A stretch of 64,000 nt of DNA from a virus: the IMG/VR virus record IMGVR_UViG_3300046532_001566, positions 32,001 through 96,000 of that record. One strand, written 5' to 3'. Numbering within the stretch: position 1 is the first letter of the stretch; every line of letters begins with the position of its first letter. The position numbers and the translations under genes are program-made. Below the pieces are notes generated by a model. That model had not been told where the DNA came from. It made no database searches and was given only the letters and a program-made list of their open reading frames with translations. Positions 1 to 64,000 of this stretch are shown in pieces.

Positions 1-456
1 TGGCATAACTGGAAAAGGAACAACATCTAATTTAAGTTCATTCTTATAGAAGTCGTTATACAATTCAAGTCCACCACCGTGGAACATCCAACCTAGGAAG
101 TCGATCCCGTCCATACCGTAAGGTCCACCTAAAGGACTATTAAATAGTGCAAGAGTCTTTGACTTTCCGACCCAGTAATAAGATTGCGTCCATGCACCAT
201 CTACTGCACCTGACGCTGTAGCATCTAGCACCTTAAAAGAAGGAACTAATGCACCAGACGGTCTGATTTTCATATCAATTTTTCCGTCTGTTAAAATTTT
301 AACTCTGTCTGCGAGAAAGTTTGCTTGCTCGTTAAAAGTTGAGATTGCTCCAAAACTAGATGCAATCTGTAGTTCTTTGGCATTAACTGTTGCTACTGAA
401 GCAAACATGCCAAATGACATTGCGGTAGCTAATACCGCTCCGATGAAACGTTTCAT
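1..456 (-). CDS. dctP: TRAP transporter substrate-binding protein DctP (TakP-like subfamily), 5' part; runs off the window edge
   Basis: Not in the ORF track. Manual translation from ATG at 456 gives MKRFIGAVLATAMSFGMFASVATVNAKELQIASSF...LTDGKIDMKIRPSGALVPSFKVLDATASGAVDGAWTQSYYWVGK..., i.e. a signal peptide plus TakP-type motifs (G-x-L-V-P, YYWxGK). GGAGA RBS upstream; follows dctM. Confidence 0.85.
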   Translation of the reverse strand, partial: MKRFIGAVLATAMSFGMFASVATVNAKELQIASSFGAISTFNEQANFLADRVKILTDGKIDMKIRPSGALVPSFKVLDATASGAVDGAWTQSYYWVGKSKTLALFNSPLGGPYGMDGIDFLGWMFHGGGLELYNDFYKNELKLDVVPFPVMP

Positions 457-475
457 ATTTTTATTCTCCAAAATA

Positions 476-1870
476 TTATTGTCCAAGGACACCCAAAAAG
501 TCAACTTCTTGGCCTTTGACATCATCACCTAGTACTTCTTGTACTACGTTTTTTCTTTGCTCTGCTAGGTAATTAGGTAACCACGTTGCAAGGCCAGGCG
601 TAATAAACAATATTACTACACAAATAACCTGAATATACATAAACGGCATCATTGCTTTGAATATTAATTTAAGGTCCCACGAAGGCACCACCTGTTTTAG
701 ATAGTATCCAGTTAAAGCCACTGGAGGTGTTAGATATGCTGTTTGTAAAATAACACCCAAGGCGGCCGCAAACCAAATTAGATCAACTCCAGTATCAATT
801 AATACTGGTAAGAATATTGGTAAGAACACTAGTACTACCACTGGCCACTCAAAGGGCCAGCCTAAAATATGACATAACACTAATATAGCTCCAACTACTG
901 CCCATCCGGGTATGGGCAAAGAAGTTAACACTGATACAATGATTTTGTCACCACCCAAGGAAGCAAATACAGCACCAAAGATTGTTGATGTAATTGCTAA
1001 TAACATTACCACAGCCGAAGTATTGGTTGTTTTTAATAATGCTTCTTGAATATTTGTTAAAGTTAATTTTCTGTTAATGGCGGCTAAACATAAGGCGCCA
1101 AACGCACCAAACGCACCAGCTTCTGTGCTAGTTGCTAGTCCAAATAACATTGATCCTAATGTAATAAGAATCAATGATGCCAATGGTACAACATGCCATA
1201 ACAATAACATAATTAACTTAAAATCTATTTCTACTCTTTCTTCTAGAGGTACCATAGGTGCTACCCCTGGTTTTGTTTTTATAAGGAATACAACGTATAC
1301 TAGATACATAAATGCAATTAGTAATCCTGGACCTATTGCGGCCGCATACACATCAATAATATTAAGATTCATTGTGGGCGCCATTACAATAAGCGGAATG
1401 GATGGAGGAATCATAATAAGAGATCCACCTCCTGCAATTACTCCTGCTGATAGTTTAGCATCATACCCTTGTTTAATCATACTTGGAGCGGCCATAATGC
1501 CCAATAACGTTACTGATGCTCCGACTACTCCTGTTGCTAAACTGATCAATACTGCAATACAGATAACAACAATGTATAAGTTGCCTGGAACACCAGACAA
1601 TACCTTCTTTAAACTCTCAAATAAATTCTCTACCAGTCCGGCTCGTTCAGCAACGTAACCCATAAGGATAAACATAGGAATACTCATTAGCACTTCGTCT
1701 GAAAGTCCTCCTAATAGATTGAGATATGTAAGATCAAAAACACTTAATCCTAATCCCATCAATCCAAAAATTAATGCTAGAAATGTTAGTGTAAAACTAA
1801 CTGGAACTCCAACAAAGATGCCAGCAATCATTGTAAATAACATTGTCATTGCTAGCCATTCATTACTCAT
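476..1870 (-). CDS. dctM: TRAP transporter large permease DctM
   Basis: 464 aa, many TM helices; SIPMFILMG, MIPPSIPLI, TSTEAGAFG and LTPPV motifs typical of DctM. Confidence 0.92.
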   Translation of the reverse strand: MSNEWLAMTMLFTMIAGIFVGVPVSFTLTFLALIFGLMGLGLSVFDLTYLNLLGGLSDEVLMSIPMFILMGYVAERAGLVENLFESLKKVLSGVPGNLYIVVICIAVLISLATGVVGASVTLLGIMAAPSMIKQGYDAKLSAGVIAGGGSLIMIPPSIPLIVMAPTMNLNIIDVYAAAIGPGLLIAFMYLVYVVFLIKTKPGVAPMVPLEERVEIDFKLIMLLLWHVVPLASLILITLGSMLFGLATSTEAGAFGAFGALCLAAINRKLTLTNIQEALLKTTNTSAVVMLLAITSTIFGAVFASLGGDKIIVSVLTSLPIPGWAVVGAILVLCHILGWPFEWPVVVLVFLPIFLPVLIDTGVDLIWFAAALGVILQTAYLTPPVALTGYYLKQVVPSWDLKLIFKAMMPFMYIQVICVVILFITPGLATWLPNYLAEQRKNVVQEVLGDDVKGQEVDFLGVLGQ

Positions 1871-2360
1871 TATTGAAAATCCTTCTATAACATTTAATCA
1901 TCTGACTCAAGGCTTGTATCATTAGAAGTACTAAGCCAAGTGTAATGCCAATCTTCATTGGCCATATAACAAGCTGAGCCATTGTTTCAGAACTACGTTC
2001 GTTCATTTCAATAGCGGCATATGTGTCGTTAAAACTAATGTATGTGATAAGTGCAAAGGAAGGGAAGAATAATAAGATATAACTTATAAAGTCAATAATT
2101 GCTTTTGTACGATCTTTATAGTTGCTCCAGAATAAATCTGTTCTAATATGTGCTTCTTTGCCTAGAGAATAACTGCAACCAAACATAATAAGCATACCGT
2201 ATAGTTGCCAGGTTGTATCGACTACAAAATCATTACGAATGTCAAAGTAATACCTTCCTAGTACGTTAGTTACTACGAAAAGTACCATTAGTAATGCAAA
2301 CCACGAATAGAATTTCGCAAATCTGCTTACAATATTGTCAATAAATTGTGTTACTTCCAT
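1863..2360 (-). CDS. dctQ: TRAP transporter small permease DctQ
   Basis: 165 aa, 4 TM helices; V-x-x-RY and HIRTD motifs; overlaps the dctM start. Confidence 0.88.
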   Translation of the reverse strand: MEVTQFIDNIVSRFAKFYSWFALLMVLFVVTNVLGRYYFDIRNDFVVDTTWQLYGMLIMFGCSYSLGKEAHIRTDLFWSNYKDRTKAIIDFISYILLFFPSFALITYISFNDTYAAIEMNERSSETMAQLVIWPMKIGITLGLVLLMIQALSQMIKCYRRIFNNE

Positions 2361-2463
2361 CGACCAACTCTTTTAACCGTTTTGCTTTCTATAAGCAAAG
2401 TTTGTTATTATGTTTGATTGTTCAAAACAATCAAACTGATACATCATAACATTAGTTATATGC

Positions 2464-2471
2464 TATTTATA
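2464..2471 (-). promoter_or_regulatory. Late-type promoter (TATAAATA) upstream of the TRAP operon
   Basis: Exact T4 late consensus on the minus strand, about 100 nt upstream of the dctQ ATG. Confidence 0.55.
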
Positions 2472-2497
2472 CTGGCTATTAGCCATTGTAAATAAAT

Positions 2498-2719
2498 TTA
2501 CTCTGATTCTATAAGAGTTATGTTGGCGGCTTGACGACCTTTATCACCTTGAACTACTTCAAATGATACTGCTTGGCCTTCTTTAAGAGATTTAAAACCA
2601 TCAGAGTTGATTGCTGAATAATGAGCGAAAACGTCATCTGATCCATCGTCAGGTTTAATAAAACCCCAACCCTTTGCGTCTTGAAACCATTTTACTTTAC
2701 CTGTTACTTGTTCTGCCAT
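2498..2719 (-). CDS. cspA: Cold-shock protein (CspA family)
   Basis: GKVKWF, KGWGFI (RNP1), DVFAHYSAI (RNP2), [10 protein letters not shown]; start moved to MAEQ at 2719. Confidence 0.93.
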
Positions 2720-2787
2720 GTGTGTACTTCTTCCATTAATGTTGTAATGTGTTGTTATACACATTAACTTTATTTATCAAACTAATA

Positions 2788-2832
2788 GGCTAGACAGGGT
2801 ATTAGAATCATTCTAAATTGCCCCATCTAGCC
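2788..2832 (-). terminator. Long stem-loop downstream of the DctP-like gene
   Basis: Minus-strand GGCUAGAUGGGG...CCCUGUCUAGCC with G-U pairs and an inner UUAGAAU/AUUCUAA stem. Confidence 0.55.
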
Positions 2833-2845
2833 CTGTTTTTATTAC

Positions 2846-3952
2846 CTACGCCGCTTGTATTTGCTCAACGAGGTTTTTACGTTTGTTATAAACATCAACT
2901 GACTGCTCACCTTGATGAACAAAGTTTGCATCTTCAGCTTCTTCTCTAGTTGCGAATGTTGTTGAATAAAACTGTTCATATGATCTATGAGCATTATTAG
3001 CAAGTATATCAGTTTCTTCTTGAGTAATTTCTCTTATCTGAACTCCATTTGCAACTGCGTCTCTCTCATATTTTTCACAGTCTTCAAGTGACCATTTTCT
3101 TTCAATTTTAGACACTGCATAGGCTGATTCTTTAAAAGCTTCTTGTTGTTCTAATGTTAACTTATCAAATAATTTTGATCCTGCTAAAATACTAGTTAAG
3201 AACATAGAATGATTTGTCTTCAAAATATGTGTTCCTTTGAATCTTAGATAAGTTGTCTCAATAGCAGATTTAACACCTTTAGCAAAATCTTTCATTTCCT
3301 GAACATCTAATGCTTTCCTTGGAAACGCCTTAGCTTTAATATCTGGACTATTAAACATTGCAGTTGTAGTTGGAACAGTTTGCATTGTTGTATCTTTTAA
3401 TTCAAGAACACTTGCAATGTCATGATTAGAACCAACAATTCTAAAACCACCAGAGTAAGTAAATCCTAAAGATTTAACACCAGTTGCAGTTTCTAGCATT
3501 CCACGAAGGTTTTCACCAATTGAACCATCTAACGCCCTGGTTACATGATCATGATCCTTAAACAAGAAAGGAAGATCTAATGTTTCAAAAGGCTTGAATA
3601 GGAATGATCCTATTACTGTAGCTTGTGTCTGACTAATATCAATGCGGCCATCTTTTATTGCGGTAAACAGTGATTTCCACTTTTTGTCGATTTCTTGTAC
3701 GGCGACTGGTGTAAAAGTGTTATCTGAATCTTTGCTTTCCCAATCTTTTTCTAAACCTTCCATTGACGCAGGTTTGTTATTTAATTCCGGAATTTCGTTG
3801 TATTTTGCAATATATGTTTTCATATCTAGAATTTCAATGTCAAATTCTCCAGGACATCTTTTTTCTAACTCATCACGGAATGCTTTCGCAGTACGGACAA
3901 ATAGATATTGTGGCTGGTGTGCAATGAGCCACTTTAATTTAATAGGTTCCAT
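2846..3952 (-). CDS. DctP-like solute-binding-fold protein lacking a signal peptide
   Basis: LDLPFLFKDHDH, GGFRIVGS and KLTLEQQEAFKESA match the DctP family; the N-terminus (MEPIKLKWLIAHQP) has no signal peptide. Confidence 0.75.
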   Translation of the reverse strand: MEPIKLKWLIAHQPQYLFVRTAKAFRDELEKRCPGEFDIEILDMKTYIAKYNEIPELNNKPASMEGLEKDWESKDSDNTFTPVAVQEIDKKWKSLFTAIKDGRIDISQTQATVIGSFLFKPFETLDLPFLFKDHDHVTRALDGSIGENLRGMLETATGVKSLGFTYSGGFRIVGSNHDIASVLELKDTTMQTVPTTTAMFNSPDIKAKAFPRKALDVQEMKDFAKGVKSAIETTYLRFKGTHILKTNHSMFLTSILAGSKLFDKLTLEQQEAFKESAYAVSKIERKWSLEDCEKYERDAVANGVQIREITQEETDILANNAHRSYEQFYSTTFATREEAEDANFVHQGEQSVDVYNKRKNLVEQIQAA

Positions 3953-4006
3953 CTGGGGGTTAATACCTTTCAGTTTATAACATGCTCGAGCATTTATTAA
4001 CGTTAT

Positions 4007-4333
4007 TTACCTAATTGGTACAAGAACACTTATATTACAACCACAGTAAGAATCATATGCAGATACTCTCTTATATCCGTAAGGCGCATTATCTATAATA
4101 ATTGGTTGGTTATATGTTGGTGCTGATTCGTCTGCGTAATACCAATCCCAGTATTCGCGATCTCTTTGAGCATAATACCGATTATAATAAGGATTGTTAC
4201 TATTATACCCGTTAGTGTCCCAGGTATCATTGCTATTATGATAATGTTTGTACGAATATTCGTGTGCATTAACTGTCGATGAAGCAATTATTAAGCCAAA
4301 AGCAATTAACGCACCAGTTATAAGTTTAATCAT
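4007..4333 (-). CDS. Hypothetical secreted Tyr-rich protein
   Basis: Start at MIKLITG with AAGGA RBS; hydrophobic signal peptide ending VNA; Y/N/D-rich mature part. Confidence 0.6.
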   Translation of the reverse strand: MIKLITGALIAFGLIIASSTVNAHEYSYKHYHNSNDTWDTNGYNSNNPYYNRYYAQRDREYWDWYYADESAPTYNQPIIIDNAPYGYKRVSAYDSYCGCNISVLVPIR

Positions 4334-4367
4334 TATATCATCCTTTGAGTTAAGTAGCATTATGTAT

Positions 4368-4396
4368 AATATAGCACCCTTATGCCAATAAGTCAA
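4368..4396 (-). promoter_or_regulatory. Sigma70-type early promoter
   Basis: TTGACT-N17-TATATT with TGn extension and A-rich UP element. Confidence 0.7.
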
Positions 4397-4404
4397 CCTC
4401 TTTT

Positions 4405-6267
4405 TTAAGTTATTTTTATTAAACCGTAAATACTTCCATCTTCATTGCTGTATGTTAGGTAATCAGGGAACGTATCATCTACTTCAATAAGCATATTTTC
4501 ACCGTTTATTAAGTTAGCAATAGCACGTTTCCAGGTCTTAATAAGGATAGGAGTTCCTCCTGTTAGGCTATCGTATACTGTTGAACCGTCTTCTACCCAT
4601 ATCTCTCCTGGTTCGTCTGGTAACGGACTTTGAATTAAATTACTTTTAATTAATCTACCTTCAGCATCAATTATCTTGTTTATATCATTTGGATCTGGGA
4701 TAAAATCAGGAATAAATGCCTGTGCCCATGTTAAAAAATCTTCATTACGTCCATTAGCTTCATCTAAGAACTCAGAGAATTCAAAACGAACCAGCCCATT
4801 TGACCACCTTTTAGTTATGTCTGGTACTCTATTACTGTTACTGTCTAATTTGGCTTCGTATATGAAAAATTCCTGTCCAGGCGGTAAATTATACAAAATT
4901 CTGCTTCGTACGGCTGTTAAACCGTTATCTTTATAGCCATAATTGCTAATTTCCAAACTATTGACATTTGGGTTACTTGGTGGCAAACTTATTAGGTGTG
5001 TTTTACCTCTAAAAATTTCTATTTCAGGATTTAAAGATAATGCTGGAGTTAGTACTTTGCAATCAAACTCATCAAGTACCAATGTTTCTTCTGTAACTCC
5101 GGTAACCGCCCAACCAACCCTGTTTTGAGCTGGTGCATCAATCCATAATAGATTATAACTGGTATCTGTTTGAGTTAGATCTGCATCTGTTATGTCAGGT
5201 AACCCGGCACTTTCAATATCACCTGTAATTGCTGTGGTTACTTGACCTGTAACCCTGCCACAATAATCATACACATCTTCTGTTTGACCTACAAACGGAT
5301 CATCATTATTTAAAGCATCTAATGCTAATGCATATACTTCTGGACCTAATGTCCTAGCCCATAAATTCTTGTCACTGTTAATTGGATAACTTGCACTGTT
5401 AGCAACGTTTGCAACTAACGTCTGTGCTTGCTTTGTAGCATCAGTTAGGTTTGGTGTTTTAGCAGGAGGAAAGGAGCTTGCCGCTAGTTCAAACTCTGGC
5501 CCACTAGTTGATGTTAATCCAGCAACTGCGGCAATATCTGCATCTGATGGTCTTGGACCTATTGTTATAGCAGGAGCACCAGCAACAACCGGGGCACCTG
5601 TTAATAAATTATGCTTATGTCTAAAGTCAGGAAATAATTCCTTTGCCCTTGCTTGTTTAATACTTGTAGCAATTCCACCAATCTCATTTTTAAATCCAGA
5701 AGTTAGACTTGCTGGAATTGATGTACCAGCTGATAATGCATTCTGTGATGCTTTCCTAATATTATCAAGTATACTACCTGGGTTAAAAGATCCAGTATTG
5801 ATTTTCCCACTAGCATCAATACAGATTTTAGGTTTTAGCAATGGTCCAAATGCACTTAGTACACCTTGTAAGTTGTTAAAAACATTGTCAGTAACCTGAT
5901 CTAAAATGTCTCCGTTAATATTTGGAATTTTAATAGGAACTGGACATAGTCCTCCTAAACTCAACAAATAACGTACTTCTCCTAATGCATTATTAATCCT
6001 ATCTGTAATGTCAGATACTCCAAGGTGATCGTTAAATGCTTTAACTTCATCTTGCAGTAATCTTAATTCGTCTTTAATATCATATAGATTTGCATATCCA
6101 GCATCTTCTAGCATTTCATTAATGTTTGCTTCAATGCATATCAAGTTTCCTTTTAAAAGGTTACCAAGGCCGCCAAATAGTACTGCACAAATAATATCTT
6201 TAATAGACTTATTAAGTATGCCGCCTGTTTGCACTTTAATTCCTGGTATTACTGGGATAGAAACCAT
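4405..6267 (-). CDS. Hypothetical protein, possibly virion/baseplate-tip associated
   Basis: 620-aa ORF immediately downstream of the PAAR gene; no recognised motif. Confidence 0.5.
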   Translation of the reverse strand: MVSIPVIPGIKVQTGGILNKSIKDIICAVLFGGLGNLLKGNLICIEANINEMLEDAGYANLYDIKDELRLLQDEVKAFNDHLGVSDITDRINNALGEVRYLLSLGGLCPVPIKIPNINGDILDQVTDNVFNNLQGVLSAFGPLLKPKICIDASGKINTGSFNPGSILDNIRKASQNALSAGTSIPASLTSGFKNEIGGIATSIKQARAKELFPDFRHKHNLLTGAPVVAGAPAITIGPRPSDADIAAVAGLTSTSGPEFELAASSFPPAKTPNLTDATKQAQTLVANVANSASYPINSDKNLWARTLGPEVYALALDALNNDDPFVGQTEDVYDYCGRVTGQVTTAITGDIESAGLPDITDADLTQTDTSYNLLWIDAPAQNRVGWAVTGVTEETLVLDEFDCKVLTPALSLNPEIEIFRGKTHLISLPPSNPNVNSLEISNYGYKDNGLTAVRSRILYNLPPGQEFFIYEAKLDSNSNRVPDITKRWSNGLVRFEFSEFLDEANGRNEDFLTWAQAFIPDFIPDPNDINKIIDAEGRLIKSNLIQSPLPDEPGEIWVEDGSTVYDSLTGGTPILIKTWKRAIANLINGENMLIEVDDTFPDYLTYSNEDGSIYGLIKIT

Positions 6268-6268
6268 A

Positions 6269-6553
6269 TCAGCTACCTACAAACACGTTAGGAGAACCCG
6301 ATGATGTACTTGGCTCACAGTGAGGTGGTATTGGACAAATTTTATCAGGATTTGCAGAGTCACCATTTTCAACAATTAATTCATTTTCTACATAAACATT
6401 TTTTGTGCTTGCAATAATATTGCCGGCGCCGTGATTATTTGGATCCTTATCAACACTTGCTAATAAGTTATTAACAAACACTGTCGAATTACCAGCAACT
6501 ACTGTTGCCGCACCGCATATCCTTGAATCAGTATCTCTGTGAACTTCTGTCAT
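6269..6553 (-). CDS. PAAR-repeat spike tip protein (T4 gp5.4-like)
   Basis: HRDTD..CGA, VFVNN, H..G.I, GD....C...H, GSPNVFVG: typical PAAR pattern. Confidence 0.85.
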   Translation of the reverse strand: MTEVHRDTDSRICGAATVVAGNSTVFVNNLLASVDKDPNNHGAGNIIASTKNVYVENELIVENGDSANPDKICPIPPHCEPSTSSGSPNVFVGS

Positions 6554-6564
6554 ACAAGTATTTA

Positions 6565-6891
6565 TTAAACTATTACCCCTGGGGAAGGCGGTGCTTGTAT
6601 AATTCCTGACATTGCTGAAGTATATTGAGTTGCTAATGGCTTATCTGTATCTGCAATCATAACAACTAAATTCCTATTCAATTCAATATCTCGAGTTGCA
6701 TCAGGTGATGCTGTTAAGAAAAAAGGCATTAATGCCGGGGCACCATTTGGCCCTGTTGACAATGAAACTGGTCTATCAATAATTAATACATCACTTCTTG
6801 CTTCACACCAACTAGCAATAAGCTCTTCGCCGTTACTTAATTTAATAGAAACAATGTCTCCTTTTGTTCTCGCCTTTGATGATATTATCAT
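6565..6891 (-). CDS. Sm-like fold phage protein
   Basis: GDIVSIKLSNGEELIA...IDRPVSL...LMPF pattern common in T4-like phages. Confidence 0.5.
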   Translation of the reverse strand: MIISSKARTKGDIVSIKLSNGEELIASWCEARSDVLIIDRPVSLSTGPNGAPALMPFFLTASPDATRDIELNRNLVVMIADTDKPLATQYTSAMSGIIQAPPSPGVIV

Positions 6892-7997
6892 AATTTAAAT
6901 CCTTTAAAACTATCCTCTTTTACGTCTTGCTTAATGCCACCAATAACATAACTCTCAATCTCTGTTTCTTGAGGTGCATTTTGTACACCTTTATTTGAAA
7001 GCCAATGTGATGTCCAAGGTAATGGATTATCATTAGGACTTTGAGCATATCTTGTTGCTAATCCTAAACTTTTAAGACGCTTGTTTGCAATATGCTCAAT
7101 AAACATATGCAACAATTTCTCATTTAATCCAACAATAGAACCATTTGTAAACAAATAATCAGCCCATTCTTTTTCTTCTTCTACTACCTTGTCATATATA
7201 AGACCAATTTCTTCTTCGCACTCTTTTGCAATAGAAACCATATCTGGGTCATCACCTTTAATCCAATTCTTGATAATATGTGTGCTAATTGCTAAATGCT
7301 GGCTTTCATCACGAGCAATTAAACTAACAATCTTAGCAGAGCCTTCCATTGTTTTTAACTCGCCAAATGCAAACGTACATGCAAAGGAAACATAAAAACG
7401 CAAACCTTCTAACGCATTAACATTTACCATTGCTAGGTAAAGTTTCTTTTTAAGTTCTCTAAGATCTCCTTTACCAGTAGCAGTATAATATTGAGCATCA
7501 TTAATAAAATCATCATATGCTCTTGTTACACTTTCTGCCCTAGCAACAATCTTCTCATCATCAAGAATAGTGTTAAACACATCACTAGGATCAGGGTAAA
7601 TATTTTTAATAATATGTGTGTAACTACGACTATGAATTGTTTCAAAGAAATCCCAAGTAATTAAACATGCTTCTAACTCCGGTAAAGTACAATAAGGCAC
7701 AAATGCAAGAGCTGGTCCGCGTCCTTGAACACTGTCAAGTAATGTTTGATATTTTAAATTACTTGTAAAAATAAACTTTTGAGAATCTGTAAAATTTAAA
7801 TAATCACTTCGATCCTTTTGCAAACTAACTTCTTCTGGTCTCCAAAAATATCCAAGTTGTGTTTGTGTTAACTTATCAAATACCGGATAACGAAATTCAT
7901 CAAATCGTTGCGAGCTTAATTGTTCTCCAAAGAACATAGGTTGTTTTGTATAATCAATTTTGTTTTTGTTGAATACAGTTGTTTTTAAATGTTGCAT
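6888..7997 (-). CDS. nrdB: Ribonucleotide reductase class Ia beta subunit
   Basis: FWRPEEV, LLDSVQGRGP, ETIHSRSYTH, LEGLRFYVSF, RDESQH, APQETEIESY. Confidence 0.97.
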   Translation of the reverse strand: MQHLKTTVFNKNKIDYTKQPMFFGEQLSSQRFDEFRYPVFDKLTQTQLGYFWRPEEVSLQKDRSDYLNFTDSQKFIFTSNLKYQTLLDSVQGRGPALAFVPYCTLPELEACLITWDFFETIHSRSYTHIIKNIYPDPSDVFNTILDDEKIVARAESVTRAYDDFINDAQYYTATGKGDLRELKKKLYLAMVNVNALEGLRFYVSFACTFAFGELKTMEGSAKIVSLIARDESQHLAISTHIIKNWIKGDDPDMVSIAKECEEEIGLIYDKVVEEEKEWADYLFTNGSIVGLNEKLLHMFIEHIANKRLKSLGLATRYAQSPNDNPLPWTSHWLSNKGVQNAPQETEIESYVIGGIKQDVKEDSFKGFKL

Positions 7998-10300
7998 GCT
8001 TCACACTCTTCTTCCTCTTGATCAATGGTTATTGAAAATGCCGGTATTACTTCTTGGGAGATCTCAAGTTCGTCTAACATCTCTTCATCTTCTCCTTTTG
8101 AATCGTAAGTATTCTGGTAGTAACTTGTCTTCCAGCCATACTTGTATGTGGTTAATAAGTCATTAAACATGACACTCATTGGTACTTCGTTATCTGGATA
8201 AAATTTAGGATTGTAACTCCAATTACCACTAATTGATTGATCAAAGTATTTTTGCATTGCTGAAACAATACGGATATAACCTTCGTTAACACCTTCGTCC
8301 CATAAAAAGCTATAATGATTTTTAAGTTTATTATACTGAGGTACAATTTGCTTTAATGGACCTTTTTTACTTTTCTTAGTATTCATATATGCCCTAGGAG
8401 GTTCGATACCATTAGTTTCATTGCTAACAACAGACGAACTCTCTGACGGCATTTGTGCAGATAATGTGCTATGACGCATTCCATGTTTAGCTACCTTAAA
8501 TCGTAACTCTTCCCAATCGTACTGCAAATCTTTTCCTAGGAATTCGTCAACATCTGTTTTGTAAGTATCAATTGGTAATATACCTCTTGAATATTTTGTA
8601 TCATCGTATGCAGAGCAAGGTCCTTGCTCTTTTGCTAAGTCAACACTTGCTAAAATTAAATAATATTGGAATGCTTCAGACAATCTATTGACTTCTTTTG
8701 CTGATTCAACATCATTATAATGTAACTCACGTTTTGCTAGGTAATGTGCAAGCCCTATGTATCCTACTCCTAAACTACGTCTAGATTTAGTTGACAATTC
8801 TGCGGCTTTAACTGGATAACGTTGATAATCAATAATCTGATCTAATGCTCGGACTGCAAGATCACATAGATTCTTTAAGTCATCTAAATTTCGCAAGGTG
8901 CCAACATTGATAGCACTAAGAATGCATAAAGCTATCTCTCCCGATGCATCATCTAACCCTTGTATTGGTGTAGTTGGCAATGTAATTTCTTGGCAAAGAT
9001 TACTCATTCGAATCATAGGATCAAAACTACTATGACTATTACAATGATCAATATTCATAATATAGATACGTCCTGTTTCAGCACGTTCTTTTAATATATC
9101 GCCAAATAATTCTGTTGCCGGTACTTCAATGCGATCAATTGAGCTATCATTCTCGTAACTAGTATATAAATTATCAAACTTATCATTATCTCCAAATGCT
9201 TCATACAACCCAGGAACTTCATGAGGTGAAAAAAGGCTAATCTTAGTACCACTAATTAACCTTTCGTAGAATAGTTTGCTTATTTGAATTGAATAATCTA
9301 GTTTACGGACACGATTATCTTCTGTCCCTTTATTGTTTTTTAAAACAATGATATCTTGGATTTCTTTGTGCCATATTGGAAAATGCACTGTAGCACTACC
9401 ACCACGAACACCATTTTGTGTGCATGAACGCACAACTGATTCGTAAACTTTTAAGAAAGGAACTACTCCAGTATGTGCTACCTCACCACCACGAATTTTT
9501 GATCCAATGCTACGAATGCGTCCTAAGTTAAGTCCTATTCCAGCACGTTGAGCAATATAATATCCAACTGCTGAAGAACTATTAAAAATTGATGGCAATG
9601 TATCATCTACGTCAACTAAGACGCAGGAAGCAAATTGTCTAATAGGAGTACGAACACCTGACATTATTGGTGTAGGAATATTAATTTTAAATGTAGATAT
9701 TGCATCATAGTAACGACGGATATATCCAATCCTTGTTTCTGCTGGATAAGTTGAAAAGATAGTTGCAGAAATTAACATATACATATATTGAGGAGTTTCG
9801 TAAATATGACCCGTGCTCCTGTCTTGGACAAGATATTTGTCCGCTACTTGACGCATGCCAGCATATGTAAAATCTAAATCACGTTGATGATTAATATACG
9901 AATCTAATTGATTCCAGTCATCTTTTGTATATAGTTCTAATAATTCTGGATCATATACTCCTTGCTCAACATTTTTTACAACTATATCATATAACGGAGA
10001 GTAATCAAATTTTCCAAATACATCTTTACGCAGTCCGTATAATAGTAGTCGGGCGGCGACAAACTGATAATTTGGATTATCCAAACTAATCAAATCACTT
10101 GCACTTCGAACTAAAATTTCCTGAATGTCTGCTGTATTAATACCGTTTGTAAACTGTAAATCTGCATTCATTTCTACTTGTGAAACACTAACACCAGCTA
10201 ATCCTTCGCATGCTTCTTCGACCATCTTATGTATCTTGTTAATATCAAGAGATTCTATCTTTCCGTCTCGTTTTACTACATTTACTCCGGTGCTATTCAT
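7985..10300 (-). CDS. nrdA: Ribonucleotide reductase class Ia alpha subunit with ATP cone
   Basis: VVKRDG ATP cone, PTPIMSG, QFASCVL, SNLCQEI, MPSESSS, C-terminal CEAC; uninterrupted. Confidence 0.97.
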   Translation of the reverse strand: MNSTGVNVVKRDGKIESLDINKIHKMVEEACEGLAGVSVSQVEMNADLQFTNGINTADIQEILVRSASDLISLDNPNYQFVAARLLLYGLRKDVFGKFDYSPLYDIVVKNVEQGVYDPELLELYTKDDWNQLDSYINHQRDLDFTYAGMRQVADKYLVQDRSTGHIYETPQYMYMLISATIFSTYPAETRIGYIRRYYDAISTFKINIPTPIMSGVRTPIRQFASCVLVDVDDTLPSIFNSSSAVGYYIAQRAGIGLNLGRIRSIGSKIRGGEVAHTGVVPFLKVYESVVRSCTQNGVRGGSATVHFPIWHKEIQDIIVLKNNKGTEDNRVRKLDYSIQISKLFYERLISGTKISLFSPHEVPGLYEAFGDNDKFDNLYTSYENDSSIDRIEVPATELFGDILKERAETGRIYIMNIDHCNSHSSFDPMIRMSNLCQEITLPTTPIQGLDDASGEIALCILSAINVGTLRNLDDLKNLCDLAVRALDQIIDYQRYPVKAAELSTKSRRSLGVGYIGLAHYLAKRELHYNDVESAKEVNRLSEAFQYYLILASVDLAKEQGPCSAYDDTKYSRGILPIDTYKTDVDEFLGKDLQYDWEELRFKVAKHGMRHSTLSAQMPSESSSVVSNETNGIEPPRAYMNTKKSKKGPLKQIVPQYNKLKNHYSFLWDEGVNEGYIRIVSAMQKYFDQSISGNWSYNPKFYPDNEVPMSVMFNDLLTTYKYGWKTSYYQNTYDSKGEDEEMLDELEISQEVIPAFSITIDQEEEECEACNI

Positions 10301-10363
10301 CTATTTCATTTCCTTTAAATCGTCTATTGCTTATATTTATTTCGTTCTCATCATGCCATACAG

Positions 10364-10807
10364 TTATACTTTATCCACGGTATATACATCAGTAGGCTGG
10401 TAAATTCTTATAAGATCATACTGGGATTCTGATACATAACATGCATCACCCTCATAGTAATTTAACAGTTTTTCTTGGGCAGTTCTTACCAGAAGTGTTG
10501 TATCATCTTCAATTTTAGCAAGAATTAACTCCGATTGTATCTCCAATAATGTTAGTGTATAGTACATTCCTAATCCGCGTGCCGGACTACAAAAACTATT
10601 AAAAATAATCAATTCCCAGGGTGTGGGCCACGTGTCTTCACGCCATACATCTATGGTATTGCCTGCCATAGGAACCATTTTCCACCAATATGCTATAGTT
10701 TTGTAAATCTCATCTTCAGGGAGTGTCTGTAAATTGTTTCTCCAGTCTCTCCATTTAAGCATTCTAGTATGTTTATCTGATTCCCAAAACTCTAAATCAT
10801 ATTGCAT
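10364..10807 (-). CDS. Hypothetical protein with divergent transglutaminase-like (BTLCP-like) signature
   Basis: WPTPWELI...FC......YYTL resembles the W-x-T-P-x-E...C...Y-x-T-L motif of BTLCP/C93 peptidases. Confidence 0.4.
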   Translation of the reverse strand: MQYDLEFWESDKHTRMLKWRDWRNNLQTLPEDEIYKTIAYWWKMVPMAGNTIDVWREDTWPTPWELIIFNSFCSPARGLGMYYTLTLLEIQSELILAKIEDDTTLLVRTAQEKLLNYYEGDACYVSESQYDLIRIYQPTDVYTVDKV

Positions 10808-10828
10808 TTGATTCTACCTGTTGCATAT

Positions 10829-11497
10829 TTATACGTTATAGAAAGTTTCAACACGTTGAAGCCATTTATCAGTATAATTTTTAAAATCGTTACCTTCAAT
10901 AATATATGTCTTATACTTGTCATCTCTTGTAGTCATAAACAGTACACCTTTTTTAATATCAGTTTGATATAACTCATTATGGGCCAATGCATAAGCACAT
11001 GTCTGAATGAAATAATCTTCCATCCATTCAGGCTTCTTTAGTGCCTTAGACGTCTTGTGGTCCATAATAGCAGGAGTTCCTTTATGCGTACCAACTAAGT
11101 CTGTAGTGCCAGCATACAAGCCTGGAAAATATAGTTGCACTTCCATACCCCATACTTCTGTTACATCTGGTAGGCCTTCATTAATAATACGATCTGACAT
11201 CCGTGTGGCCATCTCATGTACAAGATTATTGCCCTTAGGACGATCTTTGCCAAGTAGATAGTTTTCAACATGGGTATGTACTAATGTGCCCAAGCCAGAC
11301 GATTCTTTAGATACTCTGTTTGCTTCTGCATCACCTACACGTTTACGCCAGGCAATAAGTCCGCTTTTATCGCTAGTCTTAGACAGGATTGTTGTAACAC
11401 TAGGCACTTTATCGCCACCAGGTGTTTCATACAAACGTTGTACTCCGTCTATCCTAGATAGTTTTTTGTAATTATATATTGGATTATGGTTTATCAT
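10829..11497 (-). CDS. PD-(D/E)xK exonuclease
   Basis: PSVTTIL, GTLVH, E....., YAGTTD...IMDHKTS, Q..AYA. Confidence 0.85.
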   Translation of the reverse strand: MINHNPIYNYKKLSRIDGVQRLYETPGGDKVPSVTTILSKTSDKSGLIAWRKRVGDAEANRVSKESSGLGTLVHTHVENYLLGKDRPKGNNLVHEMATRMSDRIINEGLPDVTEVWGMEVQLYFPGLYAGTTDLVGTHKGTPAIMDHKTSKALKKPEWMEDYFIQTCAYALAHNELYQTDIKKGVLFMTTRDDKYKTYIIEGNDFKNYTDKWLQRVETFYNV

Positions 11498-11503
11498 CTG
11501 TTA

Positions 11504-11532
11504 AGTATAACAGAGATTTAATCAATAGTCAA
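11504..11532 (-). promoter_or_regulatory. Sigma70-type promoter; predicted +1 coincides with the exonuclease ATG
   Basis: TTGACT-N17-TATACT, 6 nt from the ATG. Confidence 0.7.
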
Positions 11533-11539
11533 GAAGAAT

Positions 11540-11887
11540 CTACCAGGCAATACGCCATTTAAAGGTAGTTGTTGTTGCATTATTGGTTACCGGATCTATG
11601 GTATAACCAAGATCCGTAAAGTACTTAATTACCTTATCAATTTGTAAGGACTTTTGTCTATCATCTCTAGTGCCTACCAAGGTATCATAGTATTCAGATG
11701 CTAGAATAAAATTTGTATCAACTGCATTGGCGGCCATTGAGGTTGTTGTAATTACTTCTACCTCAACTGCTCCAGAACCAGTAGCTGTAATAACAGCAAG
11801 TTCTAAGTCTCGAACTTCATTCAAAATTACCAGGTCTTGTAAAGATTGAGATCTTGCTTCTGATGCTGTATAAAATATTCTACTCAT
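11540..11887 (-). CDS. Hypothetical protein
   Basis: 115-aa ORF, translationally coupled in the operon. Confidence 0.6.
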   Translation of the reverse strand: MSRIFYTASEARSQSLQDLVILNEVRDLELAVITATGSGAVEVEVITTTSMAANAVDTNFILASEYYDTLVGTRDDRQKSLQIDKVIKYFTDLGYTIDPVTNNATTTTFKWRIAW

Positions 11888-12219
11888 ATTCCTAAATCTG
11901 CCTTTGCTGTTGATAATGCCATATCGTCAACTTTCTCTTCGTTGTCTTCTGCATCACCAGGATCACTTACCATCGTAGTTAAGATAATATCTGTGTCACT
12001 TACATCTGAAACTAAATCAGGGTTTCTATTCTTTAATGTAGTAATATAATTCCTAATTCCAGTTTCTTGCCCATTAGCCTGAAATCCTAACTTAGATAAC
12101 ATGCCAACAAGTTCTTCCATTGGTAGCGAGTCATTACCATCCAATGATGCTCTAATCAAGAACATCTTAATTGCACTAGCAAAGTCAGCATCAATCGATG
12201 TTATTTCACTCAAGTTCAC
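11884..12219 (-). CDS. Hypothetical protein
   Basis: 111-aa acidic ORF, coupled to its neighbours. Confidence 0.6.
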   Translation of the reverse strand: MNLSEITSIDADFASAIKMFLIRASLDGNDSLPMEELVGMLSKLGFQANGQETGIRNYITTLKNRNPDLVSDVSDTDIILTTMVSDPGDAEDNEEKVDDMALSTAKADLGI

Positions 12220-12847
12220 TCTTTAGTTCCCTACCAAGTGGCTCTTCTTCTGGTCCTGACATTGCAGGCGTAACTGCCTCTACGTCATCGCCTAATTCTG
12301 GTTCCATACCAGGATCTGCTACTGGAGCAGACATAGGATCTTTTAACTGACTAATTGCGGCATCAATACCATCTTTAGTTGTAGTAAGGACATCCATTGC
12401 CGATTGCAATGAAGATCTAATAGCAGTTCCGAATTGTTCACCGGCGCCATCTCCAAATTTTGATTTGATTTGATCAACTAAAGTAATTAAATCGCTTCCA
12501 AGCATATCAGCTGAATCTTCAATCATATCTTGAAATTCTTTGCTCATGCCTGTTGCCGCTATAATAATTTCTGCTTGCTCGATATCATCATCACCAAATT
12601 CAGCTTCGACAATAACCTCTGCATCTACATTAGCCATATCTTCATAGACTGCCTTATGTAAAACTGCACGAGTGTATTCTGCTCCGCCTTTACTTGCTAA
12701 AGTATCAAGTTCTTTCTGAATATCACCTAAGTGATCTCGTAATGATGAACCACTTACTGATTCTTCAATTACAATACTTTGTTTTAACAATGCTTCGCGA
12801 GCCGCTTCGGCTGGAGCAGTGTTATTTGAAATGTCATTAAACTTCAT
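12206..12847 (-). CDS. Acidic helical protein, probable prohead core/internal protein
   Basis: Start at MKFNDI after AGGAGG; IEE-S and IVE-A putative maturation sites; late motif at 12876-12881. Confidence 0.5.
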   Translation of the reverse strand: MKFNDISNNTAPAEAAREALLKQSIVIEESVSGSSLRDHLGDIQKELDTLASKGGAEYTRAVLHKAVYEDMANVDAEVIVEAEFGDDDIEQAEIIIAATGMSKEFQDMIEDSADMLGSDLITLVDQIKSKFGDGAGEQFGTAIRSSLQSAMDVLTTTKDGIDAAISQLKDPMSAPVADPGMEPELGDDVEAVTPAMSGPEEEPLGRELKSELE

Positions 12848-12900
12848 GGTAACCTCCTGGTAATTGTTTATCATTTATTTAGCCTTATAAGACTATATAA

Positions 12901-13221
12901 CTATCTTCGTTTTCTTGTTGTCTTACGCCCAATACTTGGTCTATTAGGATTACGATGACCTTTTTGCCTATTCAACCTTGCAACCCTGCGTGATACTGGA
13001 TTATAACGTTTTGTTCTCATTTGCTTGATTTTCATTCTGGCTTTGAAACGTTGTTTTGCACGTTTAAAGATATAACGTTTTTTAATATTAATGCGTTTGT
13101 TACAGGCGCCAATAGTACTGACAATACGGCCGCGGCGTTTTCCGGTAGTACAACGTATTTTGCGTTTTACCTTGTTACCAGACCTGGCCCATACTATTCG
13201 TGATTCTACTAAGACTTCCAT
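12901..13221 (-). CDS. Very basic Arg/Lys-rich protein, probable prohead core/DNA-condensing protein
   Basis: Short LVE-S leader followed by an R/K-dominated sequence; GGAGG RBS. Confidence 0.55.
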   Translation of the reverse strand: MEVLVESRIVWARSGNKVKRKIRCTTGKRRGRIVSTIGACNKRINIKKRYIFKRAKQRFKARMKIKQMRTKRYNPVSRRVARLNRQKGHRNPNRPSIGRKTTRKRR

Positions 13222-13234
13222 ATAACCTCCATTA

Positions 13235-13531
13235 CTAGTTATTAATAATTATATAACCTAGCATACCTATTAAAGCAACAATTACCGTTCCGGAAGTTGT
13301 TACCATTGTATTAAATCGTTTATTGGTGGATTGGTGGATTAAATCTTTAAGATCATTAAAATTTGAGTCTGCTTTTACTTTAAATTCAGAGAAATCTTTG
13401 TGAAGATGTTCTAGTCTGTTTTCCATACCAGTGAATTTCTCTTCTAGGCGATTATACCGACTTGCACATAATTCTACATGCAAATTAAGATCTGCCGCTT
13501 CACCTTGTACTACTTTTATCTTTTTTTCCAT
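13235..13531 (-). CDS. Small coiled-coil protein with one C-terminal TM helix (holin/XhlA-like candidate)
   Basis: Heptad-rich N-terminus and a C-terminal TVIVALIGMLGYIII helix. Confidence 0.5.
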   Translation of the reverse strand: MEKKIKVVQGEAADLNLHVELCASRYNRLEEKFTGMENRLEHLHKDFSEFKVKADSNFNDLKDLIHQSTNKRFNTMVTTSGTVIVALIGMLGYIIINN

Positions 13532-13665
13532 TATATAATATGTTCTTTACTGAGTGCGTGTGTAACGGTGACTTGCTTGCTCTTGAAGTAGTCCGCTATG
13601 TTCCGTAAAGTGCCAATATGAGCCATTATAAGTTTTTGTGAGCTATTGTTATACCAACGTATTTA
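13532..13665 (-). promoter_or_regulatory. Late promoter plus long structured 5' leader
   Basis: TAAATA at 13660-13665; about 125-nt leader with GGCUCA-like repeats and nested stems CUUUAC/GUAAAG, UAGCGG/CCGUUA and GACU/AGUC. Confidence 0.55.
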
Positions 13666-13670
13666 CCATT

Positions 13671-14099
13671 TTATAGAGATTCATGGCAGACAAAAAACAA
13701 GTTTGTGTTAACTCCTCTTGTATAAATCTTCTTACCTACTGTTGCTGTTTCTTGCAATCCAGTTAATAATTGTAATCCATGTGCTTCTTGATTTAATGTA
13801 TCTTCAGTCATTATACCCTTTTTATCAACAATCCATTTATACGCCCATACGTTATGGTTGCCTGTATGTTTACTACCAAATAATCCGTTAGTAACATCTT
13901 GATTAATAATCATTTCAACTCCAGCAAGTATAGGCTGAGAACGAGAAGAAGCAATAGCCATTATCTTCTCTAAATTTTCAGATGCACTAGTACCGTCATT
14001 ACTAATATCAAACAGCGTCCAACAAGAATAGAATTCTGGGTCTCCACCAAAGTGTGACCCAGGAATACTCCAGGAGCGTTTCTTTTCAACTGTTTCCAT
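13671..14099 (-). CDS. Hypothetical protein
   Basis: 142-aa ORF in the operon. Confidence 0.6.
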   Translation of the reverse strand: METVEKKRSWSIPGSHFGGDPEFYSCWTLFDISNDGTSASENLEKIMAIASSRSQPILAGVEMIINQDVTNGLFGSKHTGNHNVWAYKWIVDKKGIMTEDTLNQEAHGLQLLTGLQETATVGKKIYTRGVNTNLFFVCHESL

Positions 14100-14105
14100 T
14101 ATTAA

Positions 14106-15056
14106 TTACCTAAGTTTACCTAGTGCTTTTGCGGCCGCATAACCTATAAATCCAGCTCCACCAACTTTTGCAATGCTTGATATAAAATTATCTGAACTAC
14201 TAGTGCCATGAATTGCATTGGCTGGACCTATTGCTTTAACTTCTGCATTATCTTTTGTCTTCTGTTCCCAGGATTTATGTTGTACAAATGTACTAAGTGT
14301 TCCAAACAAATCGCTACGTCTGCCACGTGTTCTATAATACTGTAAAAGCCTAGTTACACATGTCTGCTTTTGGAAAGTTGTTAAATGTTCCCAATCAGTT
14401 ATTAATCTGCGTAAACTTTTATAGTTACTAACTTGTATATTCATTTGACTTTCTAATTTATATAAGAGCCGTGTAGCTGTAATTCTGTCTAATCTTCCTG
14501 ATCCAATTCCTCGTAAGAAATCTTTAACATACTTCTCATTCATATGAAGTCTTACTCTCAAAGAAGCATTTTGTTCAGGTGCTTTAAGTCTATCACCTTC
14601 TTTAGTATCTCTATAAATTGAGATATGTAATGCTTGATATAAGTCAGTTGAACTAACTCGGCTCTGACTAAAGTTGCCATATACCATTGTTCGTCTTGCA
14701 TAGTTTTGTGCAAACGGTGCAGTCTCAAACTCTTGTGCTAACATATATAATGTAACCATATTTAAAAATGCGGCGTCAACAGTATCTCGTAATGTCAATG
14801 CAGTTAGGTAATTGTTACGAAACATTTTACTTTCATTACAGTTATCCTTGATAAATGAAAACATTTCAGGTTCTACTGATTCAGAAAATTTAGTAACTCC
14901 ATATCTGCTGTATTTGTTACCATCAGATCCAAGTAATTTATTACCTAAGATGCCTACAACTGTTAACTTCTTTGACGAATCGTCATCGTCACCGATAAGA
15001 AACTTATCGCCTACCTTCCAAATGTCGTACGTTTTTTCATCAATAACGTCTGTCAT
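14106..15056 (-). CDS. Hypothetical protein, possible internal head protein
   Basis: 316 aa with IDE/FSE-S/CNE-S sites and a Gly/Ala-rich amphipathic C-terminus. Confidence 0.55.
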   Translation of the reverse strand: MTDVIDEKTYDIWKVGDKFLIGDDDDSSKKLTVVGILGNKLLGSDGNKYSRYGVTKFSESVEPEMFSFIKDNCNESKMFRNNYLTALTLRDTVDAAFLNMVTLYMLAQEFETAPFAQNYARRTMVYGNFSQSRVSSTDLYQALHISIYRDTKEGDRLKAPEQNASLRVRLHMNEKYVKDFLRGIGSGRLDRITATRLLYKLESQMNIQVSNYKSLRRLITDWEHLTTFQKQTCVTRLLQYYRTRGRRSDLFGTLSTFVQHKSWEQKTKDNAEVKAIGPANAIHGTSSSDNFISSIAKVGGAGFIGYAAAKALGKLR

Positions 15057-15061
15057 ATTCT

Positions 15062-16234
15062 CTAGTCCTTTTTCATAAAAGATGGGCGATTAACAAATTT
15101 AATCTTACCATGTGGTGTAGCAGACACAAAGCCTTCGTGACCTCTATCAGTTTTAATCCCAGTTACATGAGTATCTAACTGGTCTTTAATAGTGTGCTTT
15201 ATATTACTTAGTGCAGACACAATTCGCCATGACATCTCAAAAGGTGCTTTAAACTGTTGCAAGTGTGCTAACACGTTTTTCTTTTTATTATCTGTTAATC
15301 CTGCTGGACCTTCTAGCCATTTAATAAAATCATTTGCTAACGCTGGGGCAGAACCAATATCTTCACCTGACCTTGCTTTAAAGTTTACAAACTTTTTAAA
15401 TAGTTCTGGTAAGTTTGCTATTTTAAGACTTCCCATTGCAAATGGATCTAACATATCATCAATTAGTTGTGCTGGTCCGCTTTTAATTAAGTTCCTCAAA
15501 GATTCTACTTCTGCCATTGGTAGTTTAATTTCAGTATCTGTTGGTATATTTGTCTCTGGACCAAAGATTACTAACTTAGGACTTTGCTTTAATCCTAATG
15601 TAGTAGGCGTTGCAGGTGATGGTTCTCCGTCTGCGGCACTAGCTGAGTTAACTGAATCAAAAACGCTATGTACTGCAATACCGCAAGCACTCTTCGCAAT
15701 CAATGCACCTATTGGATTATCTTTATCAATAGTATATTTAATTTTACTTGGGCCAAATGTAACATCTTCATCTGTATGTAAGATATCATCTGAACTCATA
15801 TAAAGCAAATCTCCTTGAATCATTTGTCCTATCAAACTTTTTGGGGTTGCTTTTTTAAGAAGTTCGTATATGCTTGCAAATTTGTTTGCATAATATTGTC
15901 TACCTTCTTGATCTGGCTTTCTGTTATAAATCATAGCCTGTACTTCTTTAGAACTAGTAGGCTTACCATCATATTTTGTTGCACCTATGCCAGCTTTGTC
16001 TGTTACAATAAATGAATTCTTATCTACCCAACCAAATATTACTGCTGGACTTCCGTCCCATTTAATTGAAGTTGTATCTCCGTGATTCTGTGAAGCATGT
16101 ACCATTGCATCGAGAGCTCGCATTGCACCCTGCGTTCCGTTATCATCAAAGATAATATCTTCTGGATGGTCAATTCTTGCTTTAGCTTCAATTAGCACCG
16201 GCTTTGTATTATTAACTACCTCTGTTATCTTCAT
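15062..16234 (-). CDS. Ligase-superfamily nucleotidyltransferase (DUF6267-like), probably packaged
   Basis: Motif I KWDG, III QGDLLY, IV HEGFV, V KIKFVNR; leader MKITEV...LIE-A. Confidence 0.65.
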   Translation of the reverse strand: MKITEVVNNTKPVLIEAKARIDHPEDIIFDDNGTQGAMRALDAMVHASQNHGDTTSIKWDGSPAVIFGWVDKNSFIVTDKAGIGATKYDGKPTSSKEVQAMIYNRKPDQEGRQYYANKFASIYELLKKATPKSLIGQMIQGDLLYMSSDDILHTDEDVTFGPSKIKYTIDKDNPIGALIAKSACGIAVHSVFDSVNSASAADGEPSPATPTTLGLKQSPKLVIFGPETNIPTDTEIKLPMAEVESLRNLIKSGPAQLIDDMLDPFAMGSLKIANLPELFKKFVNFKARSGEDIGSAPALANDFIKWLEGPAGLTDNKKKNVLAHLQQFKAPFEMSWRIVSALSNIKHTIKDQLDTHVTGIKTDRGHEGFVSATPHGKIKFVNRPSFMKKD

Positions 16235-17844
16235 TTTATATTCTCCGGATTAATTTCAGCTTTAAATTCTTCTTGTTCTTTAGGAGAAAGTTTATTAAAC
16301 TCGTCCCATAAGTTGCTTGTTGCCTGTCTAGTTGCTGGAGGTAATGAAGCAAGATCTAGTTCGTATTGTCCGTCTTTCATCTGCGGAGTTTTACGAAGTT
16401 TAAGTTCCTTTGCATCTTTTTCACCTGGATTAGCCTCGTCAGGTTCTGGAATAGCTAAGTCTTTGAACGCAGATGCAATAACATCTGGCTGTACTTTATT
16501 CTTTGCTAATAAGCGAGCTATTACTTCACTATCTGTTGGACTACCAGCAGTTTTCCATGCTTTTTTAAGGATGTCTGCTGTAACAACATTCATTGTATTA
16601 CCAACAACAGTCTTTGTTTTATCTACAACTGGTTTAGCGGCCTGTTTTACTTTGTCAATTGCCTTCTTTTTAATATTATCCCATACAGGGCCTTCACCTA
16701 AGAATTCAATATTTGGATTTGAGTTATAATATTCTACTGTATCAAATAATCTTCCAATTTTTCTTTCTGTTAATGCAATTCCATTATTAGTATACGATTG
16801 AAATAGCTCTTGTTGATCTTCACCTCTATCATCACTAACACTCTTACCAGCAACTGCTCCTCCTGCTGTTGCGGCTAATGCTGTTTGAATTGCTGTAATA
16901 GCTTGGTATGTTGCATCATTCTGCAATGCAATATCTTTGGCCGCATTAGTGAACTTTGCCATCTCAGTGGCATATTCTGCAGTGTTAACACTCTTAGCTA
17001 ATTCTGCAAGTGAATCAAACGCAAATGGATCTCCCTTTGCAATGTCTGCTACTAACTGCATTGCTAAATCTGCATCTTTTGGAAGTACTGTTAAGTTTTC
17101 AAAATTCATCGACCTTGTCCATTCAAATCCAGGTGACTGAATTGACTTTGACGCTTCAAAGCTAATTCTATCTAACCCTTCAAAAGGTACAATCTCTGCT
17201 TGCATGCCTGAAAGCCAATCCCCAACTACATTTACTAAGCCTGCCGCTAGTCCGGAAATAACACCTGTCTTTAAACCTTTGCCAATTGCAGTAGATAGCT
17301 TCTCCCCTTTTAAAACTTCAACTGAACCTTTTAACAGTGCCGCCGCAACACCAATACCAATAACACTTCCACCTGTGCCAACTCCGACAAGTGCCGTCAT
17401 TACACCAACAGCAAATGCAGTTTTACCTGGATTCATTTTAGCATATTTGCCTAGGCTTTCAATACCTGAAGTAATTCTACTATCTTCACCAAGTTTGGCT
17501 TTAATATCTGTTTTTAGTTTCTCGAATTTAGCATCAAAATTTTGTACCGGTTCTGTATCTTGAATTAGTTTGCCAATTTTAGTTAAATATTCATTAGCAA
17601 CTTTTACGGTATCTACTACTGCATCTTTTGTTTTACCTACTCCAGATCTATTATTTCCTGTTTCATCTGATAGCTTTTGTACTAACGGAAATAAATTGTT
17701 AAGTTGGTCCTGCCTTAGATCGACTTCAAGTAAATCGTCCCAGGCTGTTACTACCCCTTCAACAACTACACGTTGTTCTTTAGTTAGATCAAAACACACA
17801 CTTTCTAACAATGCTGTTCGTTTATTTAAATTTGTTATTTTCAT
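16231..17844 (-). CDS. Probable internal/ejected virion protein with a hydrophobic hairpin
   Basis: Leader MKITNL...LLE-S; central TAFAVGVMTALVGVGTGGSVIGIGVAAALL and GVISGLAAGLVNVVG. Confidence 0.55.
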   Translation of the reverse strand: MKITNLNKRTALLESVCFDLTKEQRVVVEGVVTAWDDLLEVDLRQDQLNNLFPLVQKLSDETGNNRSGVGKTKDAVVDTVKVANEYLTKIGKLIQDTEPVQNFDAKFEKLKTDIKAKLGEDSRITSGIESLGKYAKMNPGKTAFAVGVMTALVGVGTGGSVIGIGVAAALLKGSVEVLKGEKLSTAIGKGLKTGVISGLAAGLVNVVGDWLSGMQAEIVPFEGLDRISFEASKSIQSPGFEWTRSMNFENLTVLPKDADLAMQLVADIAKGDPFAFDSLAELAKSVNTAEYATEMAKFTNAAKDIALQNDATYQAITAIQTALAATAGGAVAGKSVSDDRGEDQQELFQSYTNNGIALTERKIGRLFDTVEYYNSNPNIEFLGEGPVWDNIKKKAIDKVKQAAKPVVDKTKTVVGNTMNVVTADILKKAWKTAGSPTDSEVIARLLAKNKVQPDVIASAFKDLAIPEPDEANPGEKDAKELKLRKTPQMKDGQYELDLASLPPATRQATSNLWDEFNKLSPKEQEEFKAEINPENIK

Positions 17845-19109
17845 TTGTTAAACAGTGCCTTTACTAGTGCCGTTTGCCCATCCGGATCTAAGGAATCGTA
17901 ACCTTGTTTTACTTTCATCCAATTAGGATCTGTTGCTTTAAGCAACGAATCTTGTGTTCCTCCACCTGCGTCTGAATCTGGTTTGGTTGCAGTTTGATTA
18001 GGTGTTGGTTTAGTAGCTCCTTTTGGTATATTAAGAGATTTAATATAACCTATAGATTTTTTAATCCAATCAAGCAATACTTTTGTCATTGAATATTCTA
18101 CATCATCAGCTTCATTTTGAGTCTTTTCAATGAGTGCTAACTTTAACCATTGCTTTGTAATTTCATCAAAATCATTTTTAAATTTTTCCATTGCAGTTGT
18201 AACATCTGGATTTTTTTGAATCTCTACAGCATCCTGTGCATCAAGGTGGCTAAAGAACGAAGTATTCCAGTCATTTGCATCAAATATTGGATCTGGAGAA
18301 TTAACTGCGGCTGTTAGTGTAGCAAGATCTGCATTTAAATATTTTGCTTTAATTTTAATTCCATAATCAACAATAAACATTTCTTGTTTTGCTGGATACT
18401 CGTTATTTGCTCTTATATCTGCTAGGAACTTATTTCCAGGCGTGTATAATTCTCCAGCAAGATTAGTTGATAATGTTTCAAAAGTTTTTAATTCTGCAAC
18501 ATATTCTGGATTTTTTACAATATCGTTATTAGCACGGTTTTCATCATCACTAGGTTCAGTTCCTGCCTGTGTAGGTTTTGCATCTGGGATTTCTATCTGC
18601 ATATGTAAAAATGTAACCGATGCAATTAATGCAATAGTCCTAATACATTCTGCAACTCCAAATCCATCTGGTGCAGTAGCATTTCCGCCTTGCAACATTA
18701 ACTGAATAATTTGATCAGCTCCAACTGCACCTCTATCTGCTACATTTACGTTTTTAATAATTTCTCGTTTATTATCCTTAAGATACAATAGTAATGTCTT
18801 ACCAACAACTGCACCATTGGTAGCTTTTTGTATTGAATTAAAAACTATTTTTGTAAGTCCTGCTAATGGCAGATCTTTTCCTTGTGCATCAACTAATCCT
18901 GGATTAGAAGTATTAAATGCTTTAACTGACGCTCCATCAATCATGTTTGTAAGTTTAGCAAATTCATTGGCACCTTGCCCTTTAACAGCAAGTCCTACTC
19001 CATTAACAACATCTTTTGTCTTATTCTTAATACGGCTTGCTAAATCGCCAAATACGTTCTCATTAACTAATAATGATACGTTTCCTTTATGTAAGTCTGT
19101 AATTTTCAT
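17841..19109 (-). CDS. Probable internal head protein
   Basis: Leader MKITDL...LVNE; 422 aa, helical. Confidence 0.5.
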   Translation of the reverse strand: MKITDLHKGNVSLLVNENVFGDLASRIKNKTKDVVNGVGLAVKGQGANEFAKLTNMIDGASVKAFNTSNPGLVDAQGKDLPLAGLTKIVFNSIQKATNGAVVGKTLLLYLKDNKREIIKNVNVADRGAVGADQIIQLMLQGGNATAPDGFGVAECIRTIALIASVTFLHMQIEIPDAKPTQAGTEPSDDENRANNDIVKNPEYVAELKTFETLSTNLAGELYTPGNKFLADIRANNEYPAKQEMFIVDYGIKIKAKYLNADLATLTAAVNSPDPIFDANDWNTSFFSHLDAQDAVEIQKNPDVTTAMEKFKNDFDEITKQWLKLALIEKTQNEADDVEYSMTKVLLDWIKKSIGYIKSLNIPKGATKPTPNQTATKPDSDAGGGTQDSLLKATDPNWMKVKQGYDSLDPDGQTALVKALFNK

Positions 19110-19113
19110 AATG

Positions 19114-19368
19114 TTATTTATTTTCGTTTTCTTTAATCATTCTTACACCTCGGGTGAATTTATTTGGATCATTGTTTTTTACTGCTAATTGTAATCTTCG
19201 AGTTAAATCCTGTGCTTGTTCTTTTGGATACGAAGTTTCAATTATATGCAATAAGTTAGTTATCCTTGCTAATGCTTGTACTGCAAGACCTTCAACCATC
19301 AGATGTTTATCCTTCTTAGGAACAATGGTAGTAATTTCTTCTAATATTGATCTAGTTTTTATTTGCAT
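19114..19368 (-). CDS. Hypothetical protein
   Basis: Likely start MQIKTR, 8 nt after the late motif at 19377-19382. Confidence 0.55.
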   Translation of the reverse strand: MQIKTRSILEEITTIVPKKDKHLMVEGLAVQALARITNLLHIIETSYPKEQAQDLTRRLQLAVKNNDPNKFTRGVRMIKENENK

Positions 19369-19376
19369 TGTAACTC

Positions 19377-19391
19377 TATTTATGGTAAATA
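19377..19391. promoter_or_regulatory. Back-to-back divergent late promoters
   Basis: tattta-tgg-taaata: TAAATA on both strands, separated by 3 bp, between divergent genes. Confidence 0.6.
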
Positions 19392-19415
19392 CATCTGTAG
19401 GAGACATTTAATAAC

Positions 19416-19901
19416 ATGACATCAGCAACAGAAATACGTGAATTTATGGACCGATTAGCTATTATTACTGAATCTAATCCGGAGGATTCTGCTAGTAATG
19501 ATCCGCCAGCAGATGCGGTTGATAGTGAAACTGGAAAAAAAGCACATGACATTACAACAACTGAACTTAATCGCTTAAAAGTTACGTTAAGACCATTAGT
19601 AAGTGACGAATTGCAATCTAGATTTGTACAAGCATTAAATAAGATGCGAAGTAATGCTCCTATGTCTACTAGTGAAATGAAACTAATTACAGTAGCCTTT
19701 GTTGCTATGGCAGATGTTATTGCAGATGATGCGGCGTTAACTATTAGGATTAGAAACACCATTCAATCATACAACCTTTCAGCTACAGGTAATACTACTG
19801 ACGATAGTCCAAATCTAGAGTTTGACGATGGTGAGATTGAGGTTAAAGATGACGGTCCTGATGAAGAACAACTAGATCGCACCAGAGCTGAAAAAGAATA
19901 A
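19416..19901 (+). CDS. Hypothetical acidic protein, possible internal head protein
   Basis: AGGAG RBS; leader ...AIITE-S; abuts the helicase stop codon. Confidence 0.6.
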   Translation: MTSATEIREFMDRLAIITESNPEDSASNDPPADAVDSETGKKAHDITTTELNRLKVTLRPLVSDELQSRFVQALNKMRSNAPMSTSEMKLITVAFVAMADVIADDAALTIRIRNTIQSYNLSATGNTTDDSPNLEFDDGEIEVKDDGPDEEQLDRTRAEKE

Positions 19902-21296
19902 TTAAACATCTCTAGTTAATCCTAATCCTCTTAATTTATCCCTATTAACAGATGAACTTGTAGATTGTGGTGTATCAGTTGGTACTACTATTGTACTAGT
20001 TGTCTTATGTAACTTGTTGAATACCGTTGTTGCTGATCCTGCAATAGGTTCTGCGTCATCAGCTAAGTCTGAAATTAACAATGTTACTGGATTAAAATCC
20101 ATTTCAAGTTTCTGCCCAACTGCACTACTACTCCTTGTTTTCATAAATTGTAATTGTACTCTGTTACGTTCTCGCATACTTGGTGTACTGTAGATACCAA
20201 ATACATTATCTGCTGTCTGGATTTTACTTAGGCCACCAGCAATCATGGAATGATCAAACTCAACACTTTCTACTGCACTTCTGTTTAACTGTGAAGCAGT
20301 AGCAAATAGCAAATTCTCGGTAACTGCTAGATTCCTTAATTCTTCACTAACAATCTTATCTTTAATATACAAATCAGCAACACTAATTTTCTGTGTAGCC
20401 GGCATCATAAGATCTAGGTAATCTACAAGTATTGCATCTACATGTATTTTACGTTGTGTCTGAAATTCTCTAATCCATGCTAACAAATCATTTGCAGTAA
20501 CACTGTTTGGTAGTTGTACAATCTGCAAGCCTCCAGATTTTTTACCAATCATACGCACTTTTAAATCAATATCATCAATTTGTTTATATACGTCTCTAGT
20601 TGCAGTTCCAGTAAGCATTGCATCCATTCTCATAGAACACAACCCTTCACTAAGCTCTAAACTAAAGTAAACAGTATTAAGTCCTGCTTTAGCCCAATTA
20701 AGTCCTAAATTTTGCAAGAACAAACTCTTACCTGCACCAGATGCTCCAGCAAAGATATTAAGTTCACCTTTATTAAATCCACCATACAGTTTATCATCAA
20801 CTGTTTTCCAACCAGTTGTTAACTGTCCGTTTGCATCTTTTAATCCATCAAGTCTTGCTTTAGGATTCTCAAAGTAATTAGTTCCAAACGTTTTAGGAAG
20901 TCCTACTTGTACAGCCGCTTTAATTAATGATTCAACTTCTCCGTAATTACTTTTTTCTAGTAAATCAGCACTAGTTAAGATTGCTCCTTCTAATGCTTTA
21001 TGTCTAGAAAATCCTTCAAACTCTGATAAAAACCATTCTTTATGTTCTTCTGCTTTACCGCCAATTTCCTCAATCTCAATAGAAGTAACTGCTGATAATT
21101 GCTTTGCATCAGGTACGTTACTATGTTCAGTAATATAGTCTTTAATAAACTGAGCCGCTGGGCGGAGTCTGCGATCAAAATAATCAGCATTTAATACATT
21201 ATTACATCTTGCCGCTAAATCATTATTACTAATTAAGAACTCTAAAAAGAGTTTCTGTAAATCATAACTATATTCTTTTACTTCAGTATCTGCCAT
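19902..21296 (-). CDS. Replicative DnaB-like helicase (T4 gp41-like)
   Basis: Walker A GASGAGKS, SLEL, VDYLDLM, TASQLNR, KTR. Confidence 0.93.
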   Translation of the reverse strand: MADTEVKEYSYDLQKLFLEFLISNNDLAARCNNVLNADYFDRRLRPAAQFIKDYITEHSNVPDAKQLSAVTSIEIEEIGGKAEEHKEWFLSEFEGFSRHKALEGAILTSADLLEKSNYGEVESLIKAAVQVGLPKTFGTNYFENPKARLDGLKDANGQLTTGWKTVDDKLYGGFNKGELNIFAGASGAGKSLFLQNLGLNWAKAGLNTVYFSLELSEGLCSMRMDAMLTGTATRDVYKQIDDIDLKVRMIGKKSGGLQIVQLPNSVTANDLLAWIREFQTQRKIHVDAILVDYLDLMMPATQKISVADLYIKDKIVSEELRNLAVTENLLFATASQLNRSAVESVEFDHSMIAGGLSKIQTADNVFGIYSTPSMRERNRVQLQFMKTRSSSAVGQKLEMDFNPVTLLISDLADDAEPIAGSATTVFNKLHKTTSTIVVPTDTPQSTSSSVNRDKLRGLGLTRDV

Positions 21297-21553
21297 TACT
21301 TATTGTCTCCCCATCGTAATTTTGCAAGCATTGCATCTTCGGGATTACGGAATCTAAAGATCATGTCGTCTAAGGATGATTGATATGCCCAACGTTTTAT
21401 TGGCTTAGCTTGCCAATTACTTACTTTGTATGAAGGTAACCCAAATTCTGTAGTCATCCATAAAATAACTTCTTCCCAAAATGCATTGGTATCTTGTCCT
21501 GGTTTCCAATCTAACTTAAAACTATAATACGGTTTTACCTTATAACTAAACAC
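21296..21553 (-). CDS. Hypothetical protein
   Basis: 85 aa ending FRFRNPEDAMLAKLRW; coupled to primase and helicase. Confidence 0.6.
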   Translation of the reverse strand: MFSYKVKPYYSFKLDWKPGQDTNAFWEEVILWMTTEFGLPSYKVSNWQAKPIKRWAYQSSLDDMIFRFRNPEDAMLAKLRWGDNK

Positions 21554-22502
21554 ACCATCTCCTCATTAATAATTTAACCTTCAAAGGCGAGTGTTCAATC
21601 GCCATTAATATACTTTGCAATGTTGCAACCCTCCCAAACTTTAAAATTGCATCATTAGCATCCTTTACACCCGAAGGCCATTCTGGAAAACTAACATTCC
21701 ATCCTAAATTTATTGCATCTTCTATTAACACTTTACCAGCAACATCTCTATCTGCTAAAATAACCGGTTCTGTATCCAAGTCTTCAATCATCTGTGCTTG
21801 TGGAAGACTAATCCTATTACTTAAGATAGCAACGCCGCCTATTGCTAGTGCATCGTATTCTCCTTCACAAACTATTGTATACTTACGTTTTGTTAATTGT
21901 TTATCTAAATTATAAACAAATTCGTTTGGAGATGTTCGTAGCATTTTAGCAGTACCTGATGGCGGATCATTAATCCATCGTCCCATATAACCTACAATAT
22001 TACTATTATCAGTATAAGGTAATATAATACGTTGCTTCATGCCTATTGCATTAGTTTGTTTCCAGTCTGCTAAGTTGTATAATCCTCTATTAGTAAGATA
22101 CTCGATAGCCTCATCTCGTAAATCAGTTAATTCCCAAGGATATGTATATTCAGGCCATTCTTTATTAAATATTACTTTCTCTGGTTCAACTTCCTCAATA
22201 ACTTGATCCCATAGTAATATTTTAAGACGCTGGATCTCTGCCTCATCAATGCCTAGTATTCGCATTAACTTTATTAATTTAAATCCTAATTTACTTCCGG
22301 GGCGCCATCCAGTTGTAAAGCCACAATTAAAACAATGATATGCTGTTTTATCATTATCAAATCTAATGCCACCTCGATGTTTAGTGTCAGGGCGACTTTC
22401 TCCATTATGTACACATACTGGACAGTTCATAGTAGACCAACCGCTACTATTATTCTTTAGTACAGGTAAGTTATTACGGAGTGTGGATTCAACAACATTC
22501 AT
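21546..22502 (-). CDS. DNA primase (T4 gp61-like; Zn finger plus TOPRIM)
   Basis: CPVC...YHCFNC zinc finger; CEGEYDA and ADRD TOPRIM motifs. Confidence 0.9.
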   Translation of the reverse strand: MNVVESTLRNNLPVLKNNSSGWSTMNCPVCVHNGESRPDTKHRGGIRFDNDKTAYHCFNCGFTTGWRPGSKLGFKLIKLMRILGIDEAEIQRLKILLWDQVIEEVEPEKVIFNKEWPEYTYPWELTDLRDEAIEYLTNRGLYNLADWKQTNAIGMKQRIILPYTDNSNIVGYMGRWINDPPSGTAKMLRTSPNEFVYNLDKQLTKRKYTIVCEGEYDALAIGGVAILSNRISLPQAQMIEDLDTEPVILADRDVAGKVLIEDAINLGWNVSFPEWPSGVKDANDAILKFGRVATLQSILMAIEHSPLKVKLLMRRWCV

Positions 22503-22508
22503 AGTGTT

Positions 22509-22537
22509 ATTATACTACAATAAACGTATGAAGTCAA
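22509..22537 (-). promoter_or_regulatory. Sigma70-type promoter; predicted +1 at the primase ATG
   Basis: TTGACT-N17-TATAAT, 6 nt from the ATG. Confidence 0.75.
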
Positions 22538-22584
22538 TAAGAAATTATGCCATAATGTTAATAAATTAGACCGTTTTTTATATA

Positions 22585-23397
22585 TTATACTCTTATTAAA
22601 ATTTTATCTAATGTGCCTGCGTTGGTAACATCAGTTGTAATTACAGTACGGAGCCATCTTACTCCTCCATAGTAATTGAATGGATCAATACCTGTGTATC
22701 CTGCATATGTAATTAGTGCTGAAGTAGCGTCCTGGGGAACCAAATCCGCCCACATAGTATTTCCAGTAATATTTTCATCTAGTGTTCCTTGTACTTTAAC
22801 AGTACCACTAAAATTACTTGCATAAACGGCAGTAGAAAATAAACTTGTATCTTTTCTATAATAACTTGGACCTTCTGTCGATGAACTAGCAAATTCGTCT
22901 GTAACAGATTGTGTTAAATCTACTGGCCATTCTGTAATCTCAAAGGTAGAACGGGAGAATGGAATTATAGCCTCGCAAATTTCAATATCCCAACCGGCTT
23001 TATATGCACGATCCCAGGTTAATGCTGTTTCAAGGCCTCTACCATCTACTACTGTGGCACTTAAAGTATAAATCCCAGGTGGTGAGGTCATTAGATCCCT
23101 TGCAAAAATTGTTAACCTTGCTTCACCATTTTCTGCGGTAGTAGGTATAGCACGCCTTTTAAAGATAGTTGTGCCTGTGTAACTATCCCATAAAGTAAAC
23201 ATTATCTCTTTATGCAATAGACTAAACGGACGTCTATCATCACCAGATACTGTAAGATCTAGTAAATTATCTACGCCTTGGTACCAACGTATCTTACGAT
23301 CTGTGTATCCTGCATGATGCCGTGTTAATGAGGAGCCTGTACCGGCGCCTGCATAGTTTAAATTAGCTTTCGCTACTGATGAATTGAGTGTTCCCAT
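22585..23397 (-). CDS. Hypothetical beta-rich (probably structural) protein
   Basis: 270 aa, Ig-like composition; late motif 5 nt upstream of the ATG. Confidence 0.5.
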   Translation of the reverse strand: MGTLNSSVAKANLNYAGAGTGSSLTRHHAGYTDRKIRWYQGVDNLLDLTVSGDDRRPFSLLHKEIMFTLWDSYTGTTIFKRRAIPTTAENGEARLTIFARDLMTSPPGIYTLSATVVDGRGLETALTWDRAYKAGWDIEICEAIIPFSRSTFEITEWPVDLTQSVTDEFASSSTEGPSYYRKDTSLFSTAVYASNFSGTVKVQGTLDENITGNTMWADLVPQDATSALITYAGYTGIDPFNYYGGVRWLRTVITTDVTNAGTLDKILIRV

Positions 23398-23460
23398 AAC
23401 TTTATTTATCAGTTATGACAAACAGACCACCGGTCCACTGACTAAATAGAATTACAAAAT

Positions 23461-23835
23461 ATGGACATTAAAATACAACAATTTTTAGAAGAATTCCCTT
23501 TTATGAGCCTTGTCAGATATGCTGATAAGGAAATCGTAGGAATAGTACAAAACAGTGATAATACCGTTGTCACTATGTACAAATATGATTTATTAAAAAC
23601 TCCTGGAGAGAAATTGGCTTTTATAGAAGCAGGTGAAGAATGGTGGTGGGGAAGTAATCGTTTACTACCAATTAACATTGTTTTAAAGGCTACTATGAAG
23701 ACTTTCGGATATGCCCTACAAACATATGCTACAAAAGATTTTGAGATGCTTGCTGGTCACTTAACTAGCCTTGAAAACGTAATTGTTAAAAGGACTAAAA
23801 GGCGTCAAATCAGTCTTGTTAAGAAGATGGAATAA
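23461..23835 (+). CDS. Hypothetical protein
   Basis: 124 aa; TAAATA at 23443-23448; converges on and overlaps the mini-polymerase gene. Confidence 0.6.
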   Translation: MDIKIQQFLEEFPFMSLVRYADKEIVGIVQNSDNTVVTMYKYDLLKTPGEKLAFIEAGEEWWWGSNRLLPINIVLKATMKTFGYALQTYATKDFEMLAGHLTSLENVIVKRTKRRQISLVKKME

Positions 23836-24400
23836 GCTCTTCGCACAATAAATTCATTTGTGCTACAATCATAATTGCATATGCCGTTGCATGGGATTTC
23901 TTAAAGAAATATTCATCGGTTGTAGGTTTTACCCACACTTCCTTCATAATCTGAGTCCACTCTTTATTAACTAGGTACCTTTTTGCAGGTCTAATCATTC
24001 CTAGTACTGCCGCAAGTTGTTCAATGTTAGATGGTTTAGTTTTACGGAGTATCTCTCCGTGTCCGTTAACATGTAATAACTTGCTAGAAAATTCATCATG
24101 AGTTAACAGATCCCATATTGGTTCCTTAGCAATTAACCTATCTAATTGCTCTTTGTTTTTGATCTTAGAATAAAAACTAACGTTTAATAAATCTAATTTA
24201 AAAAATCCAAGTTCCTCTGCTTCTTTATGATCTAAACTGCACCATCCAGTGTACGGATTAATAGGTACTGGGTGAAAATAAACTCCTGTCTTATGTTTAG
24301 TAGCGCCATGCCCAGTTGTAATCATTGCTGGTACTCCGTTAAGTACATGCAATAACTCTTCCCTATTTCCAAAGTCAATATCTACATCAGGTCTACTCAT
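23819..24400 (-). CDS. Miniature C-family (DnaE/Pol III alpha-like) polymerase core
   Basis: PDVDIDF, H.TGVY, FKLDLL, MIRP and YFFKKSHATAYA, in DnaE order, within 193 aa. Confidence 0.85.
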   Translation of the reverse strand: MSRPDVDIDFGNREELLHVLNGVPAMITTGHGATKHKTGVYFHPVPINPYTGWCSLDHKEAEELGFFKLDLLNVSFYSKIKNKEQLDRLIAKEPIWDLLTHDEFSSKLLHVNGHGEILRKTKPSNIEQLAAVLGMIRPAKRYLVNKEWTQIMKEVWVKPTTDEYFFKKSHATAYAIMIVAQMNLLCEELIPSS

Positions 24401-24606
24401 CGTAGACCTTGTTTAACAATATTAATCAATTCTTCTTGTTTACTTTTCATGTCTTGAATCTCTTTATAAAGTTGGATTAACTTTTCATCAAATAATATAA
24501 TACGTTTTTCTAATGTTTCAAGGTTTGCTACATGGGTCTGAAGCTTAGTATCTTGTTGCACCAACTCACTTCGGTTGGGCTTTTTGCTATTTTTCTTGTC
24601 CACCAT
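24397..24606 (-). CDS. Small coiled-coil hypothetical protein
   Basis: 69 aa with a heptad pattern; ATGA overlap with the polymerase gene. Confidence 0.45.
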   Translation of the reverse strand: MVDKKNSKKPNRSELVQQDTKLQTHVANLETLEKRIILFDEKLIQLYKEIQDMKSKQEELINIVKQGLR

Positions 24607-25217
24607 TCTGTGTCTATGCTCCTTGCTATAACATCTAATTGCCCTGGTTCCATTCTATCAAGTAAGGCTTGCGCCACATCTGATGAATAAAGTATCCAAG
24701 GACTTATTCTTCCCATGACTATCGAATTCATGGCTGTTGCTGTTGGTACTTCTTGAAAATAGTTCTCCCAAAATCTATCAGTGTCTTCTTCGCTCCATGC
24801 TTTCATTAATAACACTATGCGTTCTACTGCACGTTCTATTGTTTCAGTTTTACTGCTTTCCTGAATATAAAGAGAATATGTTCCTTTCTTTGTCCAGTTA
24901 CTTAGTTTAACACTATGTTTAAATAGCCATTTAATAAACTTTTGTGTTTCTGTCGGTCTGAGCTCAATTATATAATTAGAAAATTTAATAAATCCAATAT
25001 AGTCAAGACTACGAATAAAATCCTCAGTAGTTCTTTCTTTTTTAGTCTGAGGACTCACATACTTCATAAAATCATACCATACTTGAAATGCAATCCTAGA
25101 AGCTGGTTCATCTATACACATCCATCTGCGTTTCTTTTCACACATATGGCTAGATAAAGTGCGTTCTCTTGCAAACTTTTTCAAGCAATACTTACATTGG
25201 TAAGATTCTACTACCAT
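24528..25217 (-). CDS. Zinc-finger protein
   Basis: N-terminal YQCKYC..F.....L..HMC. Confidence 0.6.
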   Translation of the reverse strand: MVVESYQCKYCLKKFARERTLSSHMCEKKRRWMCIDEPASRIAFQVWYDFMKYVSPQTKKERTTEDFIRSLDYIGFIKFSNYIIELRPTETQKFIKWLFKHSVKLSNWTKKGTYSLYIQESSKTETIERAVERIVLLMKAWSEEDTDRFWENYFQEVPTATAMNSIVMGRISPWILYSSDVAQALLDRMEPGQLDVIARSIDTEWWTRKIAKSPTEVSWCNKILSFRPM

Positions 25218-25702
25218 TATTTAAACAAATCCTTCAATTTTTTATCTGGTGTGTTTTTAACCGTTGCAATGTCCTTAAGAACGTCTGATCCGTTGATTTC
25301 TCTGAATAATTCTATCTCTTCTTCATTACAATTAGGTAATAGCTCAATTAACCATTCTCTAAGTTTATCTTTCTTTGCACCTTTAGGAGGGACAAATTCA
25401 TGCCTCATTTTCTTGCCTAAACCAACTAATGCTAAAACTCTATAACGTAATTCCTCATGGGCACTAGTAGTAGCAATATAATCAACATTACTTAGATCAT
25501 TAACCATTAACAAATAATGTTCTTGTATCTCTGCTTGACCTTGTACTTGGCTTGCCCACCGTTGTGCCATATAAGTGCTAACCGACTTCTTACTCTCGTC
25601 ATCTAACTTAGTGTAATAGTCTCCGTTGCGGTAATCAATAGCATTCATAACTTCATGAATATTAACTTTGTGTACTGCGGTAGCTTTTTTCTTTGCAGGC
25701 AT
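25217..25702 (-). CDS. Hypothetical protein, possibly a distant clamp-loader small subunit (gp62-like)
   Basis: Helical, about 160 aa, in the replication block; only weak resemblance (STYMAQRWAS...N...N). Confidence 0.35.
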   Translation of the reverse strand: MPAKKKATAVHKVNIHEVMNAIDYRNGDYYTKLDDESKKSVSTYMAQRWASQVQGQAEIQEHYLLMVNDLSNVDYIATTSAHEELRYRVLALVGLGKKMRHEFVPPKGAKKDKLREWLIELLPNCNEEEIELFREINGSDVLKDIATVKNTPDKKLKDLFK

Positions 25703-25707
25703 ATTAT

Positions 25708-26214
25708 TTAAAACCAAATTTTATTAAGATCAAGTACCTCAGGAACCTTTGATGATTCTTTAAGGAAGAAACTACAAGGTGCACTCTCACCTGCCGTAAG
25801 AGGAACTGTTAATATATGCCCAAACTTTAATTTAGGAACATACCATTTTACTTCCTGATACACATTTACAATTTCTACCGGAACCCAGTTAGCCTTATAT
25901 CCGTTTACAGGATTAAATTCAAATGCACTAAATCCTCTGTCATTTAAACTCATAATGCTTACTACTTCTGGTTCACCGTGATCTGCTTCGCCAATTACTA
26001 AGCTCCAATCCAAGGGCATTTTAATTTCATGTTCGCCTATACGCAATACTGCGGCAGGGCAAGAGAAACTTTCTAAAAATACAAGTGGAATAAAAAGATA
26101 ATCTACGTCTTGAGGGGTGCTATAGTCTAACACACTATATCGTAAATCATTATCTACCTCTGTGGGCAACCTGTCTAAATCATATGAGTTATTGTCTACT
26201 GTTAAAATGTTCAT
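25708..26214 (-). CDS. Hypothetical protein with a possible degenerate Hint fold
   Basis: Beta-strand pattern ILTVD...LDRL...VLRIG..EI.MPLDW...WYVPKL..GHILTV. Confidence 0.4.
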   Translation of the reverse strand: MNILTVDNNSYDLDRLPTEVDNDLRYSVLDYSTPQDVDYLFIPLVFLESFSCPAAVLRIGEHEIKMPLDWSLVIGEADHGEPEVVSIMSLNDRGFSAFEFNPVNGYKANWVPVEIVNVYQEVKWYVPKLKFGHILTVPLTAGESAPCSFFLKESSKVPEVLDLNKIWF

Positions 26215-27668
26215 TAATATTTTACCTTATGTGTTTCGTATGGATAATTTGCTTCGTTATAAAATTTCTTTCGCTTTGCAAGATGTCTTTTAGAGAATTT
26301 TGCATTACTTGTAATATCCCATATCTGAACAAAGTCTTTGTCGTCTGCTTTTCTAATTCCTCTACCAATGCTCTGTATTGTTCTTACAAAACTCTTACCT
26401 GGTTCAACTAGCACCAAGTTAAAGATACGAGGAATATTAATCCCTACACTAGCAACTCCATATGTTGCTACAATAATCTTATTGTTTAGTGTTTGAATTT
26501 CATTATATTCTGCTTTACGGTCTTTACTTTTCATAGAACCAGATACAAAAACACAATCTTCTAGTATCTCTTCTAGCATCTGGCCTGTTTTAATTCTATC
26601 AACTAATATAAGTGTGTTTCCTCCTTCACTTATTGATTCAAATTTCCTTGCTAGTTCGTCTATACGTTCTTTATTTGTAGTAAGGAAAGATAATTCTTCT
26701 TGGTAACTGTTATAGTCAACACTATCTTGGTATTGTAGTACTTTAACATGACAATTAGACAATACACCCTTGTCTTGTAGCTCACTCGCTTGTAGCCTGT
26801 GTAATACCTCGCCTAAACTGCATATTAGACTGATATATTCGTGTTCTTCTTTTGGTATTGTTCCTGTTAGACCCCAACGTATTGGAATATGTGCAAAAGG
26901 TCCTGTGAGCATTGTTCTAAGAACATCAGCTTTGGCCATATGCACTTCATCTACCATAACTGCTATTAAGTTATCTGTAATAATGTCAATACTAACATTA
27001 CTCTTACCATCTTTATATCGTTTGATTAACGAATTTAAGCTCTGCCACGTTGCAATAGTATGCTGGTGTCCTGCGTCCTTTTCGTCTCCAAAAAATACAC
27101 CTACATCTAATCCTAAATTGACATAATCTTCTTGTGTTTGTTTAACTAGATCCTTATTAGGTACAATAACTAATGTCCGACCATATGGCTCGCACATTAG
27201 ACTCATTGCGGCTGTCATTAATGTCTTGCCGGCACCAGTTGCAATCTCTTGTACACCATGAGGGTTAGCAAGGAACCTGTTAATACATTCTACCTGGTAG
27301 TCCCTTAATACAATAGACTTGCCTTCTGCTACATGTCCTTTTGGCCAAACTATATGCGAAAATGTATCTTCGGTAACTTGAACAAACTCAAAATTATGAT
27401 TAACACGGTTGTCAACAAGTTCAACACTCCATCCTTCATCATCTAATATAGGTAATACTCGATCTAGCAAATTTAAATAAGTTGCACCAGCGGCTGTAAA
27501 GAATCCAATCTTACCATCCCATCTACCTAGCCGATAAGCCGGTACATGATATGCATAAGGAAGCATATACTTTAACTTGTTTTCGCAAGTTCGTCGAGTA
27601 CTAGGTGAAAGATCGTGAAATCTAACATTAACTTCGTCTCGTATTTCTAATTTACATATGCCTGCCAT
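26214..27668 (-). CDS. uvsW: SF2 DNA helicase UvsW-like
   Basis: LRDYQ, ATGAGKT, DEVH, GLTGT, QSIGRGIR; start moved to MAGICK at 27668. Confidence 0.9.
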   Translation of the reverse strand: MAGICKLEIRDEVNVRFHDLSPSTRRTCENKLKYMLPYAYHVPAYRLGRWDGKIGFFTAAGATYLNLLDRVLPILDDEGWSVELVDNRVNHNFEFVQVTEDTFSHIVWPKGHVAEGKSIVLRDYQVECINRFLANPHGVQEIATGAGKTLMTAAMSLMCEPYGRTLVIVPNKDLVKQTQEDYVNLGLDVGVFFGDEKDAGHQHTIATWQSLNSLIKRYKDGKSNVSIDIITDNLIAVMVDEVHMAKADVLRTMLTGPFAHIPIRWGLTGTIPKEEHEYISLICSLGEVLHRLQASELQDKGVLSNCHVKVLQYQDSVDYNSYQEELSFLTTNKERIDELARKFESISEGGNTLILVDRIKTGQMLEEILEDCVFVSGSMKSKDRKAEYNEIQTLNNKIIVATYGVASVGINIPRIFNLVLVEPGKSFVRTIQSIGRGIRKADDKDFVQIWDITSNAKFSKRHLAKRKKFYNEANYPYETHKVKY

Positions 27669-27674
27669 AGTATT

Positions 27675-27703
27675 ATTATACATCCTTATCAAGTGAAAGT
27701 AAA
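27675..27703 (-). promoter_or_regulatory. Sigma70-type promoter; predicted +1 at the uvsW ATG
   Basis: TTTACT-N17-TATAAT, 6 nt from the ATG. Confidence 0.65.
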
Positions 27704-27720
27704 GCTTCTTGATAGCCGAA

Positions 27721-27750
27721 AGAAAAGGTACCCTCCCGAAGGAGGGTACT
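27721..27750 (-). terminator. Rho-independent terminator with C(UUCG)G loop
   Basis: GUACCCUCC-UUCG-GGAGGGUAC followed by CUUUUCU. Confidence 0.85.
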
Positions 27751-27790
27751 AAATAGGTGCCACCACGCAAATGTCAACACCTATTAAACT

Positions 27791-28228
27791 CTAATTACAT
27801 GCCTTAACCGCAAGTGCCAATGTAGCAAGATTTAAATCTTGGAACATGGTCTTACCTTTAATGGTCTGACCTACGATTCTCATACGGTTCTTACCAACAT
27901 AGCTGGTAGCCGGAATCATAATAAAGCCTGTGTCTCGTTCTAAACGAGAAGCATCTACCTTAGGTAATGCTGGTTCCGAATCCAATCGAATTTGGTAATT
28001 CACAATACCGTTCTGCTTAAAATTAACATAAACTGTGTCTGCATTCGCAGTAACATTTCTTTGCTTAGTTGAGGTAACTTTGCAATATGAATTGTCAGAC
28101 ATTGCATTAACTGATACAACCGTCTTCCACATCTTACCTTTATACGTTGTCTTACTGTCCTCTGCCGCAAGAGCACTAGTACTTACTAGTGCCAATGTTG
28201 CTGTCATTAAAAATAATTTCTTAAACAT
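27791..28228 (-). CDS. Secreted/periplasmic hypothetical protein
   Basis: Signal peptide MFKKLFLMTATLALVSTSALA; GGAGG RBS. Confidence 0.65.
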   Translation of the reverse strand: MFKKLFLMTATLALVSTSALAAEDSKTTYKGKMWKTVVSVNAMSDNSYCKVTSTKQRNVTANADTVYVNFKQNGIVNYQIRLDSEPALPKVDASRLERDTGFIMIPATSYVGKNRMRIVGQTIKGKTMFQDLNLATLALAVKACN

Positions 28229-28243
28229 TATTAAATGCCTCCT

Positions 28244-29284
28244 TTAAAAGCTTCGTTTCATTACTGTAGTTTCTGCAAGACGTTTCCATTTACCATCCAC
28301 ACCAGTCATCTTGCAAAGATCCGCAACCTTAATCACTGTACGAAGTGAAAGCTCACGAAGTCTGTCCTGGTTAGTTTCTACGTAATCGTATATCATCTTA
28401 TTTTCAGCTTCACTAAAGTTATAAGAGTTTAACATACCATCTCGCATAATTTGTTTGATACGAAGCATCTTGTCGTATGCTGAATCAAGTGTAAGATCCA
28501 AATAGTGACAACGTGACTCAAGAGCACTAAGATGATCTTTAAGTTTTGCACTTCGTACATGCTCAAATTTAATGTTAGTAATAAAAATTGCACTACCTTT
28601 AAATTCAAAACGATCCGGAACACCTTCCCTACGCAACATTGAGGAATCTGTGTTCCAGCAAATAATACGTTTCTTAGAACTATCTAATGCCGCTTTAAGA
28701 ATATTCAAGGACAAATCATCCATTAACACACTATCGCAATCATCAAATACTAATACGTTTCCGGCATCTGCATACTGAAACAATTTGCAGTACAAACCAA
28801 TTGGACTCATTGCACCCTTAACAACTTCAAAACGAGGAGTCATATTAGCAATTTTATCAAACATGGCCGCTTTTTCAAGTGTTCGTTCTACACCAAACGA
28901 TTTACCAACACCTGGAGGTCCTACAACAATCATTGCACGAACTGTACCTTCAATTGCCGCTTCTGTCATGTCCTCAAGGATTTCAAAACGTTCTGCAATC
29001 TCTTCCAAACGTGTTGCATCATATTCTGCATCGTGCTTTTCTGCTGACGGAAGATTACTATCTACTTCAGGAGTAAATGCTTCACTTGCATTAGCCGGAA
29101 CAATGTCTTCCATGCTTGCTACTTTAACACGAATCTGTTTGTCTGCAAAATCTCCAAATGAGTCATCTGCAACAACGGTTACATAACCGCCTTTTTCATT
29201 GTAGTCTGCTACTAATTGCAGTACTTTATTATGTACTGTAAAAGTGCGGTATTTTCCGTTTGTAATTTTTATAAAAGCTGACAT
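28244..29284 (-). CDS. AAA+ ATPase
   Basis: GPPGVGKS, VFDDCD, FITN, SR arginine finger. Confidence 0.85.
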   Translation of the reverse strand: MSAFIKITNGKYRTFTVHNKVLQLVADYNEKGGYVTVVADDSFGDFADKQIRVKVASMEDIVPANASEAFTPEVDSNLPSAEKHDAEYDATRLEEIAERFEILEDMTEAAIEGTVRAMIVVGPPGVGKSFGVERTLEKAAMFDKIANMTPRFEVVKGAMSPIGLYCKLFQYADAGNVLVFDDCDSVLMDDLSLNILKAALDSSKKRIICWNTDSSMLRREGVPDRFEFKGSAIFITNIKFEHVRSAKLKDHLSALESRCHYLDLTLDSAYDKMLRIKQIMRDGMLNSYNFSEAENKMIYDYVETNQDRLRELSLRTVIKVADLCKMTGVDGKWKRLAETTVMKRSF

Positions 29285-29321
29285 TTAATTTCCTTTGCGT
29301 GGTTAAACTCTCATTATATAT

Positions 29322-29360
29322 AGTATAGCACCAGTTGGACCTAATGTCAACCTTTATTTT
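29322..29360 (-). promoter_or_regulatory. Strong early promoter
   Basis: AAAATAAAGG-TTGACA-N17-TATACT with TGn. Confidence 0.8.
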
Positions 29361-29475
29361 GCTTTTTTTGCAAGTTTTTTTGATATAATTTCAAAAAATT
29401 ACGGCAATTTTGTTCAGCAACCTTATCGCCTAAACTTTTATAGTGTGCAATATTTGCTTTCATTGCTTCTTCCAT
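29347..29475 (-). CDS. Small 42-aa early protein (not in the ORF track)
   Basis: MEEAMKANIAHYKSLGDKVAEQNCRNFLKLYQKNLQKKQNKG*, directly downstream of the promoter at 29514-29542. Confidence 0.45.
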   Translation of the reverse strand: MEEAMKANIAHYKSLGDKVAEQNCRNFLKLYQKNLQKKQNKG

Positions 29476-29513
29476 TTGCTTGACCTTTGTTGCTGTTTCC
29501 TTATTGTATATAC

Positions 29514-29550
29514 AGTATACGGCCTTTTATCCTAAAGAGCAACCTTTTTC
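29514..29550 (-). promoter_or_regulatory. Early promoter
   Basis: AAAAAGG-TTGCTC-N17-TATACT. Confidence 0.6.
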
Positions 29551-29558
29551 TGGTCCGC

Positions 29559-29628
29559 TAAGTCGTTGATTTATAAGGAAATAGTAAAATAATTGTAAAA
29601 TAATTTCTCTATATAAATCAACGACTTA
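29559..29628. repeat. Perfect 17-bp inverted repeat
   Basis: taagtcgttgatttata (29559-29575) / tataaatcaacgactta (29612-29628), with an AT-rich spacer holding tandem gtaaaataatt. Confidence 0.9.
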
Positions 29629-30087
29629 CCGTAATTCCACATCTTCAAGTCCAGCCACCCGTAATTTAGTGATATTATTGATCTGAAACGACTTTGCATC
29701 CAGGGCTTTTGTGAGGCCTATAAACTTATTCCTCAATAATGCAAATTCATTGATGAGATTTTCCATTTGAGCCACTTCCGGCTCTCCATCTGTGTACTTT
29801 TCTGCGTCTCGACTGCTCAAAGTACGGTTGTAATGCTCTGTAAACTGTCTAAATTTAGCAGATCGTACTTTTCTAAGCTCAATGTTCAAATGTTCAAGGA
29901 TTGCTTCAATTTCTTGAAGCTGATTAAATCTCCATTCCACTTGTCCAGGCATTTCTCTGCTTTGCTTCTCTAAACTACCGTTCATTCTTAGCTCTTTTCT
30001 TGCTTCGTCTATTTCTGATTCAAAATATCCAATGCAAGCCGGCAAATGCGAGATATCTGTTTGAACTTTTCGGTACCAGGTGCTCAC
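29626..30087 (-). CDS. uvsY: Recombination mediator UvsY-like
   Basis: Coiled-coil, 153 aa, KALDAKSFQINNITKLRVAG C-terminus; near uvsX. Confidence 0.75.
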   Translation of the reverse strand: MSTWYRKVQTDISHLPACIGYFESEIDEARKELRMNGSLEKQSREMPGQVEWRFNQLQEIEAILEHLNIELRKVRSAKFRQFTEHYNRTLSSRDAEKYTDGEPEVAQMENLINEFALLRNKFIGLTKALDAKSFQINNITKLRVAGLEDVELR

Positions 30088-30327
30088 TTAGTAGTTCTCA
30101 TCTTCTTCATCATCTTCTTCATAGTCTACATCTCCAATTAAATCAGTTAAAGCCTGTGCTATTTCTCTACCTGCTACAACTAAGTCATCTCGTTGCACTT
30201 CTAGGTTGATATAATCCTCTGCAACCCTAATAAACGAGTGTGCGGCATCTTGTCTTTCTTTTTTATCTAAGTAAGGCTTTAATGCTACCCAAATCTCTGC
30301 AAGCATTTCTCCTGAATTATCCGTCAT
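30088..30327 (-). CDS. Hypothetical protein with acidic tail
   Basis: 79 aa; AGGAG RBS. Confidence 0.6.
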   Translation of the reverse strand: MTDNSGEMLAEIWVALKPYLDKKERQDAAHSFIRVAEDYINLEVQRDDLVVAGREIAQALTDLIGDVDYEEDDEEDENY

Positions 30328-30367
30328 GTATATCGCTCCTAATTTTTAATTGTCTAAGTTGCTATAC

Positions 30368-30796
30368 TTAGTTATATTTTTTAGCGAGTCTGTCCAAGTA
30401 TGTTTTATGATCTGTCCAAGTGATACCATCAACTAAGAATCCCCATTCTCGTTTTTGAATACCAGGTATGAATAAAGTCCAGGCATTAACATTAGGGTCA
30501 ATTTCTATCCTATGATAGCTTTCAGCTGATGAGATCCTGCAATGCCCAGGGCCTCTCCAGTGTTTGCCAGTTAGGGTATGCTCCCAATAACCGCCTCGAA
30601 GTATAAGAGTAAAGTATGACCACGGATGATCATGAAGGTCATCCGGGTCATTTTTCAGAAACTTATGAAGGAATATGTTAAATGGAAAATATTTACGATC
30701 TTTCAAGAACAAATAATATCGTTCTAAATAAGGCTCGTTACTATTTCTATCTAATATAAGTCTATAACGACCTATAGCTTTCATAAAACCTTTCAT
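30368..30796 (-). CDS. Cupin-fold protein
   Basis: LHKF...D..LHDHPW....IL.GGYWE...HRIE...WTLF. Confidence 0.75.
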   Translation of the reverse strand: MKGFMKAIGRYRLILDRNSNEPYLERYYLFLKDRKYFPFNIFLHKFLKNDPDDLHDHPWSYFTLILRGGYWEHTLTGKHWRGPGHCRISSAESYHRIEIDPNVNAWTLFIPGIQKREWGFLVDGITWTDHKTYLDRLAKKYN

Positions 30797-30797
30797 C

Positions 30798-31919
30798 TTA
30801 ACTCTCTACTGTTGTTTCTTCTACCTCTTCAGCTAATGCATCACCATCAGCTTCGCCGTTTGGACTAATTGCACCTTGATATGCCAAATCTTGACCTTTT
30901 GCAACAATATCTTTCATTACTTTATCAAGTACTTCATCAGTATATTGCTTGCGAAATTCTTTAATAATTTCACCATCAGTCATTGTGTATGCTAATTTGT
31001 TACCTTCCTTCTTTAACCAACCTCGAGCTTCAAATAATTCAACGAGACCACTATAAGGATCCATTCCAGTAGTGTACGGAATTTGTACTTGTACACTTTC
31101 AAATGGTTTTGAGTAACGTGTTTTCATAATCTTACAAGCGGCACGGATGCCATGTACCTGTGATGTCTTATTACCATCTGCATCAACTTTAAGTTTTAGT
31201 TTTTTCATTGCTACAACCATAGAACTTGCATAGATAAAACCAGCACCGCCGGTAATTTTGTCATCTGGATCAAACATATCCTGTGAAGCATATGTATGAT
31301 TAGTAACTACTAGTCCTACTGGGTGAGGTGCAATACGATTAACAGTATTTTTAATAAGAGCTGTCAATGCTTTGGCCTTACGACCCATATCACCTTTCAT
31401 ATCACCTGCTTCAAACTGGTTAACATCAGTTGGAGTAAGCAACATACCTACCGAATCGACAACAAACATAACTTTCTGTTGCTCTTCGTATGGCAGATCT
31501 GCATATTCGTCTTTGTAATTTTTCATGAATTCGGATAGAAATTTTGCTACCTCGTCAATCATGCTAACACCAAACCTCATTAACTTATCTGGTGAGGTAT
31601 CAATGTCTAATGCTTTCAACCAATCTTCATCTAGTGCATTCTCACTATCGAGAAGTACTGGAAGAATACCAAGGTGTTGTGCATTTCGTACAAGATTACC
31701 TGAACAAATGTAACTTTTACCTGATCCTGATTCTCCTGCAAACATAGTAACTTTGCCTAATGGAATTCCACGTTCAAAATCACCAGTCATTAGATAGTTA
31801 AGTGTGTGGTTGCCTGTACTAATCCAATCTCTTGGATCATTAAATCCAGTACTCATTCCTGGTACTGCTTTAGTTAAGTTTTTTCGAAACTTAGAAACGT
31901 CAAATGCTTTAGTTGTCAT
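30798..31919 (-). CDS. uvsX: RecA-like recombinase UvsX
   Basis: GESGSGKS, DSENAL, VDSVGML, GDMG, NHTY, GG.G..YASS. Confidence 0.93.
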   Translation of the reverse strand: MTTKAFDVSKFRKNLTKAVPGMSTGFNDPRDWISTGNHTLNYLMTGDFERGIPLGKVTMFAGESGSGKSYICSGNLVRNAQHLGILPVLLDSENALDEDWLKALDIDTSPDKLMRFGVSMIDEVAKFLSEFMKNYKDEYADLPYEEQQKVMFVVDSVGMLLTPTDVNQFEAGDMKGDMGRKAKALTALIKNTVNRIAPHPVGLVVTNHTYASQDMFDPDDKITGGAGFIYASSMVVAMKKLKLKVDADGNKTSQVHGIRAACKIMKTRYSKPFESVQVQIPYTTGMDPYSGLVELFEARGWLKKEGNKLAYTMTDGEIIKEFRKQYTDEVLDKVMKDIVAKGQDLAYQGAISPNGEADGDALAEEVEETTVES

Positions 31920-31940
31920 AATTATCCTCTCTGTGTAATT

Positions 31941-31970
31941 GGGGTGACTAATCTTCTAGCCACCCCTTTA
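31941..31970 (-). terminator. Stem-loop after the SSB gene
   Basis: ggggtgacta...tagccacccc inverted repeat. Confidence 0.55.
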
Positions 31971-31977
31971 TTACAAA

Positions 31978-32991
31978 TTAGCTACCTGTTGTTTCTCTGT
32001 TACGAATCATACTTAAGATATCGTCAACACTAGGTTTCGGTGCGTCAGAGGATGCATCTGCAACTGGTGCCGCTTCTACTGCTACTGGTGCCGCTTCTGC
32101 TACTGGAGCAGGAGTTGCTGGAGCCGGTGCAGGTGCCGCTTCTGCTACTGGAGCAGGAGTTGCCGGAGCACTAACTGGGTTAGTAGCTGAAGTAGAATTA
32201 GCAAACGTTGCACCATTAGGGCGATAATAATTGCCCCAACGTGCTGGATCATATAATTGACCATCAACCGAAGCTTCAAACATTTCTAGTTGAATGTCAA
32301 CTTCTTCTTTGCCTGGACGTTTAGGCATAAAGTCTCCAAGATCAAACAATCCATGCTTTGAAACTGCACTTAGTTCTTCTTCGTTTAGACCACGTTCCTT
32401 ACGAGCCCAGGATGATGTACTATAATCAGCATAGCCACCTTTCTGAGTCTTATTAATACGGAAGTCTGTACCACGTTCGTAATCAGTTGGAATTTCTTCC
32501 ATTTCAACGTCCATTAACGCACTCTTAATAATTGTAAAAATCTGAGGGCTAATGATCATTCTACGAATTGGATTTTCTGGGGCATTATCTTCGTCAAGCG
32601 GGCTTGACACTACTATTCCCTGGAACACATAAGAACGCTTTTTCCAATATTTTCGTGCTAACTGCTCCATGCTAGGGTCGTTAAACCAAGGACGTAATTG
32701 TGCATGGATAGGACAAGCTTCTCCCCACATATCTACGCAAGGTACTTGCACAATACATTTACGAGATTCGTCTTGGCCTTTAATGCCTGGAAACTCGAAA
32801 CGCATCATTAAGCGTTCTCGCCAAAAGAATGTGTTAGAATCGTCGCCGTCTGGTAGAAAGCGAATTACTGCGGATGTTCCTTCTGGAATGTTCCAATGGG
32901 CAAATAGCCCGTTATCACCGGATTGTGTTGAACCGCCCGATTTTGCGGCTTGCTCGGTTAGACGAGCTCGTATTTCTGCTAAAGTTGCCAT
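31978..32991 (-). CDS. Single-stranded DNA-binding protein (T4 gp32-like)
   Basis: AVIRFLPD, CPI, YWKKRSY, G.DF...K..KGGYADYSTS.W; Ala/Pro linker and acidic tail. Confidence 0.9.
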   Translation of the reverse strand: MATLAEIRARLTEQAAKSGGSTQSGDNGLFAHWNIPEGTSAVIRFLPDGDDSNTFFWRERLMMRFEFPGIKGQDESRKCIVQVPCVDMWGEACPIHAQLRPWFNDPSMEQLARKYWKKRSYVFQGIVVSSPLDEDNAPENPIRRMIISPQIFTIIKSALMDVEMEEIPTDYERGTDFRINKTQKGGYADYSTSSWARKERGLNEEELSAVSKHGLFDLGDFMPKRPGKEEVDIQLEMFEASVDGQLYDPARWGNYYRPNGATFANSTSATNPVSAPATPAPVAEAAPAPAPATPAPVAEAAPVAVEAAPVADASSDAPKPSVDDILSMIRNRETTGS

Positions 32992-33107
32992 AATTAGTTA
33001 TCTCCTGTATATTATGAGCCAATATTTGTTTCAGTTCTTCTGAGCCAAACAACGTAAACCTTCCCGGCCTACATTGTAATTATACTTATCTTTGAGACTA
33101 AAGTCAA
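32992..33107 (-). promoter_or_regulatory. SSB promoter (sigma70 plus overlapping late motif) and structured leader
   Basis: TTGACT-N17-TATAAT (33079-33107) with TAAGTA overlapping; leader carries two hairpins and two UUGGCUCA copies (33015-33022, 33041-33048). Confidence 0.7.
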
Positions 33108-33129
33108 GTGTCCATTTGTCCGTTTTAGA

Positions 33130-33870
33130 CTATTTTTGGTTAAAATATATGCTTGTGTGGTTGACTTCGTTTATAATTTGTGGTAAAAGGTTTGCCCACT
33201 TGCCTTTTGTAGGCCAAAGGAACCATATTTCAGATAGTTGCATCTGTACTAATATACGCCTTCTGTGTTTATAACGTGGATGTCGTTGTGTTCTAACTAA
33301 TGCCGGATATATGTCATCGTGGTGATCTAAGTTTAAATCATGCCCTAACATTAACATCTCATCTTTTGGATCTGCATCTATAAATTTACAAATATCACGT
33401 TCAACCTGTTCGGAGGAATGGTCACCATCTATAAAAACTGCATCAATATCCATATCTTGTGGAACTGTATAATCGTCACTTCTTGTAGTTATTAGTTTCC
33501 ATTTATCACTTTCAACAAAATTTGTGCAATAATTAAAACTAGGTATCCAGCTATTATGCTCTTGTGCTATTTTTACCATTGCTTTCCAGTTGCTGTATAT
33601 CTTAGAATCTTCTTTATCTTTTTGATCTCCTAAGCAACCTGGACCCATTTTAAAAGCAGACCATATTTCGGTTGATAATGGATCAATACTTGTTAAGCAG
33701 GTGCTTAACGGTAAATTGTCTTTAATAGCCAATGTACTGCGTCCGACAAAACTACCAATTTCTATAAAGTTTGAATTTTCTGATGTGTGTTTAGCAATAA
33801 TACCTAACAGTATTAAATCTCTCCAAAGCATCCATCCTGGTGTGTTATAGGCATTCTGCCAATTTATCAT
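33130..33870 (-). CDS. Class I SAM-dependent methyltransferase (Methyltransf_24-like)
   Basis: IEIGSFVGRST, VFIDGDHS, GHD. Confidence 0.8.
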   Translation of the reverse strand: MINWQNAYNTPGWMLWRDLILLGIIAKHTSENSNFIEIGSFVGRSTLAIKDNLPLSTCLTSIDPLSTEIWSAFKMGPGCLGDQKDKEDSKIYSNWKAMVKIAQEHNSWIPSFNYCTNFVESDKWKLITTRSDDYTVPQDMDIDAVFIDGDHSSEQVERDICKFIDADPKDEMLMLGHDLNLDHHDDIYPALVRTQRHPRYKHRRRILVQMQLSEIWFLWPTKGKWANLLPQIINEVNHTSIYFNQK

Positions 33871-34778
33871 ATTAAATTTTTAGTAAAGATATCTAATTGC
33901 TCTGATACCAATCCCTGAGGGCGAATAATTTCTAGTCCCGGTAGGAGTTTAAGTTTAACGTTGGTATCTTGAATTAGATGGAAAATTGATTCTGACACTT
34001 CTTGCCTTGGTGTAAATTCATGTGCAACAATATGATCTAGTTTCCCAGTCCGAGCGGCACGTTCCATCATTCTACGAAGTAGTTTAACTTCTGAATATCC
34101 TCGACTTTGGATTTCCTCTAGTTGCACAGAGTTATTAATTTTTTTACTATAACGTAGCAATTCCATAATGTCTGTTCGACGTCTGCTTACTTCAGCAATT
34201 TTTTCACCTAATTGATCCCAAGGCTTTCCACCTTGATCAACATGTAATGCCATTACCCTAGCACCTAATAAATGTTTATGTGGATAACGGAATCGTTCTC
34301 CTTTGTGTTCAATAAACACATCTTGGATATTACGACTACGAGCTCCTCGTTTTTCTTCGTCAACTTTCTTAGAATGACGAATGATAATTTTTGTTTCTCC
34401 TAATGGATGATAACTTGATTTGCTAGTGTTTCGGGCTTCGTCGGTCCTTGTTCTATGCACAAAATCCTTAGGACGAATTTCTCCATCATAACTTCTAGTT
34501 GTAGTGCTATAAAGATAACGTCTTGCTGTAGTAGTGGCACGAGGTTTAACCTCATTTTTAATCCATTCAATATCAGCTTCGTTTGGATCATACCAAATTT
34601 CAATTTCTTTGATATCATGCTTAACTAGTATTAATGTAGCCTTATCTTTAATATAAAGATATACTGCATCTTCAGCATTAACTGTTGCTCTACCTTCTTT
34701 GTCTCGGAGTGCAACACTATGGCTAAGGCCTGATAATGTTCCTACTAAATCTCCTGATATATTATCTTTGATTGTCAT
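33867..34778 (-). CDS. Hypothetical protein downstream of terminase (possible head component)
   Basis: Start moved to MTIKDN, 5 nt after TAAATA. Confidence 0.55.
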   Translation of the reverse strand: MTIKDNISGDLVGTLSGLSHSVALRDKEGRATVNAEDAVYLYIKDKATLILVKHDIKEIEIWYDPNEADIEWIKNEVKPRATTTARRYLYSTTTRSYDGEIRPKDFVHRTRTDEARNTSKSSYHPLGETKIIIRHSKKVDEEKRGARSRNIQDVFIEHKGERFRYPHKHLLGARVMALHVDQGGKPWDQLGEKIAEVSRRRTDIMELLRYSKKINNSVQLEEIQSRGYSEVKLLRRMMERAARTGKLDHIVAHEFTPRQEVSESIFHLIQDTNVKLKLLPGLEIIRPQGLVSEQLDIFTKNLI

Positions 34779-34791
34779 ATTGTTATTTACC

Positions 34792-36351
34792 TTATAAGAA
34801 GCCAATCGGCATAGGCTTAATTGCTTCTTCTGTATCACTATTTATTAAATATTCATAAGTTGGCATATCCCATGCCATAACTACTTCAATGATCCGCAAA
34901 GCAAGTATTGTAGACATAACTAAATCATCAGTTTCGCCGTCTTTAGCCGAAAAACTCGAACCCCTTGCAATAAAGTTCTTCATTTCCCTAAGTAAGTTAT
35001 GGCTTTTAATAGTCATCTTATCACCTTCAACATAACTCTTTAAACGCATGCATGAAGTTATCTTACTTTTGTGTGTTGTATTAAATCCTCTTCTTCCTTT
35101 ACTTTGTCCTGGTTTTCTTACTTCTTGCACAAAGTTACCGGGAATATTTTCTTCCCCATATTCTTTAATAGATATTAATGACGCTTCACCAATACTGTTG
35201 TTTTCGACTGACCAATATAATTCTGCATCCGGGCATTCACTTTCTAACCAACGTAACATATTAACTAACTGTCGTAACTGTCCTTGTATGTCTGTTTTAT
35301 TATGTTGCCATTCTGCAATCTGGACAACATCTGGTAACCGGTATACTTCTATTGCGGCCATATCGCCACCAGTTCCTAGACTAGGATCCCAACCAATTAC
35401 AAATGCTGATGCCTCAGGTTTGTCATACACTCTAACTTGACCAAGATTAAACTTAGCATCTTGACTTTTCATGTTTACTAATTTTAACGGGCTAATTAAC
35501 GTTTCATCAGCAATAATAAACTCACATTCATGTTCACGTCTAAAACGTTCTTCTCCAATTTTACTTCTTTCTTCTTGAGCCCATTTTTCATCACGTTCTG
35601 GATGCCTGTCCCATTGGAATTGAATATTAGCAAAACCATTTTGACCTAGTGTAGGATCTTCATTAGGATTTCCAAAATCGTCAATTTTCTTTTCAGCTTC
35701 TTTCCATATACGAGCAAATTGATCATCATCTTGATTTGGCGTACTTGTAATAATACATTTACCACCAGTTGCTAGTGTAGGAGAAATTGAGGTCCAAAAT
35801 TCCTCAGCAATTCGAGGTTTAACAAATGCAAACTCATCAGCATATAGTAAAGATATAGACATACCACGTCCGGTATTATCTGTAGTTGTTGCAGACATAA
35901 TACGACTGCCGTTATCAAAATCTATACTACCTTTGTTATAACTAGTTGCTCCTGCTTTTAAAAAATCTGGAAGAGTTTCGTATGTATAGCGAACTCTTTG
36001 CATAATTTCTTGGGCACCAGCAAACTTGTGTGCCGCTATAAGAATAGTAGTATCTGCAATAAACAACGCTCGCCAAACAAGATATGCCGCGGCACATGCT
36101 GTTTTACCCATTTGCCTTCCAAGCATATTAATACTATATCTATTTTCGTGATAACATTTTAATAAGTCACGCTGATAACGATACAATTTAAAAGGTATTT
36201 TACCCCTAACTGCATGTTGAACCCAGCAATGGTTATCTATAAAATGTATTGGGTCATTCGCACAAAGGGAGAGTTCACGAATTTGTTCATCCGTGAATCT
36301 CTCCAATTGATAAGGCGATTTAACAAAACTAAAATTAGGTCTGTTAGCCAT
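34792..36351 (-). CDS. Terminase large subunit (gp17-like)
   Basis: LYRYQ, GRQMGKT, LYADEFAFV, ITSTPN, RFRREHECEF, WDPSLG, DDLVMS. Confidence 0.95.
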   Translation of the reverse strand: MANRPNFSFVKSPYQLERFTDEQIRELSLCANDPIHFIDNHCWVQHAVRGKIPFKLYRYQRDLLKCYHENRYSINMLGRQMGKTACAAAYLVWRALFIADTTILIAAHKFAGAQEIMQRVRYTYETLPDFLKAGATSYNKGSIDFDNGSRIMSATTTDNTGRGMSISLLYADEFAFVKPRIAEEFWTSISPTLATGGKCIITSTPNQDDDQFARIWKEAEKKIDDFGNPNEDPTLGQNGFANIQFQWDRHPERDEKWAQEERSKIGEERFRREHECEFIIADETLISPLKLVNMKSQDAKFNLGQVRVYDKPEASAFVIGWDPSLGTGGDMAAIEVYRLPDVVQIAEWQHNKTDIQGQLRQLVNMLRWLESECPDAELYWSVENNSIGEASLISIKEYGEENIPGNFVQEVRKPGQSKGRRGFNTTHKSKITSCMRLKSYVEGDKMTIKSHNLLREMKNFIARGSSFSAKDGETDDLVMSTILALRIIEVVMAWDMPTYEYLINSDTEEAIKPMPIGFL

Positions 36352-36362
36352 GTATGCTACTC

Positions 36363-38006
36363 CTACTTCTTAGCTTTTTTAGTACTCTTCTTTGACATAA
36401 TGCCTTCTGAAATAAACTTGCGGTATTCGCCAAGTGCTTTCTGAAATGACTCTTCAACATCATCAGCAGTGTGCATGCCCATTGGATTCTCTCCTTGGCC
36501 ATCTGCACGATTGATGTAATCTGAATTACCAGCCCCTTGTCCAGGCGCACTAGGTAATTTATCAAATTCTTTTGGCTCGTCCATGCTAGTTCCAGCTGGA
36601 GAATTAGCTAATTTAGACTCGTCAATATTTCCAAGACCTGATAGTTTAAGTAGTCTATTCATATCATTAACATCAATTTCTGTACCTTGATATTTTGTAA
36701 TAAGATCAGTTGTAGTAATTGCTTCTACTACTGGATCCGGAAGTCCTAATGATGTTTCTGGAATAATGTCATCATCTTTACCAATTGCTTCGCCCATGAT
36801 TTCCTTGTATGCTTGTTTTGCTTCTTCATCACTCATACCCTGTGCTGAATATTCTTCAACAAACTCTCCCATGCTCATACTTTCAGCATCATCAATCATT
36901 TTGCTCTTTGATGCGCCTTCTGTAACTGCATCTCCGTTGGAATCATAATCCGGTCCAGATGTTACTCCGCTAATTCTTGCTTGTAATATGCGAGCAAGTT
37001 TTTGAAGTTCTTTAAATTCTTCTGTAGAAACTTCTTCTCCACTCTGGCTCTTTAGCATGGCCTTCCGGATTCTTGCTTGTAATATGCGAGCAGTCCGTGC
37101 CATGTCATCATCTTCTTTAACTGTTGCCTCTACTAATCCCATTTCTTTAGCGATTTGGTAGCGTAGTTGATCAGCGTCTCCTGGCTCCATGTCAGCACTG
37201 CCTCTGCGCCTTGCTTCATTGTCTACTTTACTAGCATTTTCTCTACCTAGCTTATCTAGATCTTTAAAGCCCATTCTGCCTTCTTCAAGTCCTGCTAATT
37301 CAACTATTCTGTTTATTTCAGCTAGGTCGAGCGTTTCTGACTCTTCAATTGACTCTTTAACCCAATTATCGCCATTCTCGTCAGCACAATCACATTCACA
37401 TGATGTAGATGCAGGCTTATGCATTTCGTCTCCGCAATGCTTACAGACCATCTTATCTTTAGCTTCTACTACTTCTTCAGCTTCGTTCTTTTTTTCATCT
37501 TCGTCTTCGTCTTCGTCCTTGTCGGCCCAATCAGGAATGCCATCTCCGTCAGCATCTGGCTTTTTAGCTTCTGTTGGTTGTTCTTCTTCACCTTCTGATG
37601 CACATGCACCCATTAATGGAGCTTCATCTTCACCGGCTTCGTCATCAGTTGGAATTACCATTGGTAAGTCTTCAATGTCGCCACCATCAATATCAGCATC
37701 TGGTGCGTCCAGGACAGGTGTATCATTAACTTCAATACCTGCTAGTTTTAACATGTTAGTAATCATATCTGCTTGCTCTGGCGCTACTTTAATTTCAGTT
37801 GGAGTATTAACTGTTAACGTAACTTCTTCTCCACCTTCAACAACTGCGTCATCACCCATGTTGTCCCATGCTTCTTCAATACCTTCTTTGGTAATTCTTA
37901 CATTTTCATTTACTTGAGCTAATGCAACTAGGTCCTCACTCTTAACGATAGGAGTGAAACCATTAATTGCTTCTAAAACTCTCTTAATATCACTATTATC
38001 AGCCAT
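36363..38006 (-). CDS. Acidic modular protein, probable prohead core/internal polyprotein
   Basis: Many hydrophobic-x-E-[A/G/S] sites; three (R/M)-x-x-x-L-[A/S]-G-[L/I] motifs; DADGDGIPD and CxxC modules. Confidence 0.55.
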   Translation of the reverse strand: MADNSDIKRVLEAINGFTPIVKSEDLVALAQVNENVRITKEGIEEAWDNMGDDAVVEGGEEVTLTVNTPTEIKVAPEQADMITNMLKLAGIEVNDTPVLDAPDADIDGGDIEDLPMVIPTDDEAGEDEAPLMGACASEGEEEQPTEAKKPDADGDGIPDWADKDEDEDEDEKKNEAEEVVEAKDKMVCKHCGDEMHKPASTSCECDCADENGDNWVKESIEESETLDLAEINRIVELAGLEEGRMGFKDLDKLGRENASKVDNEARRRGSADMEPGDADQLRYQIAKEMGLVEATVKEDDDMARTARILQARIRKAMLKSQSGEEVSTEEFKELQKLARILQARISGVTSGPDYDSNGDAVTEGASKSKMIDDAESMSMGEFVEEYSAQGMSDEEAKQAYKEIMGEAIGKDDDIIPETSLGLPDPVVEAITTTDLITKYQGTEIDVNDMNRLLKLSGLGNIDESKLANSPAGTSMDEPKEFDKLPSAPGQGAGNSDYINRADGQGENPMGMHTADDVEESFQKALGEYRKFISEGIMSKKSTKKAKK

Positions 38007-38596
38007 TAGTTTGTTTCCTTATTTGCTTTAGTTAAAGGACTATCTGAAACTGATTTATCGTTTAGAATTGGTCCTGATGCTTTAACATTTGTATCTTTAG
38101 TTAAAACTACTTTTCTACGGTCATCTTTGATCGCATCATCAACAAGTTCTGCAACATATTCGTCGCCAGCTACATCTTTAGCCGCAACTGGATTTGCTTC
38201 ATTGTCTGAATATTCTGTTCCTGTAATTGCTTCATATTCTGCATCCGATTCTGGTTGCATTTGAGATTGCATTAAAGGATCATCGTGGCTAAATGCTCGC
38301 AAAGTACCTTCAGGAATTCGTAGAATTCCTCTAAGCTCATCTTCTAGCATAGTTGTTTGTATTGGTAATCTAGTTGTACAATCAATTACAACAATTTCAT
38401 GTCCGCCATATGATGGAAAATCAGGTGGCAGTGTTTGTAACATAAGTTTTTCCGGTCTTCCAACTTCTAACGCATCATACTTCTTCATATGGCGTTCAAT
38501 AGTTTCAAGTTGTTTCTCGCTAGGCGAGAAGACCATCTTTACACGGTATTTGTGTTCCCGTTGTAGTTGGTTAATGTATTCTAATAACGTGGGCAT
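38006..38596 (-). CDS. Hypothetical protein
   Basis: 196 aa; GAGGAG RBS; late motif at 38620-38625. Confidence 0.6.
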   Translation of the reverse strand: MPTLLEYINQLQREHKYRVKMVFSPSEKQLETIERHMKKYDALEVGRPEKLMLQTLPPDFPSYGGHEIVVIDCTTRLPIQTTMLEDELRGILRIPEGTLRAFSHDDPLMQSQMQPESDAEYEAITGTEYSDNEANPVAAKDVAGDEYVAELVDDAIKDDRRKVVLTKDTNVKASGPILNDKSVSDSPLTKANKETN

Positions 38597-38618
38597 AATT
38601 ATATCTCCTCATATACAC

Positions 38619-39137
38619 TTATTTATTGTGACCCACACGATTTAAGATGGCTTGCACTAGATCGTTACGGTTAGCAATTACAGTTTCATCAGCATCAATG
38701 ATATTATCATCACTTTTATCTGTTTGGTTTAATCTAGCTTTTTTAAGCTGTAATTCAACCATTTTCAACTTTTTCTCTAACTTAGATGTTTTAGCATCAA
38801 CTGATATCTTTAATAACTGGGCGGCTACTTCAAAAACTTTTCCAGCATTTCTGTCATCAACATTAAATCCTAAATCCATCAATCTATCACTTTGTTCTTC
38901 TGCTTTACTAGCAAGTCCGTCTAATTCTCTCTCCGATTGCGCCATATCAGTAACAGTAGGAAGGGCCATATCAATACGGCTAGCCATGTCTATTACTGCC
39001 TGAGCTGATCTAATGTCATCAGCTATACTAGGCTCGATAAGCACATCTGGAAGTGTGTTGTTTTTTAGCTCAGTGTCTGTCTTTTCTTCATCTACTTCGG
39101 GAGAAAAGCCAAACACTTCTTCTAATTTCTTAGTCAT
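38619..39137 (-). CDS. Putative terminase small subunit
   Basis: Helical/coiled-coil; E.A.QLLK...AK motif and NRNDLV C-terminus; lies between gp4 and terminase large. Confidence 0.5.
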   Translation of the reverse strand: MTKKLEEVFGFSPEVDEEKTDTELKNNTLPDVLIEPSIADDIRSAQAVIDMASRIDMALPTVTDMAQSERELDGLASKAEEQSDRLMDLGFNVDDRNAGKVFEVAAQLLKISVDAKTSKLEKKLKMVELQLKKARLNQTDKSDDNIIDADETVIANRNDLVQAILNRVGHNK

Positions 39138-39192
39138 GCATATACTTATGACAATAGAAGTACTAAGTGGCTCGGAATAGACTTAAAATGTG

Positions 39193-39645
39193 TTACTTTC
39201 GTCTAGTACGAGTCGGACTTGCTTTATTAAACAAGTGTTCTTCTGTTATTATACGGAATTGACAGCCCATACTTTTGCACCAAGCTCTGGCCGCTTCCCA
39301 TTTAGCCATATTAAGCACTACTGCCATTTTTTCTTTTTGACTACGGGCTGATTCTAATGTAACCTGGGATCTAGGTTTAACTTCAATTAATTCTGCTTTA
39401 CGAGAGTTGCCTTTACCTTCATATGTAATTAAAAAATCAGGGACGTATGTTGTCTGTTTTCCTGTAAATGGATTTCTATATGGTATTCGAACTACTTCAC
39501 TTCCCCAAGATATAATATTAGGATTATTATCACAAAATCTCATAAAGGTTAATTCCCAGCCACTTCGATAACGCGGAGAACCTTTACCTGTGTACTTGTC
39601 TTGATTGAGTACTGTATATAAACCTTGTTTAAAATTATTAGCCAT
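39193..39645 (-). CDS. Head completion nuclease (T4 gp4-like)
   Basis: KY.G....YRS.WE..FM..CD.NP....W.SE...IPY, YVPDF, IEVKP, NMAKWEAA, FRIITE. Confidence 0.9.
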   Translation of the reverse strand: MANNFKQGLYTVLNQDKYTGKGSPRYRSGWELTFMRFCDNNPNIISWGSEVVRIPYRNPFTGKQTTYVPDFLITYEGKGNSRKAELIEVKPRSQVTLESARSQKEKMAVVLNMAKWEAARAWCKSMGCQFRIITEEHLFNKASPTRTRRK

Positions 39646-39647
39646 GT

Positions 39648-40028
39648 TTAAGTGCCAGTTTCGGTTAATAGCGCCTCATCTGGATCCTGTGTAGTAATTA
39701 ATTCACCTGCTTGAGTTGTATAAGCATAATCATAATTATTAACTCGAAACTCTCTTAATACAATTGGAGGAATAGCTAACTTTCCTTTTACATTATAAGA
39801 AATTCCATTAGGTAAATTATTAGAATTAATACTATCTAATATAGGTTGTGTGACTACTAATTTTCCAGTAATAGTTGCCTGAGTAATAATTGAATTAAAA
39901 TCTAATCCTAAATCAGTACTTGCTTTCCATAGATTTTGCACAACATTTTCTGCTGGTGTTCTTCCTAATCCAAGTCCTAGTACCTTCTGTACAGCTTTAT
40001 CAAATTGTACCTGTGGAATTATACTCAT
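39648..40028 (-). CDS. Hypothetical protein
   Basis: 126-aa ORF, coupled in the operon. Confidence 0.55.
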   Translation of the reverse strand: MSIIPQVQFDKAVQKVLGLGLGRTPAENVVQNLWKASTDLGLDFNSIITQATITGKLVVTQPILDSINSNNLPNGISYNVKGKLAIPPIVLREFRVNNYDYAYTTQAGELITTQDPDEALLTETGT

Positions 40029-41167
40029 GTGCCTTTTCCTATCGACGATCTTACAATATTATCAGAGTTTTGTATTGATTTTCTCAAATCTTTATTACGG
40101 CTAAGGTTAAGTACTCGGAGTGCCTTTAGTTGTTCCTTTGAGGCGTTCTTTTTAAAAGCCGCTAGTTTTCCTGGACCGTGTTGTTCATCTGTTTGTTGAA
40201 CTATTTTTACTATTTCTCTAGATTCTGTTGGACTAAGAGGAATCTTTTTATTTTTATTAACAGCATTAATAATTCTTTGTCCGTTTGTAGATATAACTTG
40301 TTCCATAGCAATACCAAGAGCTGGATCTGTTTTATCTGCAGGTTTTTTATCTAATTTATTAGTAGATACTATGCTCTCAGCTTGAGCCACTGTTTCTGTT
40401 CCATCTGCATTTTTTCTGATAACTGTCGCCTTTGTTCTAGTAGTTCTTCCAGTTATAATATTGCTTTGAGTTTCGTTTGGCTCAGGTGTTTTCGTAGCTT
40501 CAGGAGCCTTGTCAGGATCAAATTTTCTAATATAATTGCCTGGTTTTTGAATATCAACATTACTAAAGTTAGCAGTAGCAGTTTTATGCCAGGACATAAA
40601 TTCATATCTAATAGTTAATGTCCATAATACAACATCACTTGATGAATAATCAACTGTGTCATGTTGAGCATCAACTACATAAGCATTATATAATGTATAT
40701 TCTTTGGCGGCGTCGATGATCTCGGCGTCGTCATCGCCGTCTGAGCTAGGGTCGATGAGACTACCTCCAGATGTCTGATGCATTAATAATTTAACAGTCA
40801 TAGGAGTATGATTTAAATTTTTAGAACCGTCTGTTGCATCAAATTGTCCTTTTACTGCATTGCTTATAAATTCTTCTACTTTATCATTTTGTTGATCATA
40901 AAATGATATTGTGATTGGTTCAAAATTCATTTTTGTTTGTATAACTGATTTATGGTTGTACTGATTAACAACTTGACTATCAATAGTCCAACGTGGAAGT
41001 TCAAATGTTTTTAAAGTAAAAGAAGATGATATATCTTCTTGCTCGTCAAGAACAAAACTTGCAATCCATTGATACTTTAGATATGGAGAATTATCAGAAA
41101 CAGTTCCTTCTGCTGTCTGAGACAAATTTCCAAATTGTTTAAATCCATAGTTGTTAAATGATCCCAT
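40025..41167 (-). CDS. Tail tube-like / baseplate tube initiator protein
   Basis: ELPRWTI...NQYN.K..IQTK..FEPITISFYD and LTIRYE (gp19/gp54 fold). Confidence 0.65.
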   Translation of the reverse strand: MGSFNNYGFKQFGNLSQTAEGTVSDNSPYLKYQWIASFVLDEQEDISSSFTLKTFELPRWTIDSQVVNQYNHKSVIQTKMNFEPITISFYDQQNDKVEEFISNAVKGQFDATDGSKNLNHTPMTVKLLMHQTSGGSLIDPSSDGDDDAEIIDAAKEYTLYNAYVVDAQHDTVDYSSSDVVLWTLTIRYEFMSWHKTATANFSNVDIQKPGNYIRKFDPDKAPEATKTPEPNETQSNIITGRTTRTKATVIRKNADGTETVAQAESIVSTNKLDKKPADKTDPALGIAMEQVISTNGQRIINAVNKNKKIPLSPTESREIVKIVQQTDEQHGPGKLAAFKKNASKEQLKALRVLNLSRNKDLRKSIQNSDNIVRSSIGKGT

Positions 41168-41190
41168 TACAGTTTCTCCATTAATCGTAA

Positions 41191-41214
41191 CAAAAGGGCC
41201 TTACGGCCCTTTTG
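41191..41214 (-). terminator. Terminator-like hairpin after the tail tube gene
   Basis: CAAAAGGGCC-GUAA-GGCCCUUUUG. Confidence 0.8.
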
Positions 41215-41276
41215 CTTTATTCTAGTAAGCAAAACGTTGCCGTCTTACTTACTTATCATTTTAATTAACTACTAGT

Positions 41277-41876
41277 TTAATTGTTGCCAGTAGTTGAGTT
41301 GTCTGTCTCTGTAATACCACCGGTACCTTCTAATGCCGCTGTTCCTCCAATTGAATGATTAGCATTATCAAATTTAATCATAACTGTAATAACTAATGGA
41401 TCACTTGTAGCATAGTTGTTCTCACCGTAGTTGATGTTTTGGATATAGCAACCTGCTAATTCCCAACTATCAAGAACATTCGTTTCTGAACTACCGTCTA
41501 AGTTGTCGATTATTGTTACAAACTTGTAGTTACCGCCGGAATTTTGTCCGGATTGTGCCGAATGGTCCATTTGCTTCTGTAACTGTTTAGCTAGTTGATT
41601 GCCAACTGCACCAGTTATATCGTCTCTTACTGTTAACGTAATAGGATCCCATGTATGCTTACCAGCCATAAAGATCCTAGAGTTGTAAACGTCAAGAACA
41701 ATGTCGTCATGCGTTACACTAGGACGACTAACACTTACCACTTGACTAGTTAACTCTGTTTCGTCTCCTTCGCCTAATTGAGTAAAGGTAACCCGAAATC
41801 TATAAGATAACTTAGGACTAACAAGTGCGGCATCCGTTGTTCCCGGAACGTTAAATTTACTTACTGAAACTGCCAT
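41277..41876 (-). CDS. Tail tube protein (gp19-like)
   Basis: PKLSYRFRV, RPSV, AGKHTWDPITLTVRDD, WELAGC; follows the sheath gene. Confidence 0.9.
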   Translation of the reverse strand: MAVSVSKFNVPGTTDAALVSPKLSYRFRVTFTQLGEGDETELTSQVVSVSRPSVTHDDIVLDVYNSRIFMAGKHTWDPITLTVRDDITGAVGNQLAKQLQKQMDHSAQSGQNSGGNYKFVTIIDNLDGSSETNVLDSWELAGCYIQNINYGENNYATSDPLVITVMIKFDNANHSIGGTAALEGTGGITETDNSTTGNN

Positions 41877-41898
41877 TTTCTTATCTCCTTGTGTTTAT

Positions 41899-44259
41899 TT
41901 ATACATTACTGCCGGCGATCGCGCCGGTGTTGACAACACGAATTGGAATATAGATAAATTCAGCCGCTTTAACTGGCTCAATTGCAATATCAATATATAA
42001 TTCGTTTCTGTCTATTCTTGCGTTTGTGTTGTTTGTTTTATCACAAACTACTAAGAAATCGTATACAGCTCTCTTAGAAACCATATCTGCCATAAAAGCA
42101 TTGAACACTAATAATATACGATCTCGTGTAATCTTATCGTTTGGTTCAAATATGAACGGACGGGCTACAATATCAAATCTTTCACGCAAGTGAGCTAGTA
42201 GACGTGCAACGTTTACTCGATCAAGTGCTGAAGAGAACGGATGAAGTGTCTTCTGTCCCCAAAGGTAAAGTCCCGTTCCTGGGAAGTTAACTAATGGGTT
42301 AAGATTCTTTTCATAAAGTGCATCACGTTGTCCATTATTAAGTGCAATATTCTTAAACTCATTCTCTGATGTAACAACACCAAAGTTACTAACACCACTT
42401 GCTTGTCCTCTGGTTAAACCAGCTGGAGCAAACCATGGATAAGCTACTTCATCGTTATAAGCATATGCTCTTAGTACTGCATGACTAGCTGGTACTGCAA
42501 CATCATTTCCTGACAAGTCAGTTGATAGTGCTGAAGGGTAGTAAAGTGCAATCGACGCATTTCTTGTTGTCAATCCATCTTCACCGTTAGTACCTGCATT
42601 TGTTCCAAGTGCCCATGTATTAATATCTGATGTTCTACTAGAAAGTTTCATAGGAGTATCAGCAATAATAAATGCAGTTTCCTTACGATCAATATTTAGT
42701 GTTAACATCTCATCAATACACTCAGGATATCCTGGAGTTGCAATTAAGTTAAATGTAAGAGTTTCGTCTCTTAATTCTTCACCGCCTGTTAAGATTGATT
42801 GTAATCTTTTAGCAACAACACGGCGTTGAGCTTTATCAAACGCATACAGAGAACCAGCTTTTGGTCCAGAGTCTCTATTTCCTGATTCGCTTTGGAAGAA
42901 TCCTTCTGCCTTATTCCATTTCTTAACGTTACCAGAACTTACTGCTGTATTAAACAGTAGAATTCCTTGTGGGAAGAAAAATGGATTTGGTGATTCGTCA
43001 TCCATTGCTGTAGCAACACCACCTGCTCCTGATGTATCTCCCGGAGTTGCTGTTAAGTCATTAAACAGTACACCATTTGGAGTAGTTTGATCTGCATTAT
43101 CATGAGATACAAAATCTGTTCCATCATATTGTTTAATGAAAGGATAGTTTACCATATCGTTTGTATCAACCCAAACATCACCAGTAATCGGTGAGGCAGG
43201 TTCGATAGTGTCAACAGTAACATTTGAGATTGGCTCCCAACCTGATGTGTTTCTTTTATAAATGTCAACATCATCTCCAGCATCATACCAAAGTGTACCA
43301 TCTGCAATATCACCAACTGGTGCTGTTGCTTTAACTTCTTGTGTATTTGCTGAAAAAATTGAACCATCATATCTACGAACTTCAAAGTTTGCTTCAGTTG
43401 CTACTGGAACCCTAATGTAAATATCATTTGCATCTAACGATACACCAAATGCCGTTGCGGCCGCTGTATCATCAGCATATGCAACTAGTTGATCTGGAAG
43501 ATTTGGTCCAATAATCTGTTGATTGAAAGCACCAGTTGAAGAACTGTACTTCTTAACAACAGGCTTAAAGCCGTTGTTTGGTGAAGTTACTTTAAACCAA
43601 ACATCACCTGATGTTGGTGTTGGAAAATCATAGTGAGGTGCAATATTAACTGAACCTGTAATTGTTGCAGATGTTAGTTTTACCCAAACACCTGATTCGT
43701 TTTTATAAAATTCTTTTAGAGCAAGTGACACATCAAGGGCATAATCCCCATCTGAACCACCTGTTGGTGCTCCATCAAACAATTTTACTGTTTGTTGGAT
43801 CCATGCAGTTCCATTTCCTTCAAAAATTCCAAAGGAGGTTGAAGCTGTATCAAACCAATATGTGTTATTTAAAGGTTCGCCTGTTGGGGCGACCGCTAGT
43901 GGTTCCATTTCTTCTACGTTTAAATCTGCACGACAAATAATTGCTCTGTTTGCTACGCCTAAATAGTAATAAGCGGCAAGTAAGCCATATTCGTTTAATT
44001 CATGTCCGTGTACAGGAGTACCGTCTACGATTGTAAATTCTGGTTCTCCGTATAATTGAACGAGTTCTCTTTGACTAGTTATAGTAAGAGGTAATCCAGC
44101 ATATTTGGACTTAGTGTACTCTGCAATAGTGCCGTCTGGTGCAAGTTTATTAGATCTTGTTGCAACAAAAATTGCAGGAACTGTTCCATTACCGGCGGAT
44201 GCATATGCGGATTCGTCTATGACGGATACGCTAACACCTGGGGAAACTAAAGTTGCCAT
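41899..44259 (-). CDS. Tail sheath protein (gp18-like)
   Basis: LVSPGVSV, PWFAPAGLTRG, RDALY...NP, WGQKT, ALDRVNVARL, FEPND, PVKAAEFI. Confidence 0.95.
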   Translation of the reverse strand: MATLVSPGVSVSVIDESAYASAGNGTVPAIFVATRSNKLAPDGTIAEYTKSKYAGLPLTITSQRELVQLYGEPEFTIVDGTPVHGHELNEYGLLAAYYYLGVANRAIICRADLNVEEMEPLAVAPTGEPLNNTYWFDTASTSFGIFEGNGTAWIQQTVKLFDGAPTGGSDGDYALDVSLALKEFYKNESGVWVKLTSATITGSVNIAPHYDFPTPTSGDVWFKVTSPNNGFKPVVKKYSSSTGAFNQQIIGPNLPDQLVAYADDTAAATAFGVSLDANDIYIRVPVATEANFEVRRYDGSIFSANTQEVKATAPVGDIADGTLWYDAGDDVDIYKRNTSGWEPISNVTVDTIEPASPITGDVWVDTNDMVNYPFIKQYDGTDFVSHDNADQTTPNGVLFNDLTATPGDTSGAGGVATAMDDESPNPFFFPQGILLFNTAVSSGNVKKWNKAEGFFQSESGNRDSGPKAGSLYAFDKAQRRVVAKRLQSILTGGEELRDETLTFNLIATPGYPECIDEMLTLNIDRKETAFIIADTPMKLSSRTSDINTWALGTNAGTNGEDGLTTRNASIALYYPSALSTDLSGNDVAVPASHAVLRAYAYNDEVAYPWFAPAGLTRGQASGVSNFGVVTSENEFKNIALNNGQRDALYEKNLNPLVNFPGTGLYLWGQKTLHPFSSALDRVNVARLLAHLRERFDIVARPFIFEPNDKITRDRILLVFNAFMADMVSKRAVYDFLVVCDKTNNTNARIDRNELYIDIAIEPVKAAEFIYIPIRVVNTGAIAGSNV

Positions 44260-44362
44260 TATATTTTTCTCCGAGTTAAATTAATTTCTAGGGCATCAGC
44301 CCTTCTCAAGCATATTTAGCAAACTGGAGCAAAAAACCGGCTATTTATAAGGGTATGTTATT

Positions 44363-44893
44363 TTACTGATCTGAGGACAACGTTGTGCTTTTTAAATTAA
44401 GTTTGTTTCTTGCAAGCATATCAACATTAAAAACAAGCCTGTCTAAATCACTATTATTATCAATAGTAAAATCGCACATCCATTGTTCAATACTCATACT
44501 ACTGGGATCTTCACTAGGTAAATGATCTCCTCTGTCAACCCAAATAGCATAATCAAATATACCTTCATTTTGCATTGCAAAATATTCACGTTTGTTACGC
44601 AATCCGCAGTAAATATCATGTTTTGCAAATAAATTACGACCAAGTCTTGCTAAGTCAAAACTGCAATACTCATGAATCATATTATACCATTCAGTACGAT
44701 GGTTATGCCTATCTGCATAACACTCTTCTTCGTCTACATAATTGTATTTTTCTTTTAGATCGTTAAAAATAAAGAGTTCAGAGCAGAATTTTGAGCTTGA
44801 TTGGAATGTGTAACTGTATGTTGATAACAATTCGCATACTGTATCTTTACCGTGACGTCCGTGTCCTACAACTAATAATTTTGGTAGCGGCAT
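44363..44893 (-). CDS. Deoxynucleoside monophosphate kinase-like P-loop protein
   Basis: GHGRHGKDT P-loop, GLRN..E, IWVDR, IDNN. Confidence 0.7.
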   Translation of the reverse strand: MPLPKLLVVGHGRHGKDTVCELLSTYSYTFQSSSKFCSELFIFNDLKEKYNYVDEEECYADRHNHRTEWYNMIHEYCSFDLARLGRNLFAKHDIYCGLRNKREYFAMQNEGIFDYAIWVDRGDHLPSEDPSSMSIEQWMCDFTIDNNSDLDRLVFNVDMLARNKLNLKSTTLSSDQ

Positions 44894-44917
44894 TTTAGAT
44901 TCCTAATTTAAGTATAT

Positions 44918-44946
44918 ATTATAACAGTAATTAACACCAATGTCAA
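44918..44946 (-). promoter_or_regulatory. Sigma70-type promoter
   Basis: TTGACA-N17-TATAAT (perfect consensus) with TGn. Confidence 0.8.
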
Positions 44947-44954
44947 TAGTAATG

Positions 44955-45701
44955 TTAGCCAAAGATAAAACTAATAGGAGTTCCACCATCTACGTAATTT
45001 ATTAGGTCTTGATCTAATTTCTCAATTTCTGCTTGGGATTGGGCAATAAGGTCGTTACCGTTTAATGTAACACCACCACCCGGGCCTGCTAACGAACCAA
45101 ACTTACTACGAGCTTGTCCTAATGCCATTTTTGCAGTTGCTAAAGCATAATCCTTTAACCAAGGTTGGGCATGCGAGTCTGCTAATAGCATTTCATCTGG
45201 TTTATAATTATAAGTGTGTAGAATACATTCCTCGTCACTTCTAATTTTTCGTTGTAGGTGTAATTGCTTAGAAACTTCATTCCAGTTAAAGATAATATAA
45301 GCACCAAACATCTTACCCATTTGTTCTCTATAACCCATATATAATTCAAAAGTAGCAAGTCCGCCACCTCTACCAGCATTAAGCATATACATGTTTAAAT
45401 ACCCTGCCTCAAATGGCTCAAAGTCAGTTGCACTGGCAGAAATACCACCTGCGTTCCTTCTATATATTTGTCTAACCTCAATAATCTCGTTTGGCAAAGT
45501 ATATGTACTTTGTTGAGGCTGTAGTTTAAGCACTAAGAAACTTTCTTCGACTGCTCTGCTACTACGTTGGCGGTACTTGGCAACTGCTTTATCAATTGCC
45601 ATATCATAATGATCTTTATCCAACTCAACATCAATCATTCCTTCACCGAGGTTTAATTGAATATATTTTATAACTTTGTTGCGTTCTGTAGTAATTGCCA
45701 T
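44955..45701 (-). CDS. Neck protein (gp13-like)
   Basis: LG..MIDVEL, WLKDYALA..K..LG..RSKF..L.GPGG.VTLNG. Confidence 0.88.
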   Translation of the reverse strand: MAITTERNKVIKYIQLNLGEGMIDVELDKDHYDMAIDKAVAKYRQRSSRAVEESFLVLKLQPQQSTYTLPNEIIEVRQIYRRNAGGISASATDFEPFEAGYLNMYMLNAGRGGGLATFELYMGYREQMGKMFGAYIIFNWNEVSKQLHLQRKIRSDEECILHTYNYKPDEMLLADSHAQPWLKDYALATAKMALGQARSKFGSLAGPGGGVTLNGNDLIAQSQAEIEKLDQDLINYVDGGTPISFIFG

Positions 45702-45751
45702 AAATTAGCCTCCATGTTATTTATGGCAACTAGATCGAAATATATCAGTAT

Positions 45752-46966
45752 CTACTTTATAACTTTAAGCAATATAGTCTCTGGTGAGATACGTGGACGC
45801 AATCTCACCTCTGTTCCTTTAATATTACCTAAGAATTTACGCAATTCAGCTCTACTAGACGATTTCCATTTAGTAAGTTGCTCTTCAGGTTTACGCAACG
45901 TTTTAGAAATGCTCCTAGTTTCATCTTGTCCAATAATACTAGTGCTTTTAACTGTTAGATAAGACACTGTCATATCATTATGCTTTGTAGAAACAAATCT
46001 TCCTAGTTTCCTTGTTTTGGTATTATATGTCCAAAGCTCTGAACATTCTATAATATCCCTAGGATCAATACTTTTAAATTCCAGGTCGCCGAGTTTAAAC
46101 GTCTTAAGGTATTTGAGATTTCGTACAACCTTGTCTGGAGTAACTATTCTCTTCTTTGGTTTTGCTCTAGTTGAAATCTTCATCGACTTATATGCATTAG
46201 CACCATCAATAATCGACTGTATAAATTTGATGAAGTTTTTTGCATCTCGTTTGCCTAGATGTGCATATGCTTCATTTAATTGTTCACATTCACCTTTTAG
46301 GTATTCTTCTATTTCTACAATTAATGGCTTATAAAATTCAACAATCTTTGGAGCAGAATTTGCGGCTAACCCTTGTGTATTAAGAAATTTGTAAGTATCA
46401 AAACTCTTCCCTTCAAGTGTAAAATCGTCAACTGCTCCTTCAATCTCTCCAATTATTTCATATAACTGTTCTCGCAAACGATCCTGGATAGTCTCTTTAG
46501 GTACTACTCTTTTTCCCTCGATTGCTTTCTTTTCTTCAACAATAGTTAATCCTATGTTATAAAGTTCGTCTAAAATTTTATGCAAATATTCACTTAGAGG
46601 AGCAACTGTTCCCATAGTTCCTGCAAGTGATTCCCAATGTTCAATATATGCAGGGTGTGTATCTGGCCATCCTCTTGATAGCAATCTAGCACTTGCTCCT
46701 ACACTAGGTCCATACCTATTATCTGAGACTTTATTAAGAGTGCTTGCTTTATCTTTATAATCTGGATGGGCTTTTGCATAAGCAACTATCCAAGTTTTAT
46801 AATCGGAATTTTTTCGTTCCAATCGGTAATATTCAACAATACGACGGTACAGTTTGCTATATTCTGGTCCAGTAAGTGTTTCAACGTTCTCAAATTGAGG
46901 TTCACCGGTGTTTACACGCCTAGCGGCACGGGGTTTCTTCTTCTTTGTTACTTTTGGCAAGGCCAT
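45752..46966 (-). CDS. Hypothetical early protein
   Basis: 404 aa, basic, with its own early promoter. Confidence 0.6.
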   Translation of the reverse strand: MALPKVTKKKKPRAARRVNTGEPQFENVETLTGPEYSKLYRRIVEYYRLERKNSDYKTWIVAYAKAHPDYKDKASTLNKVSDNRYGPSVGASARLLSRGWPDTHPAYIEHWESLAGTMGTVAPLSEYLHKILDELYNIGLTIVEEKKAIEGKRVVPKETIQDRLREQLYEIIGEIEGAVDDFTLEGKSFDTYKFLNTQGLAANSAPKIVEFYKPLIVEIEEYLKGECEQLNEAYAHLGKRDAKNFIKFIQSIIDGANAYKSMKISTRAKPKKRIVTPDKVVRNLKYLKTFKLGDLEFKSIDPRDIIECSELWTYNTKTRKLGRFVSTKHNDMTVSYLTVKSTSIIGQDETRSISKTLRKPEEQLTKWKSSSRAELRKFLGNIKGTEVRLRPRISPETILLKVIK

Positions 46967-46999
46967 GGATTGAACTCCTATTTCTGACTAACTATAGTA

Positions 47000-47038
47000 A
47001 GTATACACTCTTTATCCCTTGGAGTCAACCTTTATTTT
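47000..47038 (-). promoter_or_regulatory. Strong early promoter, back-to-back with a plus-strand late motif at 47047-47052
   Basis: AAAATAAAGG-TTGACT-N17-TATACT; same UP element as 29351-29360. Confidence 0.75.
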
Positions 47039-47077
47039 AGATACGGTAAATACAATATAAGATACGAAGGAGTTTTT

Positions 47078-48178
47078 ATGCCAAGAATTCAGCTTTGGAA
47101 TAGCGAAAAAGGAAACGATTATCACTATCAAGATCGCCTTATACGGGAAGCCGTTAATGCCGGTGGTACGTCAATTTATGTACACAAATACCTAGGTCCT
47201 GCTTCACAAGGAGAGACTGGTGATCCTGCACAACCAAATTTATCTGCACAAGGTGATGTTTCGGAATTAGATATCCAAGACTTATTGTTTCTAGAAAATA
47301 GAGATAGGATATATGATACCACTATTTACGAATTAAGAGGAACATATAATGTTGCAGATCAAGATTTTGATTTAAGCCAATTTGGATTGTTTTTAAGTGC
47401 TGATACTGTTTTTATCACATTCCATACAAACGATATGGCCGCAATACTTGGTAGAAAACTTATGGCAGGTGATGTTATAGAGCTACCTCATTTAAATGAC
47501 GACTTGCTATTAGATGCTACTAAAAAGAGCATTAACAAATTTTATGTAGTAAATGATGCATCAAGGGCCGCAGAAGGATTTGGTCCAACATGGTGGCCTC
47601 ATTTATGGAGAATTAAGGCCGCGCCAATGATGGATGCACAAGAATACAGAGGCATACTTGGTGATCCTGAAGATGAAGACAGCTTAAAGAATTCATTAAG
47701 TACATATCAAAGAGAAATTGATATATCTGAAGCTATTATTGCATCGTCGGAAGTACTAGTACCTAACTCAGGGTTATGGGACGATTCACCATTTGCTGGA
47801 GAGAAAGAGGGTACAGAACCTACATCAATTCCAGATAGCGGACCAGTTAGTGATATAGCAGTTGGCGGGTTACCTGATAAAGGTTTAGTAAATTCAGGAC
47901 TAAGTTTCCCTAATAATGCAGAACAGCAAGAATTCTTTATAAGAAGCGATTTTGTTCCAAACAGATTATTCCAGTTTATTGGCAAGAAATGGCTTAGAGT
48001 ATTTGACAGTGTAGAAGAAGTAGGATTTGGTGGTGATTTGAGACCGAGGACAGTAGTTAATAAGTTTATCAATAATGATGCAATTACACGTTCTTCTAAT
48101 CCAGCTTCTGAAGGTGGAATAACTCCAGAAAAAGCAACGCTTTCGAAAGTGTTTAAGAAACCTAGGACAGATGACTAA
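47078..48178 (+). CDS. Neck/head-closure protein (gp14-like)
   Basis: LSQFGLF...D...ITF, GDVIELP; directly upstream of the gp15-like gene. Confidence 0.7.
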   Translation: MPRIQLWNSEKGNDYHYQDRLIREAVNAGGTSIYVHKYLGPASQGETGDPAQPNLSAQGDVSELDIQDLLFLENRDRIYDTTIYELRGTYNVADQDFDLSQFGLFLSADTVFITFHTNDMAAILGRKLMAGDVIELPHLNDDLLLDATKKSINKFYVVNDASRAAEGFGPTWWPHLWRIKAAPMMDAQEYRGILGDPEDEDSLKNSLSTYQREIDISEAIIASSEVLVPNSGLWDDSPFAGEKEGTEPTSIPDSGPVSDIAVGGLPDKGLVNSGLSFPNNAEQQEFFIRSDFVPNRLFQFIGKKWLRVFDSVEEVGFGGDLRPRTVVNKFINNDAITRSSNPASEGGITPEKATLSKVFKKPRTDD

Positions 48179-49554
48179 TGGCACAAACATATTTTTATGA
48201 TCAACAGATCCGAAGATGGCTAATACAATTTATGAGATTGTTTGGAGGCTTTTCTGTAAAGATGGGCAAGGACGAGCAGGGTGCTGATTTCTTCCAAGTA
48301 GTACCTGTTAGATATGGTGATACTAGCAGAATGGCATCACACATTATTAGAGAAAATTCGGAAAATAAAATTAATACGGTTCCATTTATATCTGTTTATA
48401 TTGCTGAATTACTTCCTAATCCTGACAGAAGATTAAATCCAACACATGTTGGTAAAGCACAAGTATTAGAAAAAAGATTTGACTCTGATCAAGGACAGTT
48501 TTTAGATGAGATTGGCGAATCATATACATTAGAAAGGGTTGCTCCTATCCCTTATGATTTAACCCTTAATGTAGATATATGGACAAGTAATACAGAACAA
48601 AAATTACAACTACTAGAACAGATACTATTATTATTCAATCCAAGTGTTAATTTACAAAGTAGTGATAATCCTTTTGATTGGACAAGTTTAGGAGTTGTTG
48701 AATTAATTAACACTACGTGGTCAGCAAGACAAATTCCAATGGGGAATGATGATATTATTGATGTGTCTAGTTTAATATATTCTTTACCAATTTACTTAAC
48801 ACCTCCAGCAAAAATTAAAAGGCAAGTTCTCATCCATAGTATATTACAATCAGTGTTTGATGATAAAGGTGACATAGGTCTCGAAAGTTTAAATCTTAAT
48901 TTTAATAACAATTCACAACGACAATGGATTACATTTGAAAATAGACATATTAAAGTAAATTCAGATAATATTGAGCTTCGTAATACTGATAATAGTAATA
49001 TTGATAAAAATCAAGGTAGTGATTTATTAGATTGGGAAGATCACTTTAATTTACACGGAGGGTTTAAGCCCGGTATTACTGAAATACGATTACGGATTGG
49101 ACCAAGTGCATCTTTTGCTGATGAGGCTGATGAGGTTATATTAGTCTGTGATAGTATAGTTTCTACTAATAAAAATTTAATAGCGTTTACATTAAATCAA
49201 GATACATTGCCAATTGATACTATTCTAAGTATTAACGGTATTATTAATCCTCAGAAATCAGAACCTGGAGTAGGTAACTTGCCAGCAGAAGCAACCGGAC
49301 AACGTTACTTACTTGTAGAAAATACCATACCATTTGACGGAGCTCCGTGGGGAACAACATTAGAAGCAAAAGAAAACGATATTGTTGAGTATAATGGCAG
49401 TGAATGGGTAGTCAGCTTCAATGCTTTGGCGGTAAACACTATAGGGTATACGACCAATGTCAACTCAGGTGAAAAACTTTACTTTGATGGTAATGAATGG
49501 GTTGTTGCAATAGAAGGAATATTTGCAGAAGGATATTGGAGGATAGTTAACTAG
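48178..49554 (+). CDS. Tail sheath stabiliser/terminator (gp15-like)
   Basis: YFYDQQIRR..IQF..LF, VPVRYG, PIPYDL, QLLEQILLLFNP. Confidence 0.85.
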   Translation: MAQTYFYDQQIRRWLIQFMRLFGGFSVKMGKDEQGADFFQVVPVRYGDTSRMASHIIRENSENKINTVPFISVYIAELLPNPDRRLNPTHVGKAQVLEKRFDSDQGQFLDEIGESYTLERVAPIPYDLTLNVDIWTSNTEQKLQLLEQILLLFNPSVNLQSSDNPFDWTSLGVVELINTTWSARQIPMGNDDIIDVSSLIYSLPIYLTPPAKIKRQVLIHSILQSVFDDKGDIGLESLNLNFNNNSQRQWITFENRHIKVNSDNIELRNTDNSNIDKNQGSDLLDWEDHFNLHGGFKPGITEIRLRIGPSASFADEADEVILVCDSIVSTNKNLIAFTLNQDTLPIDTILSINGIINPQKSEPGVGNLPAEATGQRYLLVENTIPFDGAPWGTTLEAKENDIVEYNGSEWVVSFNALAVNTIGYTTNVNSGEKLYFDGNEWVVAIEGIFAEGYWRIVN

Positions 49555-49562
49555 GTAGTATT

Positions 49563-50000
49563 ATGTTGAGAGCAGTAGGAGCGTTAATTATATGTCAAAA
49601 GACACAACGGGCAATGATGCAGTTAAGAAGCGAAGCAGAACGTCATAGTATGTGTTGGGGCTTATGGGGTGGAAAACTTATAGGCAAAGAAGGTGACTTA
49701 GAAGGACTTAAACGAGAACTTGTTGAAGAACTCGGTCATCCAGGGGTGCCTGGTACTATTGGTATTAGTCACATTTATACATTCACAACAAGAAATAGAC
49801 ATTTTAGACATGTAAGTTATGCTGTCTTATGTGAAGACGAATTTATTCCTACTTTAAATGAAGAGAGTGCCGGTTATTGCTGGGTAACATTACAATCCTG
49901 GCCAACACCTTTACATTTTAACACTGGAAAAATGTTTAAAAGTAGAGCATTTAAAGAGACATTGAAAAGTATATTGAGTGATGAATTTACGAATAATTAA
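49563..50000 (+). CDS. NUDIX hydrolase
   Basis: WGLWGGK....E......RELVEELG NUDIX box; LNEES.GY.W. Confidence 0.85.
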   Translation: MLRAVGALIICQKTQRAMMQLRSEAERHSMCWGLWGGKLIGKEGDLEGLKRELVEELGHPGVPGTIGISHIYTFTTRNRHFRHVSYAVLCEDEFIPTLNEESAGYCWVTLQSWPTPLHFNTGKMFKSRAFKETLKSILSDEFTNN

Positions 50001-50403
50001 CAATACGCCACCAATAGAGTTTTACAATGGTCCTCATAAGCAAATGATATTTACATTATGCAATGAAGAAGAATTAAACAACCCATTATTAAATCGGTTA
50101 TATAAAGAGAATGTATGTTACACAGAACGTTGGTATTTAGAATCTAGAAAATTAATCTTTGATGAGAATTGGATCCATCCAATTTTAAAAAGTATTTGTA
50201 TAGATACTGTTCTTAAAGCCAAGATTATTAAAAGTACAGTCATAGATGGAGTTATTATGAGAAATTTTCTTAATGATAAATCTCTTCCAGAATATCATAT
50301 TAGTGCTGGGATTAATTTAAAAAAATTACATAGATGGTGTGGATTTTTCTCTAGTCTTCCCGATAAAGTAGAAACTCTTGTTGCCCTAAATGGCCAATCT
50401 TAA
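49978..50403 (+). CDS. Hypothetical protein
   Basis: 141 aa, coupled to the NUDIX gene. Confidence 0.5.
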   Translation: MMNLRIINNTPPIEFYNGPHKQMIFTLCNEEELNNPLLNRLYKENVCYTERWYLESRKLIFDENWIHPILKSICIDTVLKAKIIKSTVIDGVIMRNFLNDKSLPEYHISAGINLKKLHRWCGFFSSLPDKVETLVALNGQS

Positions 50404-51001
50404 TACTTAAATTAATATCACACCATATATCGTAACCAACCTCAATAGCTTTTGTACAAAATCCCATGTCTTCACCGTGCCAACTATCTGTTAGTTCGTG
50501 CCAAGTTAAAGGAAACCATGGTGCTGGTATCTGGTTGTATACGTCAGACTTTACTAACATACACCCCATACCAGCATATTTTACTTTTTTCATAGATCCT
50601 GATATTTCTACAGGAACAACTGGATCTATATCTGCAAATGCAGTTGGATGAAACGGTTCAACTCTTTTTGAATACGTTGCACATACTATGTCTTTATTGT
50701 GATTTATTAAATCTACAATAACATCTTCAGGAAACGTCATATCACTGTCAAACCACATAACGTAATCTGCTTTATAATAATCTATTGACCGTCTAGCTAA
50801 AAATTGCCGTTGACTACTCAGTACTGTACCCAAGTCCATGATAATATCAACTTGATATCCTAGCTTCTCAGTATAACGTAATGCTTCAATTAAAAAAAAT
50901 GCAAACTCAGAATGAACCATTCCGTTTGTTGGAACACAGATAGCAATATGTTTGTTTGTATCTGTGATTTCTACTGGAGCAGTTAAATTTTTCCCAAACA
51001 C
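50351..51001 (-). CDS. Glycosyltransferase, GT-A fold (GT2-like)
   Basis: ICVPT, WFDSDM (DxD), GMGCMLVK, GEDMGFC, GHLG. Confidence 0.8.
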   Translation of the reverse strand: MFGKNLTAPVEITDTNKHIAICVPTNGMVHSEFAFFLIEALRYTEKLGYQVDIIMDLGTVLSSQRQFLARRSIDYYKADYVMWFDSDMTFPEDVIVDLINHNKDIVCATYSKRVEPFHPTAFADIDPVVPVEISGSMKKVKYAGMGCMLVKSDVYNQIPAPWFPLTWHELTDSWHGEDMGFCTKAIEVGYDIWCDINLSIKIGHLGQQEFLLYRED

Positions 51002-51003
51002 AA

Positions 51004-51543
51004 TTAGTCCTCATTAACATCGTCAGATGATTGATCAGGTGATATTTCTGCTTTTTTATTTGCAACTCTTTCAGCTCCACGTGTAGTTTTATTAACTACA
51101 TTAAGATATGTTTGAGTTTTAATAATAGTATTTTCATAAACATTAAGTGGTAGATTTAACATATCGTTCATATTAGCAGAAGTCATTTTATTAGATAGTG
51201 CTTCTACTGCCGCACGTCTTGATAAAGTTTCTGCCCAATATTCAGGCTCTGCTTCTTCAAGTGCTTCAACTAAATTATCTTTTCCAATGTCTTCTAACAG
51301 ATTGTTAATCTTGTCTTGAACAATAACCATTTCGTTTATTACTGCTTGCTTTTCCCAATCTGATCTACATGATGTTTCATAATGATTAAATAATTGGTCA
51401 ATATCTTGACATAATAGTAATACTAAACGAGGCCCTTCGGCTTCGTTGTATAAAAAATTATCTCTTTCAAATTTTGTTCTAAAAGGAATTCCAGACTGTA
51501 TTCCTCTAATTTCACCCATAATATCTTCTGCGGATTTTGACAT
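51004..51543 (-). CDS. Hypothetical helical protein
   Basis: 179 aa; AGGAG RBS. Confidence 0.6.
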   Translation of the reverse strand: MSKSAEDIMGEIRGIQSGIPFRTKFERDNFLYNEAEGPRLVLLLCQDIDQLFNHYETSCRSDWEKQAVINEMVIVQDKINNLLEDIGKDNLVEALEEAEPEYWAETLSRRAAVEALSNKMTSANMNDMLNLPLNVYENTIIKTQTYLNVVNKTTRGAERVANKKAEISPDQSSDDVNED

Positions 51544-51603
51544 AACGTCTCCTTTATAATTACTGCTAGTATATATAAGATTTTAGTGGTGGTGTTTTAC
51601 CCA

Positions 51604-51636
51604 GAAAGAGAGGAGCATAAATGCCCCCCTCTTCTT
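51604..51636 (-). terminator. Probable terminator after the fibre operon
   Basis: Minus-strand AGAGGGGGCAU-UU-AUGCUCCUCUCU followed by U-rich sequence. Confidence 0.55.
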
Positions 51637-51642
51637 AATTAA

Positions 51643-51858
51643 TTAAGATCTATTATCTGTGTCAGTTGTATCATGTGGTGCATAGTGGCCACCAAATGTT
51701 GAACTAATAGATACGGCTCCTGTTGTAATTCCAAGTGAATTACCAAGATTTGCACGAAGATGAATATAAGCACCTGCGGCAGGAAGTGAACCTGAAAAAC
51801 CTTTTCTTATTCGTCCCATTGATTTTTTGGAACCTGTTGCTGGAAATGCTCTAGCCAT
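51643..51858 (-). CDS. Small Gly-rich protein downstream of the S74-type fibre (possible fibre-tip cap)
   Basis: 71 aa, MARAFPATG..SMG.I...F...ISSTFGG; AAGGAG RBS. Confidence 0.5.
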   Translation of the reverse strand: MARAFPATGSKKSMGRIRKGFSGSLPAAGAYIHLRANLGNSLGITTGAVSISSTFGGHYAPHDTTDTDNRS

Positions 51859-51883
51859 TTTGAGCTCCTTTAGTTCTTAAAAA

Positions 51884-53689
51884 TCAATGTAAAGTCTTCT
51901 TTACATCAGCTTGTAGTTGTTCAATCATTGCTTGTTGCTCTTTCATTGCTTCAACTAAAACTGTAACTACTTTATCATATCTAATTGTTTTATAACCAGC
52001 TAATCCAGATTCACAAACTAGTTCTGGGAAAACTGCTTCAACTTCACCAGCAAGTAGGCCGATTTGGTTATCAACTCTTTCAACACCAAGTGATGCCGCT
52101 AAGTCGTTTGCTTTGTAGTTATATCCGCCCATTGCCATAACGCCTTGTAGTGCATTTTGCACTGGAACGATGTCTTTCTTAAGTCTCTCATCTGAGAAGT
52201 AAGCTGTTACTTCGCCTGTTGCTGTAATACTACCAGTAACTGCAAGAGTACCTGTATAAGATCCAGACATGGATAAAGTACCTGTTCCAGTAATTGTTCC
52301 ACCAGTTAAGCCGTTGCTTGTTGCAACAGATGTAACACCAGTTGCCGGCATGTTAATGAAATTATTACCATCTAAGTAATGAGCACTAGATAGTCCGTCT
52401 AATAAGTCAGCATCTAGTCCACTTCCGCTACCATCAACTGTTTTGATAAGTGTTAAGATTTCTGCAGATGTTTGGTCTGCTGTTGCTCCAGACTCAATAG
52501 TAGCTAATTTTGAAGTATTAGTAGCTACTGTACTTGCAGGTGCATAAAAAGCACTAGATTGACCGTCTAATAAGTCAGCGTCTAGTCCACTTCCGCTACC
52601 ATCAACTGTTTTAATTTTAGTTAAAATTTCAGTGGCAGTTTCTGCGGCCGGCATATTAGAAAAGTTGTTTGCATCTAAGTAGAAAGCTCCTTGTTGTGCG
52701 TCTAATAAGTCAGCATCTAAACCAGATGATACCCCGTCAACTGTTTTAATTTTAGTTAAAACATCTGCGGCAGTATAGGTTGTAGTTGCTACTTTAGCAT
52801 CAATTAGGTTTGTGATAGTAGTTGAGAAACTAGCGTCGTCACCAAGTGCCGCGGCTAATTCATTCAATGTATCAAGTGTTCCTGGTGCTGACGCAACTAG
52901 TGCGGCAATTTCTGAGTCAACATAGTTTTTAGTTGCACCATCTGTACTTACAGTAGGAGCTCCAAGATTACTAATTTTGTTACTATTCATGTGGATGACA
53001 TCACCAAACTCAACATTAATACCTGCAGAATCTACAATTCTGTTAGATGATTGAAGTGATAATGTACCCATAACTTGAACAGTACCAGTACCAGTTGGAG
53101 TAAGTTCTACTGAACCTGTTCCTGATGTTTCAAGACGTACATCTTGGTTAACATCTGTAGACATTGTAATAGCGCCTGAATCATCAGACAATGTTTGCTT
53201 ACCGTTAATGTATAACGAACCAGGGCCAACAAATATATCTTTGTAAGCCATAGTTGAAGAACCTAAGCTGTATGTGTTATCAGTAACTGGTAAAATATTT
53301 CTACTTGTTGCGTCACCAGTTAAAGTTAAACCAGCAAATGACGGTGAACCAGCTGTACTTACATCTTGTGATGTAGTCATTTCACCTGTTGTTGAGTTGT
53401 ATGAAAGTCCTGTTCCAGCGGAAAGTGCCGCTCTTGCTCTTGTATCTGTATAATAAAGGCTTGTTGAACCTTCTGTAACTTCGTCTGTTCCTACTACGAC
53501 AGCTCCTGATGATCCATTAACGCTTATAACTGGACCGACTTCTACGATACTAGCAGTTCCACTGACAGATTTTTTGATGTACATCTTTCCGTCATATGTA
53601 TTAATTGCTACTTCGCCTAATTCGATCTGAGACGTTGTTGGAATGTTGCTTGCCGTGGCGGATCTTTTTAAAATAATGGTATTTGCCAT
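51884..53689 (-). CDS. Tail fibre protein with C-terminal intramolecular chaperone (peptidase S74-like)
   Basis: N-terminal IILKRS...GEVAINTYDGKMY; three KTVDGSGSGLDADLLDG repeats; AYFSDERLKKDI...IGLLAGEVE..FPELV...Y.K...LVEAMKE. Confidence 0.85.
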   Translation of the reverse strand: MANTIILKRSATASNIPTTSQIELGEVAINTYDGKMYIKKSVSGTASIVEVGPVISVNGSSGAVVVGTDEVTEGSTSLYYTDTRARAALSAGTGLSYNSTTGEMTTSQDVSTAGSPSFAGLTLTGDATSRNILPVTDNTYSLGSSTMAYKDIFVGPGSLYINGKQTLSDDSGAITMSTDVNQDVRLETSGTGSVELTPTGTGTVQVMGTLSLQSSNRIVDSAGINVEFGDVIHMNSNKISNLGAPTVSTDGATKNYVDSEIAALVASAPGTLDTLNELAAALGDDASFSTTITNLIDAKVATTTYTAADVLTKIKTVDGVSSGLDADLLDAQQGAFYLDANNFSNMPAAETATEILTKIKTVDGSGSGLDADLLDGQSSAFYAPASTVATNTSKLATIESGATADQTSAEILTLIKTVDGSGSGLDADLLDGLSSAHYLDGNNFINMPATGVTSVATSNGLTGGTITGTGTLSMSGSYTGTLAVTGSITATGEVTAYFSDERLKKDIVPVQNALQGVMAMGGYNYKANDLAASLGVERVDNQIGLLAGEVEAVFPELVCESGLAGYKTIRYDKVVTVLVEAMKEQQAMIEQLQADVKKTLH

Positions 53690-53806
53690 TTGAGTATATA
53701 CTCCCGGGTAATTTTAGCACAATGAAGGTTCGTCCCTCATCTTATGTGTTTCCGTAGTTATTTATACATAAAGGTAAATTAATTGTTTGTTATATATGAA
53801 TTATTT

Positions 53807-56356
53807 TTAGAAAGAACCGCCGTCTATGCTCTTGTTATCCAAGGTTTCTGTGCCAGTAAGCGATGCCTTGGTATCTAGTTGAGTTTGAACATTACTTGTA
53901 ACACCATCTACATAATTAAGTTCAGTAGCCGAAGCTGTTATATCTGTTCCTGCAATTTGTAAAGTTGTTGCATTTACTACTCCAGCTCCACTATAAATTA
54001 CAGCTTTATTATTAACAATAGTTCCTGGTGCTGAGCCATCGGTTAAGTTTATTTCCCATCCTGTTGATGTAATTTGAGTATTATTTAAATAAAATAGTGC
54101 AGTTCTTACATAAACTCTATCACTTGTGCTATTTCCAAGATATGTATAAGTACCATTTAAATAAGTAGTTCCACTGTTAGTTATGCCAGTAGCATTAATT
54201 GAACCACCTGACTGGTTGCCTGTAACATTACCTGTTACATTACCTCCGACATCGCCGTTCATAAAACCTGTAAATACAGCAGTTGTGCCACTGTGATTTA
54301 TAACATTGGCTCCATCAAAGAGTAGTTTGAAACTTGGTGTTAAAGTTGTACCTGATGAAAAATTAATTTTACTAATAGCCCAATGATCAAAATCTCCGTT
54401 AGCAGTATGAACGTTTTCAAATTTAAATTTAACACTACTTGCTTTAGCATTTGTTGGTAAAGTAAGTTCTACAGTAGTCCAGGTGGGATATACTTTTGGA
54501 CTTCCGTAATATGTTTGCATAAGTGTGTAACTTGAGCCATTGTTAGTACTATAGTAGATTTTAAAATCATCACCACTATCAGTATTTTCACCACCGTTAC
54601 CACCGGAGGTGTTAGTACCTTGGATTATGTCAAAACCAAGTCTTGTATAACTTGATGTATTAAGGCTTGCAGTTGTAAGGAATCTATAGCCACTAGTGCC
54701 AGCATCTCCTCTAAAACCAAATATACTATTAGCACCTGACGGATTAGCAAAACCAGCTGTACCAGTTCCTGTTCCATTTGTTCTTAATATAATATCTTCG
54801 TAATTACCATAGTTACTTCCACCCGCATTAAATATTCCAGAACCATCTGTTGTAATATTACCACCTGATATAGCAACAGCATATGCTGATGTATTTGATA
54901 CATTACCAGTACTACCTGTTGATGCTGTATTTAAATTAATTTCTAATTCAGTGCCAGTATATGTAGATTTAGAGTCTAATGTTTCACTAAGTGTAACTGG
55001 AAGGTAAGTTCCTAAGTCACTAATTTGCGATTCAGTTATGCTTAGTGCTGATTGATGTCCAGTAACATCTGATTCTGTAACAGTATAATCTGTTAGATAA
55101 CTTGAACTTGCATGATTTCCCCATCCGTATGAGGTATCCCATTGACCAACTTTTGTATCTGTAATGTTATTAGAACCCATATCAATATAGTTTCCATTAG
55201 CATCCAATGTACCACCTAACTGTGGAGTTTTGTCTTCTGATATTTCGTTAACGTCATCTCCATCTGCTTCTGCATTACCACTTGAATCAAATTTACGTGA
55301 TTTCATTTTACCTGATGTAGCATCTCGTTCAATTTTTATTTTTTTACCCGTGCTATCAACTAGTTCAATAGCACTTGCTCTAATTATTTTTCTATTACCC
55401 GAACTATCTTTAATATCAAGATTATCACTGCCATCATTTGTTAGTGTAGCACCGCCTAAATCAATAGTGCTACCTGCTAGGTAAAGGTCATTAAATCTAT
55501 AAGTTGCTGATCCAAGGTCATATGTTTCTGTTGTATCTGGAATTAAGTTTCCTGAGATTGTTGACGCACCAATTGTTTTATTAGTTAATGTGTCTGTTGA
55601 ACTAGCTGTTAGATAACCAGCATCATTTGTAAAAACAGAAACTCCAGAACTTAACGTTGGTACATATGTTTCATCAATACTAAACGTCTTGTGACCAATT
55701 GTATTGTAAGCTGATCCACTTAATCCAGTTCCTGCATTAAGCCAGCCCCAAGCAAATGCCCATTCACCAGTTGTATTATCATATGTTACATTAGATGGAT
55801 AAGAGTCTTTTGAAATTGCTTGTCTTGCTAATGTATCTGAATAGAATTTGTTAGTAGATCCTTCGGTAATATTATCTGTATCTAAAGCATGTTCTGTAAC
55901 AGCAGAAATTATTCCGTTAGACTGTACTGATAAACCTATTAAAGTTGAACCATCTCCATATGAATCTTCTAATCCTGCTACAATTTGCGTTTGCTTAGTA
56001 AACGATAACGATGTTTCGTCTGGAACAATAGTCCCAGTAGTTGTTAATAACCAATTACTTTTACTAAAAGAAGTTCCTTCTTCAACATAAACTGATAATC
56101 CAGAAGTAACTTCAGCAGAACTATCAGCATCAAATGATCTTGCCAATGTTCCGTCTACTGATTTAACATAAATTCCGTTTTGAGTAGCATTAGTTTGTCC
56201 AGTTAACAACACTCTGTCATCTGTAGAAAGTGATACTCCGTCAATAGACGATACTGTTGAATCTATACTAACATTTGTTGACGAAGCAACAAGGACACTG
56301 TCTTTGTAATCAGTTAATCCTCTAATGTGTTTTACTTGGCCTCTAAATAATGGCAT
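53807..56356 (-). CDS. Tail fibre/virion protein with an Asp-box (reelin-like) domain
   Basis: DRVLLTGQTNATQNGIY N-terminal module; DKTPQLGGTLD; YSTNNGSSY Asp-box; ELNYVDGVTSNVQTQL. Confidence 0.7.
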   Translation of the reverse strand: MPLFRGQVKHIRGLTDYKDSVLVASSTNVSIDSTVSSIDGVSLSTDDRVLLTGQTNATQNGIYVKSVDGTLARSFDADSSAEVTSGLSVYVEEGTSFSKSNWLLTTTGTIVPDETSLSFTKQTQIVAGLEDSYGDGSTLIGLSVQSNGIISAVTEHALDTDNITEGSTNKFYSDTLARQAISKDSYPSNVTYDNTTGEWAFAWGWLNAGTGLSGSAYNTIGHKTFSIDETYVPTLSSGVSVFTNDAGYLTASSTDTLTNKTIGASTISGNLIPDTTETYDLGSATYRFNDLYLAGSTIDLGGATLTNDGSDNLDIKDSSGNRKIIRASAIELVDSTGKKIKIERDATSGKMKSRKFDSSGNAEADGDDVNEISEDKTPQLGGTLDANGNYIDMGSNNITDTKVGQWDTSYGWGNHASSSYLTDYTVTESDVTGHQSALSITESQISDLGTYLPVTLSETLDSKSTYTGTELEINLNTASTGSTGNVSNTSAYAVAISGGNITTDGSGIFNAGGSNYGNYEDIILRTNGTGTGTAGFANPSGANSIFGFRGDAGTSGYRFLTTASLNTSSYTRLGFDIIQGTNTSGGNGGENTDSGDDFKIYYSTNNGSSYTLMQTYYGSPKVYPTWTTVELTLPTNAKASSVKFKFENVHTANGDFDHWAISKINFSSGTTLTPSFKLLFDGANVINHSGTTAVFTGFMNGDVGGNVTGNVTGNQSGGSINATGITNSGTTYLNGTYTYLGNSTSDRVYVRTALFYLNNTQITSTGWEINLTDGSAPGTIVNNKAVIYSGAGVVNATTLQIAGTDITASATELNYVDGVTSNVQTQLDTKASLTGTETLDNKSIDGGSF

Positions 56357-56433
56357 ATTTTATCCTTTTAACTGTATCTGACAATGACTTATACATAAGG
56401 TATTTATGTCTTTGTGCTGATAATGTAGAGAAA

Positions 56434-56460
56434 GAATAAGGGGCAAATTGCCCCTTATTC
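56434..56460. terminator. Hairpin/terminator
   Basis: gaataaggggcaa / ttgccccttattc inverted repeat. Confidence 0.7.
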
Positions 56461-56490
56461 AATACTTCTATACTTTATTTTAATTAATGA

Positions 56491-59400
56491 TTAGTATGTA
56501 CCACCATCAATCGTGTCGTTTTCGTTAAGCAATCCATCAGTATTCAATGTACCACCTATAATATAACGAACTGTAACAATGTCGTTAGCTTCAGGGGCAG
56601 TATCAAACACAATAGTTGACTCACTGTTTGCAGTAGTCATTGTGTAAGAATATGTTGGAGCTTGGAAGATACCGTTAACAAAAACTGTAGTATTATCAAT
56701 TGATGCTACTTCGATTCCTGTTAATGTAAAGCTAGTATCTGTACCATTAGCAGTAAAGTTAGAATGGGTTGATGTAGTTGAAAGATCGTTAGTTACGAAC
56801 TCTGCTCCTACTGCGTCCCATACTAGAGCATATCCGTCTTGAACACCAGTAGTACTGACGTCTGACATATCTGCAATACTTGCTAAGGCAATCCGAGCAT
56901 CTGCTCTTGCATTTGTATAGTACTCGTTTACTGCACCTTCTGCTATAGCATCTGTATCAGGAGTATTATATGTAAGTGTTCCTGTTCCAGAAGCATAAGC
57001 AAGGATTGATGAATCATCAGATACTAATGTAATAGCCTGATGTACTCTAGCAGAAGTATGGTAAAGATTACTTGAACCTTCATCTACTTCATCAGTACCA
57101 ATAACAACAACACCTGTTGCTCCATTGACACTAGTTACACCCGCTGTTGATGAAATAACACCTGTTGCAGAGTCATAGCTAATATTAGAACCAGCTGAAA
57201 TTGCCGATCTTGCTCTTGAAGTTGTAAAGTACTGATTAGTAGCACCTTCAGTAACATCATCAGTATCCATTTGTCCAATTGCAAACGTAAATCCGCCTGC
57301 GTTATCATATGACATAATATCCTGGTTATCAGATGTTAAAGATATTGTACTATGTACTCTTGCATTAGTATAGTACTGGTTTGATGCACCTTCAGAAACA
57401 TCATCAGTATCATGGTTTGCTAAAGCAAAACCAATAATACCAGTTCCAGAAGAGTAAGTTAAATCACCACTAACTGAAACTGCGGCTCTTGCTCTAGTGT
57501 TAGTAAAGTAAAGATTGCTTGTACCTTCAGTAATACCATCTGAGTCAGGTGTAGAATAACTAAACACTCCAGTTGCAGAAGAGTAAGTTAAATCTGTACT
57601 TGAGTCTGCACTAACTGCGGCTCTTGCTCTAGCATCTGTGTAGTACTTGTTAACACCTTCAGAAACATCATCAGTATCCGGAGTTGCTTGAGTAGAAACA
57701 CCTGTTGCAGAGTCATAAGTTGTTAACCAACCTGTGCTACTAACAGCGGCTCTTACACGAGTATCAGTATAGTACTTGTTTAATAACCCTTCAGTAACAT
57801 CATCAGTGTCATGATCAGATAAAGCAAAACCAAATACACCAGATGTGTTATAAGTTAAATCACCTGTTGCACTTATTGTACCATGCACTCTTGCAGTTGT
57901 ATAATAAAGGTTATTTGTACCTTCAGCAACACCATCAGTATTACCTTGAGTATATGTTATAACACCTGTTGAGCTGTTATATGCTAGTTCAGTACCGCTA
58001 ACACTAACTGCGGCTCTTGCTCTAGCATCTGTAAAGTACTTATTAGTAGCAACCGGAGATTCATCAATATCATCAGTGTCATGATTACTAACATCTGAAA
58101 CTGTACCAGTTACATCACCAGTTACATCACCAGTTAAATTACCTGTAAATTTAGATGATGCCGTAACTGCACCAACAAAGATATCTTTGTTGAACGTCCA
58201 AGCATCCGTTGCAGATCCATAAAGAATTGTTGCACCGGCTCCAGCAACAGTTAAACCTGCACCGTTTGCCGCGGCCGCATCTGCGGCTCCTGAAGCTACA
58301 GTAATATTAACATCTTCAACTGAAAGATTTGCAGTGTCAATAGTAGTTGTTGTACCGTTAACTGTAAGGTCACCGTCAATAGTAACAGCATTAAACTGAA
58401 CATCAGATGTTGTTCCAACATCCTGGCCAATTGAAATAGCACCAGATGCAATAGCTACACCAGTACCAGCACTAATAGCCGCTTGGGCTCTTGCGTTAGT
58501 AAAGTAAAGATTATTTGAACCTTCAGTAACACCATCTGTAGTTGGTGTAGTATATGAAATAACACCAGTTGAAGCATTATAACTTAACGAACCAGTTGCA
58601 GAAACTGCGGCTCTTACACGAGCATCTGTATACCACTTATTAGTAGCACCTGGAATCTCAAGAATATCATCAGTATCAATAACAACAGTACCAGATGATC
58701 CGTTAACAGTTGCAACTAATGCGGCAGTAGACATAATACCAGTAGTACTATCATATGATAATGCACTACCGCTAACACTAATTGCCGATCTTGCTCTTGC
58801 AGTTGTATAATAAAGATTACTTGAACCTTCACTTACTGTATCTGTATTACCTTGTGTGAAACTAACTACACCAGTTGAAGCATTATAACTTAATGAACCA
58901 GTTGCAGAAATTGCGGCTCTTGCACGAGCCTCTGTGAAGTAAAGACTAGTTGAACCTTCAGTAATACCATCTGTAGTTGGTGTAGAATAATTAAACTCTC
59001 CAGAAGTACTATTGTAAGTCATGTCACTAACAGGTGACACAGATAGTGACGATCTTGTTCTTGCAGTTGTATGATAAAGATTACTTGTACCTTCAGTAAT
59101 ACCATCTGAATCAGGTGTAGTATATGAAATAATACCTGTTCCAGAATCATACGCTATACTTCCACTAGCTGAAACTGCGGCTCTTGCTCTAGCAGTTGTA
59201 TGATAAAGATTACTTGAACCTTCAGTAACATCATCAGTGTCATGATCAGATAAAGCAAAACTAAATTCACCTGCGGCTGAGCTATATTGTAGATCACCTA
59301 TAACAGAAGCACTAACTGCGGCTCTTACTCTTGCAGTTGTATGATAAAGATTACTTGAACCTTCAGTAATACCATCTGTAATTGGTTTAGTATATGTTAA

Positions 59401-60342
59401 AGCTCCGGTTCCGCTATTATAAGAAAGAACTGTAGTATCAGAACTTGTTAATAGAATAGAAGATCTTGCTCTTGCAGTTGTAAAGTATTGATTAGAAACA
59501 CCTTCGTCAACATCGTCAGTATCAAGAACAACAACACCAGTTGCTCCGTTAACGCTTGAAACTCCACCAACAATATTAATCACGCCAGTTGAAGCATTAT
59601 AAGTTCCATCTCCTGAAACAGAAATGCTATCTCTTGCTCGTTGTGTTGAGAAATAAAGGTTACTTGCGCCTTCATCTACTTTATCTGTATCTTGTTTATT
59701 AAAAGTAAAGTCGCCTGTAGACTGACTGTAAGATAATATTGATGTATCATCTGAAGTTAAATCAAGTGCAAGTCGAACTCTTGTATCTGTATAATACTGA
59801 TTAGAAGAACCTTCTAATATACCATCAGATGTTGGATGAGAGTAGGTAATTGCACCAGTTGCAGTATTATAATCTAAAACAGATGTATTATCAGATGTCA
59901 TAGTAATGGCAGCTCTAGCTAACGTAGCAGTGTAATAAATGTTAGAAGAACCTTCTGGAACATCATCTGAAGAAGTAATTAATTGTGCTAATAGGCCGTC
60001 GTCGACATATTTTTTTGTTGCAGAATGTAAATCAGCAGTTGGTGTACCTGAAAGAGTCAAAGACCCAGTCATAGTACCACCAGCTAATGGAAGTTTTTCT
60101 GCTAACGAAGTAGTAACTGTAGTAGCAAAACTGGCATCATCACCAATAGCCGCGGCTAGCTCATCTAATGTATTTAGAAGGGCCGGAGCGGCATTGACTA
60201 AGTTATCAATTTCTGTACCAACGAAACCGGTTGAAGCAATCTGGGTAGAAGCTGTACCTGCGGCCGCTGTTGCCGCTGTAGGTGTTCCACGAAGATCAAC
60301 TGAGTTTATTAACGAACTCGACCGTATTTTAATTAAAGGCAT
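56491..60342 (-). CDS. Large repetitive fibre-like virion protein
   Basis: About 20 copies of TD-x-[VI]-x-EG-x-x-N-[LQK]-Y-[YFH]-T-x-x-R-x-R-x-A-[IV]-S; LNTLDELAAAIGDD module. Confidence 0.75.
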   Translation of the reverse strand: MPLIKIRSSSLINSVDLRGTPTAATAAAGTASTQIASTGFVGTEIDNLVNAAPALLNTLDELAAAIGDDASFATTVTTSLAEKLPLAGGTMTGSLTLSGTPTADLHSATKKYVDDGLLAQLITSSDDVPEGSSNIYYTATLARAAITMTSDNTSVLDYNTATGAITYSHPTSDGILEGSSNQYYTDTRVRLALDLTSDDTSILSYSQSTGDFTFNKQDTDKVDEGASNLYFSTQRARDSISVSGDGTYNASTGVINIVGGVSSVNGATGVVVLDTDDVDEGVSNQYFTTARARSSILLTSSDTTVLSYNSGTGALTYTKPITDGITEGSSNLYHTTARVRAAVSASVIGDLQYSSAAGEFSFALSDHDTDDVTEGSSNLYHTTARARAAVSASGSIAYDSGTGIISYTTPDSDGITEGTSNLYHTTARTRSSLSVSPVSDMTYNSTSGEFNYSTPTTDGITEGSTSLYFTEARARAAISATGSLSYNASTGVVSFTQGNTDTVSEGSSNLYYTTARARSAISVSGSALSYDSTTGIMSTAALVATVNGSSGTVVIDTDDILEIPGATNKWYTDARVRAAVSATGSLSYNASTGVISYTTPTTDGVTEGSNNLYFTNARAQAAISAGTGVAIASGAISIGQDVGTTSDVQFNAVTIDGDLTVNGTTTTIDTANLSVEDVNITVASGAADAAAANGAGLTVAGAGATILYGSATDAWTFNKDIFVGAVTASSKFTGNLTGDVTGDVTGTVSDVSNHDTDDIDESPVATNKYFTDARARAAVSVSGTELAYNSSTGVITYTQGNTDGVAEGTNNLYYTTARVHGTISATGDLTYNTSGVFGFALSDHDTDDVTEGLLNKYYTDTRVRAAVSSTGWLTTYDSATGVSTQATPDTDDVSEGVNKYYTDARARAAVSADSSTDLTYSSATGVFSYSTPDSDGITEGTSNLYFTNTRARAAVSVSGDLTYSSGTGIIGFALANHDTDDVSEGASNQYYTNARVHSTISLTSDNQDIMSYDNAGGFTFAIGQMDTDDVTEGATNQYFTTSRARSAISAGSNISYDSATGVISSTAGVTSVNGATGVVVIGTDEVDEGSSNLYHTSARVHQAITLVSDDSSILAYASGTGTLTYNTPDTDAIAEGAVNEYYTNARADARIALASIADMSDVSTTGVQDGYALVWDAVGAEFVTNDLSTTSTHSNFTANGTDTSFTLTGIEVASIDNTTVFVNGIFQAPTYSYTMTTANSESTIVFDTAPEANDIVTVRYIIGGTLNTDGLLNENDTIDGGTY
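56880..59980 (-). repeat. Coding tandem repeats (roughly 43-50 aa unit)
   Basis: Recurrent accttcagtaa...gtatc / tcttgc DNA motifs in frame with the protein repeat. Confidence 0.85.
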
Positions 60343-60455
60343 GTTTTTAATTTCCTTATGTTGAAATAGTACTCATGTACTATTTTAATTTGCCTAAGTT
60401 TAAGTTTGTTTAGGCCCAACATTTGTGGAAAATATTTTCCAATTTTATATGATTG

Positions 60456-62243
60456 TTAAATTACAACTAACCAATAGTTACGAGATATGCTCGTTAGGCC
60501 TATAGTTGCAATTATCTGAAACTCGTATCTGCAAGGACTGCTCAATGTTGGTGCAGTTCCTACAAGAGTTAAGCCACTAGCCGACAACCATGTCGGAGTA
60601 GCTTCGTTTTGGGAAGTTGCTCCCAAGGTCAATGTTGACCCAGTATTTACTCCTATTGGAAAATTTATAGTGTCTCCACTACTAAAAGTACCAATAAATT
60701 TTGTTGCATCTGTCCATAAAGGATTTGCAGTTCCGTCCGGTTCTGCAAACGCATCTTCAAAAACAAATTCGTTTCCGCTATTATCAATTAACGTAATGGA
60801 TTGATTTCCGGTAAATGTTTCTGCTGTTTTTAATTGCATTTGATTTGCAGATGGATATTCAATGTGTGCAATAGGGATATTTCCTATCTTTGCTCCAAAG
60901 CCATATGCCATCTCAGTAACATTAAATATAATAAGATTAAAGACTGGAGCAGTAGTTACTGAATACGAAATATTTGAAATTTTAGGTCTAGGTCTATCAG
61001 TTGTAGTGTGTCCTAATAATATTCTAACTTCGATAACACTTCCACTTTCGGGTGCTTCGTCAAATACTAACTGATCGCTATTTGTAACAACATAACTGTA
61101 TAAAGGCTTCTGTGCAACTCCATCAACTACTACTACAAGATTATTAGGACTAGGAACATCTGTACCTAAACTAAACTGTAAAGTAGTTCCGTCTCCAACA
61201 TAATTTTTAGTAATTGGTACTAAGGCAATAGTTTGAGGTCTATATTTTGATAATGTACCGTCATATGCAAATAGTTGACCGTCAGTTGGAGATGTATTTT
61301 GAACATCAGTTAAATCACCTATTGCTAAATTAGAAATAGCATTTTGTCTTGCTAAAATTTCTGTATCAAGAGATGTTTGTAATGCATTATCGTTCATTAA
61401 CCTAGTAAGAGCTTCTGCATCAATATTATTTTGTAATGTAGTATCAGCATTACCTCTGTTAAGTACTTCTAAATTAATTGCGGCAATACGAGCAGTTTCT
61501 TCTGCATCAATATTATTTTGTAATATAATATCAGCATTACTTCTATCTATAATTTCTGTATTAACCTTTCCATCAACTAAAGTAATGTTTGAATCATGAA
61601 CCGAATCTGCACTAATGCGAGCAGTTTCTTCGTTAGTAATTGCAGTATCTAACGTTGAAATAGCAGTTTGTCTATCTGATGTTTCTTGTGCAATATCTAC
61701 TGCTAACTGATTGTCTTGTGCTATACGATCAATTTCTTCTGCATCAATATTTCCTTGTAATACATTATGTCCAGCAATACGATTAGTAACTTCGGCCGCT
61801 CTTGCATTGGTTGCAAGTGTATCTGCAAATTGTCTATTAGAAATTTCTTGTGCTAATCCTGATTGTACAGTAGTAAGAGATGTTTGATTAGCTGTAATAG
61901 CACTTAATAAAGTACTATCACCACTTTGAAAAGCTGTAACAATTTCTGATAATGAATCTAGTGTTGCTGGATCAATATTTGAAATAATATTATTAATTTG
62001 AGTTTGTAAATTACTTGCTGTACTGTCAACATATGATAACGCAACTAAGGCATTCCATGTTGCACCGTCAAATACATCTAACTTAGACGAATCAGAATCA
62101 AATCTTATAGCACCTGCGGCCGGGGATACAGGACGTTGAACAGTATTACCTGTTGGTATCTCTATTGCTCCAGTTGCTCCTACCCGTAGTGTACCTGAAC
62201 TAGGTGATAGTTTATCTGTTACTTGATTTGTCTTAATTGCCAT
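60456..62243 (-). CDS. Virion structural protein with coiled-coil repeats
   Basis: P.GNT.QRP...G.IRF N-terminus; repeated LQ.NIDAE..AR..AD; GDGTT..F.L...VDGV.Q.P domain. Confidence 0.7.
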   Translation of the reverse strand: MAIKTNQVTDKLSPSSGTLRVGATGAIEIPTGNTVQRPVSPAAGAIRFDSDSSKLDVFDGATWNALVALSYVDSTASNLQTQINNIISNIDPATLDSLSEIVTAFQSGDSTLLSAITANQTSLTTVQSGLAQEISNRQFADTLATNARAAEVTNRIAGHNVLQGNIDAEEIDRIAQDNQLAVDIAQETSDRQTAISTLDTAITNEETARISADSVHDSNITLVDGKVNTEIIDRSNADIILQNNIDAEETARIAAINLEVLNRGNADTTLQNNIDAEALTRLMNDNALQTSLDTEILARQNAISNLAIGDLTDVQNTSPTDGQLFAYDGTLSKYRPQTIALVPITKNYVGDGTTLQFSLGTDVPSPNNLVVVVDGVAQKPLYSYVVTNSDQLVFDEAPESGSVIEVRILLGHTTTDRPRPKISNISYSVTTAPVFNLIIFNVTEMAYGFGAKIGNIPIAHIEYPSANQMQLKTAETFTGNQSITLIDNSGNEFVFEDAFAEPDGTANPLWTDATKFIGTFSSGDTINFPIGVNTGSTLTLGATSQNEATPTWLSASGLTLVGTAPTLSSPCRYEFQIIATIGLTSISRNYWLVVI

Positions 62244-62741
62244 TTATTTTAGTTGTCCTAACGCTGACCCATTGGATGGGAGATTATGTGTTTTTTCTTT
62301 AGTTCTTCCAAACGCTGTTACTCCAATAACTGCACCCATTGCAACATGGTACAATCCTGCACCTTGTAATGTTAATGGTTGCCATTGTACTGCTACCTGT
62401 CCTCCAGTTGATGCTTCTAATGCTTGTATAATTGCCCAACCAATTGGTGCTAATACAAAATCAAATATACATGTAAACATATACATCCATCCCATCATAG
62501 GGCGCCATTTGTTGTTAACCCAGTGCTCGTTAGTATTCTTTATATCTGTCGAAGCTCCGCCTGCTGTAGTAACTGCGGCGGCATTATCAGTTGCGGCTCT
62601 GCTTGCGGCAACATCAATTACAACATTTCTATTATCACCGGCAACTTGTGCTAGACTATCACTAGTAGATAATTTGTTTTTACTCCTGATACTGATAGAT
62701 GTATCGAACCCAGTATCGTCATAACTGCTTAATTTAGGCAT
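62244..62741 (-). CDS. Holin-like membrane protein (3TM holin family)
   Basis: WRPMMGWMY...FDF..AP, GAVIGVTAFGRTKEK. Confidence 0.65.
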   Translation of the reverse strand: MPKLSSYDDTGFDTSISIRSKNKLSTSDSLAQVAGDNRNVVIDVAASRAATDNAAAVTTAGGASTDIKNTNEHWVNNKWRPMMGWMYMFTCIFDFVLAPIGWAIIQALEASTGGQVAVQWQPLTLQGAGLYHVAMGAVIGVTAFGRTKEKTHNLPSNGSALGQLK

Positions 62742-62805
62742 ATAAAATCTCCATTATGTTATAGTGTTATTTACCGTTTACAGACAATTTTATATAGGTA
62801 AGATT

Positions 62806-63012
62806 TTAACCAATTTGATTTTTAACTATATCTTCTTGAGTAATATTTCTGACAGCATTCCATTTGTTAATAGGACATGATGATTCTGAAAAACTTATCT
62901 TTAAAGCAACTAAGCATCCACATTTTTTGCATTGTTTTGTAAATCTAGTATAAAATTCACAGTTGTGACAATGTTTTGCTCTTGATAATCTGTCTGTCAT
63001 TGATGCTAACAT
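62806..63012 (-). CDS. Small Cys-rich zinc-binding protein (DUF6171-like)
   Basis: R...CxxC......C..CGC....K......CP..KW; start moved to MLASM at 63012. Confidence 0.65.
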   Translation of the reverse strand: MLASMTDRLSRAKHCHNCEFYTRFTKQCKKCGCLVALKISFSESSCPINKWNAVRNITQEDIVKNQIG

Positions 63013-63027
63013 AAAAATACTTATCAA

Positions 63028-63060
63028 GAAAAAAGCATAGCTAGTTTCCTAGCTATGCTT
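63028..63060 (-). terminator. Rho-independent terminator after the major capsid gene
   Basis: AAGCAUAGCUAG-GAAA-CUAGCUAUGCUU followed by a U-run. Confidence 0.85.
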
Positions 63061-63085
63061 AATTTTTTCTTATTACCTAAAAGGT

Positions 63086-64000
63086 TTAGATGAAAGAAAG
63101 TCCTGCTGTTGCGATTGCAATGTTATTAACATAATCAGCCGCGTTACCAAGAGAAGAAGCTGTATTTGAAAGCTCAACATATCCGTAACGTGTCATAAAG
63201 CTGACCGTTGGTTCGAATGTGTTAGGATCAAGTACAACGCCTGAGCTCATTAGAGGAATGTAAGGGCAGTAGAATGCTGGAGCATCCATTTCGTTTCCGC
63301 CTTTATAGCCAATTAGTACAGGAGCGCCGTCACCAGCATAATGGTTAACGTAAACTCTTACTGAGCTATTAAGTGTTCCAACAAACTTAGTATTTGTTGG
63401 TGCTTCAAATGTACCTTCAGTTGTTCTTGCAAACGCTGAAGTTGTAGCAGATTGTAGAATTGTTAAAGCTGTTGGGCTTACAACAATGTAGTTACCTGCG
63501 CCACGTCTTGTGCGAGAAGCAATATCGTTAGCGGCTCTATTAATAAGAACTGCTAATGCGGCATGCTCATCACCAACGAAGTTGGCTGTACCACTAACTG
63601 AGGCTTGGTCGTATGTACCGAAAGCACTACCAGAAAGTGAAGTAAGAGATTGGATAACCTCCTGATCAATTTCAGCAGTAATTTCTTGTGCAAGAGCGGC
63701 CATAATCTCAGCTTCAACGTCAACACCATGAATGGCTTGTGCGTCTTGAGCGGCTTCAAAAGTCCAACGAGCTGATAGCTTACGAGACTTAGCTTCTACA
63801 GTTTCTTTAAGGATCTGGATGGACATTTTATTACCACCGGTTCCTTCTTTAGATGCTGTAGCGTCTGCTTTACCAGCGGCATCACCTGAGTACTGGTTAG
63901 CAATAGCAAATGGGCTAAGAGCTTCATCACCAGCAACAACTTCTGCACCAACTTGTCCGTCTTCGTTTGTAGAAGCGGCAACCGCTTCAGCATAACGTAC
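63086..64000 (-). CDS. Major capsid protein (gp23-like), 3' part
   Basis: VEAKSRKLSARWTFEAAQD, EIDQE, TRRGAGN, FYCPYIPL, FMTRYG; the frame stays open to the window edge (VRYAE...). Confidence 0.96.
   Translation of the reverse strand, partial: VRYAEAVAASTNEDGQVGAEVVAGDEALSPFAIANQYSGDAAGKADATASKEGTGGNKMSIQILKETVEAKSRKLSARWTFEAAQDAQAIHGVDVEAEIMAALAQEITAEIDQEVIQSLTSLSGSAFGTYDQASVSGTANFVGDEHAALAVLINRAANDIASRTRRGAGNYIVVSPTALTILQSATTSAFARTTEGTFEAPTNTKFVGTLNSSVRVYVNHYAGDGAPVLIGYKGGNEMDAPAFYCPYIPLMSSGVVLDPNTFEPTVSFMTRYGYVELSNTASSLGNAADYVNNIAIATAGLSFI

Follow-up and report, generated by a model that had tools for sequence, protein, structure and literature searches.

A conserved leader RNA of a late membrane-protein gene in giant T4-like phages, and short words that recur in the gp32 mRNA leader and beside an orphan ncRNA

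The membrane-protein gene and its surroundings

The window, the whole stretch of 64,000 nucleotides that we analysed, is part of a 116-kb virus record from IMG/VR (G000; 36% G+C, approximately 35% complete by CheckV), and the virus is an uncultured giant T4-like phage. Early promoters in its genome are sigma70-like and late boxes read TAAATA, a hexamer found 10–30 nt 5' of many other genes in addition to the one described here. Searches of a phage GenBank collection with DNA and protein returned no relatives; relatives were drawn from IMG/VR, with G001, G002, G006, G007, G008, G011, and G019 denoting relative genomes and L-numbers denoting relative loci. Before the start of the window, ARAGORN located a tmRNA (G000:C1:29798-30144 (-), asterisk flag, tag ANDNFASEDFALAA) and three tRNAs, Gly-UCC, Arg-UCU, and Thr-UGU (G000 1904-1978, 5546-5622, and 19399-19474, respectively), while no tRNA-Met was found in the 116-kb source record.

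The gene under study occupies positions 13235-13531 (-) of the window, with its AUG at 13529-13531, and encodes a 98-residue tail-anchored coiled-coil membrane protein for which we found homologues on 75 viral contigs at 83–44% identity. A preliminary description of this DNA had called the gene holin-like with a single transmembrane (TM) segment. The single TM is indeed present, following an N-terminal coiled coil and placed at the extreme C-terminus, but the holin label is tentative: the match to phrog_689 (holin) is weak (E 0.0049, i.e. about 0.005) and is surpassed by matches to families of unknown function, the window protein scores 14.9 bits against the Pfam XhlA profile PF10779 (curated cut-off 34.7), and no gene around it matches a lysin or spanin family. 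XhlA proteins, which accompany holins in Bacillus prophages, consist of a coiled coil and a C-terminal TM, a topology identical to that of our protein. Seven of eight members of the 98-residue family give weak XhlA matches (best E 3.4e-4, below the cut-off), and in the Atlas the neighbours of the protein are of unknown function, with one neighbour cluster partly XhlA (0.91). The protein is at most a tentative holin candidate.

Further downstream, the gene at 12206-12874 has a match to a family of virion structural proteins. The gene directly 3' of the 98-residue gene (12901-13221 (-)) has a strong GGAGG Shine-Dalgarno (SD) sequence, is probably carried on the same late transcript, and encodes a very Arg/Lys-rich product of 106 residues that may be a packaged DNA-binding protein.

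A conserved leader with words, a hairpin, and an A/U-rich start

Between the stop codon of the upstream gene (13671-13673) and the 98-residue gene lies a non-coding gap of 139 nt (13532-13670 (-)). A T4-type TAAATA late-promoter-like box occupies 13660-13665 (-), just 3' of the upstream stop and 128 nt before the ATG, leaving a leader, or 5' UTR, at 13532-13659 (-) with no SD, all of which agrees with the preliminary description. We collected approximately 50 distinct upstream regions of homologues and aligned 44 of these leaders with MAFFT (alignment A2). A common layout emerged in approximately 50 distinct relatives: the stop of the same upstream gene, TAAATA (invariant in 51 of 52 distinct relatives), short words, a hairpin of variable sequence, a spacer of 15–25 nt, and the ATG, with a weak or absent SD. 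Since this layout is conserved in relatives down to 44% protein identity, we conclude from the comparison of sequences that the leader is a real conserved element and that it founds an undescribed family.

The run of related motifs that had been noticed in the 5' half of the leader resolves into three words on the (-) strand of the class RRCWMA, a degenerate class of 16 hexamers. Word 1, AGCUCA (13639-13644), aligns with a nearly invariant AACTCA of the relatives, where its core reads ACUCA; word 2, GGCUCA (13619-13624), is nearly invariant and lies, with few exceptions among the relatives, 34–40 nt 3' of TAAATA (35 nt in the window); and word 3, GGCAC (13610-13614), is represented in many lineages by GGCAC or ACUCA located 10–12 nt 3' of word 2. 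In relatives, (A/G)ACUCA occurs 24–30 nt 3' of TAAATA with GGCUC(A/C) 10 nt further, such that ACUCA-N4-GGCUCA recurs in a 10–11-nt phase. The window has word 1 10 nt further upstream because of a 10-nt insertion, yet the phase is kept (20 nt). The same insertion (within 13625-13652 (-)) creates a perfect TATAAT just 5' of GGCUCA, with a poor -35 (ATAACA) and a 16-nt spacer; it is not found in relatives and is probably fortuitous, but could be the source of a second, shorter transcript. A 31-codon upstream ORF (13531-13626 (-)) was judged not to be a gene, its ATG occurring in the window only (AATGG versus CCTGG, CTAGG, and TTTGG in relatives) and its frame closing after 13 codons in L001.

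A covariance model of the leader derived from the alignment, R1, finds one copy per genome, always 5' of a homologue of the 98-residue gene (31.9 bits in the window, 60.8 in G001, and 75.9 in G011), and also recovers one relative from outside the seed, L158. The L158 leader (L158:1363-1488 (+), 25.4 bits) is a variant with three ACUCA words at an 11-nt phase (ACTCAactttgACTCAactttaACTCA) and no TAAATA. Rfam 15, searched with positions 13300-13900, yielded as its best matches snoRNA noise (E 0.26–8.4), all far below gathering scores. The most distant homologues, G006 and G007 (L102 and L101), have leaders of approximately 80 nt without RRCWMA words and instead carry AGCUCUUA / AGCUCUAUAA.

The 3' half of the window leader contains a hairpin domain (13545-13610 (-)), drawn from the consensus fold of the five closest sequences. 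Its outer stem, CUUUAC/GUAAAG, pairs 13605-13610 with 13545-13550, and its inner stem, GACU/AGUC, pairs 13590-13593 with 13570-13573; in the window lineage the conserved hairpin, which aligns with that of all relatives, sits atop these two stems. Of the nested stem proposed at the outset, both of these parts exist and recur in the four closest relatives, without sequence variation, whereas the third, TAGCGG/CCGTTA, is specific to the window. The apical loop AAGA(G) lies at 13580-13585, and an NNGA loop closed by a C-G pair is nearly invariant in the family. For a covariation test the hairpin was specified by hand: on the MAFFT alignment 75% of cells were paired, compared with 61% in shuffled alignments and 30–47% with slid partners, the covariation score was 0.395 versus 0.213, all ten pairs showed changes on both sides, and none of 500 shuffles was as good. 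RNAalifold returned no consensus structure from the 44-sequence alignment, and the fold of the window leader (MFE -14 kcal/mol, z = +1.09) is no more stable than that of shuffled copies. The conservation in relatives and the covariation of the hairpin uphold the initial view of the leader as a structured late 5' UTR lacking an SD.

Downstream of the hairpin domain the start region reads AACAUAUUAUAUA-AUG-GAAAAAAAG; it is A/U-rich, and the AUG is predicted to be 81% unpaired in the window. Many relatives have, 10–20 nt into the leader, a segment complementary to the region of the start codon; its sequence differs by lineage, as in CCGUAAUCA/UGAUUACGG in L127-L140 and UCCGUUCC/GGGAACGGA in L144. 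Matched 5' arms and start regions pair at -6.5 kcal/mol versus -5.1 kcal/mol for mismatched ones (permutation p = 0.0002), and helices of 8–10 bp with different sequences can form in L127, L131, L144, and L154, while the pairing is weak in the window. In the predicted ensemble, accessibility of the AUG was 0.43 with the native 5' arm and 0.44 with a shuffled one (p = 0.92), which does not support sequestration of the start codon; its hiding is thus a lineage-dependent possibility that finds no support in the window. The word region showed no covariation with the start region (p = 0.16) and is predicted to be no more single-stranded than other parts of the leader.

Several other candidate elements were considered and dropped. 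A hammerhead core (CUGAUGAG) occurs only in L111, and neither a sigma54-like reading of TGGCTCA-N4-TGGCA, nor a MotA-box or middle-promoter reading, nor a pseudoknot pairing GAG in the loop with CUC in the words is conserved. Two further apparent likenesses, of GGCUCAUAA to the initiator-tRNA anticodon loop and of UGGCUCAG to the 16S rRNA 5' end, fit the window lineage only and carry no weight.

The same words in the gp32 leader and beside an orphan ncRNA

The gene for the single-stranded DNA-binding protein (SSB) gp32 (31978-32991 (-)) is located at a distance of 19 kb and was confirmed by a match to Pfam PF08804 (E 3.5e-7, above the cut-off); its relatives show 54–91% identity. It is preceded by a promoter and leader at 32992-33107 (-), in which TTGACT (33102-33107) and TATAAT (33079-33084) are separated by 17 nt and followed by a leader of approximately 80 nt. 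The preliminary description had linked the two leaders through a 9-mer, TGGCTCATA, of which the window has just two copies (13617-13625 and 33013-33021), each on the (-) strand; the gp32 leader thus holds GGCUCA at 33015-33020 and, as also stated, a second copy at 33041-33046. Within the window alone, the motif hardly exceeds chance. The pair of 9-mers is at chance level (0.68 copies expected, at least two in 20 of 100 shuffles), as is the overall number of GGCTCA hexamers in the window (16 observed, 16.6 expected), but all three intergenic GGCTCA copies of the 116-kb record sit in the leaders of the 98-residue gene and of gp32, in the sense orientation.

We extended the comparison to gp32 leaders from approximately 40 distinct relatives and ten further genomes with both genes. 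Every gp32 leader taken carries words of the RRCWMA class, with one word located 4–10 nt 5' of the SD. The window lineage has GGCUCA at this spot, most others have GGCUAA, and a third lineage (L180, L182, and L186) has ACUCA-N6-ACUCA. At the upstream position of the gp32 leader, GGCUCA (L185) and ACUCA (L179) interchange. Because the gp32 variants ACUCA and GGCUCA coincide with the two words in the leader of the 98-residue gene, the sharing of words belongs to the clade, not to a single 9-mer. The leader of the 98-residue gene keeps ACUCA/GGCUCA whichever variant gp32 has; G008 carries GGCACA in both leaders, and in G006 and G007 the leader of the homologue lacks words, yet the gp32 leader has GGCUAA. 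The idea of a motif common to both leaders therefore stands at the level of a word family present across many relatives, but its variants do not strictly co-vary.

Clade gp32 leaders (window 32992-33075 (-), L021-L100, and L179-L186) open with a 5' hairpin, ACACAUGC.../...GCAUGUGU in nearer relatives. They are also predicted to form a second, nested hairpin, whose 5' arm holds the first word (CUCA/UGAG changing to CCCA/UGGG in G011 and G019), and to leave a single-stranded word just 5' of the SD. In more distant relatives the gp32 mRNA starts with GGCUAACAAAGGCAAA.

The absence of the motif from other intergenic regions, as first reported, is true within the window, but the same genome has words on both sides of an ncRNA outside it. 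This ncRNA is of the Polynucleobacter-1 type (RF01718), lies at G000:C1:~106080-106580 (-), approximately 10 kb past the window end, with its Rfam part corresponding to L018:1250-1396, and scores 95.8 bits in G000, 88.3 in G011, 91.6 in G001, and 85.9 in G002, all above the gathering score (37 bits). Upstream of this ncRNA is the record's third copy of TGGCTCATA, and the ncRNA flanks hold ACUCA-c-AGCUCA on the 5' side and ACUCA-ucc-AGCUCA plus GGCUAA on the 3' side. In G011, four word units precede the ncRNA, one of them in the same CGGCUAUAACUCACCUGGCUCA context as in the 98-residue gene leader, and the flanks in G001 and G002 carry words similarly. As an intergenic arrangement, the compact tandem ACUCA-N3-5-GGCUCA was found only in the leader of the 98-residue gene and beside the ncRNA, at which the R1 model gave no match. 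The G000 ncRNA has a long uncatalogued 3' part, in the tail of which the 8-mer AAGUGUGG occurs twice.

A scan for words within 40 nt of all gene starts gave no clear further targets, many GGCTAA copies representing GGC joined to TAAATA promoters. A gene-free gap of 467 nt in G001 (G001:C1:229018-229484 (+)) contains TAAATA and two GGCTCA 45 nt apart and may be a further word site or another ncRNA. Since the words also flank the orphan ncRNA, the network would be wider than the SSB leader and the 98-residue gene. By the sequence comparisons presented here, the link between these two leaders is real at the level of the word family and extends to the ncRNA.

Possible readers of the words and comparison with known systems

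The layout brings together a T4-type late box, two to three RRCWMA words at a fixed promoter distance, a covarying NNGA-loop hairpin, and an SD-poor, A/U-rich start. The interpretation that we favour, tentatively and at slightly less than an even chance, is that the gap encodes the 5' leader of a late mRNA, a gene-specific conserved cis-regulatory RNA that would control expression of the 98-residue protein after transcription has started. The words might serve as the landing site of a trans-acting reader, which may likewise recognize the SD-proximal words in the gp32 mRNA leader and those flanking the ncRNA, such that expression of the membrane protein would be tied to the post-transcriptional circuit of the SSB. 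A single reader is suggested by the fact that the same words adjoin the gp32 SD, sit in the late leader, and cluster beside the ncRNA; candidates would be gp32, another RNA-binding protein of phage or host, or a nuclease. The profile of one phage regulator, RegA (PF01818), gave no match in four records, and control genomes were equally silent. In many relatives the 5'-proximal segment could, by pairing with the start region, prevent translation until the leader has been remodelled; where this pairing is weak, as in the window, control would more likely act on the open A/U-rich start region beside the hairpin domain, as in the T4 gene 32 operator.

Because the gp32 proteins of T4 and RB69 repress their own mRNAs, acting through leader targets that have diverged between the two phages (PMC535899), gp32 is the obvious candidate reader. 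Free gp32 would then bind the leader itself and set translation of the membrane protein according to the state of replication. This version of the leader hypothesis fits the sharing of words with the gp32 leaders of many relatives, where they adjoin the SD, the succession of a structured domain and an unstructured A/U-rich start in the window leader, and the divergence of gp32 RNA targets between phages. The protein binds single strands with a site of approximately 7 nt, however, as opposed to a word phase of 10–11 nt, and the words also flank an ncRNA, while the two leaders lack strict co-variation. By analogy with T4, we consider gp32 a plausible but rather unlikely reader.

A spacing of 10–11 nt (20 nt in the window) fits a DNA-binding protein as well, and the all-sense orientation of the words does not settle between a DNA and an RNA reading, because all genes concerned are on one strand. 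In a second explanation, attenuation or antitermination, the hairpin would be an intrinsic terminator after the late promoter and the phased words, as DNA or RNA, would load a read-through factor. A U-run follows the hairpin in half of the relatives (at least five T in 8 nt in 22 of 44 leaders, at least four in 32 of 44), which makes attenuation a serious rival there, and a terminator scan flagged the L151 hairpin as terminator-like. The fixed distance of the words from the promoter and their helical phase (10–11 or 20 nt) point the same way, as does AGCUCUUA in place of the word in the most distant homologues, presumably a likeness of the lambda boxA core. The window lineage, by contrast, has no U-run or terminator-like site (0 T in the tail), the hairpins are moderately stable (median -7.2 kcal/mol), the words of the gp32 leader sit beside an SD with no terminator there, and no antiterminator gene was identified. 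Overall we regard attenuation as unlikely.

A third explanation treats the words as sites of endoribonuclease cleavage, by which the ncRNA would be trimmed at both ends and the two mRNA leaders processed. It would account for words both 5' and 3' of the ncRNA in G000 (ACTCA-c-AGCTCA and ACTCA-tcc-AGCTCA) and for the several words upstream of it in G011, and there is precedent in the T4 gene 32 mRNA, which is cut in its leader by RNase E. RNase E prefers A/U-rich sites, though, which the words do not match; no nuclease has been assigned, and a fixed phase of tandem words is unexpected for cleavage sites, making processing an improbable account. Still more improbable is a separate small RNA gene of approximately 95 nt, running from the late promoter to the end of the hairpin and acting in trans, for example as a word-carrying decoy: about half of the relatives do have a promoter and a terminator-like hairpin, but the window lineage has no terminator, no separate promoter serves the downstream gene, and the element is always directly 5' of the 98-residue gene. 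Finally, a chance 9-mer in a gap that codes for a missed 31-residue product, coupled through TAATG to the gene whose start codon its ORF overlaps by one base, agrees with the chance level of the 9-mer pair and the unexceptional stability of the fold but is largely refuted by the lack of conservation of the ATG and frame and by the retention of words, hairpin, and layout in dozens of relatives.

Returning to the regulatory leader that we favour, its broadest form would be a circuit of the Csr kind, in which one reader, possibly gp32, recognizes RRCWMA words on the gp32 mRNA, the leader of the 98-residue gene, and the ncRNA ends, with the ncRNA as sponge or scaffold, and in which the state of replication times a late membrane protein, perhaps a lysis accessory. 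We offer this circuit as a conjecture that is distinctly unlikely to hold in full; if true, an orphan ncRNA family would gain a function. Independently of the circuit, the leader constitutes a new gene-specific RNA family that is widespread among uncultured giant T4-like phages of freshwater and marine origin, and one short word links three RNAs of one phage, namely the mRNA for the SSB, that for a late membrane protein, and an ncRNA of an orphan Rfam family. Binding of all three by a single reader would amount to a rare RNA-level phage regulon, would offer the first testable lead on what Polynucleobacter-1-type RNAs do and, with gp32 as the reader, would extend gp32-type autoregulation beyond gene 32.

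Among known systems, the gene 32 operator of T4 and RB69 (PMC535899) resembles our leader in that a structured element is followed by an unstructured A/U-rich start region and in its repeated short words, and the words recur adjacent to the SD in the gp32 leaders of this same clade. Unlike that operator, the element described here precedes a late membrane-protein gene, with the gp32 gene 19 kb distant, no pseudoknot is shown, and the words are G/C-containing RRCWMA in a 10–11-nt phase instead of A/U runs. Csr/Rsm-type circuits employ short words in mRNA leaders, one of them at the SD, and a sponge ncRNA with many copies. A short word in leaders (SD-proximal in gp32) that is repeated on a separate conserved ncRNA recalls such circuits, but by analogy only: the word is not GGA, no CsrA-like protein was identified, and the words flank the ncRNA and do not occupy loops.

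A start region hidden in RNA structure controls translation in the Com/mom system of phage Mu and in the T4 late genes e, soc, and 49. The 5' segment of many of our relatives can likewise pair with the start region, with covarying sequence, yet this helix is long-range (approximately 90 nt apart) and weak in the window, and predicted accessibility does not support sequestration. In phage lambda, pR'-tR' and Q provide late antitermination ahead of the lysis genes, and the likeness comprises a late promoter, a leader of approximately 100 nt, a terminator-like hairpin (in half of the relatives), and a small membrane-protein gene; the differences are that the late promoter is of the T4 type, that no Q-like gene was identified, and that the window lineage lacks a U-run. 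The Polynucleobacter-1 RNA motif (Rfam RF01718; PMC2864571) has a member in the same genome (95.8 bits) with the leader's words on both its sides, but the leader of the 98-residue gene is not itself a member, having no Rfam match, just as R1 finds none at the ncRNA. A regulatory 5' leader or operator is thus a known kind of element, whereas this leader family and the network of words at three sites are new.
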